From IMG/VR virus record IMGVR_UViG_3300032285_003899, positions 1 to 64,000 of that record: a DNA stretch of 64,000 bases; one strand, written 5' to 3'. The translations under genes were made by a program, and so were the position numbers. Positions 1-64,000 of this stretch are shown here, piece after piece. This stretch comes from a virus. Taxonomy: Duplodnaviria > Caudoviricetes. Positions within the stretch are counted from its first letter, which is position 1. Each line of letters begins with the position of its first letter. The notes under the pieces are model-generated. The model searched no databases, was not told the origin of the DNA, and saw nothing but the letters and a program-made list of their open reading frames with translations.

Positions 1-1
1 A

Positions 2-571
2 ACTGATGAAGTTTTTGGTTCTTTATCAAAAGAAGACGAAAAGTTTGATGAAAACACTAATTACAACCCCAAGAATCCATATTCTGCCACAAAAGCTGCT
101 TCAGATCTTTTAGTTAAATCATTTATTAATACTTATAAGATAAATGCTGTTATCACTAATTGTAGTAATAATTATGGACCATATCAAAACTTTGAAAAAC
201 TTATTCCAAAAACTATCAATAACTTATTGAACAATAAAAAAGTTCCAATTTATTCTAATGGTTCTAATATTAGAGATTGGATTTTTGTTGAAGACCATTG
301 CGAAATTTTATTTGAAATTTTAAAAAGCAATTATGTAGGAAACCTATGTATAGGAGGAGATTCTGAAAAAAGCAATTTAGAAATTGTTGAAAAAATCTGC
401 ACATGTTTAAATAAAGAATTAAATAAAAATATAGAATATGTTAAAGACAGACCTGGACATGATTTTAGATATGCAATAGACAATTCTAAAATTTATAAAA
501 TGTTTAGCTGGACTCCTAAAACATCACTAGAAGAAGGAATAAACAAAACAATTAATTTTTACAAGCAATGA
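2..571 (+). CDS. rfbB: dTDP-glucose 4,6-dehydratase, 5'-truncated by the window edge
   Basis: Frame is open from position 2 (TDEVFGSL...NPKNPYSATKAASD...TNCSNNYGPYQ..EKLIP) and continues into the listed ORF (RDWIFVEDH, DRPGHDFRYAID). These are RmlB motifs, and the gene lies just upstream of rfbA. Confidence 0.93.
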   Translation, partial: TDEVFGSLSKEDEKFDENTNYNPKNPYSATKAASDLLVKSFINTYKINAVITNCSNNYGPYQNFEKLIPKTINNLLNNKKVPIYSNGSNIRDWIFVEDHCEILFEILKSNYVGNLCIGGDSEKSNLEIVEKICTCLNKELNKNIEYVKDRPGHDFRYAIDNSKIYKMFSWTPKTSLEEGINKTINFYKQ

Positions 572-1410
572 AAGGTATAATTTTAGCTGGAGGAAGTGGA
601 TCAAGGCTATATCCATTAACAACGATCATAAACAAACAAATGATTCCTGTTTATGATAAACCAATGATTTATTATCCATTCAGCACATTAATAAATTTCG
701 GAATCAAAGATTTTTGCATTATATCTACTGCTGAACATCTACAGACCTATGAAAGAATTTTTAAAGATGGTTCTCATTTGGGTTTAAATATATGTTATAA
801 AATCCAAAAAGAACCCAAAGGCATTGCAGAAGCCTTGATTATAGCTGAAGAATTTGTAGGAAACGACAGCGTTTCTCTTATATTGGGAGATAATATTTTT
901 CATGGAATAAATAAAGTTAAACTTCCTGAACATGGAGCGACCATTGTTACTTATGAGGTGGACGATCCTAGTGCATATGGCGTATTAGAACTTGATGAAA
1001 ATGGAACACCGACATCTATTGAAGAAAAACCCGTGAATCCAAAAAGCAATTTAGCCATTTGCGGTTTATACTTCTATGATAATAAAGCTTGCGAATACGC
1101 CAAGTCTTTGAAACCCTCTAAAAGAGGAGAATTAGAAATAACAGATTTAAATAGAATATATTTGGAAAAAGGGCAATTAAATGTTCTAAAATGTCCTCGC
1201 GGATCTGTATGGCTTGATGCTGGAACTCCTGAAACTTTATTTGAAAGTGCTGCATATATTCACACAATCCAAAAACGTCAAGGTTTTAAAATAGCTTGTA
1301 TTGAAGAAGAAAGTTATAGATCAAAAAACATCAACAAGAAACAATTGAAAAATCTTGTTGATAAATTGCCAAACGGAGAATATAAAAATTATTTAGAAAA
1401 TCTTTTATGA
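568..1410 (+). CDS. rfbA: glucose-1-phosphate thymidylyltransferase
   Basis: MKGIILAGGSGSRLYP, VYDKPMIYYP, LILGDNIF, EEKP, RGELEITD, WLDAGT motifs. Confidence 0.95.
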   Translation: MKGIILAGGSGSRLYPLTTIINKQMIPVYDKPMIYYPFSTLINFGIKDFCIISTAEHLQTYERIFKDGSHLGLNICYKIQKEPKGIAEALIIAEEFVGNDSVSLILGDNIFHGINKVKLPEHGATIVTYEVDDPSAYGVLELDENGTPTSIEEKPVNPKSNLAICGLYFYDNKACEYAKSLKPSKRGELEITDLNRIYLEKGQLNVLKCPRGSVWLDAGTPETLFESAAYIHTIQKRQGFKIACIEEESYRSKNINKKQLKNLVDKLPNGEYKNYLENLL

Positions 1411-2273
1411 TATTATTATTCGGCTCTACTGGTTACATTGGTTCTGAATTTAAAAAACAACTATCAGAACAAAATATCAAATTTTTTTGCTGGGAAAACA
1501 CAAGAAAAACATGTTTTGATCAGTTGCAAACTTTATCTAAACATCAAAAAATTACTATTGCAATCAATGCTGCTGGATACACTGGCAAACCAAATGTTGA
1601 TGCTTGCGAAAAAAATAAAGAAGAAACATTTTATGGAAACGTATTGTGGCCTCATTTATTGAGCCAATGGTGTTCTTTAAATAACATAAAACTTCTTCAT
1701 GTATCAAGCGGGTGCATATATACTGGAAACACTTTAGATAAAACAGGTTTTACTGAACAAGACGAACCTAATTTCACTTTTAAACAAAATAATTGCAGTT
1801 TTTATAGCGGAACTAAAGCTTTATCTGAACAAACAGTTCTTTTTAATGAAAAAACTTATGTCTGTAGACTAAGAATACCATTTGAATCAAACGACAATTC
1901 AAGAAACTATATAAGCAAAATACTTAAATATACAAAACTTCTCAACGCTGAAAATTCATGTTCAAACAAACAAGATTTCGTCAGAGTATGTATAGAAATG
2001 ATTAAAAAAGAAGTTCCATATGGTATTTATAATATTGTTAACAGCGGCTCTCTAACAACAGAATCGCTTATTAGAAAACTAAAGAATACAATTGCTAAAA
2101 ATAAAAATTTTAACATAATAAGCGAGGAAGAGTTTTATTCTTCATGCGTAATCACACCTAGATCTAACTGTATTTTAAACAACAGCAAAATACTTAAATG
2201 CGGGATACAGTTAGATCATATAAACGACAGTATCGATAAATGTTTAAAAAATTGGCATTATAATGAACAGTAA
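1407..2273 (+). CDS. NAD(P)-dependent sugar epimerase/reductase, probably bifunctional dTDP-4-keto-6-deoxyglucose 3,5-epimerase/4-reductase type
   Basis: GSTGYIG Rossmann motif, AAGYTGKPNVDACE, SSGCIY, YSGTK, LRLRIP-like segment. Confidence 0.7.
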   Translation: MILLFGSTGYIGSEFKKQLSEQNIKFFCWENTRKTCFDQLQTLSKHQKITIAINAAGYTGKPNVDACEKNKEETFYGNVLWPHLLSQWCSLNNIKLLHVSSGCIYTGNTLDKTGFTEQDEPNFTFKQNNCSFYSGTKALSEQTVLFNEKTYVCRLRIPFESNDNSRNYISKILKYTKLLNAENSCSNKQDFVRVCIEMIKKEVPYGIYNIVNSGSLTTESLIRKLKNTIAKNKNFNIISEEEFYSSCVITPRSNCILNNSKILKCGIQLDHINDSIDKCLKNWHYNEQ

Positions 2274-2955
2274 ACCTTTATTATCTATTGCTATACCTTC
2301 CTATGAAGCTAAAGGTTTTGGCGTTGTATATTTAGAAAAAAACTTCAAAATTCTTTTAGATCAAACATTTCAAGATTTTGAAATTATTATATCTGACAAC
2401 AGCAAAGATGATAACATATTAAAACTAACTCATAAATATAGCCATTTATTAAACATAAAATATTTTAAAAATGATAAAATAGGAATGTCAAAAAACACAA
2501 ATTTTGCCATTGAAAAAAGCTCTGGCGATTTTATAAAAATATTATATCAAGATGATTTTTTATATTCACGACATTCTCTTTCTGATATAGCAAAAGAAAC
2601 CGTAAATGATTTTGACTGGCTTGTTACTGCTTGCGAACACAGCAACGATGGAGAAACTTTTTATAGATCATTTTATCCAATATATAATAATGACATCCAT
2701 CTTGGAAATAATACAATTAGCAGCCCATCAGTTTTGACAATAAAAAATTCTCAAAATAAGTTATTTTTTGATGAAAACATAACTTGGCTAATGGATGTGG
2801 ATTATTACAAAAGATGTTATAAAAAATTTGGAAATCCTCGCATTCTTAATAGAATCAATGTAGTAAACAGAACGTCTTTAAGCCAAACTTCTAGTTCCAT
2901 ATCCGAAAAACAAATCCGAGAGGAAACAGAATATACTTATTTAAAACACCTATGA
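2263..2955 (+). CDS. GT2 family glycosyltransferase
   Basis: SIAIPSY, FEIIISDNS, N.N.AI...SGDFIKILYQDD (GT-A fold). Confidence 0.85.
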   Translation: MNSKPLLSIAIPSYEAKGFGVVYLEKNFKILLDQTFQDFEIIISDNSKDDNILKLTHKYSHLLNIKYFKNDKIGMSKNTNFAIEKSSGDFIKILYQDDFLYSRHSLSDIAKETVNDFDWLVTACEHSNDGETFYRSFYPIYNNDIHLGNNTISSPSVLTIKNSQNKLFFDENITWLMDVDYYKRCYKKFGNPRILNRINVVNRTSLSQTSSSISEKQIREETEYTYLKHL

Positions 2956-4253
2956 ACAGAAAAGAGAAAATTTTAAATTTTATAAACCAACTAGAAATTG
3001 AAGAAAATTCTTTTATTCCACAATTTTGTCATAACCTAAAAAATGATAGAAAAGTTTATTATGGTGGACCTTATTTTGACAAAGAAGAAATTGTTGAAGC
3101 TATTGACACTTTGATGTTCGGAAAATGGTTATCAAGTGGACAAAAAGTATATGAGTTTGAAACTGAAACTGCAAAGCTTTTAAATCAAAAATCATGTTTG
3201 ATGGTAAATTCAGGAAGTTCTGCTAATTTAATAGCGATAGCAGCGGCTAAAAAATATTATAATTGGCAAGATGGCGATGAGATAATTTTATCAGTTGTTG
3301 GTTTTCCTACCACCCTGAATCCAATCGTCCAAAACAATCTTAAGCCTGTATTTATTGATATTGAATACGAAACTTTAAATTTTGATTTAGATAAGATTGA
3401 AGAAAAGATAACGCCAAAAACTAAAGCTATTTTTGTTTCTCCAGTTTTGGGCAACGCTCCAGATATTGATAGGCTTACATATTTATCAGAAAAATATAAT
3501 ATATTGCTTTTACTAGATTGTTGTGACAGTTTCGGAAGTAAATGGAAAGGTAAACATATTTCTGAATACTTTACCCTTTCAACACTATCTTTTTATCCCG
3601 CTCATCATATTACAACTGGTGAAGGCGGAATGATTTGTTCTAATAGCGAAAGTTTAATTAAAACGGCAAGAAGCCTAGCTTGGTGGGGCAGAAACTGCTA
3701 TTGTGTTGGCGTTGAAAATCTTCTAAGCAAAGGAAGTTGTGGCAAGAGGTTTTCTAAATGGATAGATGATTTAGATGTTGAAATAGATCATAAATACTTT
3801 TTCACAGAAATGGGTTATAATCTTAAGCCATTAGATCTGCAAGGAGCAATGGGTCTAGCCCAATTAAAAAAGTTCGATCAAATACATTCTAAAAGAATTG
3901 AGAATAAGAATAAAATTCAAAAAATATTTGAAAAAATTAATGGCCTTAAGTTCTGCAATGACACAGAAAATTCAGAAACTTCTTGGTTTGGTGTTCCCAT
4001 CATTTGCGCGAATACAAAGTTAAAGATCAAGCTTGTACAACTATTGGAAAGTAACGGTATTCAAACTAGAAACTATTTCGCTGGAAACATACTTTATCAT
4101 CCTGCATATCGACATCTTGACGATAAATCTAAATATCCAAACGCCAATATTGTTTTAGATAGAGTTTTCTTTCTTGGCTGCTCCCCAACTATCAACGAAG
4201 AAAAAATCAAGTATATTGAAAAAATTATAAGTGAAAATTTAGTCAATCTATGA
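2952..4253 (+). CDS. rfbH: NDP-4-keto-6-deoxyglucose 3-dehydratase (RfbH/DdhC/E1 type, PMP and Fe-S dependent)
   Basis: VNSGSSANL; SFYPAHHITTGEGG with His at the usual Schiff-base Lys position; C-x57-C-x-C-x11-C cysteine pattern; QTRNYFAGN. Confidence 0.88.
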   Translation: MNRKEKILNFINQLEIEENSFIPQFCHNLKNDRKVYYGGPYFDKEEIVEAIDTLMFGKWLSSGQKVYEFETETAKLLNQKSCLMVNSGSSANLIAIAAAKKYYNWQDGDEIILSVVGFPTTLNPIVQNNLKPVFIDIEYETLNFDLDKIEEKITPKTKAIFVSPVLGNAPDIDRLTYLSEKYNILLLLDCCDSFGSKWKGKHISEYFTLSTLSFYPAHHITTGEGGMICSNSESLIKTARSLAWWGRNCYCVGVENLLSKGSCGKRFSKWIDDLDVEIDHKYFFTEMGYNLKPLDLQGAMGLAQLKKFDQIHSKRIENKNKIQKIFEKINGLKFCNDTENSETSWFGVPIICANTKLKIKLVQLLESNGIQTRNYFAGNILYHPAYRHLDDKSKYPNANIVLDRVFFLGCSPTINEEKIKYIEKIISENLVNL

Positions 4254-5062
4254 TAAGCGTTTTTGGATCAAATGGATTTATAGGGAATAGATTTCAAAAA
4301 AGATTCGAATCTAAATGCATAAGCATTTCTAGAAACAGTTTAAAAGCTGAATCTGATGAAATCTTGTATTTTATAAGTACAACTCATAATTATAATATTT
4401 TAGATAATCCTTATATTGATATTGACACTAATCTTACACATCTAATAAAAGTTTTAGAATATAACAAAAATAAAATCAAGACATTTAATTTTGTTAGTTC
4501 TTGGTTTGTATATGGAGATTCTGATCTGCCAGCAAAAGAAAACTCCCCATGCAATCCAAAAGGATTTTATTCAATAACTAAAAAATGCGCCGAAGATCTT
4601 CTTATTAGTTATTGTAAAACTTATAATATAAATTATAAAATTTATAGACTGTGCAATGTATACGGCGATACTGATAAAAACGCATCAGCTAAGAAAAACG
4701 CACTGCAATTTCTCATCAATAAACTAAAAAATCACGAAGAAATTAATCTTTATGAAAATGGTGATTTTATCAGAGATTACATGCATGTAGACGATGTGTG
4801 TGATGCCATTAATTTATGCATAGATAATATGCAGCCTAATGAAATTATAAACATATCTAATGGAATTCCCTTGGTTTTTAGAGAGATTATTGATCATGTA
4901 GTTAATCAAACACAATCTAAATCAAAAATAAACTCAATAGAAATTCCAAACTTTCATAAAATTGTTCAAGTTCGTGACATGTATTTAGATAACACTAAGT
5001 TAAAAAATTTAGGATTCTCTTCTAAGATATCAATAACCAATGGATTAAATAAAATAATATGA
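4250..5062 (+). CDS. NAD-dependent epimerase/dehydratase (extended SDR)
   Basis: GSNGFIG, FVSSWFVYG, YSITK, RLCNVYG, RDYMHVDD. Confidence 0.85.
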   Translation: MISVFGSNGFIGNRFQKRFESKCISISRNSLKAESDEILYFISTTHNYNILDNPYIDIDTNLTHLIKVLEYNKNKIKTFNFVSSWFVYGDSDLPAKENSPCNPKGFYSITKKCAEDLLISYCKTYNINYKIYRLCNVYGDTDKNASAKKNALQFLINKLKNHEEINLYENGDFIRDYMHVDDVCDAINLCIDNMQPNEIINISNGIPLVFREIIDHVVNQTQSKSKINSIEIPNFHKIVQVRDMYLDNTKLKNLGFSSKISITNGLNKII

Positions 5063-5718
5063 TAAATTTACCTCAAGTAACTTTAGTTGCTGTTTCATCT
5101 GTCAGAATCGATCAAACTGTAAAAGCTTTAGAGTATAGTTCTAAAGAAATAAAATTTGGAAGCATAAAACTAATTTCAGACATAGAACCGCTAAAACTGT
5201 CAAATAAAATTTCTTTCAATAAGATTGAAAAAATAAATAACATTGATGAGTGGAATTATGCTATAATATACAAACTTCCAACTTATATTGAAACGGATTT
5301 TTGCATTCTTATTCATGATAATGGGTTTATTGTTAATCCAAATAGCTGGAGAGATGAGTTTTTAAAATACGATTATATTGGCGCTCCTTGGCCTCTTCCT
5401 GTAGATGATTATTCTTATAGAGATATAAATAATAATTTAATCAGAGTAGGAAATAGCGTTTCTCTCAGAAGCAAAAAACTTCTAAATGTTCCATTAAAAC
5501 ACAATCTTGAATGGAAAGCTTTTCATGGATATACCAATGAAGATGGATTTATTTGTTGCAATTATAGACATAAATATTTAGAAGATGGTTGTAAATTTGC
5601 TGATATTGATGTAGCTAAATACTTTTCACATGAAAACTCTATGCCCGAAACCAAAGGAATCAAGCCTTTTGCATTTCATAACTACCTCGGCGAAAATAGC
5701 CAATACCCTAAATTTTAA
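5059..5718 (+). CDS. DUF5672-like putative glycosyltransferase
   Basis: ILIHDNGFIVNP..W..EFLKYDYIGAPW and VGN..SLRSKK motifs; glycan-cluster context. Confidence 0.6.
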   Translation: MINLPQVTLVAVSSVRIDQTVKALEYSSKEIKFGSIKLISDIEPLKLSNKISFNKIEKINNIDEWNYAIIYKLPTYIETDFCILIHDNGFIVNPNSWRDEFLKYDYIGAPWPLPVDDYSYRDINNNLIRVGNSVSLRSKKLLNVPLKHNLEWKAFHGYTNEDGFICCNYRHKYLEDGCKFADIDVAKYFSHENSMPETKGIKPFAFHNYLGENSQYPKF

Positions 5719-5719
5719 A

Positions 5720-6478
5720 ATGGAAAAACTAATTAAAACAAACGCGTTATTTGTTCTTAGTGATTATAATTGGTTACCTGAAGAAGTTGAAAACTCTTGG
5801 GTTACAAAATATACTGATAATTATTTAATTCTTGATAGATTTCATAGACTTAAAGAGTCTGAAAAAATCAAATGGCAAGATAATGTAGGTCAAAATGTTT
5901 ATGACATTTTTGATTTCATTTATAAAAATTATGAAAATTTGCCTGAAATAGCTATTTTTTGCAGAGCTGCTTTTTTAAACCCAAAAGACGATGGAGTTGC
6001 AAAATACGATAAAAATGGCAAAAAGATATCTACAGGAAATTGCACTGAAGAGACTTTCAATAAAATTTGCAATAACACTGAATTTACTGAAATTCACGAT
6101 TTTGGACCTTCTGCTCATGAAAGATATTATGGACAAAAGCAACCTGCTAGTAAATTAGATTCTGACGGATTTGGATTTTTAGAAATCAATAATAGTTGGT
6201 ACTTGCTTTCACATCGACCCAAATTTTTTGGATCTTTAAATGAGCTTTTTCATGAAATTTTTGAAAATTTTGAACACATGGAGTATGTTAGATTTTCTCC
6301 AGGCGCAAATTACATTATACCGAAAAAGTATATGTTAAAATACAATAAACATTTTTATGAGAAAATGAGAGAATTTATAGGATGGGACATTATCACAGGA
6401 GAAGCTCATCTTTTTGAAAGAGCTATATATACCATATTCACATCAAATTTAAAAATAAAATCAAAATACCACAACTAA
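5720..6478 (+). CDS. hypothetical glycan-related protein (DUF3431-like)
   Basis: ATG at 5720 right after the upstream stop is more likely than the listed 5630. PGANYIIPK..M and HLFER motifs. Confidence 0.5.
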   Translation: MEKLIKTNALFVLSDYNWLPEEVENSWVTKYTDNYLILDRFHRLKESEKIKWQDNVGQNVYDIFDFIYKNYENLPEIAIFCRAAFLNPKDDGVAKYDKNGKKISTGNCTEETFNKICNNTEFTEIHDFGPSAHERYYGQKQPASKLDSDGFGFLEINNSWYLLSHRPKFFGSLNELFHEIFENFEHMEYVRFSPGANYIIPKKYMLKYNKHFYEKMREFIGWDIITGEAHLFERAIYTIFTSNLKIKSKYHN

Positions 6479-6481
6479 AAT

Positions 6482-7066
6482 ATGAAGAATAACGACTTAT
6501 CTCCAATCTATCTAAGAAATGTACCTCCTCCCGCAGAAACTTTTGACCATGTTGGATTTTTAAAATTCTTTTTTTCCTTTTTAAAGCCTGAACGATATTT
6601 AGAATTAGGCGTGAGAGATGGAAGAAATTTTGTTGCGGTTTCGCAATATTGCAACAAATCAATCGCGGTTGACGTTGTTCCACAACAGTTCAATAGTGCT
6701 GCGGTTAAATCTAAAACTTTTGAATATCACACCATGACTACTGATTCATATTTTCAAAAATTTGATCGAAATGTTATGTTTGATGCGGTATTTATTGATG
6801 CTGATCATTCTCATGAACAATCTTTAAAAGATTTTTTAAATGTTAAAGATAATGTTATTGAAGATGGATTTATATTTTTTCATGATACTTATCCTTGGGA
6901 TAAATCTTATTTTCACCCAGGAGCTTGTAATGATGTTTATAAAACAGCTCTTTATGTAAAACAAAATTTCATCGATGAATTTGAAGTAGTTACATTGCCT
7001 TTTAACCCTGGAGTCACAATTGTTAAAAAAATTAAAAGAAATAAACAACTTATCTACTTAGAATAA
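6482..7066 (+). CDS. class I SAM-dependent methyltransferase (Methyltransf_24-like)
   Basis: YLELGVRDG, FDAVFIDADHSHE, FFHD motifs. Confidence 0.85.
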   Translation: MKNNDLSPIYLRNVPPPAETFDHVGFLKFFFSFLKPERYLELGVRDGRNFVAVSQYCNKSIAVDVVPQQFNSAAVKSKTFEYHTMTTDSYFQKFDRNVMFDAVFIDADHSHEQSLKDFLNVKDNVIEDGFIFFHDTYPWDKSYFHPGACNDVYKTALYVKQNFIDEFEVVTLPFNPGVTIVKKIKRNKQLIYLE

Positions 7067-7069
7067 AAC

Positions 7070-7996
7070 ATGAAGAATGAAAAAATTTTCATAACTGGCG
7101 GCGCAGGTTTTTTGGGCAAACATATTATTGAAAAGCTATATAATAATAACGAAATCACTGTTTATTCTAGAGATGAAGCGAAACACTATTTCTTAAAGAA
7201 AAAATATCCAAAAGTAAATTTTGTTATTGGCGATGTTCGCAACAAAGATCTATTAATACGAAAAAGCAAAAATCATACTGTTGGCATTTTTGCAGCTTCT
7301 TTGAAACAAATAGAATCTTGTAATGATAATTTTGAAGAAGCTAAATCAATTATTATTGATGGAGCAATAAACTCAAGAATTGCAGCTGAAAATAATAATT
7401 TTAAATCAGCATGTTTTATTTCCTCGGATAAAAGTAGAGCTTCAACTACTTTATATGGCGCTATGAAATATGTTGCAGGAGAATCTTTTATTGCAAACAA
7501 TTCTGATTGCAATCTTACTACTGCAATTTATGGAAACGTAACCAATTCGACAGGATCAATAATACCTTTAATTTGGAATTACATTAATTCAGGAAAAGAA
7601 CTTGAGCTTTATAATCCTGAAATGACTAGATTTTTATTAGATGTCGAAGACGCAATTGAATTAATTTTAAAATCAACTAATTATAAAAACTGCAATTTAA
7701 TTCCTGTTGCAAAATCTTTCTTGATAAAAGATTTGTTTGAAATTTTTTCCGAAAACTTCGACTTAAAATACAGAACCACCAACGAAAGAACTGGAGAAAA
7801 AATACATGAAATCATGGCTTCTTCTGAAGAAATAAGAAGAATGGAATTTATTCAAGATAATAACTTGTATTTACTATACCCAAACAGAATAATTAATAAA
7901 TTAAACTTTAATAATAATGAATACTCATCAAGAGACAACTGTTTGTCTAAAGAAGAGTTGTTCAATTATCTAAAAAATAAAAACTTTTTTAAATGA
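7070..7996 (+). CDS. UDP-GlcNAc 4,6-dehydratase family (PseB/FnlA/CapD-like)
   Basis: ITGGAGFLG, SRDEAK, GDVR, ISSDK, YGAMK, YGNV..STGS.IP, MTRF, GEK.HE motifs. Confidence 0.85.
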   Translation: MKNEKIFITGGAGFLGKHIIEKLYNNNEITVYSRDEAKHYFLKKKYPKVNFVIGDVRNKDLLIRKSKNHTVGIFAASLKQIESCNDNFEEAKSIIIDGAINSRIAAENNNFKSACFISSDKSRASTTLYGAMKYVAGESFIANNSDCNLTTAIYGNVTNSTGSIIPLIWNYINSGKELELYNPEMTRFLLDVEDAIELILKSTNYKNCNLIPVAKSFLIKDLFEIFSENFDLKYRTTNERTGEKIHEIMASSEEIRRMEFIQDNNLYLLYPNRIINKLNFNNNEYSSRDNCLSKEELFNYLKNKNFFK

Positions 7997-8796
7997 AAAT
8001 CATAATTTTTGGTTCAAACGGAATGTTAGGAACTTACTTGAATAAATTTTTAAGCGAAATCTATGATGTAGTTTCAATAACTAGAAAAGATATTGATTTA
8101 AGCAAAGCTTCTGAAAATGAAGTTTTAAAATTTTTGTCAAATCGTGTTTCTGAAAAAGACTTGATTATAAATGCATCTGGAATTATTAAGCAAAGAGAAT
8201 ACGACATTAATGACATGATCAAAGTTAATAGCGTATTCCCTAATATTCTTTCTAAATTTAAAAAAAATACAAATTGTAATATAATACACATTTCAACTGA
8301 TTGTGTTTATAGTGGACATAAAGGAAATTATTTAGAAAACGATAGTCATGATTGTTTAGACGAATACGGTAAAACAAAATCACTAGGTGAAAATAAAAAC
8401 TTAACCATCATACGAACTTCAATAATTGGAGAAGAATTACATAATAAAAAATCATTAATTGAATGGGCTAAGTCACAGTCAAATAAAACAATCAATGGAT
8501 ACACCAATCATTTGTGGAACGGAGTAACTTGTCTAGAGCTATCAAAATTAATTGATAAAATCATAAAAACTAAAAATTTTTGGATCGGCATCAAGCATAT
8601 TTTTTCACCAAAAACTGTTTCAAAATACGAACTTCTTAATATTATTAATGAAATCTACGGTCTTAATATAACCATTAATAAAACAGAAACTCTTGAAAAA
8701 TGCTATAGAAATTTAAATTCTTTATACACATGCCCTATAGAATTAGATCTATATCAACAAATAATCGAAATGAAAAAATTTAAAAATAAACTATAA
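7993..8796 (+). CDS. RmlD-like NAD(P)-dependent sugar reductase
   Basis: GSNGMLG, IHISTDCVYSG, YGKTK, IRTSIIG, WNGVT. Confidence 0.82.
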   Translation: MKIIIFGSNGMLGTYLNKFLSEIYDVVSITRKDIDLSKASENEVLKFLSNRVSEKDLIINASGIIKQREYDINDMIKVNSVFPNILSKFKKNTNCNIIHISTDCVYSGHKGNYLENDSHDCLDEYGKTKSLGENKNLTIIRTSIIGEELHNKKSLIEWAKSQSNKTINGYTNHLWNGVTCLELSKLIDKIIKTKNFWIGIKHIFSPKTVSKYELLNIINEIYGLNITINKTETLEKCYRNLNSLYTCPIELDLYQQIIEMKKFKNKL

Positions 8797-8797
8797 A

Positions 8798-9718
8798 ATG
8801 ATTACAACGAACCTTACAGGAAATTTAGGCAATCATATGTGGCAATACGCTGTTTGCAGATGCATTGCCGAAAAACTTAATTATAAATGGGGAATTAATT
8901 CGTCCCCATCACATGATTATCATAATGGACAAAATCAAATGTATTTTATGAATGTTGATTTTGGCGATAAAGATTTTCATTTAATTGAACATAGCTATTT
9001 TGAACCTTGGCCCTCATTAACTCATGTTGATCAAGTCAATATCGCAATGTTTGACCCTAATCTATTGCAAATAAAAGACAATACAAAGATATTTGGAGAC
9101 AATGGTGCTGCTGGAGCTATTTTACAATCTGAACATTATATTATTGAAAGAAAACAAGATATATTAAAGTGGTTTGAAATCAATAATGAATATAAAACTA
9201 GATACAATGAACATTTAAAAAACCTTAAAATAGAATTAGATGAAAATACCTGCGTAATAAATTTTAGAGGCGGAGAATACAGGAACATTCCAAATGTCAT
9301 TTTAAGAAAAGAATATTGGAAAGGAGCAATAGATCAAATGCTAAAAATCAATAACAATATGAAATTTGTTATTATTTCTGACGATCCAGCTTGTGCAAGA
9401 TCTTTTATGCCATTCGATATTCCTTGTTATCATGTTGATATAGGATTTGATTTTTATGTAGTCAATCAAGCAAAATGGTTGATTATATCTAATTCTTCTT
9501 TTGGATGGTGGGCAGCATGGCTCAATCAAAACACTAAATTGACCATAGCTCCTAAATATTGGGCTAGACACAACGTTAGCAATGGATACTGGGCTACTGG
9601 GGATATGTATACTAGATGTTTCAAATATCTAGACAGAGAAAACAATCTTTCCACATACGAAGAGTGTAAAAACGAAGCTGTTAATTGGTTGAAAAACAAT
9701 AATATAAAATATAATTAA
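8798..9718 (+). CDS. GT11 family (alpha-1,2-fucosyltransferase-like)
   Basis: GNLGNHMWQYA, INFRGGEY, ISDD, IISNSSFGWWAAWL. Confidence 0.85.
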   Translation: MITTNLTGNLGNHMWQYAVCRCIAEKLNYKWGINSSPSHDYHNGQNQMYFMNVDFGDKDFHLIEHSYFEPWPSLTHVDQVNIAMFDPNLLQIKDNTKIFGDNGAAGAILQSEHYIIERKQDILKWFEINNEYKTRYNEHLKNLKIELDENTCVINFRGGEYRNIPNVILRKEYWKGAIDQMLKINNNMKFVIISDDPACARSFMPFDIPCYHVDIGFDFYVVNQAKWLIISNSSFGWWAAWLNQNTKLTIAPKYWARHNVSNGYWATGDMYTRCFKYLDRENNLSTYEECKNEAVNWLKNNNIKYN

Positions 9719-9721
9719 CAT

Positions 9722-10267
9722 ATGTTTACCGTAACTTGGTTCGCCAACAACATACCACTATGGCAAAAAAAAGTAGTTCCTGAACTACCTAAGAACCCAA
9801 ATATTTTAGAAATTGGTGTTTATGAAGGATTTTGTACTAGATGGATGTGTGAAAACATTCCAAACTGCAAGATTGAAGTTATTGATACTTTTTTAGGGAG
9901 CATGGAAAACAATCTTCGTCAAGATTTGTTTACAGCATTTAATGAAAATTTGTTTGAATATAAACATATCGTAAACATAAATAAAGGAGAATCTTATGAA
10001 CACGTTCGAAAATTTTCTAAAAATTACTTTGATTTTATATATGTTGACGGATCTCACAAAGCCAAAGATGTATTGATAGATGCAATACAGAGTTTTTATT
10101 GTTTAAAAATGAATGGAATTATGGTTTTTGATGATTATGAATGGTCTCCATATAATGATGAAAACCTGCACCCCAAAAAGGGCGTAAATATATTTTTAGA
10201 TTTATTTAAGGATGAAATTGAATTGATTCATAAAGAGTATCAAGTAATCATAAAGAGAATTAAATGA
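9722..10267 (+). CDS. class I SAM-dependent methyltransferase (Methyltransf_24-like)
   Basis: ILEIGVYEG, FDFIYVDGSH, GIMVFDDY. Confidence 0.85.
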   Translation: MFTVTWFANNIPLWQKKVVPELPKNPNILEIGVYEGFCTRWMCENIPNCKIEVIDTFLGSMENNLRQDLFTAFNENLFEYKHIVNINKGESYEHVRKFSKNYFDFIYVDGSHKAKDVLIDAIQSFYCLKMNGIMVFDDYEWSPYNDENLHPKKGVNIFLDLFKDEIELIHKEYQVIIKRIK

Positions 10268-11181
10268 AACTATTAGAATACGAAGAATTACAACGGATGG
10301 TCGATTATTCATTTGGCGATCATTCTGGAACTTTTGGCAAAGTTCCAAACGCATACATGAAAAAAGCAAATTCTGATAATAAAGAATTTACAGAATTTTG
10401 TAAAAACTTCATTGGCAAAAAAATGACTGTATTCATTGATAATATCAGACTTTATAATAGGCCGATAAATTTTTCAGATTGGGAAAACTTAAAACCAATC
10501 ACCCCAACAGATCGTAAAGTTTTAGATAATTACAAAGACGAAGATTTATTAAAACTATGTTCAGAATTCCCTGACATTACTTTTATTATTTTTACTGCTT
10601 TTGAAGATACTCCCATAGATGAACATATAGAAGGAAGAATACCTAATAATGTACAATCTATTAATGCCACAAATAGTGTATATTTGAATGAAAAGATTTT
10701 TCCGATGCCTCACGGTATTGAAAGAATTATGTATCCAGGATATTCTAATCATAGGATATTAAGACAATTTATTGAAGATAAAAGAGAAGCAAATAAATTA
10801 CTATATGTAAGTCATAGAGACGATACAGGAAGCAGAATAGGATTAAAAGAAATGCTAAGTAATTTTGCAACTGTTACTCAAAGAGTTAATTATCAAGAAT
10901 TTTTAACCAACATAAAAGAACACAAATTCGTTCTATGCCCAAGCGGAAACGGAATAGGTTCCGCTCGCAATTGGGAGACTTTATATCTAAAAAGAGTTCC
11001 AGTTCTTGAGTATCATAAATATAAAGAAGCCGTGTTTAAAGATTTTCCTGTGTTATTCGTAGACAATTATAAAAACCTAACAAAAGAAATTTTAGAACAA
11101 AATGTTCATCTATATGAAGAAGCTAAAAAAATAGATATGAATAAATTGGATCTAGATTTTATTTTTAAACAAAGAGTATGA
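10264..11181 (+). CDS. exostosin/GT47-like glycosyltransferase
   Basis: KFVLCPSGNG...RNWETLY..RVPV C-terminal motif. Confidence 0.65.
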   Translation: MKLLEYEELQRMVDYSFGDHSGTFGKVPNAYMKKANSDNKEFTEFCKNFIGKKMTVFIDNIRLYNRPINFSDWENLKPITPTDRKVLDNYKDEDLLKLCSEFPDITFIIFTAFEDTPIDEHIEGRIPNNVQSINATNSVYLNEKIFPMPHGIERIMYPGYSNHRILRQFIEDKREANKLLYVSHRDDTGSRIGLKEMLSNFATVTQRVNYQEFLTNIKEHKFVLCPSGNGIGSARNWETLYLKRVPVLEYHKYKEAVFKDFPVLFVDNYKNLTKEILEQNVHLYEEAKKIDMNKLDLDFIFKQRV

Positions 11182-11924
11182 CATACGATTGTTTTAGTTT
11201 CTTTAATGAATTAGACATTCTAGAAATTCGTTTAAATGTTTTAAATGAACATGTAGATTATTTTGTGATAGGAGAATCAAAACAAACTTTCAGCAACAAA
11301 GCGAAGCCATTACATTATTTAGAAAATAAATCAAAATTTGAAAAATGGAATCATAAAATAATCCATGTTGAACACCCCATACTTACAACATATAGAAATT
11401 CATTTGATATAGCTGCATTTCAAAAAAATAATTTAAAAAAAGGTCTTATTGATGCTAAAGATGAAGACGCAATTTATTTTGGAGATGTTGATGAAATATG
11501 GAAACCAAAAGAAATTGATAATAAAACCTATAATTTACAACAATTAAACTATTGTTATTATTTAAATAATAGATCTTCTGAACAGTGGGTTGGAACTATA
11601 GTTTCTAAATATAAAAATATAAAGAATAATAGTTTAAATTATTTAAGAGCTAATCATATTAACGAACTGCAAGATGGTGGATGGCACTTTACTAACATGG
11701 GCGGTTTAGATCAAATTTTAAAAAAACTAGACGCTTACGACCATCAAGAATTTAACAATCCATTTATCATAAATAATTTAAAAAACAGGATAGATAACAA
11801 TCAAGATTATGTTGGAAGACAAAGCGATTGGCGCGGTATTCCATTTTCTTTTAAAATCGACGAATCTGATTTGCCAAAATACCTTATAGAAAATAAAGAA
11901 AAATATAAACATTTATTTAAGTAA
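11178..11924 (+). CDS. GT17 family (beta-1,4-GlcNAc transferase-like)
   Basis: YDCFSFFNELDILEIRL, FVI.ES..TF, GDVDEI, GGWHF motifs. Confidence 0.85.
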   Translation: MTYDCFSFFNELDILEIRLNVLNEHVDYFVIGESKQTFSNKAKPLHYLENKSKFEKWNHKIIHVEHPILTTYRNSFDIAAFQKNNLKKGLIDAKDEDAIYFGDVDEIWKPKEIDNKTYNLQQLNYCYYLNNRSSEQWVGTIVSKYKNIKNNSLNYLRANHINELQDGGWHFTNMGGLDQILKKLDAYDHQEFNNPFIINNLKNRIDNNQDYVGRQSDWRGIPFSFKIDESDLPKYLIENKEKYKHLFK

Positions 11925-11930
11925 ATACAA

Positions 11931-12881
11931 ATGAAAATTTTCATAGCTGGTCATAAAGGAATGGTTGGTTCGTCTATTATTAAAAAATTAACGAACAATT
12001 CAGCAGTTGAAATTCATGTTGCTGAAAAAAATACATTAAATTTATTAGACCAAACTAAAGTCTTAAATTATTTTATTACAAATAAGTTTGATTTGGTTAT
12101 TGATTGCGCTGCCAAAGTAGGAGGAATTCATTCCAATAATAAATATAGAGCAGACTTTATTTACGAAAACCTTCAAATTCAAAATAACTTAATTCACTCT
12201 TCTTGCCTTACCGATGTAAAAAAGTTTTTATTTCTTGGCAGTTCTTGTATTTATCCAAAGTTCGCAGAACAACCTATTAAAGAAGAATATCTTTTAACTT
12301 CTCCACTAGAATATACAAACGAACCTTATGCTATAGCTAAAATAGCTGGGATTAAAATGTGTGAAAGTTATTATAAACAATATGGATGCAACTTCATTTC
12401 AGTAATGCCAACTAATTTATATGGTCCAAATGATAATTTTCATCCAATGAATTCTCATGTTTTACCTGGACTTTTACATAGATTTCATTTAGCCAAGATT
12501 AACGACGATCCATTTGTAGAAATCTGGGGTACTGGAAAAGCTAAAAGAGAATTTATGCACGTTGATGATATGGCGGATGCGTGTTTACACATAGTCAATA
12601 ACTTAGAAGCAAAAGATCTATATTCTCAAAACATTTCTCAAATAAATATCGGAAGCGGTTTTGAAACAAGCATATATGAACTAGCTGAAAAGATAGCAGT
12701 TACAGTTGGCTATGAAGGATCTATCAAATTTGATTTATCAAAGCCAGATGGAACAATGAGAAAATTATTAGATTGCACTAGACTTAAGAAGCTTGGCTAC
12801 ACAGCAAAAATAAAATTAGAAGATGGATTAAAAGATACTTATAATTGGTATTTAAATAATCAAGATAAGATAAAACTATGA
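11931..12881 (+). CDS. fcl: GDP-L-fucose synthase
   Basis: AGHKGMVGS, AAKVGGI, FLGSSCIYPK, YAIAKIAG, MPTNLYGPNDNF, KPDG..RK. Confidence 0.95.
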   Translation: MKIFIAGHKGMVGSSIIKKLTNNSAVEIHVAEKNTLNLLDQTKVLNYFITNKFDLVIDCAAKVGGIHSNNKYRADFIYENLQIQNNLIHSSCLTDVKKFLFLGSSCIYPKFAEQPIKEEYLLTSPLEYTNEPYAIAKIAGIKMCESYYKQYGCNFISVMPTNLYGPNDNFHPMNSHVLPGLLHRFHLAKINDDPFVEIWGTGKAKREFMHVDDMADACLHIVNNLEAKDLYSQNISQINIGSGFETSIYELAEKIAVTVGYEGSIKFDLSKPDGTMRKLLDCTRLKKLGYTAKIKLEDGLKDTYNWYLNNQDKIKL

Positions 12882-13933
12882 AAGTAATAGTAACTGGCAT
12901 ATTAGGTCAAGATGGCGCAAATATGGTTGAGTATCTTCTAAAAAATACTGAAGCTAAAATCTTTGGTATGATTCGGCGCACATCAAATCCTAATTTTGTA
13001 AATTGCCAAACTTTTATTAAAAACGAAAGATTTCAACTTGTTTATGGAGATCTTTCAGACAGCGTTAGTTTAGATAATCTTGTAAGAGATATTCAACCTG
13101 ATTATTTTATTAATTTTGCAGCGCAAAGTTTTGTTGGATGTAGTTGGGAAATTCCGCTTCAAACTTTTGATGCTAACGCCACTGGAGTAGCGCGATGCCT
13201 AGAAGCTATTCGTCGTTTTCAGCCAAAATGTCGTTTTTATTCCGCTGGATCTAGTGAAGAGTTTGGAGACGTACAGTATAGCCCACAAGATATCAACCAT
13301 CCTGTTAGACCGAGAAGCCCATACGGTGCGAGTAAAGCTGCTGCCCGTCACTTGGTTAAGGTTTATCGTGAGTCTTATAATTTATATGCCGTTCATAGCA
13401 TTCTTTTTAACCATGAAGGAACTAAACGTGGAGAAGAATTTGTAACTAGAAAAATCAGTAAAGGAGTTGCGCGTATTTATCATGCAATTAAAAACAATCA
13501 ACCATTCGCTCCGATTGAGCTTGGAAATTTAGATGCAAAAAGAGATTGGTCTGATTCTGAAGATTTTGTTGAAGGGGTTTGGAAAATAATGAACCAAAAA
13601 TCGCCTAAAGATTATGTTCTTTCCAGCAATGAAACTCACACAATTAGGGAGTTCATTAATAAATCTTTTCATTATGCAGGTATTCAAGGTGTTTGGCATG
13701 GGTATGGACAAGAAGAACAAATGAGTGTTTCTACTGAATATGCTATTAAAAATGAAGCTCAATCATCAGTTTTGATTAAAATTAATCCTAAATTTTATAG
13801 ACCTGCTGAAGTCGAACTGCTTTTGGGCGACTCAACTCCAGCCAGAGAAGAATTAGGTTGGAAACCGAAAATTTCCTTTGACAACCTCGTAGAACGTATG
13901 GTAAAGTATGACATAGATAATTTTAAAATCTAG
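12878..13933 (+). CDS. gmd: GDP-mannose 4,6-dehydratase
   Basis: TGILGQDG, AAQSFV, PRSPYGASK, LFNHE, FVTRKI, LGNLDAKRDW, FYRPAEV. Confidence 0.95.
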   Translation: MKVIVTGILGQDGANMVEYLLKNTEAKIFGMIRRTSNPNFVNCQTFIKNERFQLVYGDLSDSVSLDNLVRDIQPDYFINFAAQSFVGCSWEIPLQTFDANATGVARCLEAIRRFQPKCRFYSAGSSEEFGDVQYSPQDINHPVRPRSPYGASKAAARHLVKVYRESYNLYAVHSILFNHEGTKRGEEFVTRKISKGVARIYHAIKNNQPFAPIELGNLDAKRDWSDSEDFVEGVWKIMNQKSPKDYVLSSNETHTIREFINKSFHYAGIQGVWHGYGQEEQMSVSTEYAIKNEAQSSVLIKINPKFYRPAEVELLLGDSTPAREELGWKPKISFDNLVERMVKYDIDNFKI

Positions 13934-13951
13934 TGTATAATACTCTTTACC

Positions 13952-15934
13952 ATGAGCGATAATTTAAATATTCTTTCTCCATCATTTCTAGCGCAATATA
14001 AAAACAAACAACCTAACTGGGGTTTTAATGGTCTCGGATATATAGTATATAAGAGAACTTATGCTCGCCTTAAGGAAGATGGAACAACTGAAGAATGGAA
14101 CGAAACAGTAGAACGATGCATTAATGGCGCACAAAAGATTGGCGCACAATATACAAAAGAAGAAGCTGAACGTATTTATGATTATGTTTTTAATCTTAAA
14201 TGCAACTTTGCTGGCCGAATGCTTTGGCAGCTTGGCACTTCTACTGTAGATCGCTTTGGTGCAAACTCTCTTCTTAATTGTTGGGCTACAGCAATGCGTG
14301 AACCAAAGGCATTTCTTTTTCTTTTTGAAAATCTAATGCTTGGCGGCGGTGTTGGTTACAGTATTCGTCGCGAAGATGTACATGAACTTCCAAAGATCAA
14401 GAAGAGTGTAAGTGTTATTCATGAAGCAACTAAAGACGCTGATTATATTGTGCCAGATAAACGCGAAGGTTGGGTTAATCTACTTTCTAAGGTTCTGGAC
14501 GCTTTTTACGTCACAGGTAAATCGTTTTCGTACTCGACTATTCTCATCAGAGGTTACGGCGAGCCAATCAAGGGCTTTGGCGGAAAAGCTAGTGGCCCAC
14601 AAATCCTTATTGACGGAATCGATAAGATCACAAAGATCTTCCAAGCTCGCGAAGGCAAGAAACTTCGCTCAATTGATGTGTTGGATATCTGCAATATTAT
14701 TGGCAGCATTGTTGTCGCTGGTAATGTACGTCGTAGCGCAGAAATTGCACTAGGCGATCCAGACGACATTCTTTATCTTCGCGCCAAGAATTGGGGTTCT
14801 GGTAACGTTCCCAACTGGCGAGCCATGAGCAACAACACTATCTATGCAGATAGTTATGATCACGTTCTTGAAGAGATCTGGAAGAATGGTTATGAAATAA
14901 ACAAGGATTCTGGCTATGCAAATGGCGAGCCTTACGGTTTCTTTAATCTCCCACTTTCTCAAAAGTTTGGCCGTATTAAAGATGGACCCATCTCACAAAA
15001 TCTTCTATATCCAACTGATACAGATAATTGCGAAATGACCAATCCATGCGCTGAGATCAGTCTTTCAAATTATGAATGCTGCAATCTTTCAGAGCTATAC
15101 CTAAATAACATTACTTCGAAAGAGGAACTAATTGATTGTGCAAAACTTCTTTACAAGACTCAAAAAGCTATCGCTTCTCTTCCATTCATTCATGAAGAGA
15201 CTAATCGCATCGTTCATAAAAATATGCGTCTTGGTCTTGGTGTTACTGGTGTGTGCCAGTCTCTTGATAAGCTTGATTGGTTGGATGATTGCTATGTTGC
15301 TTTACGCAATTTCGACAAGTCTTGGAGCAAGCATCGTGGTTGGTCTGAAAGCATTAAGCTCACGACCATCAAGCCAAGTGGAACACTAAGCCTACTTGGT
15401 GGAGCTACTCCCGGTGTTCACCCAGCGTTTAGTCAATATTATATGCGTACAGTTCGTATGTCTAGTTCTGATGCTTTGGTTCAAACTTGCAAAGACATGG
15501 GATATCATGTCGAGTTCCTTGTAAACTTCGATGGAACAGAAAATCGCGATACTGTTGTTGTTTATTTCCCATGCAAGACTCCTGAAGGATCAATCCTCAC
15601 AAAGGATATGGATGTTATCAAGCAGCTTGATATGGTTAAGAAGCTTCAAACTATATGGTCAGATAATGCAGTTTCTGTAACTGCTTATTATAAGCCAGAA
15701 GAACTTGAGTCTCTCAAGGTTTGGTTGAAAGATAATTACGAACACAATATTAAGAGTGTTAGCTTCCTTCTATTTAAGGATCACGGTTTCAAGCAAGCCC
15801 CATATCAAGAAATCGACGAGACCACTTATCTAGCAGCAAATGCTAAAGTTAAGCCTCTAACCAATATCACAACCAATAGTTCTGAAATGCTAGACATGGC
15901 TGAATGTGCCGGTGGAGCTTGTCCAATTCGATAA
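13952..15934 (+). CDS. nrdJ: class II (B12-dependent, monomeric RTPR-type) ribonucleotide reductase
   Basis: YKRTYAR, GRMLWQLG, NC, GNVRRSA, TNPCAEI (thiyl Cys), TTIKPSGT, C-terminal CAGGACPIR. Confidence 0.93.
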   Translation: MSDNLNILSPSFLAQYKNKQPNWGFNGLGYIVYKRTYARLKEDGTTEEWNETVERCINGAQKIGAQYTKEEAERIYDYVFNLKCNFAGRMLWQLGTSTVDRFGANSLLNCWATAMREPKAFLFLFENLMLGGGVGYSIRREDVHELPKIKKSVSVIHEATKDADYIVPDKREGWVNLLSKVLDAFYVTGKSFSYSTILIRGYGEPIKGFGGKASGPQILIDGIDKITKIFQAREGKKLRSIDVLDICNIIGSIVVAGNVRRSAEIALGDPDDILYLRAKNWGSGNVPNWRAMSNNTIYADSYDHVLEEIWKNGYEINKDSGYANGEPYGFFNLPLSQKFGRIKDGPISQNLLYPTDTDNCEMTNPCAEISLSNYECCNLSELYLNNITSKEELIDCAKLLYKTQKAIASLPFIHEETNRIVHKNMRLGLGVTGVCQSLDKLDWLDDCYVALRNFDKSWSKHRGWSESIKLTTIKPSGTLSLLGGATPGVHPAFSQYYMRTVRMSSSDALVQTCKDMGYHVEFLVNFDGTENRDTVVVYFPCKTPEGSILTKDMDVIKQLDMVKKLQTIWSDNAVSVTAYYKPEELESLKVWLKDNYEHNIKSVSFLLFKDHGFKQAPYQEIDETTYLAANAKVKPLTNITTNSSEMLDMAECAGGACPIR

Positions 15935-15983
15935 AAGTTGAAAAACATTTTCTCAAATATAACATAAACTACATATACAAAAT

Positions 15984-16178
15984 ATGAGCAAGACTACAGC
16001 AAAGACTATGGTAAAGAACACCGCAAAGACTGCCACAAAGACTGCCACAAAGACTGCCGCAAAGGCCACCGCTAAGACATCAGCGAGGGTTGTTGCTTCT
16101 TCAGTGAAGGCTGAGAAGCCAAGCAAGCCAGTAGGTAAGCCAACTTCCCCAACTGGCCCAAAGACTAAGGGTAAGTAA
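15984..16178 (+). CDS. small Lys/Ala/Thr-rich histone-H1-like DNA-binding protein
   Basis: 64 aa with KTAT/KTAA repeats, many Lys, a single acidic residue; followed by a terminator. Confidence 0.6.
   Translation: MSKTTAKTMVKNTAKTATKTATKTAAKATAKTSARVVASSVKAEKPSKPVGKPTSPTGPKTKGK
16026..16061 (+). repeat. 12-bp tandem repeat AAGACTGCCACA x2 + AAGACTGCCGCA (encodes KTAT KTAT KTAA)
   Basis: Read directly from the sequence. Confidence 0.9.
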
Positions 16179-16197
16179 AAAAAATTATAACAACAAA

Positions 16198-16230
16198 AAA
16201 AGCCGCTGTAAAAAGCGGCTTTCATTTTTT
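16198..16230 (+). terminator. intrinsic terminator
   Basis: AAAAGCCGCT-GTAAAA-AGCGGCTTT hairpin followed by a T-rich tract. Confidence 0.75.
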
Positions 16231-16248
16231 CTAGATATGTATAATGCA

Positions 16249-16254
16249 GTGTAA
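16249..16254 (+). promoter_or_regulatory. GTGTAA motif (putative phage late promoter)
   Basis: 15 nt upstream of ATG 16264; recurs at the same spacing elsewhere. Confidence 0.6.
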
Positions 16255-16263
16255 TTCTTATAT

Positions 16264-16554
16264 ATGAAAATAGAGTTAGATTTTAGTGAACAAATCAAAG
16301 CTGCTCAACAAAAATTTGGCGGCAAAAAGCGTAGCAATTTAAAAGACAGTGACTTTCTTTTTCCTAAAGATCGCTCATTTCCAATTGTTTCTCCACAAGA
16401 TGTAAAAGACGCAATTAGCAATTTTGGAAGAATGAAATCAACCATGTCTTATGACACATTCATTAAAAAACTTTATAACTTTGCCAAAAAGAAAGGCAAA
16501 GCTTTTATTGACGCTATTCCAGAATCAACTAAAAAAGAACATAAATTAGCTTAA
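16264..16554 (+). CDS. basic hypothetical protein, probable head-associated
   Basis: ORF; N-terminus MKIELDFSEQIKAA shared with neighbours; KRS.LKDSDFLFP..RSFPI motif recalled from phage proteins. Confidence 0.6.
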   Translation: MKIELDFSEQIKAAQQKFGGKKRSNLKDSDFLFPKDRSFPIVSPQDVKDAISNFGRMKSTMSYDTFIKKLYNFAKKKGKAFIDAIPESTKKEHKLA

Positions 16555-17024
16555 TGAATATTACAGTCGATTTTTCACAATTAATTGCTAAAAAAAGACA
16601 AGGCCCAAAAAGCTCTGCTCAAACTCCAGCTAAACCAGAAGAGAAAAAGAAAGGTTCAAAAACAAATGAACCTGGATCTGCTGGTACTACCCCAGAAGCA
16701 AAAGAAAGAGCTAAAGAAGCTTTAAAGAGAGAAGACGAAAAACAACTTATTAGCAAAGCTGAAATAACATTCAGTGAAAAAGTCACAAACGCTTTAAAAG
16801 AAAAAGTAAAAAACCACAACGCTAAACATTCTAAAAAAGTAACATTAGGTCAATTGAAGAAAGTTTATAGAAGAGGTCTAGGAGCTTTTAGTTCTAGTCA
16901 TAGACCGGGACAATCAAGAGCAGCTTGGAGTATGGCGCGTGTTAACACATTTCTAAGAATGCAAAGTGGAGGCAAAGTAAAAGACGCTTACAGAAGAGCG
17001 GACCAAGACATAGCTTCAAAATAA
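16554..17024 (+). CDS. basic hypothetical protein (DUF5824-like), probable head-associated
   Basis: N-terminus MNITVDFSQLIA; LKKVYRRG.GAF.SSHRPG...W.MARVN.FL domain. Confidence 0.6.
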   Translation: MNITVDFSQLIAKKRQGPKSSAQTPAKPEEKKKGSKTNEPGSAGTTPEAKERAKEALKREDEKQLISKAEITFSEKVTNALKEKVKNHNAKHSKKVTLGQLKKVYRRGLGAFSSSHRPGQSRAAWSMARVNTFLRMQSGGKVKDAYRRADQDIASK

Positions 17025-17025
17025 C

Positions 17026-17166
17026 ATGAACGATAAAATAATAGATATATATCATTACGATGATTTCGATGAAGAAGAATTTACTGAAGCGTTTTCTGAT
17101 TTACAAAAATTCGGTGTAAATGAAGATGAACAGGATTTAAACTATATAGAAGATCTATTTAATTAA
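17026..17166 (+). CDS. small acidic protein, 46 aa (not in the ORF track)
   Basis: MNDKIIDIYHYDDFDEEEFTEAFSDLQKFGVNEDEQDLNYIEDLFN fills the gap exactly between its neighbours. Confidence 0.6.
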   Translation: MNDKIIDIYHYDDFDEEEFTEAFSDLQKFGVNEDEQDLNYIEDLFN

Positions 17167-17167
17167 A

Positions 17168-17533
17168 ATGAACATTATAACAAAACTATTAACATTTAGA
17201 GACCAAACCCAAATCCTTCACTGGCAAACAACTTCTTTCGCAGAGCATAAAGCTTTGGGAGAGTTGTATGAAAAGCTAGATGCAAACATCGATGAATTTG
17301 TCGAAACCTTTATGGGTAAGTATGGAAGAATCGTAGCTCAAAGCTCTTTTTCTGTAACCTTAGAAAATTACAAGAATCTAAGCCCAATGCAATTTATGGA
17401 TGTCATTTGTGTTTATCTAATTGACGAACTTCCAACAATGTTGGACGCTAAGAAAGATTCTGATCTATTGAACATCCGCGATGCAATTCTTGGTGATATT
17501 AATCAGACCAAGTATCTACTTACCCTAAAGTAA
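17168..17533 (+). CDS. ferritin/Dps-like protein (DUF5856-like)
   Basis: Q.LHWQTTSFAEHKAL..LY......D.FVE..MGKYGR, NIRD.I. Confidence 0.7.
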   Translation: MNIITKLLTFRDQTQILHWQTTSFAEHKALGELYEKLDANIDEFVETFMGKYGRIVAQSSFSVTLENYKNLSPMQFMDVICVYLIDELPTMLDAKKDSDLLNIRDAILGDINQTKYLLTLK

Positions 17534-17537
17534 TTAA

Positions 17538-18416
17538 ATGAATATCTCAGTTAACTTTACCAACGAAATCAGAGCTTCTAAGGACAAAAAAGCTCTAAAT
17601 AACCCATTTAGAACCCCTAAAGGACCAAAGAAGTTTTCTGTTTACGTTAAAAACGACAAGGGTAATGTCGTAAAAGTTAACTTTGGCGATCCAAATATGG
17701 AGATAAAGCGCGATGATCCTGCTAGACGCAAGAGTTTTCGCGCTCGCCATAAATGTGATACCAGCCCCGGTCCACGCTGGAAGGCCAAATATTGGTCTTG
17801 TAAGATGTGGGAATCAAAGAAATCTGTAACAGATTATACAACTAAAGGCTCTGTGGATGATGTCATTCATCAATGGGATGGCATCACCTTTTGGGAAGAA
17901 AGCGACTTGCTAAAACTAGCTCCACATTTAGCACAAGCAGAAGAAATTGTAGAAGAAATAGAAAATTCTGAAGATCTTAATGAAGATCTTAACGAAGAAG
18001 CTGTTGAAATGGCTATGGCCCAATTAGCTTATATTGCAGACAATTCAAAAGACTTGCTTGATAAACTTCGCGCAAATCCAAGCATGGCTGAAAAAATTGA
18101 ACCTTGGGTCCAAAGTAAAATCACAATCATGGAAGATTACTTATTTGCCGTTCATAACTATTTGATTTATTCTCAAGAAGCTGAAGCTCAATTGCAAAAA
18201 CCTTTAGAAATTCAACCTGAAATGAGAGTTTTGAACATAAATCCTTCTTGCAAACATTATAATAGCGAAGGTTATGTCAAAGAAGTCAAAGATCTTCCAG
18301 ACAACATGGGCAAAGTAGTTGTTTATGAAGTTACTAACAATGGAGCCAATTTCAAAAAAGGTGATATTTTAACAAAAACAATCGATCAAATTAAAATACT
18401 AGAAGGAAACAAATAA
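17538..18416 (+). CDS. hypothetical protein with basic N-terminal domain, probable head-associated
   Basis: MNISVNFTNEIRA N-terminus; KKF.VYVKN.KGNVVKV.FGDPNM..K.DDP.RRKSFRARH.C...YWSC domain recalled from large phages. Confidence 0.6.
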   Translation: MNISVNFTNEIRASKDKKALNNPFRTPKGPKKFSVYVKNDKGNVVKVNFGDPNMEIKRDDPARRKSFRARHKCDTSPGPRWKAKYWSCKMWESKKSVTDYTTKGSVDDVIHQWDGITFWEESDLLKLAPHLAQAEEIVEEIENSEDLNEDLNEEAVEMAMAQLAYIADNSKDLLDKLRANPSMAEKIEPWVQSKITIMEDYLFAVHNYLIYSQEAEAQLQKPLEIQPEMRVLNINPSCKHYNSEGYVKEVKDLPDNMGKVVVYEVTNNGANFKKGDILTKTIDQIKILEGNK

Positions 18417-18952
18417 TGAAATCAAATCTCAAATTCGACAATAAAAATTTCGTAGCTGAAGTTTCTCTTTCAAATCTAATCGAACCAGATGAACAAGAGG
18501 TTCACGATACATACATGAATGAATGTATGATTGATGACGCTGCCTTTGTAAATACTGGTGGTATGTCCACTGCCGATGCTAAATATATGTGCGGTATGTG
18601 GTACATGAGAAATCGTGGCGTAATGACCGAAGCTGAAGGAAAGTTGACTGAAAAGCAAAAGTCTTTGCCACCAGCACTACAAAAAGCCATTTTGAAGAGA
18701 CAACACAAGGCTGGCAAGTTAAATGAAGATGGCAAAAAAGAAGCTGAAAGCATGGGAGCTTGGGATGGAGAAATGAAGGCCGAACCAACAGCAGTATTTC
18801 CTCAAGAACCCGCTCCTCCCACAGGAGATATCACCCCAAAGTTGGCTGTCGAAGGTTTAAAAATTGATGAACAATTAGAAAAAGAATTGAAAAACAGTGA
18901 AATCAAAGATCCTAAACTTCAAAGCGCATACTTTGAAGTAACTGAAAAGTAA
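18416..18952 (+). CDS. hypothetical protein
   Basis: ORF coupled to the upstream gene; contains LT.KQK.LPPALQKAIL. Confidence 0.6.
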   Translation: MKSNLKFDNKNFVAEVSLSNLIEPDEQEVHDTYMNECMIDDAAFVNTGGMSTADAKYMCGMWYMRNRGVMTEAEGKLTEKQKSLPPALQKAILKRQHKAGKLNEDGKKEAESMGAWDGEMKAEPTAVFPQEPAPPTGDITPKLAVEGLKIDEQLEKELKNSEIKDPKLQSAYFEVTEK

Positions 18953-18968
18953 TTAAAATAAACAAATT

Positions 18969-18995
18969 AAACCGCTGGGAAACCAGCGGTTTTTT
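18969..18995 (+). terminator. intrinsic terminator
   Basis: AAACCGCTGG-GAAA-CCAGCGGTTT plus T tract. Confidence 0.85.
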
Positions 18996-18999
18996 GCTG

Positions 19000-19027
19000 T
19001 TGACATCTTGAGTTTATGTGGTATGCT
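19000..19027 (+). promoter_or_regulatory. sigma70-like promoter
   Basis: TTGACA-N16-TATGCT with TGn extension, 8 nt before ATG 19036. Confidence 0.7.
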
Positions 19028-19035
19028 CGCAACAG

Positions 19036-19356
19036 ATGAATAAAAGAGAGCTATTAAATAAGCTTTTGCATATTCCAAAAAAAGTTCATCCATCATTCTG
19101 GGGCAAACAATTCAGAATATTAAATTCTCTTCTCAAGAAGTTTCCTGATATGAAATTCTGGGAACAAATTGTTGTTGTTAGAGTTGATTGCCTTACTTTA
19201 TATGCTGGAGAGGATGCCAATGGAATAGCTGATAAATACAAAAAATATATTTTTCAACCTGAATTAAAGAATCTTGAAGTTAAGCTTGGCGAAAAAGCTG
19301 GACAAGACTATAATATTACAGTAAAACCTAAAACAATAAAAGACTTTCTAAAATGA
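19036..19356 (+). CDS. hypothetical protein
   Basis: ATG 19036 downstream of the promoter preferred over the listed GTG 19018. Confidence 0.6.
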   Translation: MNKRELLNKLLHIPKKVHPSFWGKQFRILNSLLKKFPDMKFWEQIVVVRVDCLTLYAGEDANGIADKYKKYIFQPELKNLEVKLGEKAGQDYNITVKPKTIKDFLK

Positions 19357-20525
19357 GTAAAAAGAATAATAAAGAAGAAGTAGATAGTAGCAAAATTACA
19401 ACGTCTCAAGATCAGCTTAAAAGCTTCTTGAAGAATAATAAAGAATCTCATTACAACTTTGAACCTAGTATTGATTACAAGGTTTCAAGCGGAAGTTTGC
19501 TGCTAGATTATTTTCTAGCTGGCGGACTAGGAACTGGTCTTCATCGATTCTGCGGAATTAATGAAGGCGGCAAGACAAGCTGCGCTCTTCAGTTCATGAA
19601 GAATTTCTTGGATCAACCTAAGAAGCGTAAAGGCTTTTATATTAAAGCTGAAGGTCGATTGAGCAAAGAAATGATTGAACGATCTGGAGTTAAGTTTGTA
19701 TTTAATGAAGATGAATGGGTCGATGGAACTTGTTTCGTATTTGAATCTAATATTCATGAAACAGTGTTTGATGCGATGCGCGAACTAGTAGGCAAGAATG
19801 ACGAAAAGATTCAATACTTCTTTCTTCTCGACTCTGTTGATGGATTGATTCGAAAGGGTGATCTTGATAAGACTTTTGAAGAGTCGCAAAAGGTAGCTGG
19901 TGGAGCAGTTATTGCCGCCGATCTAATGAAGCGTATTTCTATCGCTCTACAAAAGCGTGGACATATCGCAGTATTTATTTCTCAAGTTCGTGCTGACATC
20001 AAGCTTGATCCATATAGCAAAGCTCCGATTCGCCAAACTACTGCCACAGGTGGTAACGCTTTGTTGCATTTTGCTAACTGGATTTTTGAATTTGACGCTC
20101 GTTTCAAGGGCGATCTAATTCTTGAAGATCCCAACGCTTCTTATGACGAGCAGAAGAATCCATATCTTGGGCATTTCGTCAAGATCGTGGTCAAGAAGTC
20201 TCCTAATGAAAGAACTAACTGCACTATTCGATATCCAATTAAATATGGAAGAAAGAATGGCACTTCTAATTGGGTGGAAAAAGAAATCTTTGATTTTCTA
20301 ACTATGTGGGAAATCGCTATCAAAAAGGGAGCTTGGATTAGCTTTGACGAAGAGTTTCTAACTACTCTAAAAGAAGCTGGTTTTACAGATTTTCCCGCTC
20401 AAATTCAAGGAGCCGCAAAATTTGAGCAAATTGTAAATGACAATGAAAAGCTCAAGAATTTCTTTTTCAAGTACATCAGTGAAAACCTACTAAATTTTGG
20501 CGATGGAATTTCTCTCTCTGAATAA
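19353..20525 (+). CDS. recA: RecA/UvsX-like recombinase
   Basis: SGSLLLD..L.GG, Walker A G.NEGGKT, LLDSV Walker B, FISQVR, GG.AL.H.A. Confidence 0.85.
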   Translation: MSKKNNKEEVDSSKITTSQDQLKSFLKNNKESHYNFEPSIDYKVSSGSLLLDYFLAGGLGTGLHRFCGINEGGKTSCALQFMKNFLDQPKKRKGFYIKAEGRLSKEMIERSGVKFVFNEDEWVDGTCFVFESNIHETVFDAMRELVGKNDEKIQYFFLLDSVDGLIRKGDLDKTFEESQKVAGGAVIAADLMKRISIALQKRGHIAVFISQVRADIKLDPYSKAPIRQTTATGGNALLHFANWIFEFDARFKGDLILEDPNASYDEQKNPYLGHFVKIVVKKSPNERTNCTIRYPIKYGRKNGTSNWVEKEIFDFLTMWEIAIKKGAWISFDEEFLTTLKEAGFTDFPAQIQGAAKFEQIVNDNEKLKNFFFKYISENLLNFGDGISLSE

Positions 20526-20910
20526 TAAAAAAAGACGCTGCAAGAATGCTCGCAATTATTTAATTAATTGGAGCGTAGATAGTCGTAGTAAATTTCAAAC
20601 TGAAGCTAAGAAATTTCTACGAAACTATTGGCAGCACAACATTGTGTTTGAAGAGTTTCCCATTGTTGGAACTCGTCTTACCTTGGATTTCTATAACGCT
20701 AATAAAAAAATAGCAATAGAAGTCCAAGGTAGGCAACACACTGGTTTTGTGAAATTTTTTCACGAAAATAGAATGAATTTTCTTCATCAACTTAATAGAG
20801 ATAAGAAAAAAGAACGTTTCTGTGAACTTAATGAGATTACACTTGTAACTATATTTGAAAATGATATAATAAATAAAGACCTTTTCGAGAGTCAAGGTGT
20901 AATATTATAA
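20503..20910 (+). CDS. DUF559/Vsr-like PD-(D/E)XK endonuclease
   Basis: LTLDFYN...IAIEVQGRQH, RD.KK..FC..N.I.L. Confidence 0.7.
   Translation: MEFLSLNNKKRRCKNARNYLINWSVDSRSKFQTEAKKFLRNYWQHNIVFEEFPIVGTRLTLDFYNANKKIAIEVQGRQHTGFVKFFHENRMNFLHQLNRDKKKERFCELNEITLVTIFENDIINKDLFESQGVIL
20897..20902 (+). promoter_or_regulatory. GTGTAA motif (putative late promoter)
   Basis: 15 nt upstream of ATG 20912. Confidence 0.55.
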
Positions 20911-20911
20911 C

Positions 20912-21172
20912 ATGAAGAAGGATTCACAATCAGAGAGTTTTAAACAATTTAAAATTCCTGAAAACTATTTTAATAAGCTTTACGAGTTTACTGGTTCAGA
21001 TGAATCCTCTAAAGGATTTATAGTCGCTTACGTCTCTCAAGATGGATGTCCAATGATTTATACTAAAGTTGCTAATCCAATCGTAGAAATGGGACTCGTC
21101 AAAGCTTTAGAAAAATATTTAAACGAAGTCAACAACGAGCAAAATTCCATTGACATGAGCGATGAGCCGTGA
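20912..21172 (+). CDS. hypothetical protein
   Basis: ORF in track, tightly packed. Confidence 0.6.
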   Translation: MKKDSQSESFKQFKIPENYFNKLYEFTGSDESSKGFIVAYVSQDGCPMIYTKVANPIVEMGLVKALEKYLNEVNNEQNSIDMSDEP

Positions 21173-21178
21173 TACCGT
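21150..21178 (+). promoter_or_regulatory. sigma70-like promoter
   Basis: TTGACA-N17-TACCGT with TGn, 9 nt before ATG 21188. Confidence 0.55.
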
Positions 21179-21187
21179 ACGGTCGGA

Positions 21188-22702
21188 ATGATTTATTCGT
21201 ATGACTTAGAGACTCAGTTGCTCGCTGGACTGATTAAATATCCAGAAAGATACGCTGATGTCGCATCTTTCATAACAGAGAAAGATTTCTGGAGCGAAAG
21301 CTCCAAGATAAATAGAACTATTTTTTGCGTACTTCGTCAAGCCATTGATAATGGTGAAAAAATTGATGATGTAGTTATTTCTCAAAGAGTAAAGAATTTC
21401 GGAGTAACTTTTGAAGACAATATCAATCCATCTGATTATATTGAATCATTGTCTCTCAAGAAGTTATCTTCAGAATCTATTATTAGTGTTGCTAAAGAGT
21501 TGAAGAAATACACTATTCGTCGTGAGATCGCGATATGTGGTGCAGAAATCAACAAGAAGATGAAGTCTATATCTCCATCTTCTGATTATAACGTCATTAT
21601 TGAAACTGCTGATAAGCTTTATAATGATCAAATTAATTTGTACGAAACTGGAGCGGATCAGCCAGAAAATATTTTTGATGAAATGGAAGCTCTTGTTGAA
21701 GAGCGTGGAAACAATCCAGTTGCTGAATTTGGATTTACTGGTCCCCATCCAAAGACACAAGAAATGTACGGCTCGCTTTTGAGACCGGGAAATATCACCG
21801 TTATCGTTGCTCGCTCAGGTGTTGGTAAGACTCAATTTTGTTTAGATTTTACTACTAAAGTATCTGAACAGCATGAAGTTCCAGTTCTTCATTTTGATAA
21901 TGGAGAAATGAGTAAAGAAGAGCTTATCTTTAGACAATGCGCTGCCATGTCTAAAGTTCCAATGTATCTTCTTGAAAGCGGCAACTGGCGAAAAGCTGGC
22001 ACAGAAATTGTAGATAATGTTAGATCAGTTTGGAAGACCATTCATAAGCGATATAAACATTTATATTATTATAACGTAGGCGGCATGAGCGTTGATGCAC
22101 AAATCAGCGTTCTTAAAAGATTTTATTATTCCAAGATTGGTCGTGGAAACCCCATGATTTTTAGTTTTGATTATATTAAAACTACGAGCGAAAACGGAGG
22201 AAACAAAACAGAATGGCAGCTTGTTGGAGAAATGGTCGATAAATATAAACGGTGCATTCAAAGAGATATCGTAAGCGACAAAGGACCATGCATATCAATG
22301 ATGACATCTGTGCAATCTAATCGTGCTGGTATTGTAACTAATAAAAATTCATCAAACATAACTGATGATGAAAGCATCGTTTCTCTTTCTGATCGTATTA
22401 CTCAATTCGCTTCTCATTTGTTCATTCTGCGACAAAAAACATCAGATGAATTGCAAAATGAAGTTGGATTTGGAACTCATAAATTCATTAACATAAAAGC
22501 TCGCCATCTCGGTAAAGATATCGCTGGAGCTATTAATCCAGTAAAACTTCCCGATGGAACCCTGAAAAAGAATTTCGTTAATCTTGAAATCGCCAATTTC
22601 TGTGTTTCAGAAAAAGGTGACTATAGAGATATCGTGGACGCTCTTGGTACAAATGCAACTGTAATTAAAGATAACGATGACGACGTACCTAACCTCGATT
22701 AA
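21188..22702 (+). CDS. dnaB: replicative DNA helicase (DnaB family)
   Basis: ARSGVGKT Walker A, EMS.EEL..R, FDYIK, QSNR; N-terminal DnaB-like domain. Confidence 0.88.
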   Translation: MIYSYDLETQLLAGLIKYPERYADVASFITEKDFWSESSKINRTIFCVLRQAIDNGEKIDDVVISQRVKNFGVTFEDNINPSDYIESLSLKKLSSESIISVAKELKKYTIRREIAICGAEINKKMKSISPSSDYNVIIETADKLYNDQINLYETGADQPENIFDEMEALVEERGNNPVAEFGFTGPHPKTQEMYGSLLRPGNITVIVARSGVGKTQFCLDFTTKVSEQHEVPVLHFDNGEMSKEELIFRQCAAMSKVPMYLLESGNWRKAGTEIVDNVRSVWKTIHKRYKHLYYYNVGGMSVDAQISVLKRFYYSKIGRGNPMIFSFDYIKTTSENGGNKTEWQLVGEMVDKYKRCIQRDIVSDKGPCISMMTSVQSNRAGIVTNKNSSNITDDESIVSLSDRITQFASHLFILRQKTSDELQNEVGFGTHKFINIKARHLGKDIAGAINPVKLPDGTLKKNFVNLEIANFCVSEKGDYRDIVDALGTNATVIKDNDDDVPNLD

Positions 22703-23756
22703 TAATCAAGCGGAACTCATTGAAAAAACTTTGATCGATCTTGGATATCAACTCTCAGATCGTGGCAAGTATTGGCAATGTAACGCTGTTTATCGTGATG
22801 GTGACAACAGAACTGCTCTACAAATTTGGAAAGACACGGGAATTTGGAAAGATTTCGTAGCAAACACTTCTTATCAACCTTTTAAAAGACTTCTTGAACT
22901 TACCTGCAAAGATGATTCTCAAATAGAAGAAATCTTACACTCAATTAAAAATAATAATGACCCCTGTATAGAATCAATCAGAACACCTAAAATGGAATCA
23001 GATCAATTTTTTGACCACGATGAAGTAAAGACTTTGCTTCCTCATTATGATTTTTATAACAAGAAAAGCATAAGCTCTGAAATTCTTGAGCTTTATCGAT
23101 CTGGTTTTTCCATGTCTGGAAAAATGAATGGTCGTTTTGTATTTCCAATATTTGATGAAAATAAAAAAGTAATTGGAATCAGTGGCCGACATTTACTTTG
23201 GAAACCTAATAGCTCTGCTCCAAAGTGGAAACACATTGGAAGAAAAGGCAACTGGATATATCCAATTAATCTACAGCACGAAGATGATAATATTTTCAAA
23301 AAAACTATTGAAGAAAAACGTTCAATTATTCTTGTAGAAGGCATTGGCGATAGTCTCGCGCTATCCCAGCAAGGATATTATAATCATCTTGTTGTATTCG
23401 GTTTGGAGATCAGTTCTAAACAGTTGTCTTATTTAATGTCTTTGTCTGTAGATGAAGTTGTCATTTCTACAAACAATGATGCTGATAAAACTGACAATCG
23501 CGGACTTCAAGCGGCAATCAAGATATTCCTTAAACTTATTAAATATATTGATATCGATAAGGTTAAGATTAAACTTCCTATTTGCAAAGATTTTGGCGAA
23601 ATGCTAGAGAAAGGTATCTCAATGGAAAGATGGGAGAATAAGAAGCGAGATAGAATAACTCAAGTAGAATACATTCTTGATTATGTATATAATAACGATA
23701 AGGATAAGAAAACTATTTCTATTCTTAAAGATTACCTAGAAAGTCTAAAGCTTTGA
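22677..23756 (+). CDS. dnaG: DNA primase (DnaG/Toprim)
   Basis: GRFVFPI....KVIG.SGR, KWKH, LVEG..D, NDAD..RG Toprim motifs. Confidence 0.85.
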   Translation: MTTYLTSINNQAELIEKTLIDLGYQLSDRGKYWQCNAVYRDGDNRTALQIWKDTGIWKDFVANTSYQPFKRLLELTCKDDSQIEEILHSIKNNNDPCIESIRTPKMESDQFFDHDEVKTLLPHYDFYNKKSISSEILELYRSGFSMSGKMNGRFVFPIFDENKKVIGISGRHLLWKPNSSAPKWKHIGRKGNWIYPINLQHEDDNIFKKTIEEKRSIILVEGIGDSLALSQQGYYNHLVVFGLEISSKQLSYLMSLSVDEVVISTNNDADKTDNRGLQAAIKIFLKLIKYIDIDKVKIKLPICKDFGEMLEKGISMERWENKKRDRITQVEYILDYVYNNDKDKKTISILKDYLESLKL

Positions 23757-24802
23757 AGGAAACATTATCAGCCAGTAAAATAAAGACGCTAAAATCCTGC
23801 TCATGGCAGTATTGGTGCAAATACGTTTTGAAGCTACCAGATAAAACTAATTCTGGAGCTTTAATTGGCGATACTGTGCATATCATTCTTGAATGCCTTG
23901 GCTTGCCCAGACATAAAAAACATTATGATTTAATCATAAAGAAGAAAAATATCTTTGCATCTAAAGCTATTAAAAGAATGGTTCATAAACATATTAAGAG
24001 AAAAGATCTTAATATGGAAGCTGATTTAGAAAATATTTGTTCAATGGCCTTGAATGGATTGATGTACGATTTTTTTGGTAATAAGTATGGAACTCCAACA
24101 GAGGTCATTTCAGAAAAAGATTTCGAGATTACAGTTCAAGAAGAAGATATTAGCTACAAAATAAAAGGTTTCATCGATAAGCTTTTTATTTATGGCGATC
24201 ATGGAATTGTATTAATTAGAGACTTCAAGACAAATAAAAAGAAATACGAAGGCAAGGAAGTTACCGATAATCTACAAGATTATATGTACACTCTTGCTAT
24301 TAGAAAACTATACCCTCATCTCAAAGATATTAAAATGGAATTCCTGTTCTTGAAGCAGGATCTAAATGCTGATGGAGTTATGCCTATGGAAGCCAAAGAC
24401 AAGTATGAGCTTCTCGGCTTTGAACACGAACTAACTGGCTATCAAAAATATGCCGATTCTTTTACTGAAAAAACCGCTCTGTCTAATATGGCGGCAAATC
24501 AAGGTATGCCTAAAGATGGAAGTTTTGCTGGTAAACTTCTTTGTGGATTCGCTAAACAACCAAATCAAATTAAAAAAGATGGCACCCCAATGTGGTATTG
24601 CACTTATAAATTTGGATTTGATTATTATGCGATTATTGATAAAGATGGAAAGATAAAGAAATCAGCTTTTACCAAAAAAGAGTTGGAAAAAATTAAGTTG
24701 GCTGAAGGAGAGAAGATAGTAAAAAATAAATATGATGGATGCCCTTGTTTTAAACCAAAACCAGTTGAAGCTACAGACGATTTCGACCTTGACAAGTTCT
24801 AA
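23753..24802 (+). CDS. PD-(D/E)XK nuclease, Cas4/RecB-like with cysteine cluster
   Basis: LSAS.I.T...CSW, KGFIDKL, RDFKT, YTLA, C-terminal Cys residues. Confidence 0.8.
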   Translation: MKETLSASKIKTLKSCSWQYWCKYVLKLPDKTNSGALIGDTVHIILECLGLPRHKKHYDLIIKKKNIFASKAIKRMVHKHIKRKDLNMEADLENICSMALNGLMYDFFGNKYGTPTEVISEKDFEITVQEEDISYKIKGFIDKLFIYGDHGIVLIRDFKTNKKKYEGKEVTDNLQDYMYTLAIRKLYPHLKDIKMEFLFLKQDLNADGVMPMEAKDKYELLGFEHELTGYQKYADSFTEKTALSNMAANQGMPKDGSFAGKLLCGFAKQPNQIKKDGTPMWYCTYKFGFDYYAIIDKDGKIKKSAFTKKELEKIKLAEGEKIVKNKYDGCPCFKPKPVEATDDFDLDKF

Positions 24803-24816
24803 TTTTCCATTAAGGT
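24789..24816 (+). promoter_or_regulatory. sigma70-like promoter
   Basis: TTGACA-N16-TAAGGT, 9 nt before ATG 24826. Confidence 0.6.
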
Positions 24817-24825
24817 CTATGGAGA

Positions 24826-25584
24826 ATGCTGCCATTGTTCAAGTCACACTTTAGTATAGGAAAATCTATACTAACTTTAGATGATCCTAAAAAAGTTACT
24901 GAAGGAGGATCAGATAGCGTATTTAAAATCGCTAAAGATAACGGTCTAAAACAAATCATTTTAGTCGAAGACTCTCTAATTGGATTCTTTGAAGCGTATA
25001 AACGCAGCAAAGAGATGAATATTCAATTAGTGTTTGGTCTTAGACTATCAATGAGAAATTCTGCATTGCCAGAAGATGAAGGTAGTCAACATAAAGTCAT
25101 CATTTTTGCCAAAGATGATATTGGCTGTAAACTGCTTAATAAAATATACTCAAAAGCTTTCTGCTCCAATTCTGGCTTTCTAAGTTATAATGAGTTGAAA
25201 GAGTTGTGGAACGAAGCCTCTCTCAAGCTTGCTATTCCATTTTACGATTCATTTATTTATATAAATAATCTATCTTTTGGAAATGCGGTGCCAGATTTGT
25301 CTTTTACAAAAGCCACTTTATTTTACGAGCAGAATGATCTAGCTTTAGATTATATACTTGAGGAGAAGGTTAAAGAATTCTCCACTAATAATGATCTACC
25401 AATGGTTAAAGTTCGAAGCATCTATTATAACAAGAAATCAGATGTCAAAGCTTTTATGGCTTACAAGATAATCTGCAATCGATCTTTCGGCAAAGATCGT
25501 TCATTAGAGAAACCAGAACTACCTCATTTTTGCAGCGACAAATTCAGTTTCGAAGCTTGGAAGGAAGAAAATGCTACGATTTAA
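24826..25584 (+). CDS. stand-alone PHP domain of DNA polymerase III alpha
   Basis: KSHFSIGKS, K..FGLR, IIFAKDDIG.K.L.KI.S: DnaE N-terminal pattern with degenerate metal ligands. Confidence 0.78.
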   Translation: MLPLFKSHFSIGKSILTLDDPKKVTEGGSDSVFKIAKDNGLKQIILVEDSLIGFFEAYKRSKEMNIQLVFGLRLSMRNSALPEDEGSQHKVIIFAKDDIGCKLLNKIYSKAFCSNSGFLSYNELKELWNEASLKLAIPFYDSFIYINNLSFGNAVPDLSFTKATLFYEQNDLALDYILEEKVKEFSTNNDLPMVKVRSIYYNKKSDVKAFMAYKIICNRSFGKDRSLEKPELPHFCSDKFSFEAWKEENATI

Positions 25585-26200
25585 TAAAGAACAAAAATAT
25601 ATCTGTTTCGATTTTGAAACCTGTCATCTAAATCTACTTGATGATAGTAATAAACCTTGGCAATTAAGTTATTTAATCGCTAAAGGCAGCAACATATTAA
25701 AGGAAGTGGATAATCACATCTACTGGCCTGATCTCAAGCTTTCAGAAGGAGCTAAAATTGTCACTCATTTCGATGAGCGTAAATACCATTCACTAGCTGC
25801 TGATCCAAAAGAAGTATTGGCGGCTTTTGAAGATTATATTTATGATGATCAATACTTGATTATCGGACAAAACCTATTGGGATTCGATGTATACGTTCAT
25901 AATACATATAGAAGATTAATGGGTAAGAAGAGCGATTTCTCTTATGTTAAGAGAATAATAGATACAAATTGTTTAGCCAAAGCTATTAAAAAGAATCTAA
26001 AACCCCAAAGAGATTCTGACTTTACTTTTTGGCAGTATAGACTAAATGACTTTCGCGAGAAAGGTCTGAAAACAAGCATTAAAACTCAATTGAAAGAATA
26101 TAAGATTGACTTTGATGAGAATATGCTTCACAATTCCATGTACGACGTTCAAATGAATTTTAAGATTTTTCAGAAGCAGCTTTGGCAAATTGAAATATGA
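25571..26200 (+). CDS. DEDDh 3'-5' exonuclease (DnaQ-like)
   Basis: FDFET (ExoI), GQN..GFD (ExoII), HNSMYDV (ExoIII). Confidence 0.85.
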   Translation: MLRFNKEQKYICFDFETCHLNLLDDSNKPWQLSYLIAKGSNILKEVDNHIYWPDLKLSEGAKIVTHFDERKYHSLAADPKEVLAAFEDYIYDDQYLIIGQNLLGFDVYVHNTYRRLMGKKSDFSYVKRIIDTNCLAKAIKKNLKPQRDSDFTFWQYRLNDFREKGLKTSIKTQLKEYKIDFDENMLHNSMYDVQMNFKIFQKQLWQIEI

Positions 26201-28749
26201 ATTTTTTACAAGACATTAAACCTTACGATAACGCCATGCTTCCCGGCGTTCGTTTGCCTCAAATTTCTATTGAAGGCAAGTATTATGATTTGCTGAAGAT
26301 TCCTATTTCTTCAGATAATTTTACTTTTCTAAAGACGCTTTGTTACCGCAGTTTAAATAACTTGGGATTAAACAATAATCAATATACAGAGCGTTTGGAG
26401 ATGGAGTTGGATATCTTCAAGGAACTCGACTTCGTTGATTATGTACTTCTCAACTGGGACATTCTTAATTTCTGCCATGAGAATAATATTCCCACTGGTG
26501 CTGGTCGCGGTAGTGCTGCTGGTTCTTTGGTTTTGTTTGTCGTGGGTGTTACGAAAGTTGATCCCATAAAATATGAACTCTTCTTTGAGCGTTTCGTTAG
26601 TCGTTCTCGCGCCAAGAAGATCATTAAAGATGATATTACTTATCTTGATGGTTCTCTGCTTCCTGACGTAGATAACGATATCAGCTATGACAGACGAGCA
26701 GAAGTTATTAAGTATATTGAGCAAAAGCATCTAGGTAAAACTTCTAAGATATTAACTCTTAATACTCTTTCTAGTAAGCTCTGCATTAAAGAGTGCGGAA
26801 AGATTGTAGGTGGATTTTCAGAAACAGATGTCAACGAAGTCAGCGACAATATTCCAAAACTATTCGGTCGAGTCTTTGAGCTAGAAGAAGCTTATAAAGA
26901 AAACGACAAGTTTAGAACTTGGGTCGATCAGAATAGATTTGTATTTGAAATAGCTAAAAAAATTGAAGGTCTAAATAAGAATACTGGCGTTCATCCTTCT
27001 GGTATTGCCATTTCTTATTATAAGATTGAAGAAGTTTGCCCTGTACAAAAAACTTCAGATGGTGATCTTGTCAGCGGTTACGATATGAATTATGTAGCCG
27101 AACTGATGGTTAAGTTCGACGTTCTTGGTCTTAGAACTCTTACTGTAGTAAGTGAAGTATGTAAGAGGTTGAATATCGATATGACTTCTATCGATCCTGA
27201 AGATCCTTGTATTTATGAAAGTTTGCAGAACTTGAGAACTCCACAAGGTTTGTTCCAAATTGAAGCTGAAACCAACTTTAAAGTTTGTCGTAAAGTTAGA
27301 CCTAAGTCTTTGGAACAGCTTAGTGCAGTCGTGGCTATCGCTCGTCCCGGTGCTTTGGATTTTGCCGATCAATACGCTACATATTCCGCTTCTGGCGTAT
27401 TTCAATTGGTCCACGATTTCTTTAAAGACGAACTCTCGTACACTGGTGGTATTCCATTGTATCAAGAGCAGTTGATGAAGATGGCTGTACGTCTTGGATT
27501 TACCCTTGACGAATCAGAGCAGTTGCGTCGAATCGTTGGTAAAAAGAAGGTAGATCAAATGCCAGCGTGGCAAGGAAAGATTCGCCAAAAGGTTGCAGAA
27601 CAGAATCTTGATCCTGCGATTGGTGACGTTCTATGGAAAGTTGCTGAAGATTCCGCTAACTATTCATTCAACAAGTCGCACTCAATTTCTTATGCGATCT
27701 TGGCGGCATGGACTGCTTATCTAAAATTTAAATACCCACATGAATTTTTCTTGGCTCTTTTACAGCTATCAAAATACGAACCTGATTCACATCAAGAAAT
27801 CAACAAGATCTCTAAGGAGCTAGTATTCTTCGACATTAAGCTTTTACCTCCCGATCTTGCAAAGTCTGCTCTTGATTTTAAGATTGAAGATGGAAATATC
27901 CGATTTGGATTAAACTCTATTAAGGGTGTTTCAGAAAAAACTCTACAATCACTTCAGAATTTTAGAGAGACTAATACTCCTACGAAATTCGATATCTTTA
28001 TTGCAGCTAAACAAGCTGGTATTAATATTGGATTGCTTTCGTCTTTAATACAGGCTGGCACTCTTAGCTCTTATACCCATAGAAGATCTCGACTAGTTCT
28101 TGAAGCTCAGACTTTTAATATTCTAACTGATAAAGAAAAGAAATTCTCTTGTAGTGTCGGTCCTAAATATGATTACGATATTTTAACTATCGTAAGTGAA
28201 TGCGCTTTCAAAGCTCAATCTTTGAATGAAAGCGGCAAACCATTCATGAACGAAAAGCGAAAAATCACCTTTAGAAAGAAATACGATGAGTATAAAAAGA
28301 TCTATGAGCAAAACAAGAATCATGAAAAGTTTGCTAACTGGGTTTTTGAAAATAAACTTTTAGGATACACTCCAACTATTCGACTGAAGACTATTTTTCA
28401 GCAATCTGAATGCACGTTCACTGACACTTTGGAATTTCATTCGGCTTTTAAGGAAGATAGAGTTAAGATGGTTGGCGTTATTGATGATGTTTATAAAGGT
28501 AAGACAAAAAAATCTAATGCCACTTTCTATCGCTTTCAATTAAAAGATGAAGTTGGCAGCGTTAGCGCGATGTTTTTAGATGGTGGAAAACATCAAAGAT
28601 TAACAGAATATCTTGAAGATGGTTTAAAGATACCAGAAAAAGAAAACATTGTAGTTTTCACTGGCAGAAAAGGCGACGATGTGTTATGGATAGAGAACAT
28701 CGGAATCTTGGATGACAAGATCTACATGAAGCTATCTGATATAGAATGA
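26197..28749 (+). CDS. dnaE: DNA polymerase III alpha catalytic subunit lacking PHP
   Basis: GAGRGSAAGSLV, FERF, PDVDND, GVHPSG, KFDVLGL, YQEQ, FNKSHS, RFGL..IKGV, C-terminal OB fold. Confidence 0.93.
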   Translation: MNFLQDIKPYDNAMLPGVRLPQISIEGKYYDLLKIPISSDNFTFLKTLCYRSLNNLGLNNNQYTERLEMELDIFKELDFVDYVLLNWDILNFCHENNIPTGAGRGSAAGSLVLFVVGVTKVDPIKYELFFERFVSRSRAKKIIKDDITYLDGSLLPDVDNDISYDRRAEVIKYIEQKHLGKTSKILTLNTLSSKLCIKECGKIVGGFSETDVNEVSDNIPKLFGRVFELEEAYKENDKFRTWVDQNRFVFEIAKKIEGLNKNTGVHPSGIAISYYKIEEVCPVQKTSDGDLVSGYDMNYVAELMVKFDVLGLRTLTVVSEVCKRLNIDMTSIDPEDPCIYESLQNLRTPQGLFQIEAETNFKVCRKVRPKSLEQLSAVVAIARPGALDFADQYATYSASGVFQLVHDFFKDELSYTGGIPLYQEQLMKMAVRLGFTLDESEQLRRIVGKKKVDQMPAWQGKIRQKVAEQNLDPAIGDVLWKVAEDSANYSFNKSHSISYAILAAWTAYLKFKYPHEFFLALLQLSKYEPDSHQEINKISKELVFFDIKLLPPDLAKSALDFKIEDGNIRFGLNSIKGVSEKTLQSLQNFRETNTPTKFDIFIAAKQAGINIGLLSSLIQAGTLSSYTHRRSRLVLEAQTFNILTDKEKKFSCSVGPKYDYDILTIVSECAFKAQSLNESGKPFMNEKRKITFRKKYDEYKKIYEQNKNHEKFANWVFENKLLGYTPTIRLKTIFQQSECTFTDTLEFHSAFKEDRVKMVGVIDDVYKGKTKKSNATFYRFQLKDEVGSVSAMFLDGGKHQRLTEYLEDGLKIPEKENIVVFTGRKGDDVLWIENIGILDDKIYMKLSDIE

Positions 28750-31151
28750 AAAATTTAAATCTTACGCCTAGAGCGCAAAAGTTAATCAAAGAAGCTTATA
28801 AAATAGCTGTCGATCTCAAACACACTGAGATCACGCATCTTCATTTATTTATAAGCTTTCTTAATCTAAAGCAAAGTCAGATAGAAGAAGCTTTTGGTAA
28901 TTTCGGAATAGATTCTTTAAAGATTAAGAATAGCGCTTTATCTTTTTTGAAACAAAATGTTCAGTCGCAAAAGAAAGCTACAACAAAGCCTCTACTTTCT
29001 CAAGAAATTACAAATGTATTTAAGTGCGCGAAATCTATTTCTTCAAAATTTGATCATAAGTACATAGGTTTAGAACATGTTTTTATTAGTTTGTTTGAAA
29101 TTCCAGATCAAACTTTTGAAATGTTCTTAATTGATTTCGACTATAGTTTTGTAAAAGTAGTTGATTATATAGAACAAAAACTAGAGGAAGACGATATGCT
29201 TCCCGTAGCTGAAGAAGAAATTAATGTCACTAATCAAGCCAAACAAACTTTTGATATTAAAAAGTATAAGATATTAAATACTTATGCCAACAACTTGAAT
29301 ATGCAAGTTGCTAATGGCAAAATCAATAATCTACATTTAAACAAAGACCTGATTCAAAAAATTTCAGAAGTTCTTTGTCGCAAAAATAAGAACAATCCAC
29401 TTATTGTTGGCGAAGCTGGTGTTGGTAAAACAGCATTAGTAGAGTCCTTGGCACAAGCAATCGTCAAAGGTGAAGCTTCAGATCTACTTAGTTTGAAGCA
29501 GATTTACAGTTTGGATATTCCCATGATGATTGCTGGATGCAAATTTCGTGGCGAGTTTGAAGAGAAGATTAAGAATCTATTAAAGGAAATAACAGATGAT
29601 CCATATATTGTTCTTTTTATAGATGAGATTCATACTATTATTGGTGCTGGCAATCCAGAAAATGGAAACGATGTCGCCAATATATTAAAGCCATATCTAG
29701 CCAGAGGTGAAATAAGCTGTATTGGAGCAACAACTTTTGATGAATATAAAAAGACCATCTCTGATGATCCAGCTTTGTCTCGGCGTTTTCAGATGATTAA
29801 GATTGAAGAACCTACAAAAGAACAAACTTTTAATCTTATCAAGAATATCAAAAGTGGATATGAAAATTTTCATATCATTGATTTTTCTGATGATGTTCTT
29901 CGCTTTACCATTAATAGTGCTGAGAAATATATCGAAGGAAGATTTCCTGATAAAGCTTTAGATATTATTGATCAGGTAGGAGCTAAAGTTAAACTTAAGA
30001 ATTTTGTAAAGTCTCCTGAAATGATCAAGATTGAAAAGAAGTTAAGCAAATTTGTCGATTCTAATAAGCAGACTATAGAAAAGAAAAAGATCGCTTCTTT
30101 AGAAGAACTCCTTGGTGAATACGAAGAATCCACAAAGAAGATGATTAACAATTGGCGAAACAATAAATATCAAGTTACTAATTCTGATATTTTAGAAGTT
30201 ATTTCCGATAAAACAAATATTCCAATTGATGATCTTAAGCTTCAAGACTTTGAAAAAGTTAAGATTCTAAAAACTAAATTAAAAGAACAAGTCTTTGGTC
30301 AAGACAATCAGATCGAACATATTTATAAATCTTTAATTAGAGCGAAAGCAGGTTTTCGTAATACAAATAAACCAATATGCTCAATGCTTTATGCTGGGCC
30401 AACAGGAGTTGGCAAGACAATGACTGCAAAGATAATTGCCGAAACTTTATTTGTAAATAAAAACAATTTTATAACAATAGATATGTCTGAATACACAGAC
30501 AAAACTGCTGTTAATAAACTGGTAGGTTCTAGTCCCGGTTATATCGGATTTGATAAAGGTGGAGTATTAACTGAGAAAGTAAGAAAAAACCCATATTCTT
30601 TAATTCTATTCGATGAAATTCAAAAAGCTGATGAAGACGTTTTGTATTCTTTGTTACAGATTCTTGAAGAAGGAAAGATAAGTGATTCTTCGGGTAAAGT
30701 TGTTGACTTTTCTAATACTATGATTGTTATGACAACAAATGTTGGTGCGGAAGTTGTCAATCATTCTGCTATAGGATTTGGAAAGCAAAAAGCTGGTAAG
30801 TCAGATGTTTTATCTTCAATCAAGAAGCATTTTCCTCCTGATTTATTAAATCGTATTGACGAGATAGTTATCTTCGATAGTCTTGAACAAGAACAGATCA
30901 AACTAATTATTGACAAGGAACTACAAGCATTTAAAACAGATCTTTTTGACAGGAATGTAAATATTAAGTATTCTTCGGAAGTAACTAACTTTATATTCAA
31001 TAAGATACAATTCAATAACTTTGGTGCAAGACAAGTTATTAAGACTATTCAGCGTGAACTACAAACACAAGTAGCAGAAAAGATGTTAGATTCAGATAAG
31101 AAACTAAATTTAGAAATTCTTGTTAAGGATAACAATATTTGTGTAATCTAA
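28746..31151 (+). CDS. ClpA/ClpC-family double-AAA+ chaperone
   Basis: Clp N-domain repeats, [53 protein letters not shown]. Confidence 0.9.
31141..31146 (+). promoter_or_regulatory. GTGTAA motif (putative late promoter)
   Basis: 16 nt upstream of ATG 31157. Confidence 0.55.
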
Positions 31152-31156
31152 TTTAT

Positions 31157-31360
31157 ATGCCACTACCAAAACCTACTAAGAAAGAAACTGAACAAGAATT
31201 CGTTAGTCGCTGCATGGGTGACGATATGATGAATAAAGATTTCAAGGATCAAAAGCAACGTGCCGCCGTTTGTTATTCTCAATACAAGATTCGCCATAAG
31301 GCAAAAGGTGAAGCAAGTTGGGATGACGTTCGCAAAGGTGATAGTTTAAATATTCTATAA
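31157..31360 (+). CDS. small conserved phage protein
   Basis: [17 protein letters not shown]...[10 protein letters not shown]; start 31157 preferred over the listed 31139. Confidence 0.65.
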
Positions 31361-31363
31361 TAT

Positions 31364-32515
31364 ATGAGTGATTATAATCAGATTTACGGAACAAACGCAG
31401 CATCTGCATCAAATGATACATTTGATTTTACGATGCCTGATATCCCTGAACCTCCTCAATCAGAAAAGCCAGAACCAAAGGATAAAGATCCAGTAGGTTT
31501 TAAGTTTGGCTTTATTGGTGCTGGTCAAGGTGGCGGTAAGTTAGCGGAGACTTTCGCGCAAATTGGTTATGCTAGAGTAGGTGTTATTAACACCGCCGAT
31601 CAAGATCTAGCTACAATCAATGTTCCCAACAAGCTTAAGTTTGGCGAACAGCAAGGTGCTGGTAAGAATAGAGACGTAGCCAAGCAAGCTTTCTTGAATA
31701 GCAAGGAAGATGTGGTTGACTTTATTAAGTCTTCTGTTGGAACCGACATTGATCGAATTTTTGTAACTGTTGGTGCTGGCGGTGGAACAGGTGCAGGTGT
31801 TTGTACTGAACTAGTCAAGACAGTCAAGGAATATCAAAATACAGTTAAGTCTGGATCTCCTTATGTTGGATTGATTCTAGCTCTACCAAAACTTTCAGAA
31901 GGTAAAAAGGTAAGTCAAAATGCTTATGATACCTTGAAAGAGGCTTGTGAATTAGTTGAGCAGAAGATTGTTTCGCCTCTTATTATTCTTGATAATGAAC
32001 GCATTAACACTCTATATCCAAAGCTTTCAATTAATAAGTTCTGGCAAGTAGCTAATGCTAATATTTGTTCACTATTCCACTTGTTTAATAATATTATAAC
32101 CAAGAATAGTCAATATAGCACATTCGATACAAATGATTTTAGAACCGTATTAGATTCTGGAATCATGGTTTTCGGTGCTACAAATATTACTAATTTCAGC
32201 AATGAAGGTGAGATTTCAAAAGCTGTACGCGAAAACTTAAAGCGAAATGTTCTTTGTGGTGAACTTGATCTTGCCACTGGATCTACTGCTGCCGCTGTAG
32301 CTATTGGTGATGAAAAAACTTTAGATGATATTCCTCAAGAATATTTAGACAATGCTTTTAATCAACTTAATAGAACTTTGAAGACTAACAGTACCGTTCA
32401 TCAAGGTATTTACAAGGGAGTTAAGCAAGGTCTTTCTATTTTTACAGCAATTGGAGGAATAACAACTCCTACTGGAAAACTAGATGCGCTTCTAAAAGCT
32501 AGTCAACAAGTGTAA
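31364..32515 (+). CDS. tubulin/FtsZ-superfamily GTPase
   Basis: GAGQGGGK (T1), INTA..D, GAG.N (T3), signature GGGTGAG, FDTND (T7 loop). Confidence 0.9.
   Translation: MSDYNQIYGTNAASASNDTFDFTMPDIPEPPQSEKPEPKDKDPVGFKFGFIGAGQGGGKLAETFAQIGYARVGVINTADQDLATINVPNKLKFGEQQGAGKNRDVAKQAFLNSKEDVVDFIKSSVGTDIDRIFVTVGAGGGTGAGVCTELVKTVKEYQNTVKSGSPYVGLILALPKLSEGKKVSQNAYDTLKEACELVEQKIVSPLIILDNERINTLYPKLSINKFWQVANANICSLFHLFNNIITKNSQYSTFDTNDFRTVLDSGIMVFGATNITNFSNEGEISKAVRENLKRNVLCGELDLATGSTAAAVAIGDEKTLDDIPQEYLDNAFNQLNRTLKTNSTVHQGIYKGVKQGLSIFTAIGGITTPTGKLDALLKASQQV
32510..32515 (+). promoter_or_regulatory. GTGTAA motif (putative late promoter)
   Basis: 14 nt upstream of ATG 32524; overlaps the tubulin stop codon. 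Confidence 0.55.
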
Positions 32516-32523
32516 TAAAATAT

Positions 32524-32751
32524 ATGGCTAATAATCAAGACATACAATTTTGTTATTTTAATACTGGCACAACAATTACACCAACTAGCGATAGAGATGT
32601 TTATATCGTTGCCGCTTTAGCTTCATTTAGTGGAGATTTTGGAACAGTAACTGTAGGAGCAAATCAATCTTTGAATCCTGCTTTTCCTATTAAAATTTCT
32701 AGTCCAGTTGTAAGTGGAAGTGCTAGAAGTTTGTTCTATTATTTCGATTGA
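32524..32751 (+). CDS. small beta-rich hypothetical protein
   Basis: ORF in track downstream of GTGTAA. Confidence 0.55.
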   Translation: MANNQDIQFCYFNTGTTITPTSDRDVYIVAALASFSGDFGTVTVGANQSLNPAFPIKISSPVVSGSARSLFYYFD

Positions 32752-32762
32752 TTTTATTAGAA

Positions 32763-32795
32763 ATATCGCAGGATACTCATAATATCCTGCGATAT
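32763..32795. repeat. perfect 13-bp inverted repeat with 7-nt loop
   Basis: ATATCGCAGGATA-CTCATAA-TATCCTGCGATAT, ending immediately before ATG 32796. Confidence 0.9.
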
Positions 32796-33386
32796 ATGAA
32801 TCTTCAGATCTATAAGCCAAACCCAAAGAATCAGGGTTGTGCCATCAGTTTTCAAATCTCACAAAAGCCAAGCAGTGAGCCGCAGTTTTATGTAAACTGT
32901 ATTGCTCAACATTCTTGGAACGATCAAACCAAGACAGGCTCATTTGCAGAAAGTCGCAATAATCCATCAAAGACTATCGCTATCAAGTTTAACGAGTTTG
33001 AACTTGGTGAAATGATTAACGCTTTTCAACAAAAGACTTCTTATTCCGCGTTTCATTCTAGCGAGTCAAACAAGACTCAAATTAAGCTCGCTCCATACGA
33101 GAAGACAAAGGGTACAGGAGATTACGCTGTAAAGTATACTGCTTTTGGACTTTCCTTCATTCGAAATGGCGCAGATACTTTTAAGGTTCCACTAGAGCCG
33201 GGAGAAGCTGTTCGATTGATCGCTTTCATCAATAAGTATTATTCTCTACTTGATGATTCACGAAAGCTACCACCAAAGACAGAGCAAGGTGCAGCACCAA
33301 AGCGAGAAGCCGCTCCTCAAGAGGCTGCTCCAAAGCCTAAGAAGGCAGAACCAGTTGCTGCTGATGCAGAAGAAATGGACTTCTAA
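32796..33386 (+). CDS. putative ssDNA-binding protein (Whirly/PC4-like), acidic C-tail
   Basis: Beta-rich core (YKP, QHSW, KF.EFE.G), P/A/K-rich linker and terminal DAEEMDF. ATG 32796 preferred over the listed TTG 32748. Confidence 0.5.
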   Translation: MNLQIYKPNPKNQGCAISFQISQKPSSEPQFYVNCIAQHSWNDQTKTGSFAESRNNPSKTIAIKFNEFELGEMINAFQQKTSYSAFHSSESNKTQIKLAPYEKTKGTGDYAVKYTAFGLSFIRNGADTFKVPLEPGEAVRLIAFINKYYSLLDDSRKLPPKTEQGAAPKREAAPQEAAPKPKKAEPVAADAEEMDF

Positions 33387-35281
33387 TGTCTAAAAAACGG
33401 GTTTTAATTCATAGTAATTTTTGCAAGATGTTTACTGGTTTCGGTAAACATAAAAAGAACTTATTGTCTTACTTATATAAGACTGGAAAATACGATCTTA
33501 TAGAATTAAGCAATGGATTTTCTTGGGAATCAGAACAAGTTCAATATGTTCCTTGGAAGTCTTATGGTACATTACCAGAAGATCCCGAGATTCTAAAAGA
33601 GATTTCTATTGATGAAAGAAGAAAAAATGCGGCAGGTTATGGCGCAGAAATGATTGATCATGCGATAAAAGAATTAAAACCCGATATTTATTTAGGAATA
33701 GAAGACGTTTGGGCTTTCAACGGTTTTCAAGACAAAGAATGGTGGAATAAAGTTCACTGTATCATTCACACCACTCTTGATAGTCTTCCAATACTTCCTG
33801 ACGCAGTTTCTATTGCGCCGAAAGTTAATCATTATTTAGTTTGGGCATCATTTGCTGAAAAAGCCATGCATAAGCTTGGGCATACTCATGTAAAAACTGT
33901 ACATGGCACATTAGATATAAATTCTTTTTATCGACTCACAGATGAAGATAGAAAGAGAATTCGCGCTCGTTTCAAACTAAATAAGGAATTTATTATTGGT
34001 TTTGTTTTTAGAAATCAATTAAGAAAATCTGTACCAAATTTACTTGATGGATTCAAGCTGTTTTACACTGCTAATCCAAACGCTAATGCCAAACTTCTTC
34101 TACACACTTCATGGAATGAAGGTTGGGATATTCTTAAGTTATTGAAGGAAAAAGAAATTGATCCAAAAAACATATTAACAACTTATGTTTGTAAAAATTG
34201 TAACGCACATCATGTAAAATCATTTACCGCTCATGTTGTTAATTGTGACTATTGTGGAGCTAAAAATAGCTGCGAAACCACCAACGTAAAAACCGGAGTA
34301 AACGAACAGCAATTAAATGAGATTTACAATCTCATGGATGTTTATTGTCATCCATTCACTTCTGGTGGACAAGAAATTCCAATTCAAGAAGCTAAATTGA
34401 CTGAACTTATAACTCTTGTCACTAATTATAGTTGTGGAGAAGATTGCTGCACTACAGAAAGCGGCGGCTTTCCACTTGAATGGGCAGAATATAGAGAACC
34501 TGGAACTCAATTCATTAAAGCTTCTACTTTACCTACTAGCATTTTTTCTCAATTGCAATATGTTTTTAATCTATCTAACGAAGAGAAAAATGCATTAGGA
34601 AAAAAAGCTCGTCAATTTGTTATTGATAATTACAGTATCGAAGTAGTCGGCAAATATTTTGAAGAACTTTTTGATAGCTTACCTTCAATTAACTATACTT
34701 TTGAAAATAAAAAAATTAAATGCAATCCATTTTACGACGTTAATGAAAATTTAAATGATAAACAATGGGTTGAATCGTTATATGATAATATTTTAATGCG
34801 AAAAGATCCCGCTGGAGTTATTCATTGGATTCAAAGGTTAAATACAGATCTAAAGAGAAATGATGTTTTAGCTTATTTTAGAAAGATAGCTCTAAATGAA
34901 AATCAAAATACATTCCTTTTTGAAATGTTGGAGTCGTTGAAGGAAAATAAAAATAAGAAAAAAATAGCTTTCGTACAACCAGAAGGTGCGGAAGAAATAA
35001 TTATAGCCACATCTCTGATCAGATCAATCAAGAATCTTTATCCAGAACACGATATTTATTTTTTTACGAAATCTGAATATTTTGATTTATTAAATTCTCA
35101 TCCAGACATAACGAAAGTTCTTAATTATTTTAATAAGATGGACGATCCATTATTTTTTGAAGGCAAAGGTGGAAGCACTAAGTATTTTGACATTGTTTAC
35201 GCGCCTTATCTTTCTATAAATAATAATTATTTCAGAAACGCACAAGACATTCTACAATATAATATTTATGAATCTAACTGA
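33386..35281 (+). CDS. multidomain glycosyltransferase (GT4-like + Zn-ribbon + GT9-like N-lobe)
   Basis: TGFG, RNQLRK, CxxC/CxxC insert, YN.MDVYCHP..SGGQEIP..EA (GT-B); C-terminal KIAF......I.....IRSIK..YP...I.F. Confidence 0.75.
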   Translation: MSKKRVLIHSNFCKMFTGFGKHKKNLLSYLYKTGKYDLIELSNGFSWESEQVQYVPWKSYGTLPEDPEILKEISIDERRKNAAGYGAEMIDHAIKELKPDIYLGIEDVWAFNGFQDKEWWNKVHCIIHTTLDSLPILPDAVSIAPKVNHYLVWASFAEKAMHKLGHTHVKTVHGTLDINSFYRLTDEDRKRIRARFKLNKEFIIGFVFRNQLRKSVPNLLDGFKLFYTANPNANAKLLLHTSWNEGWDILKLLKEKEIDPKNILTTYVCKNCNAHHVKSFTAHVVNCDYCGAKNSCETTNVKTGVNEQQLNEIYNLMDVYCHPFTSGGQEIPIQEAKLTELITLVTNYSCGEDCCTTESGGFPLEWAEYREPGTQFIKASTLPTSIFSQLQYVFNLSNEEKNALGKKARQFVIDNYSIEVVGKYFEELFDSLPSINYTFENKKIKCNPFYDVNENLNDKQWVESLYDNILMRKDPAGVIHWIQRLNTDLKRNDVLAYFRKIALNENQNTFLFEMLESLKENKNKKKIAFVQPEGAEEIIIATSLIRSIKNLYPEHDIYFFTKSEYFDLLNSHPDITKVLNYFNKMDDPLFFEGKGGSTKYFDIVYAPYLSINNNYFRNAQDILQYNIYESN

Positions 35282-36461
35282 AAAAATGGCGTTAGATTGT
35301 GGAGTTAAAATCTCACAACCATACCTTGACAGATATTTTCTTCCAATCAAGAATGATAATTATATAATAATTGATACTAGATGTAAGAATATCATTGGAG
35401 AATACGATTATTTCTCTGATGTGTTAGATCTCATAAAAGGATATTTGAATGAAGCTGGTATCGACATATTTCAATTCGCTACAGAAAAAAATACAAAATT
35501 ACAATGTAATAAATGTTTTATTACCATTAACAAAAAACAAGAAAATTATCTTATTTCTAAAGCTAAATTGTTAATTTCTAATGAAAATTATTCTTTGCAT
35601 ATAGCTTCTGTTTTTAATGTCAAGTCGATTGGATTATATTCTTTATTTAATCCAAAAAATACCAGTCCAGTTTGGAACAAAGAGTCTCAAATAATTCTTG
35701 AATCAAACAGAGATGGCAATCTTCCTTCTTATGGGCATTTAAAAGAATCTCCCAAGACTATAAATTTTATTAGTCCTTACGTTATCGCTAAAAACATATT
35801 AGATAGCCTTGGTATACAAAATGATTTACATCGTTTTGAATTGGTGAATTTAGGCAGAAGTTTTCATCAGAAGATTGTAGAAATCGTACCCGATTTCATT
35901 TCTTCAGAAGATTTCATGAAAGACCGATCTGTTAATCTAAGGCTTGATTATGTAAAAAATTTGAACTCATCTGTTTTTAATTACTGGATGACTAACAGAA
36001 AAATTAACATTATAACCGATAAAGATATAAATGTTAATATGATTGCCCCATATAGAAATAATATTATACTGATGACGGTAATGTTGTCGCCAAATATTTC
36101 CGAAAGATTCTTAAAACACTGCAAAGCTATAGGATTAAAATTAAAAATTTTTTGCGATGACAAAACTAAGTTGGAAGAATATAGATATAAATTTTTAGAT
36201 TGGGAAGTTCAGAAAGACTTCGATAATGATGGCGTTTTAGAAAAGTTAAAAAACATTTCAGAAAAATCTAAGTTCATTAGCTCTAAAATTTTAATTTCAA
36301 AAGGCAGACAGTTCTCTTGCAAAGCTAACTATCTTTCGAACAAACATCTTGACAATTGCGAAGAAAACGTTATTCTCTCAAAAGAATTTGAACAAGAAAT
36401 CGAATTCTTTAAAATTTACAATGAGCGAGAAGAATCCACATCTAGCACCTCAGTCGCGTAA
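35268..36461 (+). CDS. GT9-like (C-lobe) hypothetical protein
   Basis: LISKAKLLISNENYSLHIASVFNVKSIGLYS resembles the GT9 motif. Confidence 0.5.
   Translation: MNLTEKMALDCGVKISQPYLDRYFLPIKNDNYIIIDTRCKNIIGEYDYFSDVLDLIKGYLNEAGIDIFQFATEKNTKLQCNKCFITINKKQENYLISKAKLLISNENYSLHIASVFNVKSIGLYSLFNPKNTSPVWNKESQIILESNRDGNLPSYGHLKESPKTINFISPYVIAKNILDSLGIQNDLHRFELVNLGRSFHQKIVEIVPDFISSEDFMKDRSVNLRLDYVKNLNSSVFNYWMTNRKINIITDKDINVNMIAPYRNNIILMTVMLSPNISERFLKHCKAIGLKLKIFCDDKTKLEEYRYKFLDWEVQKDFDNDGVLEKLKNISEKSKFISSKILISKGRQFSCKANYLSNKHLDNCEENVILSKEFEQEIEFFKIYNEREESTSSTSVA
36349..36376 (+). promoter_or_regulatory. sigma70-like promoter
   Basis: TTGACA-N16-TATTCT upstream of ATG 36421. Confidence 0.45.
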
Positions 36462-37170
36462 CGCTTGGGGTTTAATTGAAAACGTAGATTACAAAACAAA
36501 TGAAGACGGCTCAATCAATTGGCGAGCAATGGTTAAGGCAGAGCATCTGTTCCCGAATAGAGGATGGTTTGAGTCTCGTAAGCAGCAAATGCCCACTTCC
36601 ATTGAAGGTCTTGCTGATAACCAGCTTCTTATCAAGCTTGCTGGTATTAAAGAGCTTGCCAAGCTCCGAGGATACACAAGCGTAAAGTATGATGTTATTA
36701 AGTGCGAACCATCTTATGTCAGTATTAAGTGCGGCATAACTTGGATTCCAAACTACGAATCAGAATATGAAAGTTATTACGAAGATATCGCAAATGCTAC
36801 AGTCAATAATACTTCGGACTTTGCTGTCAAGTTTTTGGAGACGATTGCAGCTAATCGCGCATTCGTTAGGGCTGTAAGAAACTTTCTTGGCGTACACATT
36901 GTAGGCAGCGATGAAATCGATGCTTCTAAAAAAGGCACTCCTTCGGTATTTGAAGATGATAACGAAGTCGCGCTTCCTTCTTCACAAGGAATGCTAGAAA
37001 AAACTGCCAAGAATTCTGGTATTAATTCTTTTGAGGAATTTCAAGATTATCTTCGTAATGCTTGGAAGATGGGTGTTTACAAGAACGCTGAAGCTAAAGT
37101 ATGGACTTCTTATAATGATATTCCAGCAAAAGAAGCTAGAATTTTAATGTCAATTCTAAAAGATAAGTGA
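36421..37170 (+). CDS. putative single-strand annealing protein (Rad52/Erf-like fold)
   Basis: LAGIKELAKLRG; IA.NRAFVRAVRNFLG helix motif; ATG 36421 preferred. Confidence 0.45.
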   Translation: MSEKNPHLAPQSRNAWGLIENVDYKTNEDGSINWRAMVKAEHLFPNRGWFESRKQQMPTSIEGLADNQLLIKLAGIKELAKLRGYTSVKYDVIKCEPSYVSIKCGITWIPNYESEYESYYEDIANATVNNTSDFAVKFLETIAANRAFVRAVRNFLGVHIVGSDEIDASKKGTPSVFEDDNEVALPSSQGMLEKTAKNSGINSFEEFQDYLRNAWKMGVYKNAEAKVWTSYNDIPAKEARILMSILKDK

Positions 37171-37616
37171 TGATTATGTATAGAGAAATTTTACAAATTA
37201 ACGTAAAGAAGCTTTCGGAAAATGCAACTATTCCTACTCAAGGAACAAAGTTTGCCGCTGGATATGATTTGTATGCAGCGGAAGATGCGGTTGTAGTTTG
37301 TGGAACTCGCAAGCTAATTAAGACCAATATTTCAATGGAGATTACTCCCGGTTATTACGGAAGAATTGCTCCTCGTTCTGGTCTAGCTTATAAGAACGGT
37401 ATCGATGTTTTGGCTGGAGTAATTGATTCTGATTATCGCGGTGATATCGGAGTTATTCTTTACAATACAGACAAGAATATTGATTTCACTGTTAAGAAGG
37501 GTGATCGAATCGCTCAGATTATTTTTGAAGCTTGTTATATCGCCACTTTAAATAATGTAGAAAATTTAGATAATACATTGAGACAAGCTGGCGGCTTTGG
37601 CTCGACAGGAGTATGA
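37167..37616 (+). CDS. dut: trimeric dUTPase
   Basis: AAGYDL, GRIAPRSG, GVIDSDYRG, DRIAQ, R..GGFGSTG. Confidence 0.96.
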   Translation: MMIMYREILQINVKKLSENATIPTQGTKFAAGYDLYAAEDAVVVCGTRKLIKTNISMEITPGYYGRIAPRSGLAYKNGIDVLAGVIDSDYRGDIGVILYNTDKNIDFTVKKGDRIAQIIFEACYIATLNNVENLDNTLRQAGGFGSTGV

Positions 37617-37894
37617 ACGACAAGCATATTAAAAAAATCATAGATAAGCAATTTAAGATAGCTAATTTAGATCTTAAGTATGAAGATATCCGTGATAACC
37701 AAACTCCAAATTGGTTGACTAAATATTCTTACACTCCAGAAGACAACGAAAAGTGGAAGAACTGGACTATGAAATATATGCGCGAAAAGATGAAGCTCAC
37801 GAAAGACAAAGCGTTGATAGAAACTGCGTGGATAGATTTGAATTTCGGTCTTAGAACTTCAGATCAATCTTCTAAAAAGTCAAAAAAGAAGTGA
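37613..37894 (+). CDS. hypothetical protein
   Basis: Coupled ORF. Confidence 0.6.
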   Translation: MNDKHIKKIIDKQFKIANLDLKYEDIRDNQTPNWLTKYSYTPEDNEKWKNWTMKYMREKMKLTKDKALIETAWIDLNFGLRTSDQSSKKSKKK

Positions 37895-38166
37895 AGCGAG
37901 ATCTTAAATTATTAGATCTATGCAAGATTCTTGATACAGATTATTCTGATTATGGAGGAAAAATACGTCGCCATAGCGATCCAGATTACAATTATAGCGA
38001 TTGTAGTTGTGGCTGTAAGCATTTTATTCCTCTATACAATCAGAAATATAGAGATGCAGACGTTGACTTCGGAGTCTGCACAAACAAAAGAAGTAAAAGA
38101 TGCGGATTATTGACATTCGAAAATCAAGCTGGTTACGGATGTTTTGAAACAGAAAAACTAAGGTGA
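37891..38166 (+). CDS. Cys-rich hypothetical protein
   Basis: DCSCGCKHF, GVC, GC motifs; stop codon overlaps the start of tRNA-Ser. Confidence 0.6.
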   Translation: MKRDLKLLDLCKILDTDYSDYGGKIRRHSDPDYNYSDCSCGCKHFIPLYNQKYRDADVDFGVCTNKRSKRCGLLTFENQAGYGCFETEKLR

Positions 38167-38252
38167 GGTGGCAGAGTGGTCTAATGCAGAGCTTTGCTAA
38201 AGCTCCGTACTCCAAAAGAGTACCGAAGGTTCAAATCCTTCTCTCACCGCCA
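38162..38252 (+). tRNA. trnS: tRNA-Ser(GCT)
   Basis: Acceptor GGTGAGG/TCTCACC, anticodon arm GAGCT-TTGCTAA-AGCTC, long variable arm, T-arm GAAGG-TTCAAAT-CCTTC, encoded CCA. Confidence 0.95.
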
Positions 38253-38260
38253 ATTTAAGT

Positions 38261-38334
38261 TGTCCGATGGTGTAACGGTAGCACAAGAGACTTTGACTCT
38301 CTTTGTATAGGTTCAAATCCTGTTCGGACAACCA
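38261..38334 (+). tRNA. trnQ: tRNA-Gln(TTG)
   Basis: Acceptor TGTCCGA/TCGGACA, anticodon arm AGAGA-CTTTGAC-TCTCT, GTTCAAATCC, encoded CCA. Confidence 0.95.
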
Positions 38335-38341
38335 TTTTATA

Positions 38342-38536
38342 ATGCAAGAAGTAGAATCTATTATATCTAAACTGATCGAATCGATTAAAACAGTCGATAC
38401 TAACAAATCTATTCCTTATTTAGTAAAAGATTTAGACAAGCACGTTCAAGAAGCTTATTCTGAATTATATAAATATAGGCAACGAAAATCAGTGTATAAA
38501 CCTCTGAATGACAACAAACGAGGTCACTGCTGTTAA
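38342..38536 (+). CDS. hypothetical protein
   Basis: ATG 38342 after tRNA-Gln; the listed 38303 start lies inside the tRNA. Confidence 0.5.
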   Translation: MQEVESIISKLIESIKTVDTNKSIPYLVKDLDKHVQEAYSELYKYRQRKSVYKPLNDNKRGHCC

Positions 38537-38711
38537 AATATCAACGCCCTGCACTAGAAAATGCAAGCTGATAAATGATCATTGTGTAGGCTGCGGTCGA
38601 ACTTGGCAACAAATCAGAGATTGGACTGTTTATAACGAGTCTGAAAGACTTGCAATAATGAACGATCTAAAGCCAAATATACAACTAAAAGAACAATATG
38701 AGTGCTGGTAA
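38508..38711 (+). CDS. DUF1289-like Cys-rich protein
   Basis: STPC...C.L....C.GCGRT..QI.DW. Confidence 0.75.
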   Translation: MTTNEVTAVKISTPCTRKCKLINDHCVGCGRTWQQIRDWTVYNESERLAIMNDLKPNIQLKEQYECW

Positions 38712-38826
38712 AGGCGATAAACCAAGAAATTGTTTTAGCAAACAATATAAACATAATCACGATTTAATTGATTGGGGTCGAAAGAAAAACAAAAAGAATA
38801 AGAAAGGCTCCAATAGTGAGCGATAA
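38698..38826 (+). CDS. small basic protein, 42 aa (not in the ORF track)
   Basis: MSAGKGDKPRNCFSKQYKHNHDLIDWGRKKNKKNKKGSNSER. Confidence 0.55.
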   Translation: MSAGKGDKPRNCFSKQYKHNHDLIDWGRKKNKKNKKGSNSER

Positions 38827-39031
38827 TTCTTCAAATATACATAGAGCAATCAATGTAACGACCCTCACCGAGAAAGAAATAAAAAAATATTCGCTAGTTA
38901 AAACTGGCGACTTGTTTAAAAAAGACGACTATTTATTATTATACGATGACCAATATGTAAAAATTGGTAGTTTAAGTAGTTTATTAAAATATAAAATACT
39001 TAAAGAGACTACTGTATACAGAAGAAAATAG
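38816..39031 (+). CDS. hypothetical protein
   Basis: GTG 38816 overlapping the upstream stop preferred over the listed 38768. Confidence 0.45.
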   Translation: MSDNSSNIHRAINVTTLTEKEIKKYSLVKTGDLFKKDDYLLLYDDQYVKIGSLSSLLKYKILKETTVYRRK

Positions 39032-39036
39032 TGTAA
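39031..39036 (+). promoter_or_regulatory. GTGTAA motif (putative late promoter)
   Basis: 14 nt upstream of ATG 39045. Confidence 0.6.
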
Positions 39037-39044
39037 ATAATTTT

Positions 39045-40355
39045 ATGGCCCAACTCTTCGCCGCTCAATTTCCTCAGAATATAAATACTAATTTGATTTA
39101 TGATACTGAAAAAGAGTATTATAGACCATTGAAAGACACTGATTTTTTTGGCGGAGATTCTATTACTAATTCATCAAAAGATGCTTTCGGTCGCCAAAGA
39201 GTTTCAAATCCTTTTACATTATTTGACAGTTCTCATAGATTTAAAGATAACGGTCTTTGGAGTACAGCGACAACGGGAACTGCATCAGCGACTTTCAATG
39301 CTGATCAAGGTTTAGTATATTTAACAGTAGACAATAGTGTAGATTCTGAAGTCGTTAGAGAAACAACAAAAGTTTTTTCTTATCAACCGGGAAAATCTTT
39401 ATTGATAATGAATACTTTTGTGATGCAACAGCCAAAGACTGGTCTTCGTCAAAGAGTAGGATATTATGGCGCTAGTAATGGAATATACTTTGAAGTTGCT
39501 AATTCAATTTTATATATTGTTAAAAGAAGCTCAGTAAGCGGTGTTTTAGTTGATACTAGGATAGCTCAATCATCTTGGAATAATGATACTTTAGATGGAA
39601 CTGGTCCTTCTGGTTTGACTATAGATATTTCTAAAGCTCAGATTTTGTACATGGATATCGAATGGTTAGGAGTTGGTTGTGTTAGAGTCGGATTTGTTAT
39701 AAATGGCGCATTTATTTTATGTCATGTATTTTATCATGCTAATGAAATCACATCAACATATATGACCACAGCATCTTTGCCATTACGTTATGAAATTAAA
39801 AATACCGCTGGCACTTCTGGTAGCAGCACAATGAAACAAATTTGTTCTACTGTTATTTCTGAAGGAGGATATGAACTTCGTGGATCACAACAAGCAATAA
39901 GCATACCAATTACTACACCAAGAGCTTTAGCTACTGCTGGAACTTATTATCCAATTATTTCTTTAAGATTAAAAAGTGCCAATTTAGACGCAATTGTAGT
40001 AATGACTGCGCTTTCTATAATGGGAATAGGAAATGGTGTTAATTATAATTGGCAAATAAGAGCCACTGGAACAACTACAGGAGGAACTTGGACAAGTGCT
40101 GGAACTGATAGTTCTGTCGATTACAATATCACTGGAACTTCTTTTAGCGGAGGCAGAATACTTGCAAGCGGATATTTAAATTCAACAACTCAAGGTTCCC
40201 CATCAATTGATATTCTCAGAGAGGCTCTCTTTAAGTTTCAATTAGAAAGAAACAGTTCGACCTCGACTCCTTATGAACTCTCACTTGTAATTGCTGCTGG
40301 AAGTATTAATGAAAATGTTTTCGCCTCAATGGACTGGGAAGAAATAAGCAGATAA
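39045..40355 (+). CDS. probable virion structural protein (beta-sandwich, Ser/Thr/Gly-rich)
   Basis: DAFGR.RVSNPFTLFDS, YQPGKS, WLGVG.VR.GF, LPLRYEI motifs recalled from aquatic phage proteins. Confidence 0.55.
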   Translation: MAQLFAAQFPQNINTNLIYDTEKEYYRPLKDTDFFGGDSITNSSKDAFGRQRVSNPFTLFDSSHRFKDNGLWSTATTGTASATFNADQGLVYLTVDNSVDSEVVRETTKVFSYQPGKSLLIMNTFVMQQPKTGLRQRVGYYGASNGIYFEVANSILYIVKRSSVSGVLVDTRIAQSSWNNDTLDGTGPSGLTIDISKAQILYMDIEWLGVGCVRVGFVINGAFILCHVFYHANEITSTYMTTASLPLRYEIKNTAGTSGSSTMKQICSTVISEGGYELRGSQQAISIPITTPRALATAGTYYPIISLRLKSANLDAIVVMTALSIMGIGNGVNYNWQIRATGTTTGGTWTSAGTDSSVDYNITGTSFSGGRILASGYLNSTTQGSPSIDILREALFKFQLERNSSTSTPYELSLVIAAGSINENVFASMDWEEISR

Positions 40356-40383
40356 TTTTTATTATTTCTTTTTACCATTATCT

Positions 40384-40389
40384 GTGTAA
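40384..40389 (+). promoter_or_regulatory. GTGTAA motif (putative late promoter)
   Basis: 14 nt upstream of ATG 40398. Confidence 0.6.
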
Positions 40390-40397
40390 TAACAGAT

Positions 40398-41357
40398 ATG
40401 ACAACCAAACTACCAATATTAATAATATTGGTTTTTTTATTTACTGGATGTTTCTCTACTATAAGACCAGCGAAACAAATTGATGATAATCAAAAAATAA
40501 TAGAAAAACAAGAAAAGAAAGTAGACAGCACGTTAGTCGAAATGGAAAAAAACGACAAAAGCAAGAGGATACAAACCTCTGGTCTTTCTGTCGGCATTGA
40601 ACATTCTCTTAATCAAATAACAAATGCGCCTGTTCAAGTTGACACGGCGAGAAAATTAAATGAAAGAGTCATTTCTATTGTCGGTTCTCCACACATTGAT
40701 GAAATAAAAAGAATCAAAGCTACTGTAGATCTTTTAAATTCAGCTTTAGTTGAAGAACGCAGAAAAGGAGAAGAACTGCTTGCTCAACGCGATGATATAA
40801 TTAATAAACTTCAAAAAGAAAAGTCAGAGTTAAATCAAAAATACGATGATCAACTTTGGCAATTAACCGATAAAGCTAAAGAAGTAGCTAAAGAAGCTGA
40901 TCAAAATAAAGCAGTATTAGATTCAATGAGCGGAATGTTTGGTCTAAATGCTGTAATGTGGGGATTAAAGAAGTTTGTTGTTAGCGCATTGACCGCAATA
41001 GTTGTATTTGTAGTCGTTTTTGTTCTTCTTCGTCTTCTCGCTACAGTTCATCCTGCCGCTGCCGCCGCGTTTTCTATATTTAATATGCTAGGATCAGCAG
41101 TAATTTCCATAGTTAAAGCTTTGACCCCAAAAGCATTTGAGATGAATAATTTTGCAACAAAAGATAAAGTAGAAGAATTCAAATCTCCTCTCGTAAAAAT
41201 CGTAGATGTTATTCAAGAGCTTAAAGAAAAACAAAAAGAGTCTCCTGATAAAATTTATCCATTAAATGAGATTTTAAAACGTTTTGATAAAGAAATGGAT
41301 AGCCATGAAAAAGATTTAATCGACGATATTCTTAAAGAACAAAAATGGATCAAATAA
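40398..41357 (+). CDS. lipoprotein with coiled coil and C-terminal TM segment(s), candidate unimolecular spanin
   Basis: Lipobox FTG-C18, heptad-rich aa ~100-175, hydrophobic aa ~193-240. Confidence 0.55.
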   Translation: MTTKLPILIILVFLFTGCFSTIRPAKQIDDNQKIIEKQEKKVDSTLVEMEKNDKSKRIQTSGLSVGIEHSLNQITNAPVQVDTARKLNERVISIVGSPHIDEIKRIKATVDLLNSALVEERRKGEELLAQRDDIINKLQKEKSELNQKYDDQLWQLTDKAKEVAKEADQNKAVLDSMSGMFGLNAVMWGLKKFVVSALTAIVVFVVVFVLLRLLATVHPAAAAAFSIFNMLGSAVISIVKALTPKAFEMNNFATKDKVEEFKSPLVKIVDVIQELKEKQKESPDKIYPLNEILKRFDKEMDSHEKDLIDDILKEQKWIK

Positions 41358-41740
41358 TTATGGACACAAACAACGTACATATCATATCTCAACAAGTATT
41401 AGAATCTACAGGCCAAGATCTTACTGGAAAGTATGTTTGGTTTTTCATTGTCGGACTTATAGCGTTGATGTTCAAATCTAGCATTGAAAAGTTTGCTGCT
41501 GCTTTATTTATGTTTGTTGGAAACGATTATAAAGAAGACGATGTAGTATATGTTGATGGAAAACCGGGAAGAATTGTAAGAGTAGGTTTAACCAAGACTG
41601 TATTTTTTATTTATGATGTTGTAGATGGCAAAGTTCTTGGTGGCAGCAAACTCGTAGTTCAAAACGAGAGATTATCTGGTCTTAACATTGAAAAACCTTT
41701 ACCCAACTTGGATCTTAGCAGATTCAAGAAAAATGATTAA
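41345..41740 (+). CDS. small membrane protein with MscS-like beta domain
   Basis: TM YVWFFIVGLIALMF; Y.EDDVVYVDG..GRIVRVGL.KT. Confidence 0.55.
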   Translation: MDQIIMDTNNVHIISQQVLESTGQDLTGKYVWFFIVGLIALMFKSSIEKFAAALFMFVGNDYKEDDVVYVDGKPGRIVRVGLTKTVFFIYDVVDGKVLGGSKLVVQNERLSGLNIEKPLPNLDLSRFKKND

Positions 41741-41742
41741 AG

Positions 41743-42384
41743 ATGAGGAGAATACTTTTTTCTCTATTATTATTTACAAATTTATTTGCGGCAGAATTTA
41801 AATCGGCAAATTATTATTCTAAAAACTATTTATTCGATGCTCAAGTATATTCAGTCAACACTTTTATATCTGAAAATAGTATCAGCCATCAATTAGGGGA
41901 TTTTACTCCCCATCTTGATTTTGTACAATATCAAGGCTTAGATCAATATAAAGAAAGCGATTTTGGATTCGGCAGTGAGTATGAATTATCAGAGAAGTTA
42001 AATTTAAATACTGGTAGTTGGTACTATTACTATTATAGTGCTGGCGATCATTATTTTGAACCATACTTATCATTTACTTATGATTGGATACTATCGCCAA
42101 CAATTTATTTTAGTGTTATAACTTATAATAACACTCCAAGAGCAACCATTAGTTTTGACTACAGCAAAGATATTACTGAAAAACTACAATTAAATATAAA
42201 ACCTGTAATTGGAACTGCGGATTATGATATAAGATATGGTTATTATGGAATGGTATTTATTTTCGATTACAACATAAATAAAAATTTTACGCTATACCTT
42301 GGTGGTGAAGTAGATAAACCATTTAGCTCACCCGACAATTCAATTGTTTATACTTATTCATCTGGAATCAAAATATCTTTATGA
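41743..42384 (+). CDS. outer-membrane beta-barrel protein (TorF-like putative porin)
   Basis: Signal peptide, alternating aromatic beta strands, terminal strand SGIKISL. Confidence 0.6.
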   Translation: MRRILFSLLLFTNLFAAEFKSANYYSKNYLFDAQVYSVNTFISENSISHQLGDFTPHLDFVQYQGLDQYKESDFGFGSEYELSEKLNLNTGSWYYYYYSAGDHYFEPYLSFTYDWILSPTIYFSVITYNNTPRATISFDYSKDITEKLQLNIKPVIGTADYDIRYGYYGMVFIFDYNINKNFTLYLGGEVDKPFSSPDNSIVYTYSSGIKISL

Positions 42385-43832
42385 AACGTATTAAGTTTAA
42401 TTTAAGATTTGCTTTATCTACTAGTACAATCTTTATTTTAATACTAGTAAGCATGGTATATTTCTTTTTATTGATATTTGCAATTGAAGATATCGCAAAA
42501 AACAGTTTAAAAAGAAGCTTGAATACGTCTGTTAATATTTGTAGTAGTATTCTTGATTCAAATGAAATTGAAAAATTAACTAAATATGAACAAGAAAAAA
42601 ATGCTATATTTGTTAATTACAGAAAAGCCATTAAAGAAATAAAAAAAGAAGTCGAGGATATTAAATTTGTTTATGTTGTTAGACAGACAGGCACAAATAT
42701 TACTTATATAATAGATTGTGGCGATAATATATCTGAACAAGCTAAATTAGGCGAAATATATGATGACGCTGGAGATGGATTAAAAGAATTATTTAATAAC
42801 CCAATCGAAGGCATAACATTTGAAAAAGAATATTATACAGATAAATGGGGTACATTTTTATCTGCATACAAACCAATATTCAAAAATGGTAAAATAATAT
42901 ATGTTGTTTGTAGCGATATCAAATCTATTGATGTCGAAAAATATATATCTAATTACAAAAAGAAATTCACTTTTGCTTTTTTATTATTACTTGTAATTAT
43001 ATTTCCAATTATATTTTCTATAACAAATATGATTAGAAGACCTCTTAATAAACTAAGAGATGAAATTCTTAAATTAAAAGATTTGGATGTTGATGAGCAT
43101 ATTAATTTTAAAAGCAGCATTAGTGAAGTTAACGACATGATCGATGCTACAGATAAAGTTAAAACTGGATTAAGATCGTTTTCAAAATACGTCCCCGACA
43201 AAGTTGTTAAACAATTAATAAGTCAAGGCAAAGATGCAAAAATTGGAGGAGAAAAAGAATATGTAACAATATTATTTAGCGACATCGAAGGATTCACAAC
43301 CATATCAGAAAATAATGAAACTCAAGAAGTTGTTACTGCATTGAATGAGTATTTTGATATTTATGTTAGATCTTTAGAGGAAAGCGGCGCAACTGTTGAT
43401 AAATTTATTGGTGATGCTGTAATGGCATTTTGGAACGCTCCAAGCAAGGTTGAAAATCATGAATTTGTTGCTGTCAAAACTGCAATGAAAATTGTCAACG
43501 AAATCAATCAGTTAAATGAAAAATGGAAACTAGAAGGTAAAAAATTCATATTTAAAACCAGAATCGGTATTAACTCTGGTGAAGTAATTGTAGGTAATAT
43601 TGGATCAACTAATCGTATTAATTATACTATTACGGGTGATAGTGTAAATTTAGCCTCAAGATTAGAAGGATCAAATAAACAATATAATACTAAAATTTTG
43701 GTCAGTGAAGTCGTATACAACAAAACAAACGATTTAATACAATATAATTATATTGATTATGTCAAAGTTAAAGGTAAAGAGTTGTATGTAAAAATATATC
43801 AACCAGTTCAATTAATCGATAATGTATTATGA
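42381..43832 (+). CDS. membrane sensor class III adenylate cyclase (TM-periplasmic sensor-TM-HAMP-cyclase)
   Basis: LFSDIEGFT, DKFIGDAVMAFW, RIGINSG..VGN.G...R.NYT..GD.VNLASRLE; YTDKWGTFLSAYKPI sensor motif; HAMP. Confidence 0.93.
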   Translation: MKRIKFNLRFALSTSTIFILILVSMVYFFLLIFAIEDIAKNSLKRSLNTSVNICSSILDSNEIEKLTKYEQEKNAIFVNYRKAIKEIKKEVEDIKFVYVVRQTGTNITYIIDCGDNISEQAKLGEIYDDAGDGLKELFNNPIEGITFEKEYYTDKWGTFLSAYKPIFKNGKIIYVVCSDIKSIDVEKYISNYKKKFTFAFLLLLVIIFPIIFSITNMIRRPLNKLRDEILKLKDLDVDEHINFKSSISEVNDMIDATDKVKTGLRSFSKYVPDKVVKQLISQGKDAKIGGEKEYVTILFSDIEGFTTISENNETQEVVTALNEYFDIYVRSLEESGATVDKFIGDAVMAFWNAPSKVENHEFVAVKTAMKIVNEINQLNEKWKLEGKKFIFKTRIGINSGEVIVGNIGSTNRINYTITGDSVNLASRLEGSNKQYNTKILVSEVVYNKTNDLIQYNYIDYVKVKGKELYVKIYQPVQLIDNVL

Positions 43833-44605
43833 AACTCGCAACTCCAAAAAGCATCAAACAAGCATCATTAAAACTATTTAACAAACAAGATATAAGATTA
43901 TTAGTTCTTTATAACTATCTAATCGAAATCTGCAATTACGGAGATAATAAATACCATAAACTTGAAACCAAATATCATGATCTAAATCATTTTTTAACAA
44001 GCGCATCTGTATTTCTTGATATATATACAAACATTGTTGAGAAAAATATAATTAAATTAAATGAACAAGATTTTTTTTGCGGTGTTGTTGCCGTAATGTA
44101 CCACGATATAGGTTTTTTAAAATCAAAAGAAGACAAGAACGGAACTGGAGCGCAATATATTAATACTCATGTAGAAAGAGGCTGTAATTTTATAAGAAAT
44201 AATTTCGACAATATTTTAACTAAAGAAGAAAAAACAAGAATTTGCGAATTAATAATGGTAACAGATTACTTCAAAAAGACAGAAAATTCACAAATAGATC
44301 ATATAGGAGCTTGCGTGGCTTTGGGTGATTGGCTTAGTCAAATGAGCGATGAACAATATGTACAGAAACTTGATAAACTATATGAAGAATTCGATGAGTT
44401 TCAGAGATATCATAATTTATTTATGTATAACGGATTAGAAGATTTGGTAAAAAAGACCCCCGGTTTTTGGTATAAATTAGTTAAACCATTATTAGATAAT
44501 AAGTTTTACGGATTATACGAACACGCTTCAAATAATTACATCTTAAGTATAGAAAAAAACATCGATAAATTAGTTAAAGAATACAATTTAAATCACGCTA
44601 TTTAA
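43829..44605 (+). CDS. HD-domain metal-dependent phosphohydrolase
   Basis: YHDLNH, YHDIGF, GTGAQY...HVER, LGDWLSQM, TPGFW. Confidence 0.85.
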   Translation: MKLATPKSIKQASLKLFNKQDIRLLVLYNYLIEICNYGDNKYHKLETKYHDLNHFLTSASVFLDIYTNIVEKNIIKLNEQDFFCGVVAVMYHDIGFLKSKEDKNGTGAQYINTHVERGCNFIRNNFDNILTKEEKTRICELIMVTDYFKKTENSQIDHIGACVALGDWLSQMSDEQYVQKLDKLYEEFDEFQRYHNLFMYNGLEDLVKKTPGFWYKLVKPLLDNKFYGLYEHASNNYILSIEKNIDKLVKEYNLNHAI

Positions 44606-44640
44606 AGTTAAAAAACACTGCTCCCAAATTCATATTTAAA

Positions 44641-44646
44641 GTGTAA
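44641..44646 (+). promoter_or_regulatory. GTGTAA motif (putative late promoter)
   Basis: 14 nt upstream of ATG 44655. Confidence 0.6.
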
Positions 44647-44654
44647 AAAACGAT

Positions 44655-44876
44655 ATGTCAGATCAGTATAATAATAATAGCTATGATGCTGTTCTATCAA
44701 GGATGGAACAAAAACTAGACACTATTGCAGAAAACATTGGTGACATTAAAAAAAGTCACAAAGACTTAGAAACGCGAGTAGCTGGTTTAGAATATTTTAA
44801 ATATTATTTAGCGGGAATAGTCGCAGCCGTTACATTCGCAGCCAATTATTTAATGAATAAAGTAAAGAATGGTTGA
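44655..44876 (+). CDS. small coiled-coil protein with C-terminal TM (holin/XhlA-like)
   Basis: LSRMEQKLD..LE.RV..LE then TM YYLAGIVAAVTFAANYL and a basic tail. Confidence 0.5.
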   Translation: MSDQYNNNSYDAVLSRMEQKLDTIAENIGDIKKSHKDLETRVAGLEYFKYYLAGIVAAVTFAANYLMNKVKNG

Positions 44877-44890
44877 CCAAAGAAAATTTC

Positions 44891-44918
44891 TTGACTTCTT
44901 GCAGAATGTGTATAAGAT
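44891..44918 (+). promoter_or_regulatory. sigma70-like promoter
   Basis: TTGACT-N16-TAAGAT, 9 nt before ATG 44928. Confidence 0.55.
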
Positions 44919-44927
44919 TATGTACCT

Positions 44928-45632
44928 ATGATTAAGTCATTTAAGTTATTCATCGTGTCAATTCTAGCCTCAGTCGCAGTTTTTGCTGCGGATACTGAGT
45001 CTTCAATCAGTGCCAGCATTAACGCTGGTTACAACAACCACTACATCGTAAACGGTCTAGCCAAGACTAGCGGATCAGCATTTGCTGGTTTCGATATTGG
45101 AAAGGCTTATTTCGGCGTAGACACTTATGTCGGTGGAGTTATTCTTCCTGATTCTAATAGTATTGATGAATCTCACTGGAAGGTAGGTCTTGGCAAGGCT
45201 CTAAAGATTACCGAGAAGTTCTCGCTTCGTGGTGATTTGCAAGCACTTCGTCACCAGAGTTCAATTGTTGGAGGTCGCAATTCTACCGAAATCGCTCCAA
45301 AGGTTGCATTGGTAAATCCATATCTAACTCCTTATATTCGTGGTTCACATGATTTCAACCTAGGTCAATCAGGTTATATCGTTGGCGTTGAACGCCCAAC
45401 TGATGTGTTTGGCTGGTTCACTGTTAATCCTGTTGTTGAATACGGTAAGTTTACTGATTATAACGTAGTAGCTGCTAAGATTGGTGTTTCTCGTACCTTC
45501 TTCAACCATCTTCAACCTTATGCCGAGGTAGGATATTACGACAATAATTTTCAAGCTTCCAAGTACAAGTTTGCAAGTCAAGAGTTCAGCGGCGATGTAG
45601 TTGCAGTCGCAGGTGTTCGCTGGAACTTCTAA
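44928..45632 (+). CDS. outer-membrane beta-barrel protein
   Basis: Signal peptide ending AVFA, amphipathic strands, terminal GVRWNF (BAM-type terminal Phe). Confidence 0.8.
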   Translation: MIKSFKLFIVSILASVAVFAADTESSISASINAGYNNHYIVNGLAKTSGSAFAGFDIGKAYFGVDTYVGGVILPDSNSIDESHWKVGLGKALKITEKFSLRGDLQALRHQSSIVGGRNSTEIAPKVALVNPYLTPYIRGSHDFNLGQSGYIVGVERPTDVFGWFTVNPVVEYGKFTDYNVVAAKIGVSRTFFNHLQPYAEVGYYDNNFQASKYKFASQEFSGDVVAVAGVRWNF

Positions 45633-45657
45633 TAGTGAACGATATTTAGTCAAATAT

Positions 45658-45685
45658 ACCGCCAACGAAAGTTGGCGGTTTTTTT
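45658..45685 (+). terminator. intrinsic terminator
   Basis: ACCGCCAAC-GAAA-GTTGGCGGT plus T tract. Confidence 0.88.
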
Positions 45686-45688
45686 GTG

Positions 45689-45716
45689 TTGACATCTAAA
45701 GTTTTTCTGTTATCTT
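45689..45716 (+). promoter_or_regulatory. sigma70-like promoter
   Basis: TTGACA-N16-TATCTT with TGn, 6 nt before ATG 45723. Confidence 0.65.
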
Positions 45717-45722
45717 CAAACA

Positions 45723-46316
45723 ATGTCGAGTTATTCTAATCAAATAACCACTTTACTTTTAGATTCGTCGTTCATGCCTTATACTTTTTTAACAGGCAGA
45801 GCGACATTCTTGCATTTAATAAAGAACAATATTAAGTGTTTTGATGCAAGCGAGAATCTTATAGACAACAATCTTCAATGGTTCTCTAATCAGGGAATTA
45901 ATTTTCATGAAGATCAACCTTTTCTGACTTCTAAAGATAGAATTTGGTTTTTACCAACCACTGCCGTTATTAAAGCATCTTTTTATTCTAAGAGAAAAAG
46001 ACTGCCTCGTACTCTAAGCTTGCAGAAACTATGTATGATCTTCGATAATACTTGCCAAATTTGTCACGAAAAGTTTGACAAGAAAGACATGACAGTAGAA
46101 CATATCTTCCCTCGCTCTAAAGGAGGAACGAAAGAAATTGAAAACATCACCTTAACTTGTGCGCGGTGTAATCAAATGAAAAAAGATATGTATCCATTCT
46201 TTGATATCAAAAATCGCGATATTAAATCTGTTCCAATGCCGATTCCTATTCTTCCTAATAGACCTATAAATAATAGACAGGAATGGCAGAAATATTTTAT
46301 TTATAAAAAACTATGA
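45723..46316 (+). CDS. HNH endonuclease
   Basis: CQIC....TVEHIFPRSKGG....N..L.C..CN. Confidence 0.88.
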   Translation: MSSYSNQITTLLLDSSFMPYTFLTGRATFLHLIKNNIKCFDASENLIDNNLQWFSNQGINFHEDQPFLTSKDRIWFLPTTAVIKASFYSKRKRLPRTLSLQKLCMIFDNTCQICHEKFDKKDMTVEHIFPRSKGGTKEIENITLTCARCNQMKKDMYPFFDIKNRDIKSVPMPIPILPNRPINNRQEWQKYFIYKKL

Positions 46317-46498
46317 ATGTTTCAGAATTCGAAAGAACTAAACCTACTAAAACGCTCAAGAGAATTAAAGAGCTAGAAAAGCTTATAAAAGAAGAGCAAA
46401 TAAAAACAGAAAATCTTTATGCTAATAGAATTGCTACTCTTGATAGTATGTTAAAAGCCGTTACGGAATTGAAAGAGACTTTTCTAAAAGGCGAATAG
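46313..46498 (+). CDS. hypothetical coiled-coil protein
   Basis: Coupled ORF. Confidence 0.55.
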   Translation: MNVSEFERTKPTKTLKRIKELEKLIKEEQIKTENLYANRIATLDSMLKAVTELKETFLKGE

Positions 46499-47157
46499 TG
46501 AGCTATTTATCTACAAATATACCAGTTCAAATAGGTTATTTAGATACTTCTTTTCTTCATGATCAATTACCCAGAACATCTGGAAAATTTATTCCTGTAG
46601 AAATATTTTCAATAGTATCTATTCCTAAAAGATGTTTGATGTTTAATGTGATGAGTGAATACGGCGCACAATTTGCTAGAGTGCCTATTCATTATCTCTC
46701 CAATAGTGAACAACCCAGCACCAAATATACATTAGATTGGCTTCAACTATGGGACAGTTTTAGTTACTATTTTACAATTCAAAAATTTGATTATTTAAAA
46801 AACGGAAGCGCATATATTTATTTAAAAGATAAAAAAATGCACATTGGAAAATACTTGTTCACAATTGATTGGTGCTTTGGAGAAGATTATAATCTAGGTT
46901 ATTCTGAAATAGCTGCTGGACATAAATGCGCTCATATTTTTTGGGGAGAAGGTGGACAAATGTTCGCTCAACCAAATAATAGAATAATATTTAGAGATAG
47001 TGGAGCTTGGATTTCAAGTAAATTACCGCCTGAATCTAAAACTTGGAAACCATTCTCAAAAGAATTTTCTTGTGAAGGTCTAGCTCACAAATGGACCGCA
47101 GGAGACGCAGAATTAATGTATTATGAGTTTCAGCCCGAACACACCGAGACTAACTAA
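46498..47157 (+). CDS. conserved hypothetical phage protein
   Basis: GTG start; QLWDSFS, YLFTIDW, GHKCAH, AQPNNRI. Confidence 0.65.
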   Translation: MSYLSTNIPVQIGYLDTSFLHDQLPRTSGKFIPVEIFSIVSIPKRCLMFNVMSEYGAQFARVPIHYLSNSEQPSTKYTLDWLQLWDSFSYYFTIQKFDYLKNGSAYIYLKDKKMHIGKYLFTIDWCFGEDYNLGYSEIAAGHKCAHIFWGEGGQMFAQPNNRIIFRDSGAWISSKLPPESKTWKPFSKEFSCEGLAHKWTAGDAELMYYEFQPEHTETN

Positions 47158-47641
47158 ACCTGAATACGGTTGTTATCTAGCTTTATCAGCCAGATCCCGA
47201 TCAGAAGACCCGCACACTCAAGTAGGCGTTGCCTTATTTGATGAAGATTGGAGAACCGTTTCTACCGGATTCAATGGATTCGGTCCCGGTTTTTTACCTA
47301 AAGAATCTATATTTAAAGATCGCGAAACTAAGTCCTGCTTAATTAATCATGCAGAAATTAACGCTATTTTATATTCTTCACGACAAGCTCACTACGCTTG
47401 TATGGTTTATAGCCCATGCATTCACTGCGCCAAAACAATTGCTGCCTCAAAAATAAAAAGCGTATATTTTATTCAGCAATATTTAAAAGGTTCAGATCAG
47501 CAACCTGATTTAAAATACCAAGAAATCTTTAAATTCTATGGAATAAACTGTATTCAAATGGATAATAAGAATATAAAAAAAATCTTGTACTGGAACAAAA
47601 AAGATCAAGATTTTTTAAATTCCCTCTATGTTGAATCATAA
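47123..47641 (+). CDS. dCMP deaminase
   Basis: A.RS.DP.TQVG, TG.NG, HAEINAI, SPC..C. Confidence 0.88.
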   Translation: MSFSPNTPRLTKPEYGCYLALSARSRSEDPHTQVGVALFDEDWRTVSTGFNGFGPGFLPKESIFKDRETKSCLINHAEINAILYSSRQAHYACMVYSPCIHCAKTIAASKIKSVYFIQQYLKGSDQQPDLKYQEIFKFYGINCIQMDNKNIKKILYWNKKDQDFLNSLYVES

Positions 47642-47816
47642 ACAAATCATAGAAGATTCTGCTGCATTTTTTAATAAAGAAGTTGACAAAATTATTTATA
47701 AAGTAACAAATGCAAAAAATGAAAAAGAAAGAACTAAATATTTGAAACAATTAATGGCACTAAAAAATAGGTTAACTCTTGAGGTGAAAATGATCGACGA
47801 GCTTGGAAATTTTTGA
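47628..47816 (+). CDS. hypothetical protein
   Basis: Coupled ORF. Confidence 0.5.
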   Translation: MLNHKQIIEDSAAFFNKEVDKIIYKVTNAKNEKERTKYLKQLMALKNRLTLEVKMIDELGNF

Positions 47817-47824
47817 AAAACCTC

Positions 47825-47852
47825 TTGACAACCTCGAAAAATCTGCTAAGGT
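47825..47852 (+). promoter_or_regulatory. sigma70-like promoter
   Basis: TTGACA-N16-TAAGGT with TGn. Confidence 0.6.
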
Positions 47853-47953
47853 GATCTCGCGTAAATAATTGCGAACATGAAAATTAAATTAAATGCTGTT
47901 GTTGTTGATAATGTTCACCTCGTTCGTTTTAGTTATACATCACAATAAAAAAT

Positions 47954-48280
47954 ATGAGTAATACTACAGATAAGCAATCAGAATGGAAGAACCGTGAAGT
48001 TGGTGCGCTTTGGAAGAAGGCCGCAGCCAATGGAAAGAGTTCTTATTGTACTGGATACATTGTTTCCGACGAGATTGGAAACAAGGTGAAGCAACGCGTA
48101 ATCATGTTCTCTAACAAGACAAAGAATAATGAGAAGTCTCCAGACTTTATTATTTATCTTTCGAATGAGCAAGAGAATGGAGATGCTGCTCCCGCACCAA
48201 AGGCCAAGGCTTCTGCTCCTCCCAAGCGAACGCCTCAACCAGCAAGTATTGACGCTGATGACGATGGCGTTCCAATGTAA
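47954..48280 (+). CDS. DUF736-like putative ssDNA-binding protein
   Basis: E.GALW, Y.TG, F.NK.K....PDF.I; flexible linker; acidic tail DADDDGVPM. Confidence 0.5.
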   Translation: MSNTTDKQSEWKNREVGALWKKAAANGKSSYCTGYIVSDEIGNKVKQRVIMFSNKTKNNEKSPDFIIYLSNEQENGDAAPAPKAKASAPPKRTPQPASIDADDDGVPM

Positions 48281-48288
48281 GTAAGCGA

Positions 48289-48314
48289 AGCCCCCAGAAA
48301 TGGGGGCTATTTTT
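48289..48314 (+). terminator. intrinsic terminator
   Basis: AGCCCCCA-GAAA-TGGGGGCT followed by ATTTTT. Confidence 0.82.
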
Positions 48315-48827
48315 ATGCCTTTAGTAGAAGATTACAAACTGTTTCATAACTCTTTAGATTTCGAAAAAATCTATAAAGAGTCTTTGATATCTTTGCAAAA
48401 AATTTATCCTGACATTGAAGAGTTTTATCGCAAATATACTGATATTTGCATTCGCAATAAAACTATAAAACTTCTATATAACGAAAAAGAAATTATTGGT
48501 TATGTTTTATTTTCTATTAAAGATAGAACCCTTAAGTTTCATTTCTATTATATAACTCCTAAAAACAAAAATAGAAAACATGGGCGTTTTTTTCGACAAC
48601 AAATTTTTGAACAATTAAAAGATAAAGTAGATATTTTACAAACCAGCATAAACAAAACAAATTTTCCAGCACTAAACGCTGCAAAAAAAAGCTGCAAACA
48701 TTTAAATTTAAATTTCAATTTGAAAGAAGTAAACAATCCTTTTTACGCTTACAATCAGTTCGTTTGCGAAATTCAAAAAACACCTCTTGACTTCGATGAT
48801 AATCGGTGCGATGATCAAACACCATGA
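48315..48827 (+). CDS. hypothetical protein, possibly GNAT-fold
   Basis: IIGYVLF, FYYITP...NRKHG, N.PA pattern. ATG 48315 preferred because the listed 48300 lies inside the terminator. Confidence 0.45.
   Translation: MPLVEDYKLFHNSLDFEKIYKESLISLQKIYPDIEEFYRKYTDICIRNKTIKLLYNEKEIIGYVLFSIKDRTLKFHFYYITPKNKNRKHGRFFRQQIFEQLKDKVDILQTSINKTNFPALNAAKKSCKHLNLNFNLKEVNNPFYAYNQFVCEIQKTPLDFDDNRCDDQTP
48787..48815 (+). promoter_or_regulatory. sigma70-like promoter
   Basis: TTGACT-N17-GATGAT with TGn, 8 nt before ATG 48824. Confidence 0.45.
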
Positions 48828-49768
48828 AACTTGGACTCGTTTGTATCTCTGAACTGTTGCGGGAAAAAAATCCTGAACTAGCTTTCAAGACCATGACTCG
48901 TACTCAGTTCCTTAAAAAGAATCGTGACGAATCTATCGCGGAGCTTTCTCGCCGCATTTCCCACAACCTTACAGTTACCATTGAAACTATCAAGCATTGC
49001 AAAGAAGTAGGCATCAAACATTATCGTTTGTCGTGCAAGCTGTTTCCTCTTGTTACCGATCCTACACTCAAGATTCAAGTAGAACTTCTTCCTTACTGGA
49101 ATGTTCTTGAACAGAAGTTGATGGAAATTGGTCGTGTAGCTCGCGAACTTAATATTAGCTTGTCTATTCATCCTGATCAGTTCGTCGTTCTCGCTTCTGA
49201 ATCAGATGATATTTGCACAAAATCTATTGCTGAACTTAATTTTCATGCGTTTATCCTTGATGTTCTCAAGATGCCGCAAACTCACGAATGTCCAATCAAC
49301 ATTCATCCAAATCTTTCCAACTTCGAATCTCCAGAAAAGTTTGTAACTAAGTTTATGCGTAACTTTTTCAGATGCGATGTGGGTGTTCGCAATCGTCTAG
49401 TTGTTGAGAATGAAGACAAGGGATTCTGGAATTGTAGCAATCTTTATGAATATTTTCACAATTTCATGAGACAGGCTTATAATTTCCATCTGCCTCTTAC
49501 TTACGACAATCTTCATGATACTGCTAACCCTAGCACTCTACCTAATGGCAGTGTTATTCCTTTTGAAAGGAATTTCATGAAGTTCTTTCAGACTTGGGAT
49601 GTTCCTCCTGTATTCCATTGGTCTGAAGCAGAAAAAGACACAAAGCGTAATCACGCTAAGAATTTGACTGTTCCTCCTCCTGACATGGGTCTTGATGTTA
49701 CTTGGGAGATCGAAGTCAAAGGCAAAGACAAAGCTTTCGTTCATTTTATCAAGCGTTTTCCTAATTGA
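48824..49768 (+). CDS. uvsE: UV-damage endonuclease
   Basis: LGLVC, YRLS..LFP, S.HPDQF.VL, RLVVENED, DNLH, FHWS, EIEVKGKD. Confidence 0.9.
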   Translation: MKLGLVCISELLREKNPELAFKTMTRTQFLKKNRDESIAELSRRISHNLTVTIETIKHCKEVGIKHYRLSCKLFPLVTDPTLKIQVELLPYWNVLEQKLMEIGRVARELNISLSIHPDQFVVLASESDDICTKSIAELNFHAFILDVLKMPQTHECPINIHPNLSNFESPEKFVTKFMRNFFRCDVGVRNRLVVENEDKGFWNCSNLYEYFHNFMRQAYNFHLPLTYDNLHDTANPSTLPNGSVIPFERNFMKFFQTWDVPPVFHWSEAEKDTKRNHAKNLTVPPPDMGLDVTWEIEVKGKDKAFVHFIKRFPN

Positions 49769-49798
49769 AAAGTTATGAGCTTTATGTATTATTTATAC

Positions 49799-49972
49799 AT
49801 GAAGCAAGTTACTATTAATATTGGGGATGAAGATATCAAGGATCTAAAGGAAATTTTTAAGAACGAGGCTGATTTCAAACCTCAAGTTCGACAAGATATG
49901 TTAATTGTTGAAATTCTTCGACAAGTTCTTAATAATCCTAAGACCGAGATTACTTCAGAAATCGACGTATGA
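49799..49972 (+). CDS. hypothetical protein
   Basis: ORF; start uncertain (49775-49799). Confidence 0.5.
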   Translation: MKQVTINIGDEDIKDLKEIFKNEADFKPQVRQDMLIVEILRQVLNNPKTEITSEIDV

Positions 49973-50268
49973 AATTCATTCTCAATATAGAAGGTTCAAA
50001 TACTGGTGGTAAATTCCTAGAGAGTTACGCTGGACAAGAAGTTGATATTAATTCTTTGTATAAAGATATTGATATTAATTCGCCACCACTTGCTATATTG
50101 AAGACTTCAGATAATAAACAGCATAGTATACAATTGATCGATATAAGATTTATTGATCAAAATATTTTTATACAATGCTTTGTTATTCAACATGATGAAA
50201 AACATGGCGGCAAAGCGTTATTGCGCTTGAGTCCTTGCGTAGATCTTGTAAAGATAGTTAATCCGTAA
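49969..50268 (+). CDS. hypothetical protein
   Basis: Coupled ORF. Confidence 0.55.
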   Translation: MKFILNIEGSNTGGKFLESYAGQEVDINSLYKDIDINSPPLAILKTSDNKQHSIQLIDIRFIDQNIFIQCFVIQHDEKHGGKALLRLSPCVDLVKIVNP

Positions 50269-50276
50269 AGCTTTCT

Positions 50277-51015
<739 letters not shown>

Positions 51016-51063
51016 TTATTATACATTAGAAAATAAAAATTCAACTCTTTGGTACTTATCTTT

Positions 51064-51348
51064 ATGACTCATAAATTTGCAATCGTTGTAGATAGAAACT
51101 TTTACGACAAAGTTCAAAACAACAATGATTTCTATTTACGAGTTTTAGTGTTAGATGTAATACGCGCATTATCAGACGAAAGCGAAGCTGTAGAAAAATA
51201 CAGCACAGAAATATTCTACAAATGCGCTAAAAGCATATCAAGTGAAGTAAGAATGTTTGAAGATGAAATGTCATATATATTTTATCTTGAATTGAGTAGT
51301 GGATACCTCGAAAATTTTTTTGAAGAACCCCTTGACGATTTGGAATAA
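51064..51348 (+). CDS. hypothetical protein
   Basis: ORF; ATG 51064. Confidence 0.5.
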   Translation: MTHKFAIVVDRNFYDKVQNNNDFYLRVLVLDVIRALSDESEAVEKYSTEIFYKCAKSISSEVRMFEDEMSYIFYLELSSGYLENFFEEPLDDLE

Positions 51349-51359
51349 CCTGCCATAAT
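51332..51359 (+). promoter_or_regulatory. sigma70-like promoter
   Basis: TTGACG-N16-CATAAT with TGn, 9 nt before ATG 51369. Confidence 0.65.
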
Positions 51360-51368
51360 CACCCCCGC

Positions 51369-53576
51369 ATGAAGATACTTGTTGCTGATCGGGTCGTTGC
51401 GACTTCGCACGATTTTCCCACTGTAAACTGCACGATTGACGCTGAAGACATGAGGTACATTTCCTCGCTTCTGCGAAACAATTATTCAAACACGATTCTC
51501 GCGACCATTCGTGAAACTTATGCCAACGCTGTCGATGCGAACTTGGAGAACGATTTTCCCGTCCAAGCTATTGACATTAAATCGCCAACTACTTTTGATC
51601 AGACTTTTTTTGTTCGCGATTACGGAACTGGTTTGAGTCGCGATCAGATTTTTAATCTGTATAGTAAGTTTGGCAAGTCTACCAAGCGTGGTTCTGATCT
51701 TTCAATCGGCGGCTTTGGTATTGGTCGATTTGCTCCGCTTTCTTATAAAGATAGTTTTACCATTACTTCTTATCACGGAGGTATCAAGTCTATTTATAGC
51801 GTTTATATCTCAGAAGACAACGATACTAAGATCGATGAAATTTTTTCTGAAGTCACGTTAGAAGCTAACGGTATCTGCATTTCTGTAGGTGTTTCGAGCG
51901 GCGATATCAACAAGTTCAATCAGGAAATCGCTTCATTTTTTAGTAATTTTGAGATTCAGCCTCACTTCTTGAATTTGCAAGTTGAAATTGCAAAGCCTGA
52001 AATTACTGCTTCTGGTACTAACTGGCAGATTCGTAAATCTAATAATCATTTTTATAATCAGTATTCAGTTGGTGAGCAAGGTATTGTGATGGGTGGTATT
52101 TATTATCCTATCAATCCTGAACTTGTTGATTTTAAGCTTGGTGAAGATTATGCATGGGCTAAATTTCTTAATAAGCTTGTTTTTATTGCTGATATTGGAT
52201 CTGTTTCGCTGCATCACTCACGCGAGTCGCTTGAGTACAATAAGACTACTAAAGCTTATTTGAAGTCTCGGTATCAGTCTTTCTGTAACGAGTTCGTTGC
52301 TTCAATTAAAGATAAGATCGCGCAATTTAATTGTTTGCGTGAAGTCATGGCTTATTATAAACAAGTCAAAGATACGTTTCCGAGATCTGCTTTCGATCAA
52401 CTTGAAGAACAAAATGTTTTTGTATATCAAGGATATAAAGTTCAGAATCATACTTTTAATCGTAGTCATTACGAATCCAATGGAGAAAACAAAAGGATTC
52501 CTGTTTATGCTAAATTGTATTCCCTTGGCAGCAACAATCGCGTAAGCATCAGCAAGTGTTATACGCTTGCTAATAGTCCTGATGTTTATATCGTATTCAA
52601 TGATATGCCTGACAATACGAAGATTGTTCCTCGTATTTATAGTTTACTCTCTAATAATAAAGCTAAAGAAGTAGTTGTTGTTTCGCACGACAATGCAATC
52701 ACTAGCTCAACTATTGTAAATGGCGTTGATAAGTTCAAAGAAGTTAATCGATTTGATCTTATTAAGTCCGGTTATTGTAACTTGAGCGAGCTTGCTCCAG
52801 TCAAACTTCCTTCTACCAAGAAAAGCTCTACATCAGTCGCTCTTCCTGCTAATAGTTTTTATTCTGTTGGTGGAGGTAAAATTGGTACGTTTATTAATCA
52901 AACTGTATTGAATGATAATAATATTGTTAAGCTTTTCTTGCCCGTCTCAGATCGAAAGGCAGTTGGATATTATGAATGTTTGAATCATCGTGAGAAAGGT
53001 TATTTAAATAATCGACTTCTTGAGTCTTTTCAAACTAAATTTGAGATGTCAATTTTCGGCGTTTCTAATAACATTGCCACTAGCAAAAAGTTTGAGTCGC
53101 GCACTGATTTTATTGATTTCCGCATTTATTTTCAGGACAAATGGAATAATTTGTCTGATGAAGTAAAAGGTTTGATGTTTGAATATGTTTCTTGCGTGAA
53201 CTCAGAATATTATAAAATCACAAACTTTCCTAAGATACTGCAAAATGTAGATATCTATCAAGAGTTTTGCGCTAAAAGAAATGATATCAGTCAAAAGCTA
53301 ACTAATCTTAATGAAATAGTTTTTGCGGATTTTCTATTTAATTGGTGGCAGACTTTGGACGCTTTGAAGATTCATATCTCTTTCAATAATAAAAATTTGC
53401 AAGATGTTGTGGGAGTTTATTTAAAATCTGTCGAAGATTCCATCTACAATGACTATCCCATGCTTAAACTGCATGGAAAACTTCATGGTTATGGAAACGG
53501 TGAAAACGATGAAGATTTCAAGTCGTACATCGACCTCGTAAATTCCAAGAAATCGGTTGACATTTCCAAAATTTGA
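51369..53576 (+). CDS. rIIA: rIIA-like protein (N-terminal GHKL ATPase)
   Basis: LY/NY..ILA.IRE..ANA.DA, VRDYGTGLS, Y..FG.STK, IGGFGIG; followed by an rIIB-like gene. Confidence 0.85.
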   Translation: MKILVADRVVATSHDFPTVNCTIDAEDMRYISSLLRNNYSNTILATIRETYANAVDANLENDFPVQAIDIKSPTTFDQTFFVRDYGTGLSRDQIFNLYSKFGKSTKRGSDLSIGGFGIGRFAPLSYKDSFTITSYHGGIKSIYSVYISEDNDTKIDEIFSEVTLEANGICISVGVSSGDINKFNQEIASFFSNFEIQPHFLNLQVEIAKPEITASGTNWQIRKSNNHFYNQYSVGEQGIVMGGIYYPINPELVDFKLGEDYAWAKFLNKLVFIADIGSVSLHHSRESLEYNKTTKAYLKSRYQSFCNEFVASIKDKIAQFNCLREVMAYYKQVKDTFPRSAFDQLEEQNVFVYQGYKVQNHTFNRSHYESNGENKRIPVYAKLYSLGSNNRVSISKCYTLANSPDVYIVFNDMPDNTKIVPRIYSLLSNNKAKEVVVVSHDNAITSSTIVNGVDKFKEVNRFDLIKSGYCNLSELAPVKLPSTKKSSTSVALPANSFYSVGGGKIGTFINQTVLNDNNIVKLFLPVSDRKAVGYYECLNHREKGYLNNRLLESFQTKFEMSIFGVSNNIATSKKFESRTDFIDFRIYFQDKWNNLSDEVKGLMFEYVSCVNSEYYKITNFPKILQNVDIYQEFCAKRNDISQKLTNLNEIVFADFLFNWWQTLDALKIHISFNNKNLQDVVGVYLKSVEDSIYNDYPMLKLHGKLHGYGNGENDEDFKSYIDLVNSKKSVDISKI

Positions 53577-53584
53577 GTTAGCAT
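53557..53584 (+). promoter_or_regulatory. sigma70-like promoter
   Basis: TTGACA-N16-TAGCAT upstream of rIIB. Confidence 0.55.
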
Positions 53585-53599
53585 AGTCGAAGAATAAAG

Positions 53600-53605
53600 G
53601 TGTAA
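53600..53605 (+). promoter_or_regulatory. GTGTAA motif (putative late promoter)
   Basis: 14 nt upstream of ATG 53614. Confidence 0.55.
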
Positions 53606-53613
53606 AAAATATT

Positions 53614-54732
53614 ATGAGCAAGCCAGCATATATTGTCACTAGCAATGCAATCACGGTTATTTGGGAAGGTAAGCCATACACGGTTAATACCGACAATCCC
53701 AATTATACTGGACTTAAGAATGCCCTAATCAATGCAGAATACGATACTATTCCTCGTTTTCTGGATATTAAGAAGCAGATCGAAAACTTCTCTCATGGCA
53801 GCATCAAGGTTGTTTCTGAGAAGGTCTATTATGGTAACCATGAGTTGAAGGGTTTTGTAATTGATAAGCTGCTTGAGTTTTTGCGCTCAGGAGCCAAGGA
53901 CGCTCAACCTATTCTCAATTTTATTGAGAAGCTTATGTTCAATCCTAGCAAGAACAGTGTTGATCAGTTGTACACTTTTCTTTCTTATAAGACTTTGCCA
54001 TTGACTGAGACTGGCAATGTTATTGGATATAAAGGCGTTGATGCTGATTATTATTCAAAGCATGGCAATATTAATACTATTGTCATCACTGGTACTGTAA
54101 ATAAGAATGGTTGCATTCTTAATAAGGTTGGCGAAACTATTGAAGTTGCTCGCAACAGCGTTGATGATAACAAGGATAATCATTGTTCTCATGGCTTGCA
54201 CATTGGCAGCTATGATTATGCAAAGGATTGGGCTGGTAACAACGGTCATCTGATGATGGTTGAGTTTGATCCTTCAAATGCAGTTAGCGTTCCTACTGAT
54301 TGTAATTTTCAGAAGCTTCGTGTTTCTAAATACAAGGTCATTGGAGAAGTTCCTTTCGAGCGTGTTAAGGAAACTGAAGCTCCGCTCAATGAGCCTTATT
54401 ACAACACTGATGAAGAAATCAGCGTTGATGATGACGATGATGACGATGATGATTGCGACGACGATTGTGGTTGCAATATCAATGAAGGCTATGAATATAG
54501 TGATGCTACTATTCTTGCCATTAAGAATTACGTTGAGGGTCGCGTTGAAGGTGGAACACCTGCTACCCTCAAGTCCATTCAGTCCCGCCTAAAGGGAACG
54601 CATATCACTTGTCAAGAAATCAAGGATATTTGTTTGGATCTAGGATTTACCGTTCATGAAGACGACAACATTGCTTTGTCTAATAGTCTTGTAACTATTG
54701 TGACAATCAGTGAAAAGTCTGACGATCAGTAA
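53614..54732 (+). CDS. rIIB: rIIB-like protein
   Basis: L.NF...L..NPS...V.QLY.FL, GYKGV, R..VDDN....CS.GLH.G...YA, V.VP.D....K.RV..Y.V. Confidence 0.85.
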   Translation: MSKPAYIVTSNAITVIWEGKPYTVNTDNPNYTGLKNALINAEYDTIPRFLDIKKQIENFSHGSIKVVSEKVYYGNHELKGFVIDKLLEFLRSGAKDAQPILNFIEKLMFNPSKNSVDQLYTFLSYKTLPLTETGNVIGYKGVDADYYSKHGNINTIVITGTVNKNGCILNKVGETIEVARNSVDDNKDNHCSHGLHIGSYDYAKDWAGNNGHLMMVEFDPSNAVSVPTDCNFQKLRVSKYKVIGEVPFERVKETEAPLNEPYYNTDEEISVDDDDDDDDDCDDDCGCNINEGYEYSDATILAIKNYVEGRVEGGTPATLKSIQSRLKGTHITCQEIKDICLDLGFTVHEDDNIALSNSLVTIVTISEKSDDQ

Positions 54733-54742
54733 TATTAATAAT

Positions 54743-55003
54743 ATGAGTGAAACAGCTACAGTTACAGAGCCAGTTGTCTTGTTAAATGCCATCACAAAGG
54801 CAACTCCAGAACAAGTTGACACATTGTGGTCAATTCTAAAGTATAAGGAGATTGGTATTTACCGAAAGATTAAGTGCATGAGTTCCGTTCTTGGACTTAA
54901 TTTTGATAAGGTTGTCACTGATCTTCCGAAGGATGAGACAGGTCGAATTCTTGATCACAAGACTCGCCATCTGATTCACGACATTCTAATTAAGAATTCC
55001 TAA
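54743..55003 (+). CDS. hypothetical protein
   Basis: ATG 54743 preferred. Confidence 0.55.
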   Translation: MSETATVTEPVVLLNAITKATPEQVDTLWSILKYKEIGIYRKIKCMSSVLGLNFDKVVTDLPKDETGRILDHKTRHLIHDILIKNS

Positions 55004-55004
55004 A

Positions 55005-55202
55005 ATGAATAAACGATATATCGTTAGAGACAAGGACGGTGCGTATCAGTCAGCTTATAATCTTGCGCTAGGAAAGAAGCAAGCGTATGATTGGGCTATG
55101 CAATGCGCTAAATCTGTAAATGGTGTTATCTACTATGTGGAGGGTGACGCTAATAAGGAACAAGAAGTGTTCCGCGCTCCTGATAATTACCGTCGAAATT
55201 AA
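55005..55202 (+). CDS. hypothetical protein
   Basis: ORF. Confidence 0.55.
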   Translation: MNKRYIVRDKDGAYQSAYNLALGKKQAYDWAMQCAKSVNGVIYYVEGDANKEQEVFRAPDNYRRN

Positions 55203-55214
55203 AAAAACAAGGTT

Positions 55215-55244
55215 TGCGGTCATCCTTAAAACCGCACTTTTTTT
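55215..55244 (+). terminator. possible intrinsic terminator
   Basis: TGCGGT-N10-ACCGCA followed by a T tract. Confidence 0.5.
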
Positions 55245-55249
55245 ATTTT

Positions 55250-55456
55250 ATGGCACATTTTGTAAAATTGCATCAACTAGATTTGCATCACGATAATAGT
55301 ATGGCCTATACGCCAATCCTTTTTAATATGGACACTGTTGTAAGCATTGAACCGAGTCCAAGTAAAAAGCATAGTATAATCATTACTCGCTGGAATAATA
55401 ACGGCATCAGAGTAAAAGAAACTCTTGATGATATTTTTAAATTAGCAAATCAATGA
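55250..55456 (+). CDS. small FlbD-like hypothetical protein
   Basis: FN.D.V.SIEP...I...I.VKET.D.I; ATG 55250 preferred. Confidence 0.45.
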   Translation: MAHFVKLHQLDLHHDNSMAYTPILFNMDTVVSIEPSPSKKHSIIITRWNNNGIRVKETLDDIFKLANQ

Positions 55457-55596
55457 ACTGCGATTACTGCGGCAAAAAGACCGCATTTTTAGAAGACTTG
55501 GAATATTGTTCTGTTTGCGTAGATTGTCTTGGAGAAATAGAAGAACAAGATGATAACCCTTTCGATTTAAACAAAAAAGATAATTACAATGACTGA
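55453..55596 (+). CDS. small zinc-finger protein, 47 aa (not in the ORF track)
   Basis: MNCDYCGKKTAFLEDLEYCSVCVDCLGEIEEQDDNPFDLNKKDNYND; overlaps neighbours at both ends. Confidence 0.55.
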   Translation: MNCDYCGKKTAFLEDLEYCSVCVDCLGEIEEQDDNPFDLNKKDNYND

Positions 55597-55960
55597 TAAA
55601 AACACTAAAAAACTTGTAGAACGTTTTCCAAAGATTTTTGGCAAAAGTTTTAATTTTGAGTGTGATGATGGATGGTTCGATATTATTTTCGATCTATGCC
55701 GAGATATGCAACAAGAAGTAAATAATTCTGGTTGTGAACAAGTAGTCGCCGCACAAGTAAAAGAAAAGTTCGCAGGACTTCGTTTTTATTCAAGTGGCGG
55801 AAATGAAGTTACCCGCGCTATGATTGAAAAGTATTCAAAACTTTCTTCTCAGACTTGTGAAGTGACTGGTGGAAAAGGTTCTATATACGAAAAGAATGGG
55901 TGGTATAAAACGCTGTCTACTCAATCCGCCATTCTTCTTGGATTCAAAAAATGTAAATAA
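55589..55960 (+). CDS. conserved hypothetical phage protein
   Basis: FEC.DGWF.II..L, QVKEKF.GLRFY, TCE.TG. Confidence 0.7.
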   Translation: MTDKNTKKLVERFPKIFGKSFNFECDDGWFDIIFDLCRDMQQEVNNSGCEQVVAAQVKEKFAGLRFYSSGGNEVTRAMIEKYSKLSSQTCEVTGGKGSIYEKNGWYKTLSTQSAILLGFKKCK

Positions 55961-55965
55961 AAAAT

Positions 55966-55991
55966 AAACCCTCCGTAATTGGAGGGTTTTT
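55966..55991 (+). terminator. intrinsic terminator
   Basis: AAACCCTCC-GTAATT-GGAGGGTTT plus Ts. Confidence 0.8.
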
Positions 55992-55992
55992 C

Positions 55993-56021
55993 TTGACCTG
56001 ATGCCTTCTATGCGGTAAGTT
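55993..56021 (+). promoter_or_regulatory. sigma70-like promoter
   Basis: TTGACC-N17-TAAGTT upstream of the methyltransferase. Confidence 0.45.
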
Positions 56022-56036
56022 GGTTTCCGAAACGAT

Positions 56037-56708
56037 ATGAAATTACTTGATTTATTTTGTTGCGCTGGCGGTGCAAGCATGGGCTATCATCGTGCGGGAT
56101 TTGAAGTGACTGGAGTAGATATCAAAGATCAACCTAGTTATCCTTTTAAATTCATCAAGGGCGATGTCATTGAAATCTTGAAAGATAAAGATTTTCTTAA
56201 TTCATTTGATGTTATTCATGCATCACCTCCTTGTCAGGGATACAGCAAAGCTACAAAGCCTGATTCAATTTACGTTCATTATTCTCAAGGCAAAGATACG
56301 CCGAAATTAATTGAACCAGTTCGCAATGCATTAATTAAGACTGGTAAATATTACATTATTGAAAATGTTGCCGGTGCAAAAGAATATCTTATAGAACCGT
56401 TTAGATTAACTGGTTATATGTTTGGTATGCCAATCGAACGAGCTAGATATTTTGAATGCAACTTTCCAGTTGCGCCTTTAAAAAACATTACTAAACGTGG
56501 ATATTCTAAAAAATATGCCGAAGAAAATGGCATTGATTATCGCGATATGAGTGTCACTGGCAAGAGTCGCCGTAAAGGTTCAATCGATGTTTGGCGCAAG
56601 GTTATGGATATGCATTGGCCTAAACGAGGATGGGAGTTGACAGAAGCCATTCCTCCCGCCTATACTAAATATATTGGCGAACAACTTTTAAAGTATGAAA
56701 ATAAATGA
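56037..56708 (+). CDS. DNA cytosine-5 methyltransferase
   Basis: LLDLFCCAGG (motif I), ASPPCQ (catalytic PC), IENV. Confidence 0.88.
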   Translation: MKLLDLFCCAGGASMGYHRAGFEVTGVDIKDQPSYPFKFIKGDVIEILKDKDFLNSFDVIHASPPCQGYSKATKPDSIYVHYSQGKDTPKLIEPVRNALIKTGKYYIIENVAGAKEYLIEPFRLTGYMFGMPIERARYFECNFPVAPLKNITKRGYSKKYAEENGIDYRDMSVTGKSRRKGSIDVWRKVMDMHWPKRGWELTEAIPPAYTKYIGEQLLKYENK

Positions 56709-57234
56709 ATTACCATCGATAGAATATTTGAATGAATGTTTTATCATAGATCCTTCAAGCCCTTCTTATTTGAGATGGAAAAAAGAAAGACCTAGATCAC
56801 ATTTTAAATCTGAAAACATTTATAAAACTTGGAATCCACAATTTGCTGGCAAAGTCGCTGGAAATAAAGATAGGTATTACAAAGTAGAAATTAATAATCA
56901 AAAATTTAGGGTTCACAACATAATATTTGCAATACATAATAATACAACACAGTTCAACGACAAGATTATTGATCATATAGATGGAAATAAATATAATAAT
57001 AATCCCGATAATTTAAGGCTTGTGACTTTTTCAGAAAATCTACAAAATCGAAAAAACAAAGCACAAAGCAAAAGCGGTTTTTCAAATATTTATAAGAAAA
57101 ATAAAAAATTTTACTGTATGTTTAGAATAAATAATAAAAAATATTATTTAGGAACATTTGATTCTGTAGAAGAAGCTGTAAAACAAAGAGACCTAAAAGG
57201 AAAAAGTTTAAGCGAAAACTTTTCAAGAGTATGA
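56695..57234 (+). CDS. HNH homing endonuclease with AP2-like C-terminal domain
   Basis: RVHNII, IDHIDGNKYNN..NLRLVT..EN; KYYLGTFDS.EEA...RD. Confidence 0.85.
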   Translation: MKINELPSIEYLNECFIIDPSSPSYLRWKKERPRSHFKSENIYKTWNPQFAGKVAGNKDRYYKVEINNQKFRVHNIIFAIHNNTTQFNDKIIDHIDGNKYNNNPDNLRLVTFSENLQNRKNKAQSKSGFSNIYKKNKKFYCMFRINNKKYYLGTFDSVEEAVKQRDLKGKSLSENFSRV

Positions 57235-57452
57235 AAGCTATATTAGAATTTAATTTGCCCGAAGATCAAAAACGATTTGAAATGGCGAACCAAGCTTTAG
57301 ATATGTTTTCTGCAATTTGTCATTTTGAAGATAGACTGCGAAGTTATCATAAATTTGGACATGATTTCAAAACAGCAGATGAAGCTATTGAAGCTATCCG
57401 CACTCTTCTATATGAAGAAATTAACATTCGACGCATAAATATTCATGACTAA
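57231..57452 (+). CDS. hypothetical protein
   Basis: MKA.LEFNLPED common small phage ORF. Confidence 0.6.
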   Translation: MKAILEFNLPEDQKRFEMANQALDMFSAICHFEDRLRSYHKFGHDFKTADEAIEAIRTLLYEEINIRRINIHD

Positions 57453-57732
57453 TGATATACAAAAAGATATAGTTAAGCTTACCGAAGAATGGTATGAGCT
57501 TATCAGTGGCAATCATCATAAAGACCGTGATTGTCATTGGTATATAGAAACTCGTTGGTCTTATGGTGAGCAACCAGAATATAGAGTCTTTCATAATGGT
57601 TATGTTACTGATGATATAGAAATATCTTGCGATTCTTATGAAACAGCATTGACAGAGTTGCGAACTATTCTTAAACGAGCTATCGAAAGAGAAAAAGAAT
57701 TAGAAAAACTACCAAAGCACAATGGTTGGTAA
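57445..57732 (+). CDS. hypothetical protein
   Basis: Coupled ORF. Confidence 0.6.
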   Translation: MTNDIQKDIVKLTEEWYELISGNHHKDRDCHWYIETRWSYGEQPEYRVFHNGYVTDDIEISCDSYETALTELRTILKRAIEREKELEKLPKHNGW

Positions 57733-58138
57733 ATCTAAAGGATTTACTCTTATAGAGGTAGTATTGGCGACAGTGATATTATTATCATTGATCGCCGCTA
57801 TTGTTATTAACTTTGACTCTTTTAACGCTAACAGATATCAGGAAGCTAGAGAGAATTTAAAAACCTTTCTAATAAATAAGCGTCATCAAGCATCATATCA
57901 TCAAAAACAATCTGAGCTATCTTTTTCTGAAGATTATATTATAAATTCTATAGAAAATCCTGATGAACTTGCGGCGATTACTAACGATTTAAAAATAATA
58001 GAAACATCTGCAACAAAAATAATCTTTTTCCTTGACGGTACAATAGAAGAAAGCTACATTGTCACCAGTTCAAATGATGGAAAAGTAACTAATACTTTTC
58101 GTATTAACGTCATTGGAAAAATAGACTACGATAAATAA
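57722..58138 (+). CDS. prepilin-type N-methylation domain protein (pilin/pseudopilin-like)
   Basis: KSKG-FTLIEVVLATVILLSLIAAIV class III signal with Glu at +5. Confidence 0.85.
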   Translation: MVGKSKGFTLIEVVLATVILLSLIAAIVINFDSFNANRYQEARENLKTFLINKRHQASYHQKQSELSFSEDYIINSIENPDELAAITNDLKIIETSATKIIFFLDGTIEESYIVTSSNDGKVTNTFRINVIGKIDYDK

Positions 58139-58141
58139 TTT

Positions 58142-58720
58142 ATGTTAAAGATTAAAATCTGGATGCGTGGAACTTTCGAGTACAGCCAAGACACCATTTC
58201 CGGTCCAACCGAAGATCAAACTCAAGAGCAATTTGAAGAATCATTCATTGAAAGTGATGAATGTTATTGGGGAGGAGAAGTTTATGAAACGTGTCCATAC
58301 TTTGATGAACACGGCTGCGATTCTATAGACGTTTATCTTGGAGGCGATAACCATATTAGAAACCAAGAAGAACCAATTTTTACAACCTCAGATTGGACTC
58401 AATTTAAATTTGAAGAAGGTGGTGGCTGCAATTATGTTCCCCAAGCTCCAGATAAAGTTGGCGAAGTAAATATTTGGTGGTCTCATGATATGAAATTCAA
58501 TCATATTTATTATTGGGAGAATGTTACAGGATTTGATCCTAAAAAGATTACAATCCAATACGGAACGAATCAAAAAGATCAAAGATATCTTGAAGAGATT
58601 TATTACGATGGCGAACCCCCTGATGATTACCATGATCATGGCGATACGGGCTATGGATATAATGGCCCAGAATTTATTTATCATCCAGATCAGAAATTTG
58701 CAGAAAACGATGAAGAATAG
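58142..58720 (+). CDS. acidic hypothetical protein
   Basis: ORF. Confidence 0.6.
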   Translation: MLKIKIWMRGTFEYSQDTISGPTEDQTQEQFEESFIESDECYWGGEVYETCPYFDEHGCDSIDVYLGGDNHIRNQEEPIFTTSDWTQFKFEEGGGCNYVPQAPDKVGEVNIWWSHDMKFNHIYYWENVTGFDPKKITIQYGTNQKDQRYLEEIYYDGEPPDDYHDHGDTGYGYNGPEFIYHPDQKFAENDEE

Positions 58721-58729
58721 TCTATAATT

Positions 58730-59095
58730 ATGAGTATGAAATTTACTCGTAAGGGATTCTTCAAATCTATATTCGGTGGCGTTTTAACGGCAGTTGCTGC
58801 GCCTTCTCTTCTCAAAGCAGAAGAAAAACCACAAACAAAAGTAGAATCTTATCCTTTAGCTGTTGATACAAATGCTAATCTTGGATTAGGAACTTCATGC
58901 CCGAATATTCCATTGGTGGTATCTAGCTTAATTTTTCAAGTCGGCGAAAGACAAATGCTAATGGCAGGAGATAAAAACGGTGACTTCAAAATTAGTTGGT
59001 TAGATGTCAAGGAAAATGAATCCAATACTACTATTGTAATTAGTAAACCAACAACCAATCCTTTTAAGACGCATTTTAAAAATGACATTCGATAG
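58730..59095 (+). CDS. exported protein with Tat-like signal
   Basis: TRKGFFK + hydrophobic region + LKA-EE. Confidence 0.5.
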   Translation: MSMKFTRKGFFKSIFGGVLTAVAAPSLLKAEEKPQTKVESYPLAVDTNANLGLGTSCPNIPLVVSSLIFQVGERQMLMAGDKNGDFKISWLDVKENESNTTIVISKPTTNPFKTHFKNDIR

Positions 59096-59852
59096 TCACA
59101 AAAAGAAAATAGTAATACTTTCTGATCTTCACAATAATATTGAGAAATTCAATAAGATTATTCAACACGAATCGGCAGACATAAACATTTGTCTTGGCGA
59201 TTGGTTTGATAGTTTTGTTTTGGACGAGAACGATGATTATAAAAAGACCGCTGATTATTTGATGCGATATCTATCTGCGCCAAATAATTATACTCTTTTT
59301 GGCAATCATGATTTGCATTATCTATTTAATAATCATTATACGATGTGTAGCGGTTATGAAGATAGAAAGTATTTTGCTATTGATGAAATGTTAGGATCTG
59401 AACGCAAAAACATCATTAACAAATTTAAATGGCGTTTTTGGGTTGATGGTATCCTTTGTACTCATGCAGGATTATTTCCTGACTATATAGATCCATCTGT
59501 TAAAAATAACGATGATTTAAGTTTATTTCTTGTGAAAGAAGTGGAACGCGCAAATATCGCTTTAATGACAGATCAAAATCATTGGTTTTATTATGCTGGT
59601 CGTAGTCGAGGTGGTCCTAAGAAGGGCGGAGGAATTGTCTGGTTAGATTTTAAACAAGAGTTTCAGCCTATTGAAGGATTAAAACAAATTGTTGGTCACA
59701 CTTATCATAAAAATGGTAGAGTTAATCCTCATCATTTAGATGGCAACGTGAATCCCGCAGACTGCGACAATCTTTGTATTGACAATGGATTAAACGAGTA
59801 TATAGTAATCAGCAACGGTAAGTTAGAAATTAAGAAATTTTTAGATATATGA
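59082..59852 (+). CDS. calcineurin-like metallophosphoesterase
   Basis: SDLH, LGDWFD, GNHD, THAG, GH. Confidence 0.9.
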   Translation: MTFDSHKKKIVILSDLHNNIEKFNKIIQHESADINICLGDWFDSFVLDENDDYKKTADYLMRYLSAPNNYTLFGNHDLHYLFNNHYTMCSGYEDRKYFAIDEMLGSERKNIINKFKWRFWVDGILCTHAGLFPDYIDPSVKNNDDLSLFLVKEVERANIALMTDQNHWFYYAGRSRGGPKKGGGIVWLDFKQEFQPIEGLKQIVGHTYHKNGRVNPHHLDGNVNPADCDNLCIDNGLNEYIVISNGKLEIKKFLDI

Positions 59853-60487
59853 TCAACGATAAAAATGATAATAAAGTCCAGTTGATTGGCTATTATGGCA
59901 GCGACCAAGTTCACGCTTGTTCTGCTTGGACTTCTACAAGTCGAGATTTAAACGAAGACAAAGTAGCTAGAATCCCTAAGCTTCTTAAGATGCTTGCTGA
60001 TGCGGGGCATCATACTCCATTTGAGAAATCCTCTCTTCACTTTTTAGTTGACACTGATATTGCTAGTCACGTTCATCTTCTAAAACATAGGGTTGGCGTT
60101 TGTATTAATGGCGAGTCTGCTCGTTACAAAGAAATCAAAGAAGATAAATATTTGATTCCTAGTGACTGGCCCGAAGATTGGCAGCTTGCTCTTGCTAATT
60201 ACACAGAAGAAGGCAATAGGCTTTATCACCAGTGCATTAAGAGTCTATGCGATAGAGGCTTTGATAGAAAGCGAGTGAAAGAATCTGCTCGTTTCTTTAA
60301 GAATTATAATTCTCAAATTCAAGCTGACGTAATGTTTAACTGGCGATCTTTCAATCATTTCTTGAGCTTGCGTAATAAGCCTGACGCTCAGAAAGAGATT
60401 AGAGAAATTGCCGCCGAGATGTTGCGTCTAGTAAAGAATATTGAAGGTAATCCTTTTGAGCATACAATCGCCGCATTCGAACTATGA
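59849..60487 (+). CDS. thyX: FAD-dependent thymidylate synthase
   Basis: GHHTPFE, HLLKHR...NGESARY, N.RSF.HF..LR, AQ.EIR..A. Confidence 0.88.
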   Translation: MINDKNDNKVQLIGYYGSDQVHACSAWTSTSRDLNEDKVARIPKLLKMLADAGHHTPFEKSSLHFLVDTDIASHVHLLKHRVGVCINGESARYKEIKEDKYLIPSDWPEDWQLALANYTEEGNRLYHQCIKSLCDRGFDRKRVKESARFFKNYNSQIQADVMFNWRSFNHFLSLRNKPDAQKEIREIAAEMLRLVKNIEGNPFEHTIAAFEL

Positions 60488-60867
60488 TTACTGATTATAA
60501 TTTATTCTTAGATGATGTAAGGATTCCAACTCATGTTACATGGGTTGAGATTCCAGCTAATCAACATTATTCTGTTGTACGAAACTACAAGGAATTTGTA
60601 GATTTGATCACTTTAAGAGGTTTGCCAAAATTTGTTTGCTATGATCACGATCTAGCAGATTGTCATTATGGTCATGGATTAAATAATGACGCTATTCCTT
60701 ATGATATATATGGCAAAGAAAGAACTGGCTATCATTGTGCTATGTGGTTGGTTAATTACTGCATTGAAAAAAATATTAAACACCCACCATATATTGTGCA
60801 TAGTTTAAATCCGGTTGGTAAAAAGAATATTGAATCTTATATAGACAGTTATAATAAAACATTATGA
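60484..60867 (+). CDS. stand-alone receiver-like domain (cyclic-phosphate-processing receiver type)
   Basis: LFLDD.R.P, VRNY.EF, DHDL, TGY.CA.WL, HS.NPVG. Confidence 0.75.
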   Translation: MITDYNLFLDDVRIPTHVTWVEIPANQHYSVVRNYKEFVDLITLRGLPKFVCYDHDLADCHYGHGLNNDAIPYDIYGKERTGYHCAMWLVNYCIEKNIKHPPYIVHSLNPVGKKNIESYIDSYNKTL

Positions 60868-61220
60868 ATAATAAATTACATATCGTCCCTAAAGGTTGGG
60901 GATTTGAAAAATGGATTGTCAACAATGAAAAATATTGTGGTAAAATACTTTATATTATTAAGGATCGTAAGTGTAGTTGGCATTATCATAAAATTAAAGA
61001 TGAAACTTTTTATGTTCAAAGTGGAAAAATAATTCTTTATTTTAGTGATATTCCTAAAGATTCAGAAAAAGCGAACAAGGTTATTCTTGGACCGGGAGAT
61101 CATTATCACATTCCAGTGGGATTGATTCATCAGATGTATGCGTTGGAAGATACTGAACTATTTGAGTTTAGCACACAACACTTTGATGATGATAGTTACA
61201 GACTAGAAAAGGGAGATTAA
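60864..61220 (+). CDS. cupin (mannose-6-phosphate isomerase type II-like)
   Basis: V.KGWG.E.W, CS.HYH..K.ETF, HI..G..H. Confidence 0.8.
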   Translation: MNNKLHIVPKGWGFEKWIVNNEKYCGKILYIIKDRKCSWHYHKIKDETFYVQSGKIILYFSDIPKDSEKANKVILGPGDHYHIPVGLIHQMYALEDTELFEFSTQHFDDDSYRLEKGD

Positions 61221-61222
61221 TT

Positions 61223-61891
61223 ATGTCATATCAAACAGAATTCGATTTCGAAACGCCAGAACAGAAGGAACAGCGTCTTAAAAACTGGCATGATCAAGAA
61301 GCAGAGTTTGACAAACTGTTTGGAGAAGACGATAATTATTATACATATAATAAATATGTAGATAAGTTTATTGATCTTCTGCCTTATCGATTGGGATGGG
61401 GCTTCAAACATAATTGGTGTGAATTACGTTGGTGGGCTAAATGCAAATATCAGAAGTTCCGTTATGGAGTTTCTGACGATGATGTTTTTTCTTTGGAAAC
61501 TAATATTGCTAAATTTATTGTTCCTCGTTTGCAATATCTTAAGAAGGTGGGCAAGATGGGTATTCCAATGAAATTTTTGCCTAGCGACTACACTTCTTTG
61601 TCAGAAGAAGATCAACAAAAAGCAGAAAAAATTGCCGAAAAAGAAATTGATCGCATTATGGATGAAATTATTTTTGCTTTTGATTACATTATTGATCCTG
61701 ATAAATATGTGCCTTTTCCACAGTTGTCAACAAAATGGGATCTTAAAGATAAAAACTACTTCAACAGAGAAAAAACTATTGAAGAAAAACAAGCTTGGGA
61801 TGAATATATGAAGAAATGCGAGCAACACAATGATCGCAAGAAACAAGGTCTATTATTATTCGTAGAACACATGGACATTTTATGGATATGA
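61223..61891 (+). CDS. hypothetical protein
   Basis: Long ORF with phage-typical composition. Confidence 0.7.
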   Translation: MSYQTEFDFETPEQKEQRLKNWHDQEAEFDKLFGEDDNYYTYNKYVDKFIDLLPYRLGWGFKHNWCELRWWAKCKYQKFRYGVSDDDVFSLETNIAKFIVPRLQYLKKVGKMGIPMKFLPSDYTSLSEEDQQKAEKIAEKEIDRIMDEIIFAFDYIIDPDKYVPFPQLSTKWDLKDKNYFNREKTIEEKQAWDEYMKKCEQHNDRKKQGLLLFVEHMDILWI

Positions 61892-62085
61892 AAAAATTTA
61901 CTCCTCAACAAATCAATCTCTTAGTAAAAACTCGCGATGAAATTAGAGATCTGACTAATCGGCAACACAAGCTATATGATGATCTTGTTAAAGAATTAAA
62001 TGTAACAATATATGCTGAAGATTGGTTATTCGACTATATATATAATGAGTGCGGCAGCATAGAAGATTTAGAAAATAGAATGTAA
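61882..62085 (+). CDS. hypothetical protein
   Basis: Coupled ORF. Confidence 0.5.
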   Translation: MDMKKFTPQQINLLVKTRDEIRDLTNRQHKLYDDLVKELNVTIYAEDWLFDYIYNECGSIEDLENRM

Positions 62086-62137
62086 TTGTTTCATTTATAA
62101 AGCATTATACTGTATAGCGTTTTATATAAAAAACTTT

Positions 62138-62323
62138 ATGAATCATCAACCAAATTATTATCTTACTTTAAATCTTCCAAAAGGTTTTAGTCGCGAAGAT
62201 GCTGAAAAAATTCAAAAAGATGTGCTTGACTTCCTTGAAGGAAAGCGTCATTATGGTGCGAAATATGACGGCAAAGCGGGTATAACAGTTAATGTCGTCA
62301 GTGTATCCACAAATCATGATTGA
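62138..62323 (+). CDS. hypothetical protein
   Basis: ORF. Confidence 0.5.
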   Translation: MNHQPNYYLTLNLPKGFSREDAEKIQKDVLDFLEGKRHYGAKYDGKAGITVNVVSVSTNHD

Positions 62324-62486
62324 AAAAGCGATAGAACGTCTTCGTGCGTATAATGATTGGCGTACCGGAAAAGACGAACGAACTATGAACGAAGCCGGTA
62401 TTACTCCAAAACAAGTAACCACAGATATTGAAACTGTCTGCGATGAACTTGAAAAACTGATTTCAATGTATGCAAGTCGTAATTAA
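62316..62486 (+). CDS. hypothetical protein
   Basis: L...N.WR.G motif; ATG 62316 preferred. Confidence 0.55.
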   Translation: MIEKAIERLRAYNDWRTGKDERTMNEAGITPKQVTTDIETVCDELEKLISMYASRN

Positions 62487-62766
62487 TATCCAACAATTTG
62501 GTACTTTTTCTATTAGCAAAGCCGCTATAGAATATATTCAAAAAAATATTAAGCTTAAAAAAGATAAACAAGCTATTGGATGTTATGCGTTCGATAATGA
62601 TCGCGCTAATCCTCTTTTAGTCGAAGCTGTAAAGAAATTAAAAAATGAGGCGCACGGTCCTTATTCGGTATTAAAGATTGTAGAAATACCAGATGATATT
62701 GAATGGCAAATCTTCGCTTCAAACGGAGAAGAGTGGATTGCTGAAAAACATCGTACTTGGCGGTGA
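62470..62766 (+). CDS. hypothetical protein
   Basis: R..P.LVE.V, LKIVEIPDD..W.I....G.EWIAE.HRTW. Confidence 0.7.
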   Translation: MQVVINIQQFGTFSISKAAIEYIQKNIKLKKDKQAIGCYAFDNDRANPLLVEAVKKLKNEAHGPYSVLKIVEIPDDIEWQIFASNGEEWIAEKHRTWR

Positions 62767-63159
62767 ATGAAGCCGCGAATATTGAAGAGAGCGGTTGAAA
62801 CTGCTCATGCTCTATGTCCTACTAATTGGAAGAATGTTAATAATTCTCATGTAGCTTTTCTTGTCAAAAAGAACAAGATAGTAAAAATTGGTTGGAATAG
62901 AAAAAGAACTCATCCTGAAATATCTAAGCATCCGTATCACGATGGATACGTTGGTACTCATGCCGAATTAGATGTTATTTTAAAATCAGGTCTTGAAGAT
63001 CTTAACGATCATTCTATGATCGTACTTAGAGTTGATAGAAAAGGACGACTGGCAAACAGTAAACCGTGTCCCGGTTGTTTGAGTTTGCTGAAGTCTTATA
63101 ATGTCGAAGAAGTTTTTTATTCAGATACTGAAGGTAAAATTGAAAAATTGTCAAATTAA
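62767..63159 (+). CDS. cytidine/deoxycytidylate deaminase-like zinc protein
   Basis: HAE.D.I and SKPC..C zinc ligands. Confidence 0.8.
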   Translation: MKPRILKRAVETAHALCPTNWKNVNNSHVAFLVKKNKIVKIGWNRKRTHPEISKHPYHDGYVGTHAELDVILKSGLEDLNDHSMIVLRVDRKGRLANSKPCPGCLSLLKSYNVEEVFYSDTEGKIEKLSN

Positions 63160-63161
63160 CC

Positions 63162-63189
63162 TTGACTATATCTGAGACTAGAATATCAT
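63162..63189 (+). promoter_or_regulatory. sigma70-like promoter
   Basis: TTGACT-N16-TATCAT, 7 nt before ATG 63197. Confidence 0.55.
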
Positions 63190-63196
63190 AACCGTA

Positions 63197-63433
63197 ATGA
63201 AGAAAGATTTATACATGAAGAATCCTAACGAGAAGATTGTTATTCAAAGTGACGATCTAAAGTATGATGGAAAGAATATTGTTATTCCATCTTATTATGA
63301 TGGCGTTATTTGCGATTATTTAAATCGTGTAGATGTTAAAGGCATGAATGACGCAGATCATCAAGACTATTTAGCATTTCGTAAATTCTTTGAGGACATA
63401 ATGGATTATAAAGCTGATAAAGGGGGTAACTAA
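63197..63433 (+). CDS. hypothetical protein
   Basis: ORF after promoter. Confidence 0.55.
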   Translation: MKKDLYMKNPNEKIVIQSDDLKYDGKNIVIPSYYDGVICDYLNRVDVKGMNDADHQDYLAFRKFFEDIMDYKADKGGN

Positions 63434-63434
63434 G

Positions 63435-64000
63435 ATGGGGATGTACGATAGCATAGAATGCAAATGTTGGTTGCCAATGCCAGATGAACCGAAAGGTTAT
63501 ACTGGCTCGCACGGCTTTCAAACTAAAGATCTTGATTGCGCGTTAGATATTTATATCATCGACGAGAACGGTCAATTATTTATTGAATGCCGCGAAACAG
63601 AATGGGTAGAAGGAGATCCAAATGCCAAAGGCTTTTTAGACAAAGTGGGGCATATAAAAACTAAAAAGACATGGCTTGAATCTGTAAATAAAACTTGCAC
63701 AGTACAATTTTATGATTTTTTTAGCTCAAATAATACTGATTATGATTATTGGGTTGTATATGATGCTGTATTTATTGATGGTAAAATAAAAGATATTAAA
63801 CTAACTACTTTCGAAGCTACCGCAAATGGCGAACGCAAAAAAAAAGACATAGAATTCCATAATAAATTACGAGAATGGGACGAATTTAGAAAAACTCGCC
63901 GTTATAAGTATTTATTGAGTCCATATAATAAGGTTCTTAAATTTATTTGTGATAAAATATACAAATCTTTGTGCTTTTTATCTAGTAGAGTTTGGCGAGT
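63435..64000 (+). CDS. hypothetical protein, 3'-truncated by the window edge
   Basis: MGMYDSIECKCWLP...FQTKDLDC; frame open to the end of the window. Confidence 0.7.
   Translation, partial: MGMYDSIECKCWLPMPDEPKGYTGSHGFQTKDLDCALDIYIIDENGQLFIECRETEWVEGDPNAKGFLDKVGHIKTKKTWLESVNKTCTVQFYDFFSSNNTDYDYWVVYDAVFIDGKIKDIKLTTFEATANGERKKKDIEFHNKLREWDEFRKTRRYKYLLSPYNKVLKFICDKIYKSLCFLSSRVWR

Follow-up and report, generated by a model that had tools for sequence, protein, structure and literature searches.

A receptor-type cyclase and a phosphodiesterase-like HD protein encoded side by side in a jumbo phage envelope block: a candidate make-and-break pair for a second messenger

Why would a phage carry, in adjacent genes, an outer-membrane barrel, a receptor-type nucleotidyl cyclase and an HD-domain hydrolase? 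An earlier note, made from the letters alone, had described three such genes in a 64-kb window (the whole stretch of viral DNA that was analysed) as a complete signalling module. Our own answer, to which we assign a probability of roughly 0.55, is that the locus holds a phage-encoded second-messenger make-and-break pair that belongs to an envelope block of five genes, in a freshwater-type lineage of jumbo phages with genomes of ~296 kb. The analysis established how the genes are built, that their products can be identified at fold level, that the catalytic residues are intact, that gene order is strictly collinear and that purifying selection acts on the genes; the identity of the product, the phosphodiesterase (PDE) activity, the topology, a coupling to the barrel and what the phage gains are inferred. 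The features of the locus are as follows.

40398..41357, + strand: lipoprotein/TM protein, first gene of the conserved five-gene block
41345..41740, + strand: small 131-aa protein, second gene of the conserved five-gene block
41743..42384, + strand: predicted outer-membrane beta-barrel (ORF1), from the AF2 model and structure searches
42381-43832, + strand: receptor cyclase (ORF2), from the ORF, Pfam and PDB comparison
42417..42485, + strand: predicted cyclase TM1, aa 13-35, after a basic N-terminus (N-in), from a hydropathy scan
42486..42965, + strand: putative periplasmic sensor domain of the cyclase, aa 36-195 (~160 aa), weak Cache leads
42966..43034, + strand: predicted cyclase TM2, aa 196-218, from a hydropathy scan
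43035..43235, + strand: HAMP-like linker, aa 219-285, weak PF00672 and CreC/AtoS similarity
43248..43790, + strand: class III nucleotidyl cyclase catalytic domain, aa 290-470, from PF00211, CyaB 3r5g and invariant residues
43829..44605, + strand: HD-superfamily protein (ORF3), predicted cytoplasmic, Npun_R2479 family (PF28239), class I cNMP-phosphodiesterase-like fold
44641..44646, + strand: GTGTAA-N8-ATG motif, start of the next unit, which encodes a 73-aa TM protein and another barrel

The three co-directional ORFs lie where they had been placed (41743-42384, 42381-43832 and 43829-44605; 213, 483 and 258 aa), and the ATGA stop/start overlaps at 42381-42384 and 43829-43832 are present in the sequence. 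Translational coupling, which had been deduced from these overlaps, found no support. Because 4-nt overlaps occur at ~23 of the ~65 same-strand gene junctions in the ORF list of the window, they represent compact phage packing and no special functional link, and in related viral contigs the cyclase-HD junction is a gap of 1-6 nt without overlap. Nor do the three genes stand by themselves, as had been proposed, since conservation extends to a block of five, in which genes for a lipoprotein/TM protein and a small membrane protein precede the trio. A GTGTAA motif at 40384 lies 14 nt ahead of the ATG of the first gene, and no intergenic GTGTAA motif was found between 40384 and 44641. By hydropathy scan, the first product has a lipoprotein-type signal (LFTGC) and a charged tail, besides a long periplasmic part that is helical and a paired hydrophobic stretch (aa 185-242); its gene is collinear with the trio in every relative having enough upstream sequence. 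The 131-aa protein is 82-86% identical across relatives, with a dN/dS of 0.03-0.04, and contains a weak MscS beta-domain-like stretch (PF00924, E 0.027, below the cut-off).

PF00211 matched aa 292-467 of ORF2 with an E value of 2.6e-26 (92.8 bits against a cut-off of 21.9). The best solved relative of this domain was Pseudomonas aeruginosa CyaB (PDB 3r5g, E 6.6e-30), with bPAC/OaPAC and Spirulina CyaC (1wc0) as further ones; the best solved relatives are proven adenylyl cyclases. All the cyclase motifs quoted in the earlier note were present, FSDIEG (D301), DKFIGD (K341, D345), NYT (T416) and NLASR (N423, R427), and they aligned residue for residue with CyaB, K341 and T416 falling on its DKF and DYT. 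The catalytic and specificity residues D301, K341, D345, T416, N423, R427 and K464 were invariant in 121/121 lineage sequences. (For the lineage, >120 cyclase clusters at 90% identity are among the matches listed, from thousands of candidates scored.) Thus the CyaB alignment and this invariance agree with the note that, by all residue criteria, ORF2 appears to be an intact class IIIb-type cyclase. Under the class III rule, a substrate-specifying Lys together with a Thr that replaces the class IIIa Asp denotes a class IIIb adenylyl cyclase. Judged by these residues, ORF2 should make cyclic AMP from ATP.

The receptor part of ORF2 was supported in part. Two TM segments flank a 160-aa domain in the hydropathy scan and a class III domain follows; the HAMP assignment was reduced to a weak match (PF00672 on the isolated fragment, E 0.05, scoring 14.4 bits where the cut-off is 25). 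In NCBIfam, the linker resembled the N-terminal halves of the sensor kinases CreC (E 1.6e-6) and AtoS (E 1.8e-4), and it is 90% conserved within the lineage. The periplasmic domain, as an isolated fragment, had no Pfam match. It is probably Cache/PDC-like, given a marginal profile match to the dCache ligand-binding domain of Campylobacter jejuni Tlp3 (E 0.06) and Atlas feature neighbours in sCache_3 clusters at 0.92-0.94.

For ORF1, a signal-peptide beta-barrel had been proposed, and modelling bears out the fold; the signal peptide is at ~aa 1-16. The AF2 model (pLDDT 86.8) is a 12-stranded barrel with short loops and turns, which VIA structure comparison placed near PcoB (Z 18.8), KdgM (18.7), VhGalP (18.2) and NanC (17.4), and Foldseek near NanC (1.8e-7). 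Like the KdgM/NanC porins and PcoB, it would be a monomer-sized barrel of ~200 residues with short loops (Z 17-19). Unlike the KdgM/NanC porins, it belongs to no sequence family that we could detect, in that it had no Pfam, NCBIfam or PHROG match at E <= 0.1. The only cellular relatives found were distant (~25% identity) ORFs in a few Verrucomicrobiota, which do not adjoin cyclases. The idea that the barrel admits a ligand sensed by the cyclase is speculative. The periplasmic turns of the barrel are very short, and adjacency is the sole detectable link to the sensor.

The HD hydrolase of the earlier note was supported and sharpened: by fold, profile and domain fusions, ORF3 appears to be class I cNMP-phosphodiesterase-like. 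Its identity derives from a precomputed Pfam assignment on the protein and its relatives (PF28239, named Npun_R2479 in the Atlas), NCBIfam, motifs and fold, as Pfam-A by itself gave only E 0.046 to HD-CE. The NCBIfam model NF045583 matched at E 4.7e-14, with 52 bits against an equivalog cut-off of 400, and a profile search recovered the cellular Npun_R2479 family from E 3e-30; ORF3 is therefore a divergent member of that family and no equivalog. In a 25-sequence alignment of phage and cellular proteins, H50, H54, H92, D93, G105, G107, H114, D167, Q171, E187 and E190 were invariant. The AF2 model (pLDDT 85, pTM 0.86) is a single PDE-like domain without a sensor part. When it was compared with 48,161 structure representatives, the top 16 were class I PDEs (Z 15.2-16.8; rmsd 3.3-4.4 with 216-234 of 258 residues aligned), and Foldseek agreed (probability 1.00, E ~2e-4). 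Next came a generic HD protein, 2pq7 (Z 14.7, 172 aa), and HD-GYP (9.5); the PDEs lead generic HD proteins by only a modest difference in Z (16.8 versus 14.7). A family-profile search aligned the YH-x3-H and HD of the ORF3 family with the metal/acid residues of PDE5 (YHNWRH...HD). The class I PDE signature is H-D-x2-H (PROSITE); ORF3 has HDIGF and lacks the His four residues after HD. PF00233 (PDEase_I) had no match on ORF3 even at E <= 0.1, and its relatives reached 18-20.7 bits, below the cut-off of 24.8. Clustered at 50% identity, the Npun_R2479 family comprises 624 representatives, which come mainly from Verrucomicrobiota. Some members carry C-terminal GAF domains, and one relative, P0333, joins HisKA, REC, a class III cyclase and the HD domain in a single chain (28% identity by BLASTP, E 7e-22).

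In the make-and-break reading, the 483-aa protein would enter the host inner membrane with its N-terminus inside and two TMs, and dimerise. Its ~160-aa periplasmic, probably Cache-like domain would signal through the HAMP-like linker to the class IIIb domain, which would turn ATP into 3',5'-cAMP in the cytoplasm. The soluble 258-aa HD protein would act as a class I-type PDE analogue, with a metal site formed by H50, H54, H92-D93 and D167, and would hydrolyse the cyclic nucleotide, so that the messenger level would track periplasmic input and not accumulate. The 12-stranded barrel would be exported to the host outer membrane, where it would most likely be a small solute channel or otherwise change envelope permeability. 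This gene set suggests that the phage may be able to set the second-messenger level in the infected cell; it might gain from this, for example, by reprogramming host catabolism or motility, or by timing late functions or lysis. The complete related phage (295,831 bp) yielded no match to the cNMP receptor domain PF00027, so that the signal would have to be read by a host protein or an unrecognised one. Two adjacent genes that make and degrade one messenger might work to no purpose unless their regulation differs.

A larger claim is that the whole five-gene block is a phage-built trans-envelope sensory system. New components in the outer membrane and across the envelope, together with the receptor cyclase, would signal conditions outside the cell or in the periplasm (nutrient, ion/CO2 or superinfection). 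A class I-type phosphodiesterase family, which would be the first from viruses or prokaryotes, would shape the cAMP level, and cAMP would decide the timing of late development or lysis, or reprogramme the host. We regard this extension as unlikely on present evidence.

Conservation bears on whether the two enzymes act together at all. The order barrel-cyclase-HD, which the note had asked to be looked for in related phages and bacteria, is collinear in 15/15 related viral contigs, even though these differ on either side of it; none of the cellular genomes sampled yielded the trio. Pairwise dN/dS values for the trio are 0.05-0.15, with dS near saturation, and the trio is under purifying selection. 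The phage setting was also verified, with phage genes on both sides of the trio, a virion protein ~67% identical to cyanomyovirus proteins, and a complete phage with the same gene order among the 15 contigs.

These data can be set against the proposal that the enzymes are mere neighbours, the PDE-like HD protein destroying host immune cyclic nucleotides in the manner of Apyc1 or Acb1 while the cyclase does something separate. We consider this improbable. Between sub-lineages, the HD gene has diverged much more than the cyclase gene (53% versus 84% identity), and cellular family members, mostly of Verrucomicrobiota, had a cyclase domain within 5 kb at only 2/80 loci, so that cyclase linkage is no general property of the Npun_R2479 family. 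Furthermore, 7/15 relatives have a second cyclase-domain gene, with ankyrin repeats, inserted at the same spot ahead of the barrel, which would fit a "cyclic-nucleotide island" better than a single machine. For the linkage, we also count that the HD gene is kept despite its divergence and that the extra cyclase-domain gene has entered at this very locus. Against mere neighbourhood, the cyclase and HD genes adjoin at every one of the 15 loci, P0333 is a natural fusion of the two, and the GAF fusions point to housekeeping cNMP signalling. The low dN/dS (0.07-0.15) gives no sign of arms-race diversification. Moreover, Apyc1 has an MBL fold and Acb1 a 2H fold, both unrelated to the HD fold. Phage nucleases that degrade cyclic-nucleotide immune signals are themselves established (PMC9117128), which speaks for a counter-defence role.

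About equally doubtful is a chemistry other than cAMP, either because a different nucleotide is the cyclase product or because the HD protein is a general phosphohydrolase, PDE-like only in shape; candidate HD substrates would be (p)ppGpp, dNTPs, 2',3'-cNMP and polyphosphate-type compounds. ORF3 falls short of PF00233, and besides 2pq7 other HD enzymes score well against it (YpgQ Z 13.4, PPX/GppA ~12, SpoT/Rel ~10); however, PDEs align over ~230 of its residues compared to 130-176 for other HD families. When the family profile was searched against PDB sequences, 58/60 of the matches listed were PDE5 or PDE10, at marginal E values of 0.005-0.08. On the cyclase side, PADLOC models for PycC (pyrimidine cyclase) match the domain at E 4e-36. 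Nevertheless, it has the Lys/Thr pair of class IIIb adenylyl cyclases, and CyaB is a much stronger match to it than 7r65, the solved entry of PycC type (E 6.2e-5).

The PycC matches also raise the prospect of a phage-carried defence or superinfection exclusion of the Pycsar type, in which the cyclase signal would activate a toxic effector, either the HD protein or the barrel. Exclusion is a frequent role of outer-membrane proteins that phages encode, and ORF3 has a weak match to a Cas10-HD model (E 5e-5). In a Pycsar system, the gene beside the cyclase encodes an effector whose cNMP-binding domain is fused to a TM or TIR module. However, no neighbour of the cyclase has a cNMP-binding or TIR domain that could be a Pycsar effector, the trio holds no cNMP-binding, SAVED, CARF or TIR domain, PF00027 is absent from the complete relative, and ORF3 has no sensor part. 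In addition, the cyclase has a putative periplasmic input domain, and we know of no Pycsar cyclase with one. This makes the proposal very improbable.

Finally, a host chromosome fragment mis-assembled into the contig, or decaying cargo, might account for the lower GC here (0.27 in the 42-44 kb bin versus 0.33-0.34 in the flanks), but it is effectively refuted by the same gene order in 15 viral contigs from different metagenomes, one of them a complete phage, by phage genes on both sides and by intact frames, invariant catalytic residues and low dN/dS.

Phages listen to small molecules through soluble receptors, for example in arbitrium and VqmA-phi. If the make-and-break reading is right, a virus would here bring in a signalling device that works at the membrane, namely a receptor-type cyclase accompanied by an enzyme that degrades its product, and this in an abundant, uncultured, giant phage lineage that is very common in metagenomes; if the trans-envelope claim were true, it would be a membrane-receptor counterpart of phage quorum-sensing decisions. 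The Npun_R2479 family, with its GAF and cyclase fusions, is a candidate for the role that class I PDEs have in eukaryotes, as their prokaryotic counterpart, and would offer a concrete, testable answer to the question of who degrades cAMP/cGMP in bacteria without CpdA-type enzymes. Since the trio proteins are small and easily expressed, the predictions are cheap to test.

Among known systems, CyaB and other membrane-anchored class IIIb cyclases share with ORF2 a homologous catalytic domain with identical metal Asp, Lys/Thr and Asn/Arg pairs. In CyaB, too, a membrane-anchored N-terminal input module precedes the cyclase domain. That module, a MASE2 membrane domain, differs from the predicted two TMs, Cache-like periplasmic domain and HAMP-like linker of ORF2, and only ORF2 is phage-encoded and flanked by barrel and PDE-like genes. 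The earlier note knew of no characterised phage module of this kind, a statement that needs narrowing because phage class III cyclases have already been annotated in pelagiphages. Those of the T4-like pelagiphage HTVC008M and the Methylophilales phage Melnitz (Kyanoviridae) have a 34-36% identical catalytic domain and also adjoin outer-membrane pore genes, in their case CsgG, which belongs to a curli/T8SS cluster that includes a FecR-domain protein. Unlike ORF2, they are 611-683 aa long, have other N-terminal parts, lie at the end of the curli secretion cluster, and come without an HD/PDE partner or a KdgM-like barrel. The published view of such phage cyclases is one of curli regulation, with no make/break pair (PMC9599517).

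ORF3 resembles eukaryotic class I PDEs (PDE1-11, RhoPDE and trypanosomatid PDEs; PF00233) in its predicted fold, and its YH-x3-H and HD align with PDE5 residues. Furthermore, PDE2/5/6/10/11 carry GAF domains, as some Npun_R2479 members do. ORF3 differs from these enzymes in being ~70 residues shorter than their catalytic domains, in staying below threshold on PF00233, in belonging to a separate prokaryotic family (PF28239) and in the missing His after HD. A class III adenylyl cyclase and a class I PDE are joined in one protein in Marchantia CAPE (PMC5159850, PMC8115329). CAPE thus resembles the trio in pairing a class III cyclase with a class I-type PDE, and P0333 is the analogous bacterial fusion with an Npun_R2479-type HD domain; in CAPE, both activities sit on one eukaryotic chain, whose PDE part is a genuine PF00233 domain, whereas the trio has two phage genes and a divergent HD family.

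The three genes that the earlier note had joined into one signalling cassette are present in the sequence, together with both of the ATGA stop/start overlaps that connect them:

41743-42384, same strand as the other two: ORF1, beta-barrel protein, 213 aa
42381-43832, same strand as the other two: ORF2, cyclase, 483 aa
43829-44605, same strand as the other two: ORF3, HD protein, 258 aa

The order barrel-cyclase-HD was retained in all 15 related IMG/VR contigs, so the expectation from gene-neighbourhood analysis that the trio would be conserved together held. Wherever upstream sequence was available, however, a lipoprotein/TM gene (40398-41357) and a 131-aa gene (41345-41740) also preceded the trio, while genes farther upstream and genes downstream of the HD gene varied between genomes. 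Because the two upstream genes are kept and the outer flanks are variable, the conserved unit is one of five genes rather than a self-contained module of three. Nor do the ATGA overlaps single out the trio. Overlaps of 4 nt make up roughly one third of the same-strand junctions in the window's ORF table, and the cyclase-HD junction in the relatives is a gap of 1-6 nt; we therefore attribute the overlaps to dense phage packing. All three trio genes had dN/dS values of 0.05-0.15, with dS near saturation. The product of 40398-41357 is a lipoprotein that has an inner-membrane anchor and whose periplasmic part is long and helical; 41345-41740 encodes a small protein in which one stretch weakly resembles the MscS beta-domain.

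A Pfam search placed PF00211 on residues 292-467 of ORF2 (E 2.6e-26). The solved structures that match it best belong to proven adenylyl cyclases: CyaB of P. aeruginosa (3r5g, E 6.6e-30), photoactivated cyclases, and Spirulina CyaC. The ORF2 motifs FSDIEGFT, DKFIGD, NYTITG and VNLASRLE align with the corresponding motifs of CyaB, and D301, K341, D345, T416, N423, R427 and K464 were invariant in 121 of the 121 lineage sequences examined, bearing out the claim that the metal-binding aspartates, the Lys/Thr pair and the Asn/Arg pair are intact. A Lys plus Thr pair marks class IIIb, ATP-using enzymes, a subclass whose members often respond to bicarbonate. By hydropathy, two TM segments (residues 6-40 and 192-220) flank a domain of ~160 aa. 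Because the N-terminus and the stretch after the second TM segment are basic, this domain is predicted to be periplasmic and the cyclase domain cytoplasmic; the linker is weakly HAMP-like. The sensor domain itself had no family match. A weak profile match to the Tlp3 dCache domain (E 0.06) and the sCache_3 domains carried by its Atlas neighbours are two weak leads toward a possible Cache/PDC fold.

ORF3 has neither a signal peptide nor a TM segment by hydropathy. Against the Pfam copy searched it gave noise only; its precomputed annotation is PF28239, with the Atlas name Npun_R2479, and the NCBIfam model NF045583 matched with E 4.7e-14, a score well short of its equivalog cut-off. The phage and cellular family members all share H50, H54, H92-D93, H114 and D167 as invariant residues. 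Ranking 48,161 PDB representatives by similarity to the AF2 model (pLDDT 85, pTM 0.86) put class I cyclic-nucleotide phosphodiesterases (PDEs) in all of the top 16 places, with Z scores of 15.2-16.8 and alignments covering 216-234 of the 258 residues. Next came a generic HD protein (Z 14.7, 172 residues), YpgQ, PPX/GppA, SpoT/Rel and HD-GYP (9.5). Foldseek concurred in favoring class I PDEs. At the sequence level, phmmer and a lineage profile found nothing meaningful among PDB sequences, and a tblastn search of 50,697 phage records with the HD protein as query returned no match. A profile of the wider family had PDE5 and PDE10 among the matches listed (58 of 60), at marginal E values of 0.005-0.08, and these matches place the family YH-x3-H...HD pattern on the PDE acid and metal residues.

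The family, for which a scan of 1.84 billion representatives gave 624 members, includes several HD+GAF proteins with PDEase_I matches below threshold. One bacterial member, P0333, combines HisKA, REC, a class III cyclase and an HD domain in a single chain and shares 28% identity with the phage HD protein (E 7e-22). The assignment of ORF3 as an HD hydrolase thus stands as to HD family and is sharpened by fold and profile to class I PDE-like, with the limit that the protein falls outside PF00233 and lacks the histidine after HD. By these computational criteria ORF3 resembles a class I PDE, and its activity is a prediction. In its putative PDE pocket, a tentative guess puts the invariant T210 and F213, part of a KTPxFW...P motif, at the purine-clamp positions. 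As a side result, Npun_R2479 becomes a candidate prokaryotic and viral family of class I-type PDEs. We found no report of activity for the family in the literature, and one incidental mention.

We consider that the best explanation of the locus is a make-and-break pair, in which the cyclase would write a cyclic nucleotide in the infected cell and the predicted PDE would erase it, and we give this reading slightly better than even odds (about 0.55). The alternative that the locus belongs to a Pycsar system draws on PADLOC PycC models, which also match the catalytic domain of ORF2. A solved PycC-type entry nevertheless scored far below CyaB, a Pycsar-type effector is absent, and the PF00027 receptor domain is absent from the complete related phage; this reading was dropped for want of an effector. 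A mis-assembled host fragment was dismissed as well, since 15 independent contigs carry the locus.

Annotated class III cyclases are already known from two T4-like phages, HTVC008M and Melnitz. Those cyclases end a curli/CsgG-FecR cluster without a PDE partner, whereas the cyclase of the window adjoins a PDE-like HD gene; they have been discussed as possible curli regulators (PMC9599517). Units of a cyclase plus a class I PDE, termed CAPE, are known from plants (PMC5159850). Our literature search found no report of a characterised phage cyclase/PDE module or pair. On sequence and model evidence, the predicted molecular identities of the trio proteins are supported or sharpened; any physiological purpose of the cassette would be speculation.

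Outside phages, cellular HD-family loci were collected by a genome scan with an alignment of cellular members only. A cyclase lay within 5 kb in 2 of 80 such loci, which come mostly from Opitutales and other Verrucomicrobiota. Two kinds of gene recur around these loci (L016-L095): 36 of them have a Rho-like factor nearby, and 32 a PilB/GspE-type ATPase that includes an MshEN domain. This neighborhood is probably clade synteny and uninformative on function.

ORF1 carries a Sec-type signal and had no family match in Pfam, PHROGs, NCBIfam or PADLOC; in a word-based search its homologues were restricted to the phage lineage. AF2 (pLDDT 86.8) models it as a barrel of 12 strands joined by short connections, and exhaustive structural comparison ranked small 12-stranded channels highest (PcoB, Z 18.8; KdgM, 18.7; VhGalP, 18.2; NanC, 17.4), as did Foldseek, in agreement with its description as a signal-peptide beta-barrel. 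The further proposal that this porin feeds the sensor is speculative. Genome samples were also scanned with a barrel profile. In the phylum to which a Betaproteobacteria MAG belongs, 4 of 401 genomes had matches that were short and marginal; in that of a Prosthecobacter MAG (Verrucomicrobiota group), 7 of 301 had distant matches of full-length-like extent (best E 2.4e-8). Six cellular loci were inspected, and in none of them does a cyclase or an HD gene lie within 7 kb of the barrel match.

The setting of the locus is that of a phage. PHROG 1645 (virion structural protein) was matched by the gene at 39045-40355 with E 8e-144, and the product of that gene shares ~67% identity with proteins of cyanomyoviruses. 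Close by are tRNA genes and an HNH endonuclease, and the locus of one relative is carried by a viral contig of 295,831 bp that is rated complete. The phage collection had no record closely related at the DNA level. GC content is 0.27 in the 2-kb bin 42001-44000 compared with 0.33-0.34 in the adjoining bins.

Two forms of the HD gene, ~53% identical, occur among the related loci: that of the window, L001 and L014, and that of all others (window 43829-44605 against L003:7451-8230, for example). Because the adjoining cyclases are 84% identical (range 76-89%), the sequences suggest allelic replacement by recombination. Despite this divergence the HD gene was never lost.

In 7 of the 15 relatives, the 131-aa gene is separated from the barrel gene by an inserted gene, whose 591-aa product has ankyrin repeats and, at its C-terminus, a divergent class III cyclase domain (PF00211, 22.5 bits). 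Copies of this gene, at that site or elsewhere, are in:

L097:70-1842 (G001)
L005:1124-2899
L008
L009:3534-5309
L010
L012
L007, partial
L011, partial

It is absent from the 64,000-nt window. In the complete relative it lies ~17 kb away at ~95% identity, compared with ~76% for neighboring genes, and it looks to have been recently mobile.

Downstream of the HD gene, the window has a gene for a 73-aa TM protein (44655-44876) and one for a second signal-peptide beta-barrel-like protein (44928-45632, 234 aa; PF13505 E 0.0045 and OmpO/Ax21 E 0.02, both below cut-off), neither of which turned up in any of the 15 related loci. The region's only strong intrinsic terminator, a 9-bp stem plus T-run at 45658-45679, follows the second barrel-like gene.

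The five-gene block is bounded in the window by GTGTAA-N8-ATG motifs at 40384 and 44641. GTGTAA is rarer in the window than composition predicts (14 observed, ~25 expected), and about 8-9 of the 14 plus-strand copies lie 14-16 nt before an ATG, which in all but one case opens a listed gene:

16249, plus strand: GTGTAA before a gene start codon
20897, plus strand: the same
31141, plus strand: the same
32510, plus strand: the same
39031, plus strand: the same
40384, plus strand: the same
44641, plus strand: the same
53600, plus strand: the same

We regard the motif as a candidate promoter or initiation signal of the phage; it was not conserved at the equivalent sites of four related loci (L001, L003, L005 and L009). 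Sigma-70-type promoter matches in the region showed no excess over shuffles. Shine-Dalgarno-like 4-mers preceded 3 of 65 plus-strand gene starts in the window, against a background of 6.4%, and the regions upstream of gene starts are A-rich. Because of these two features, the sequence suggests a host with Shine-Dalgarno-independent initiation, such as Bacteroidota, some cyanobacteria or streamlined taxa.
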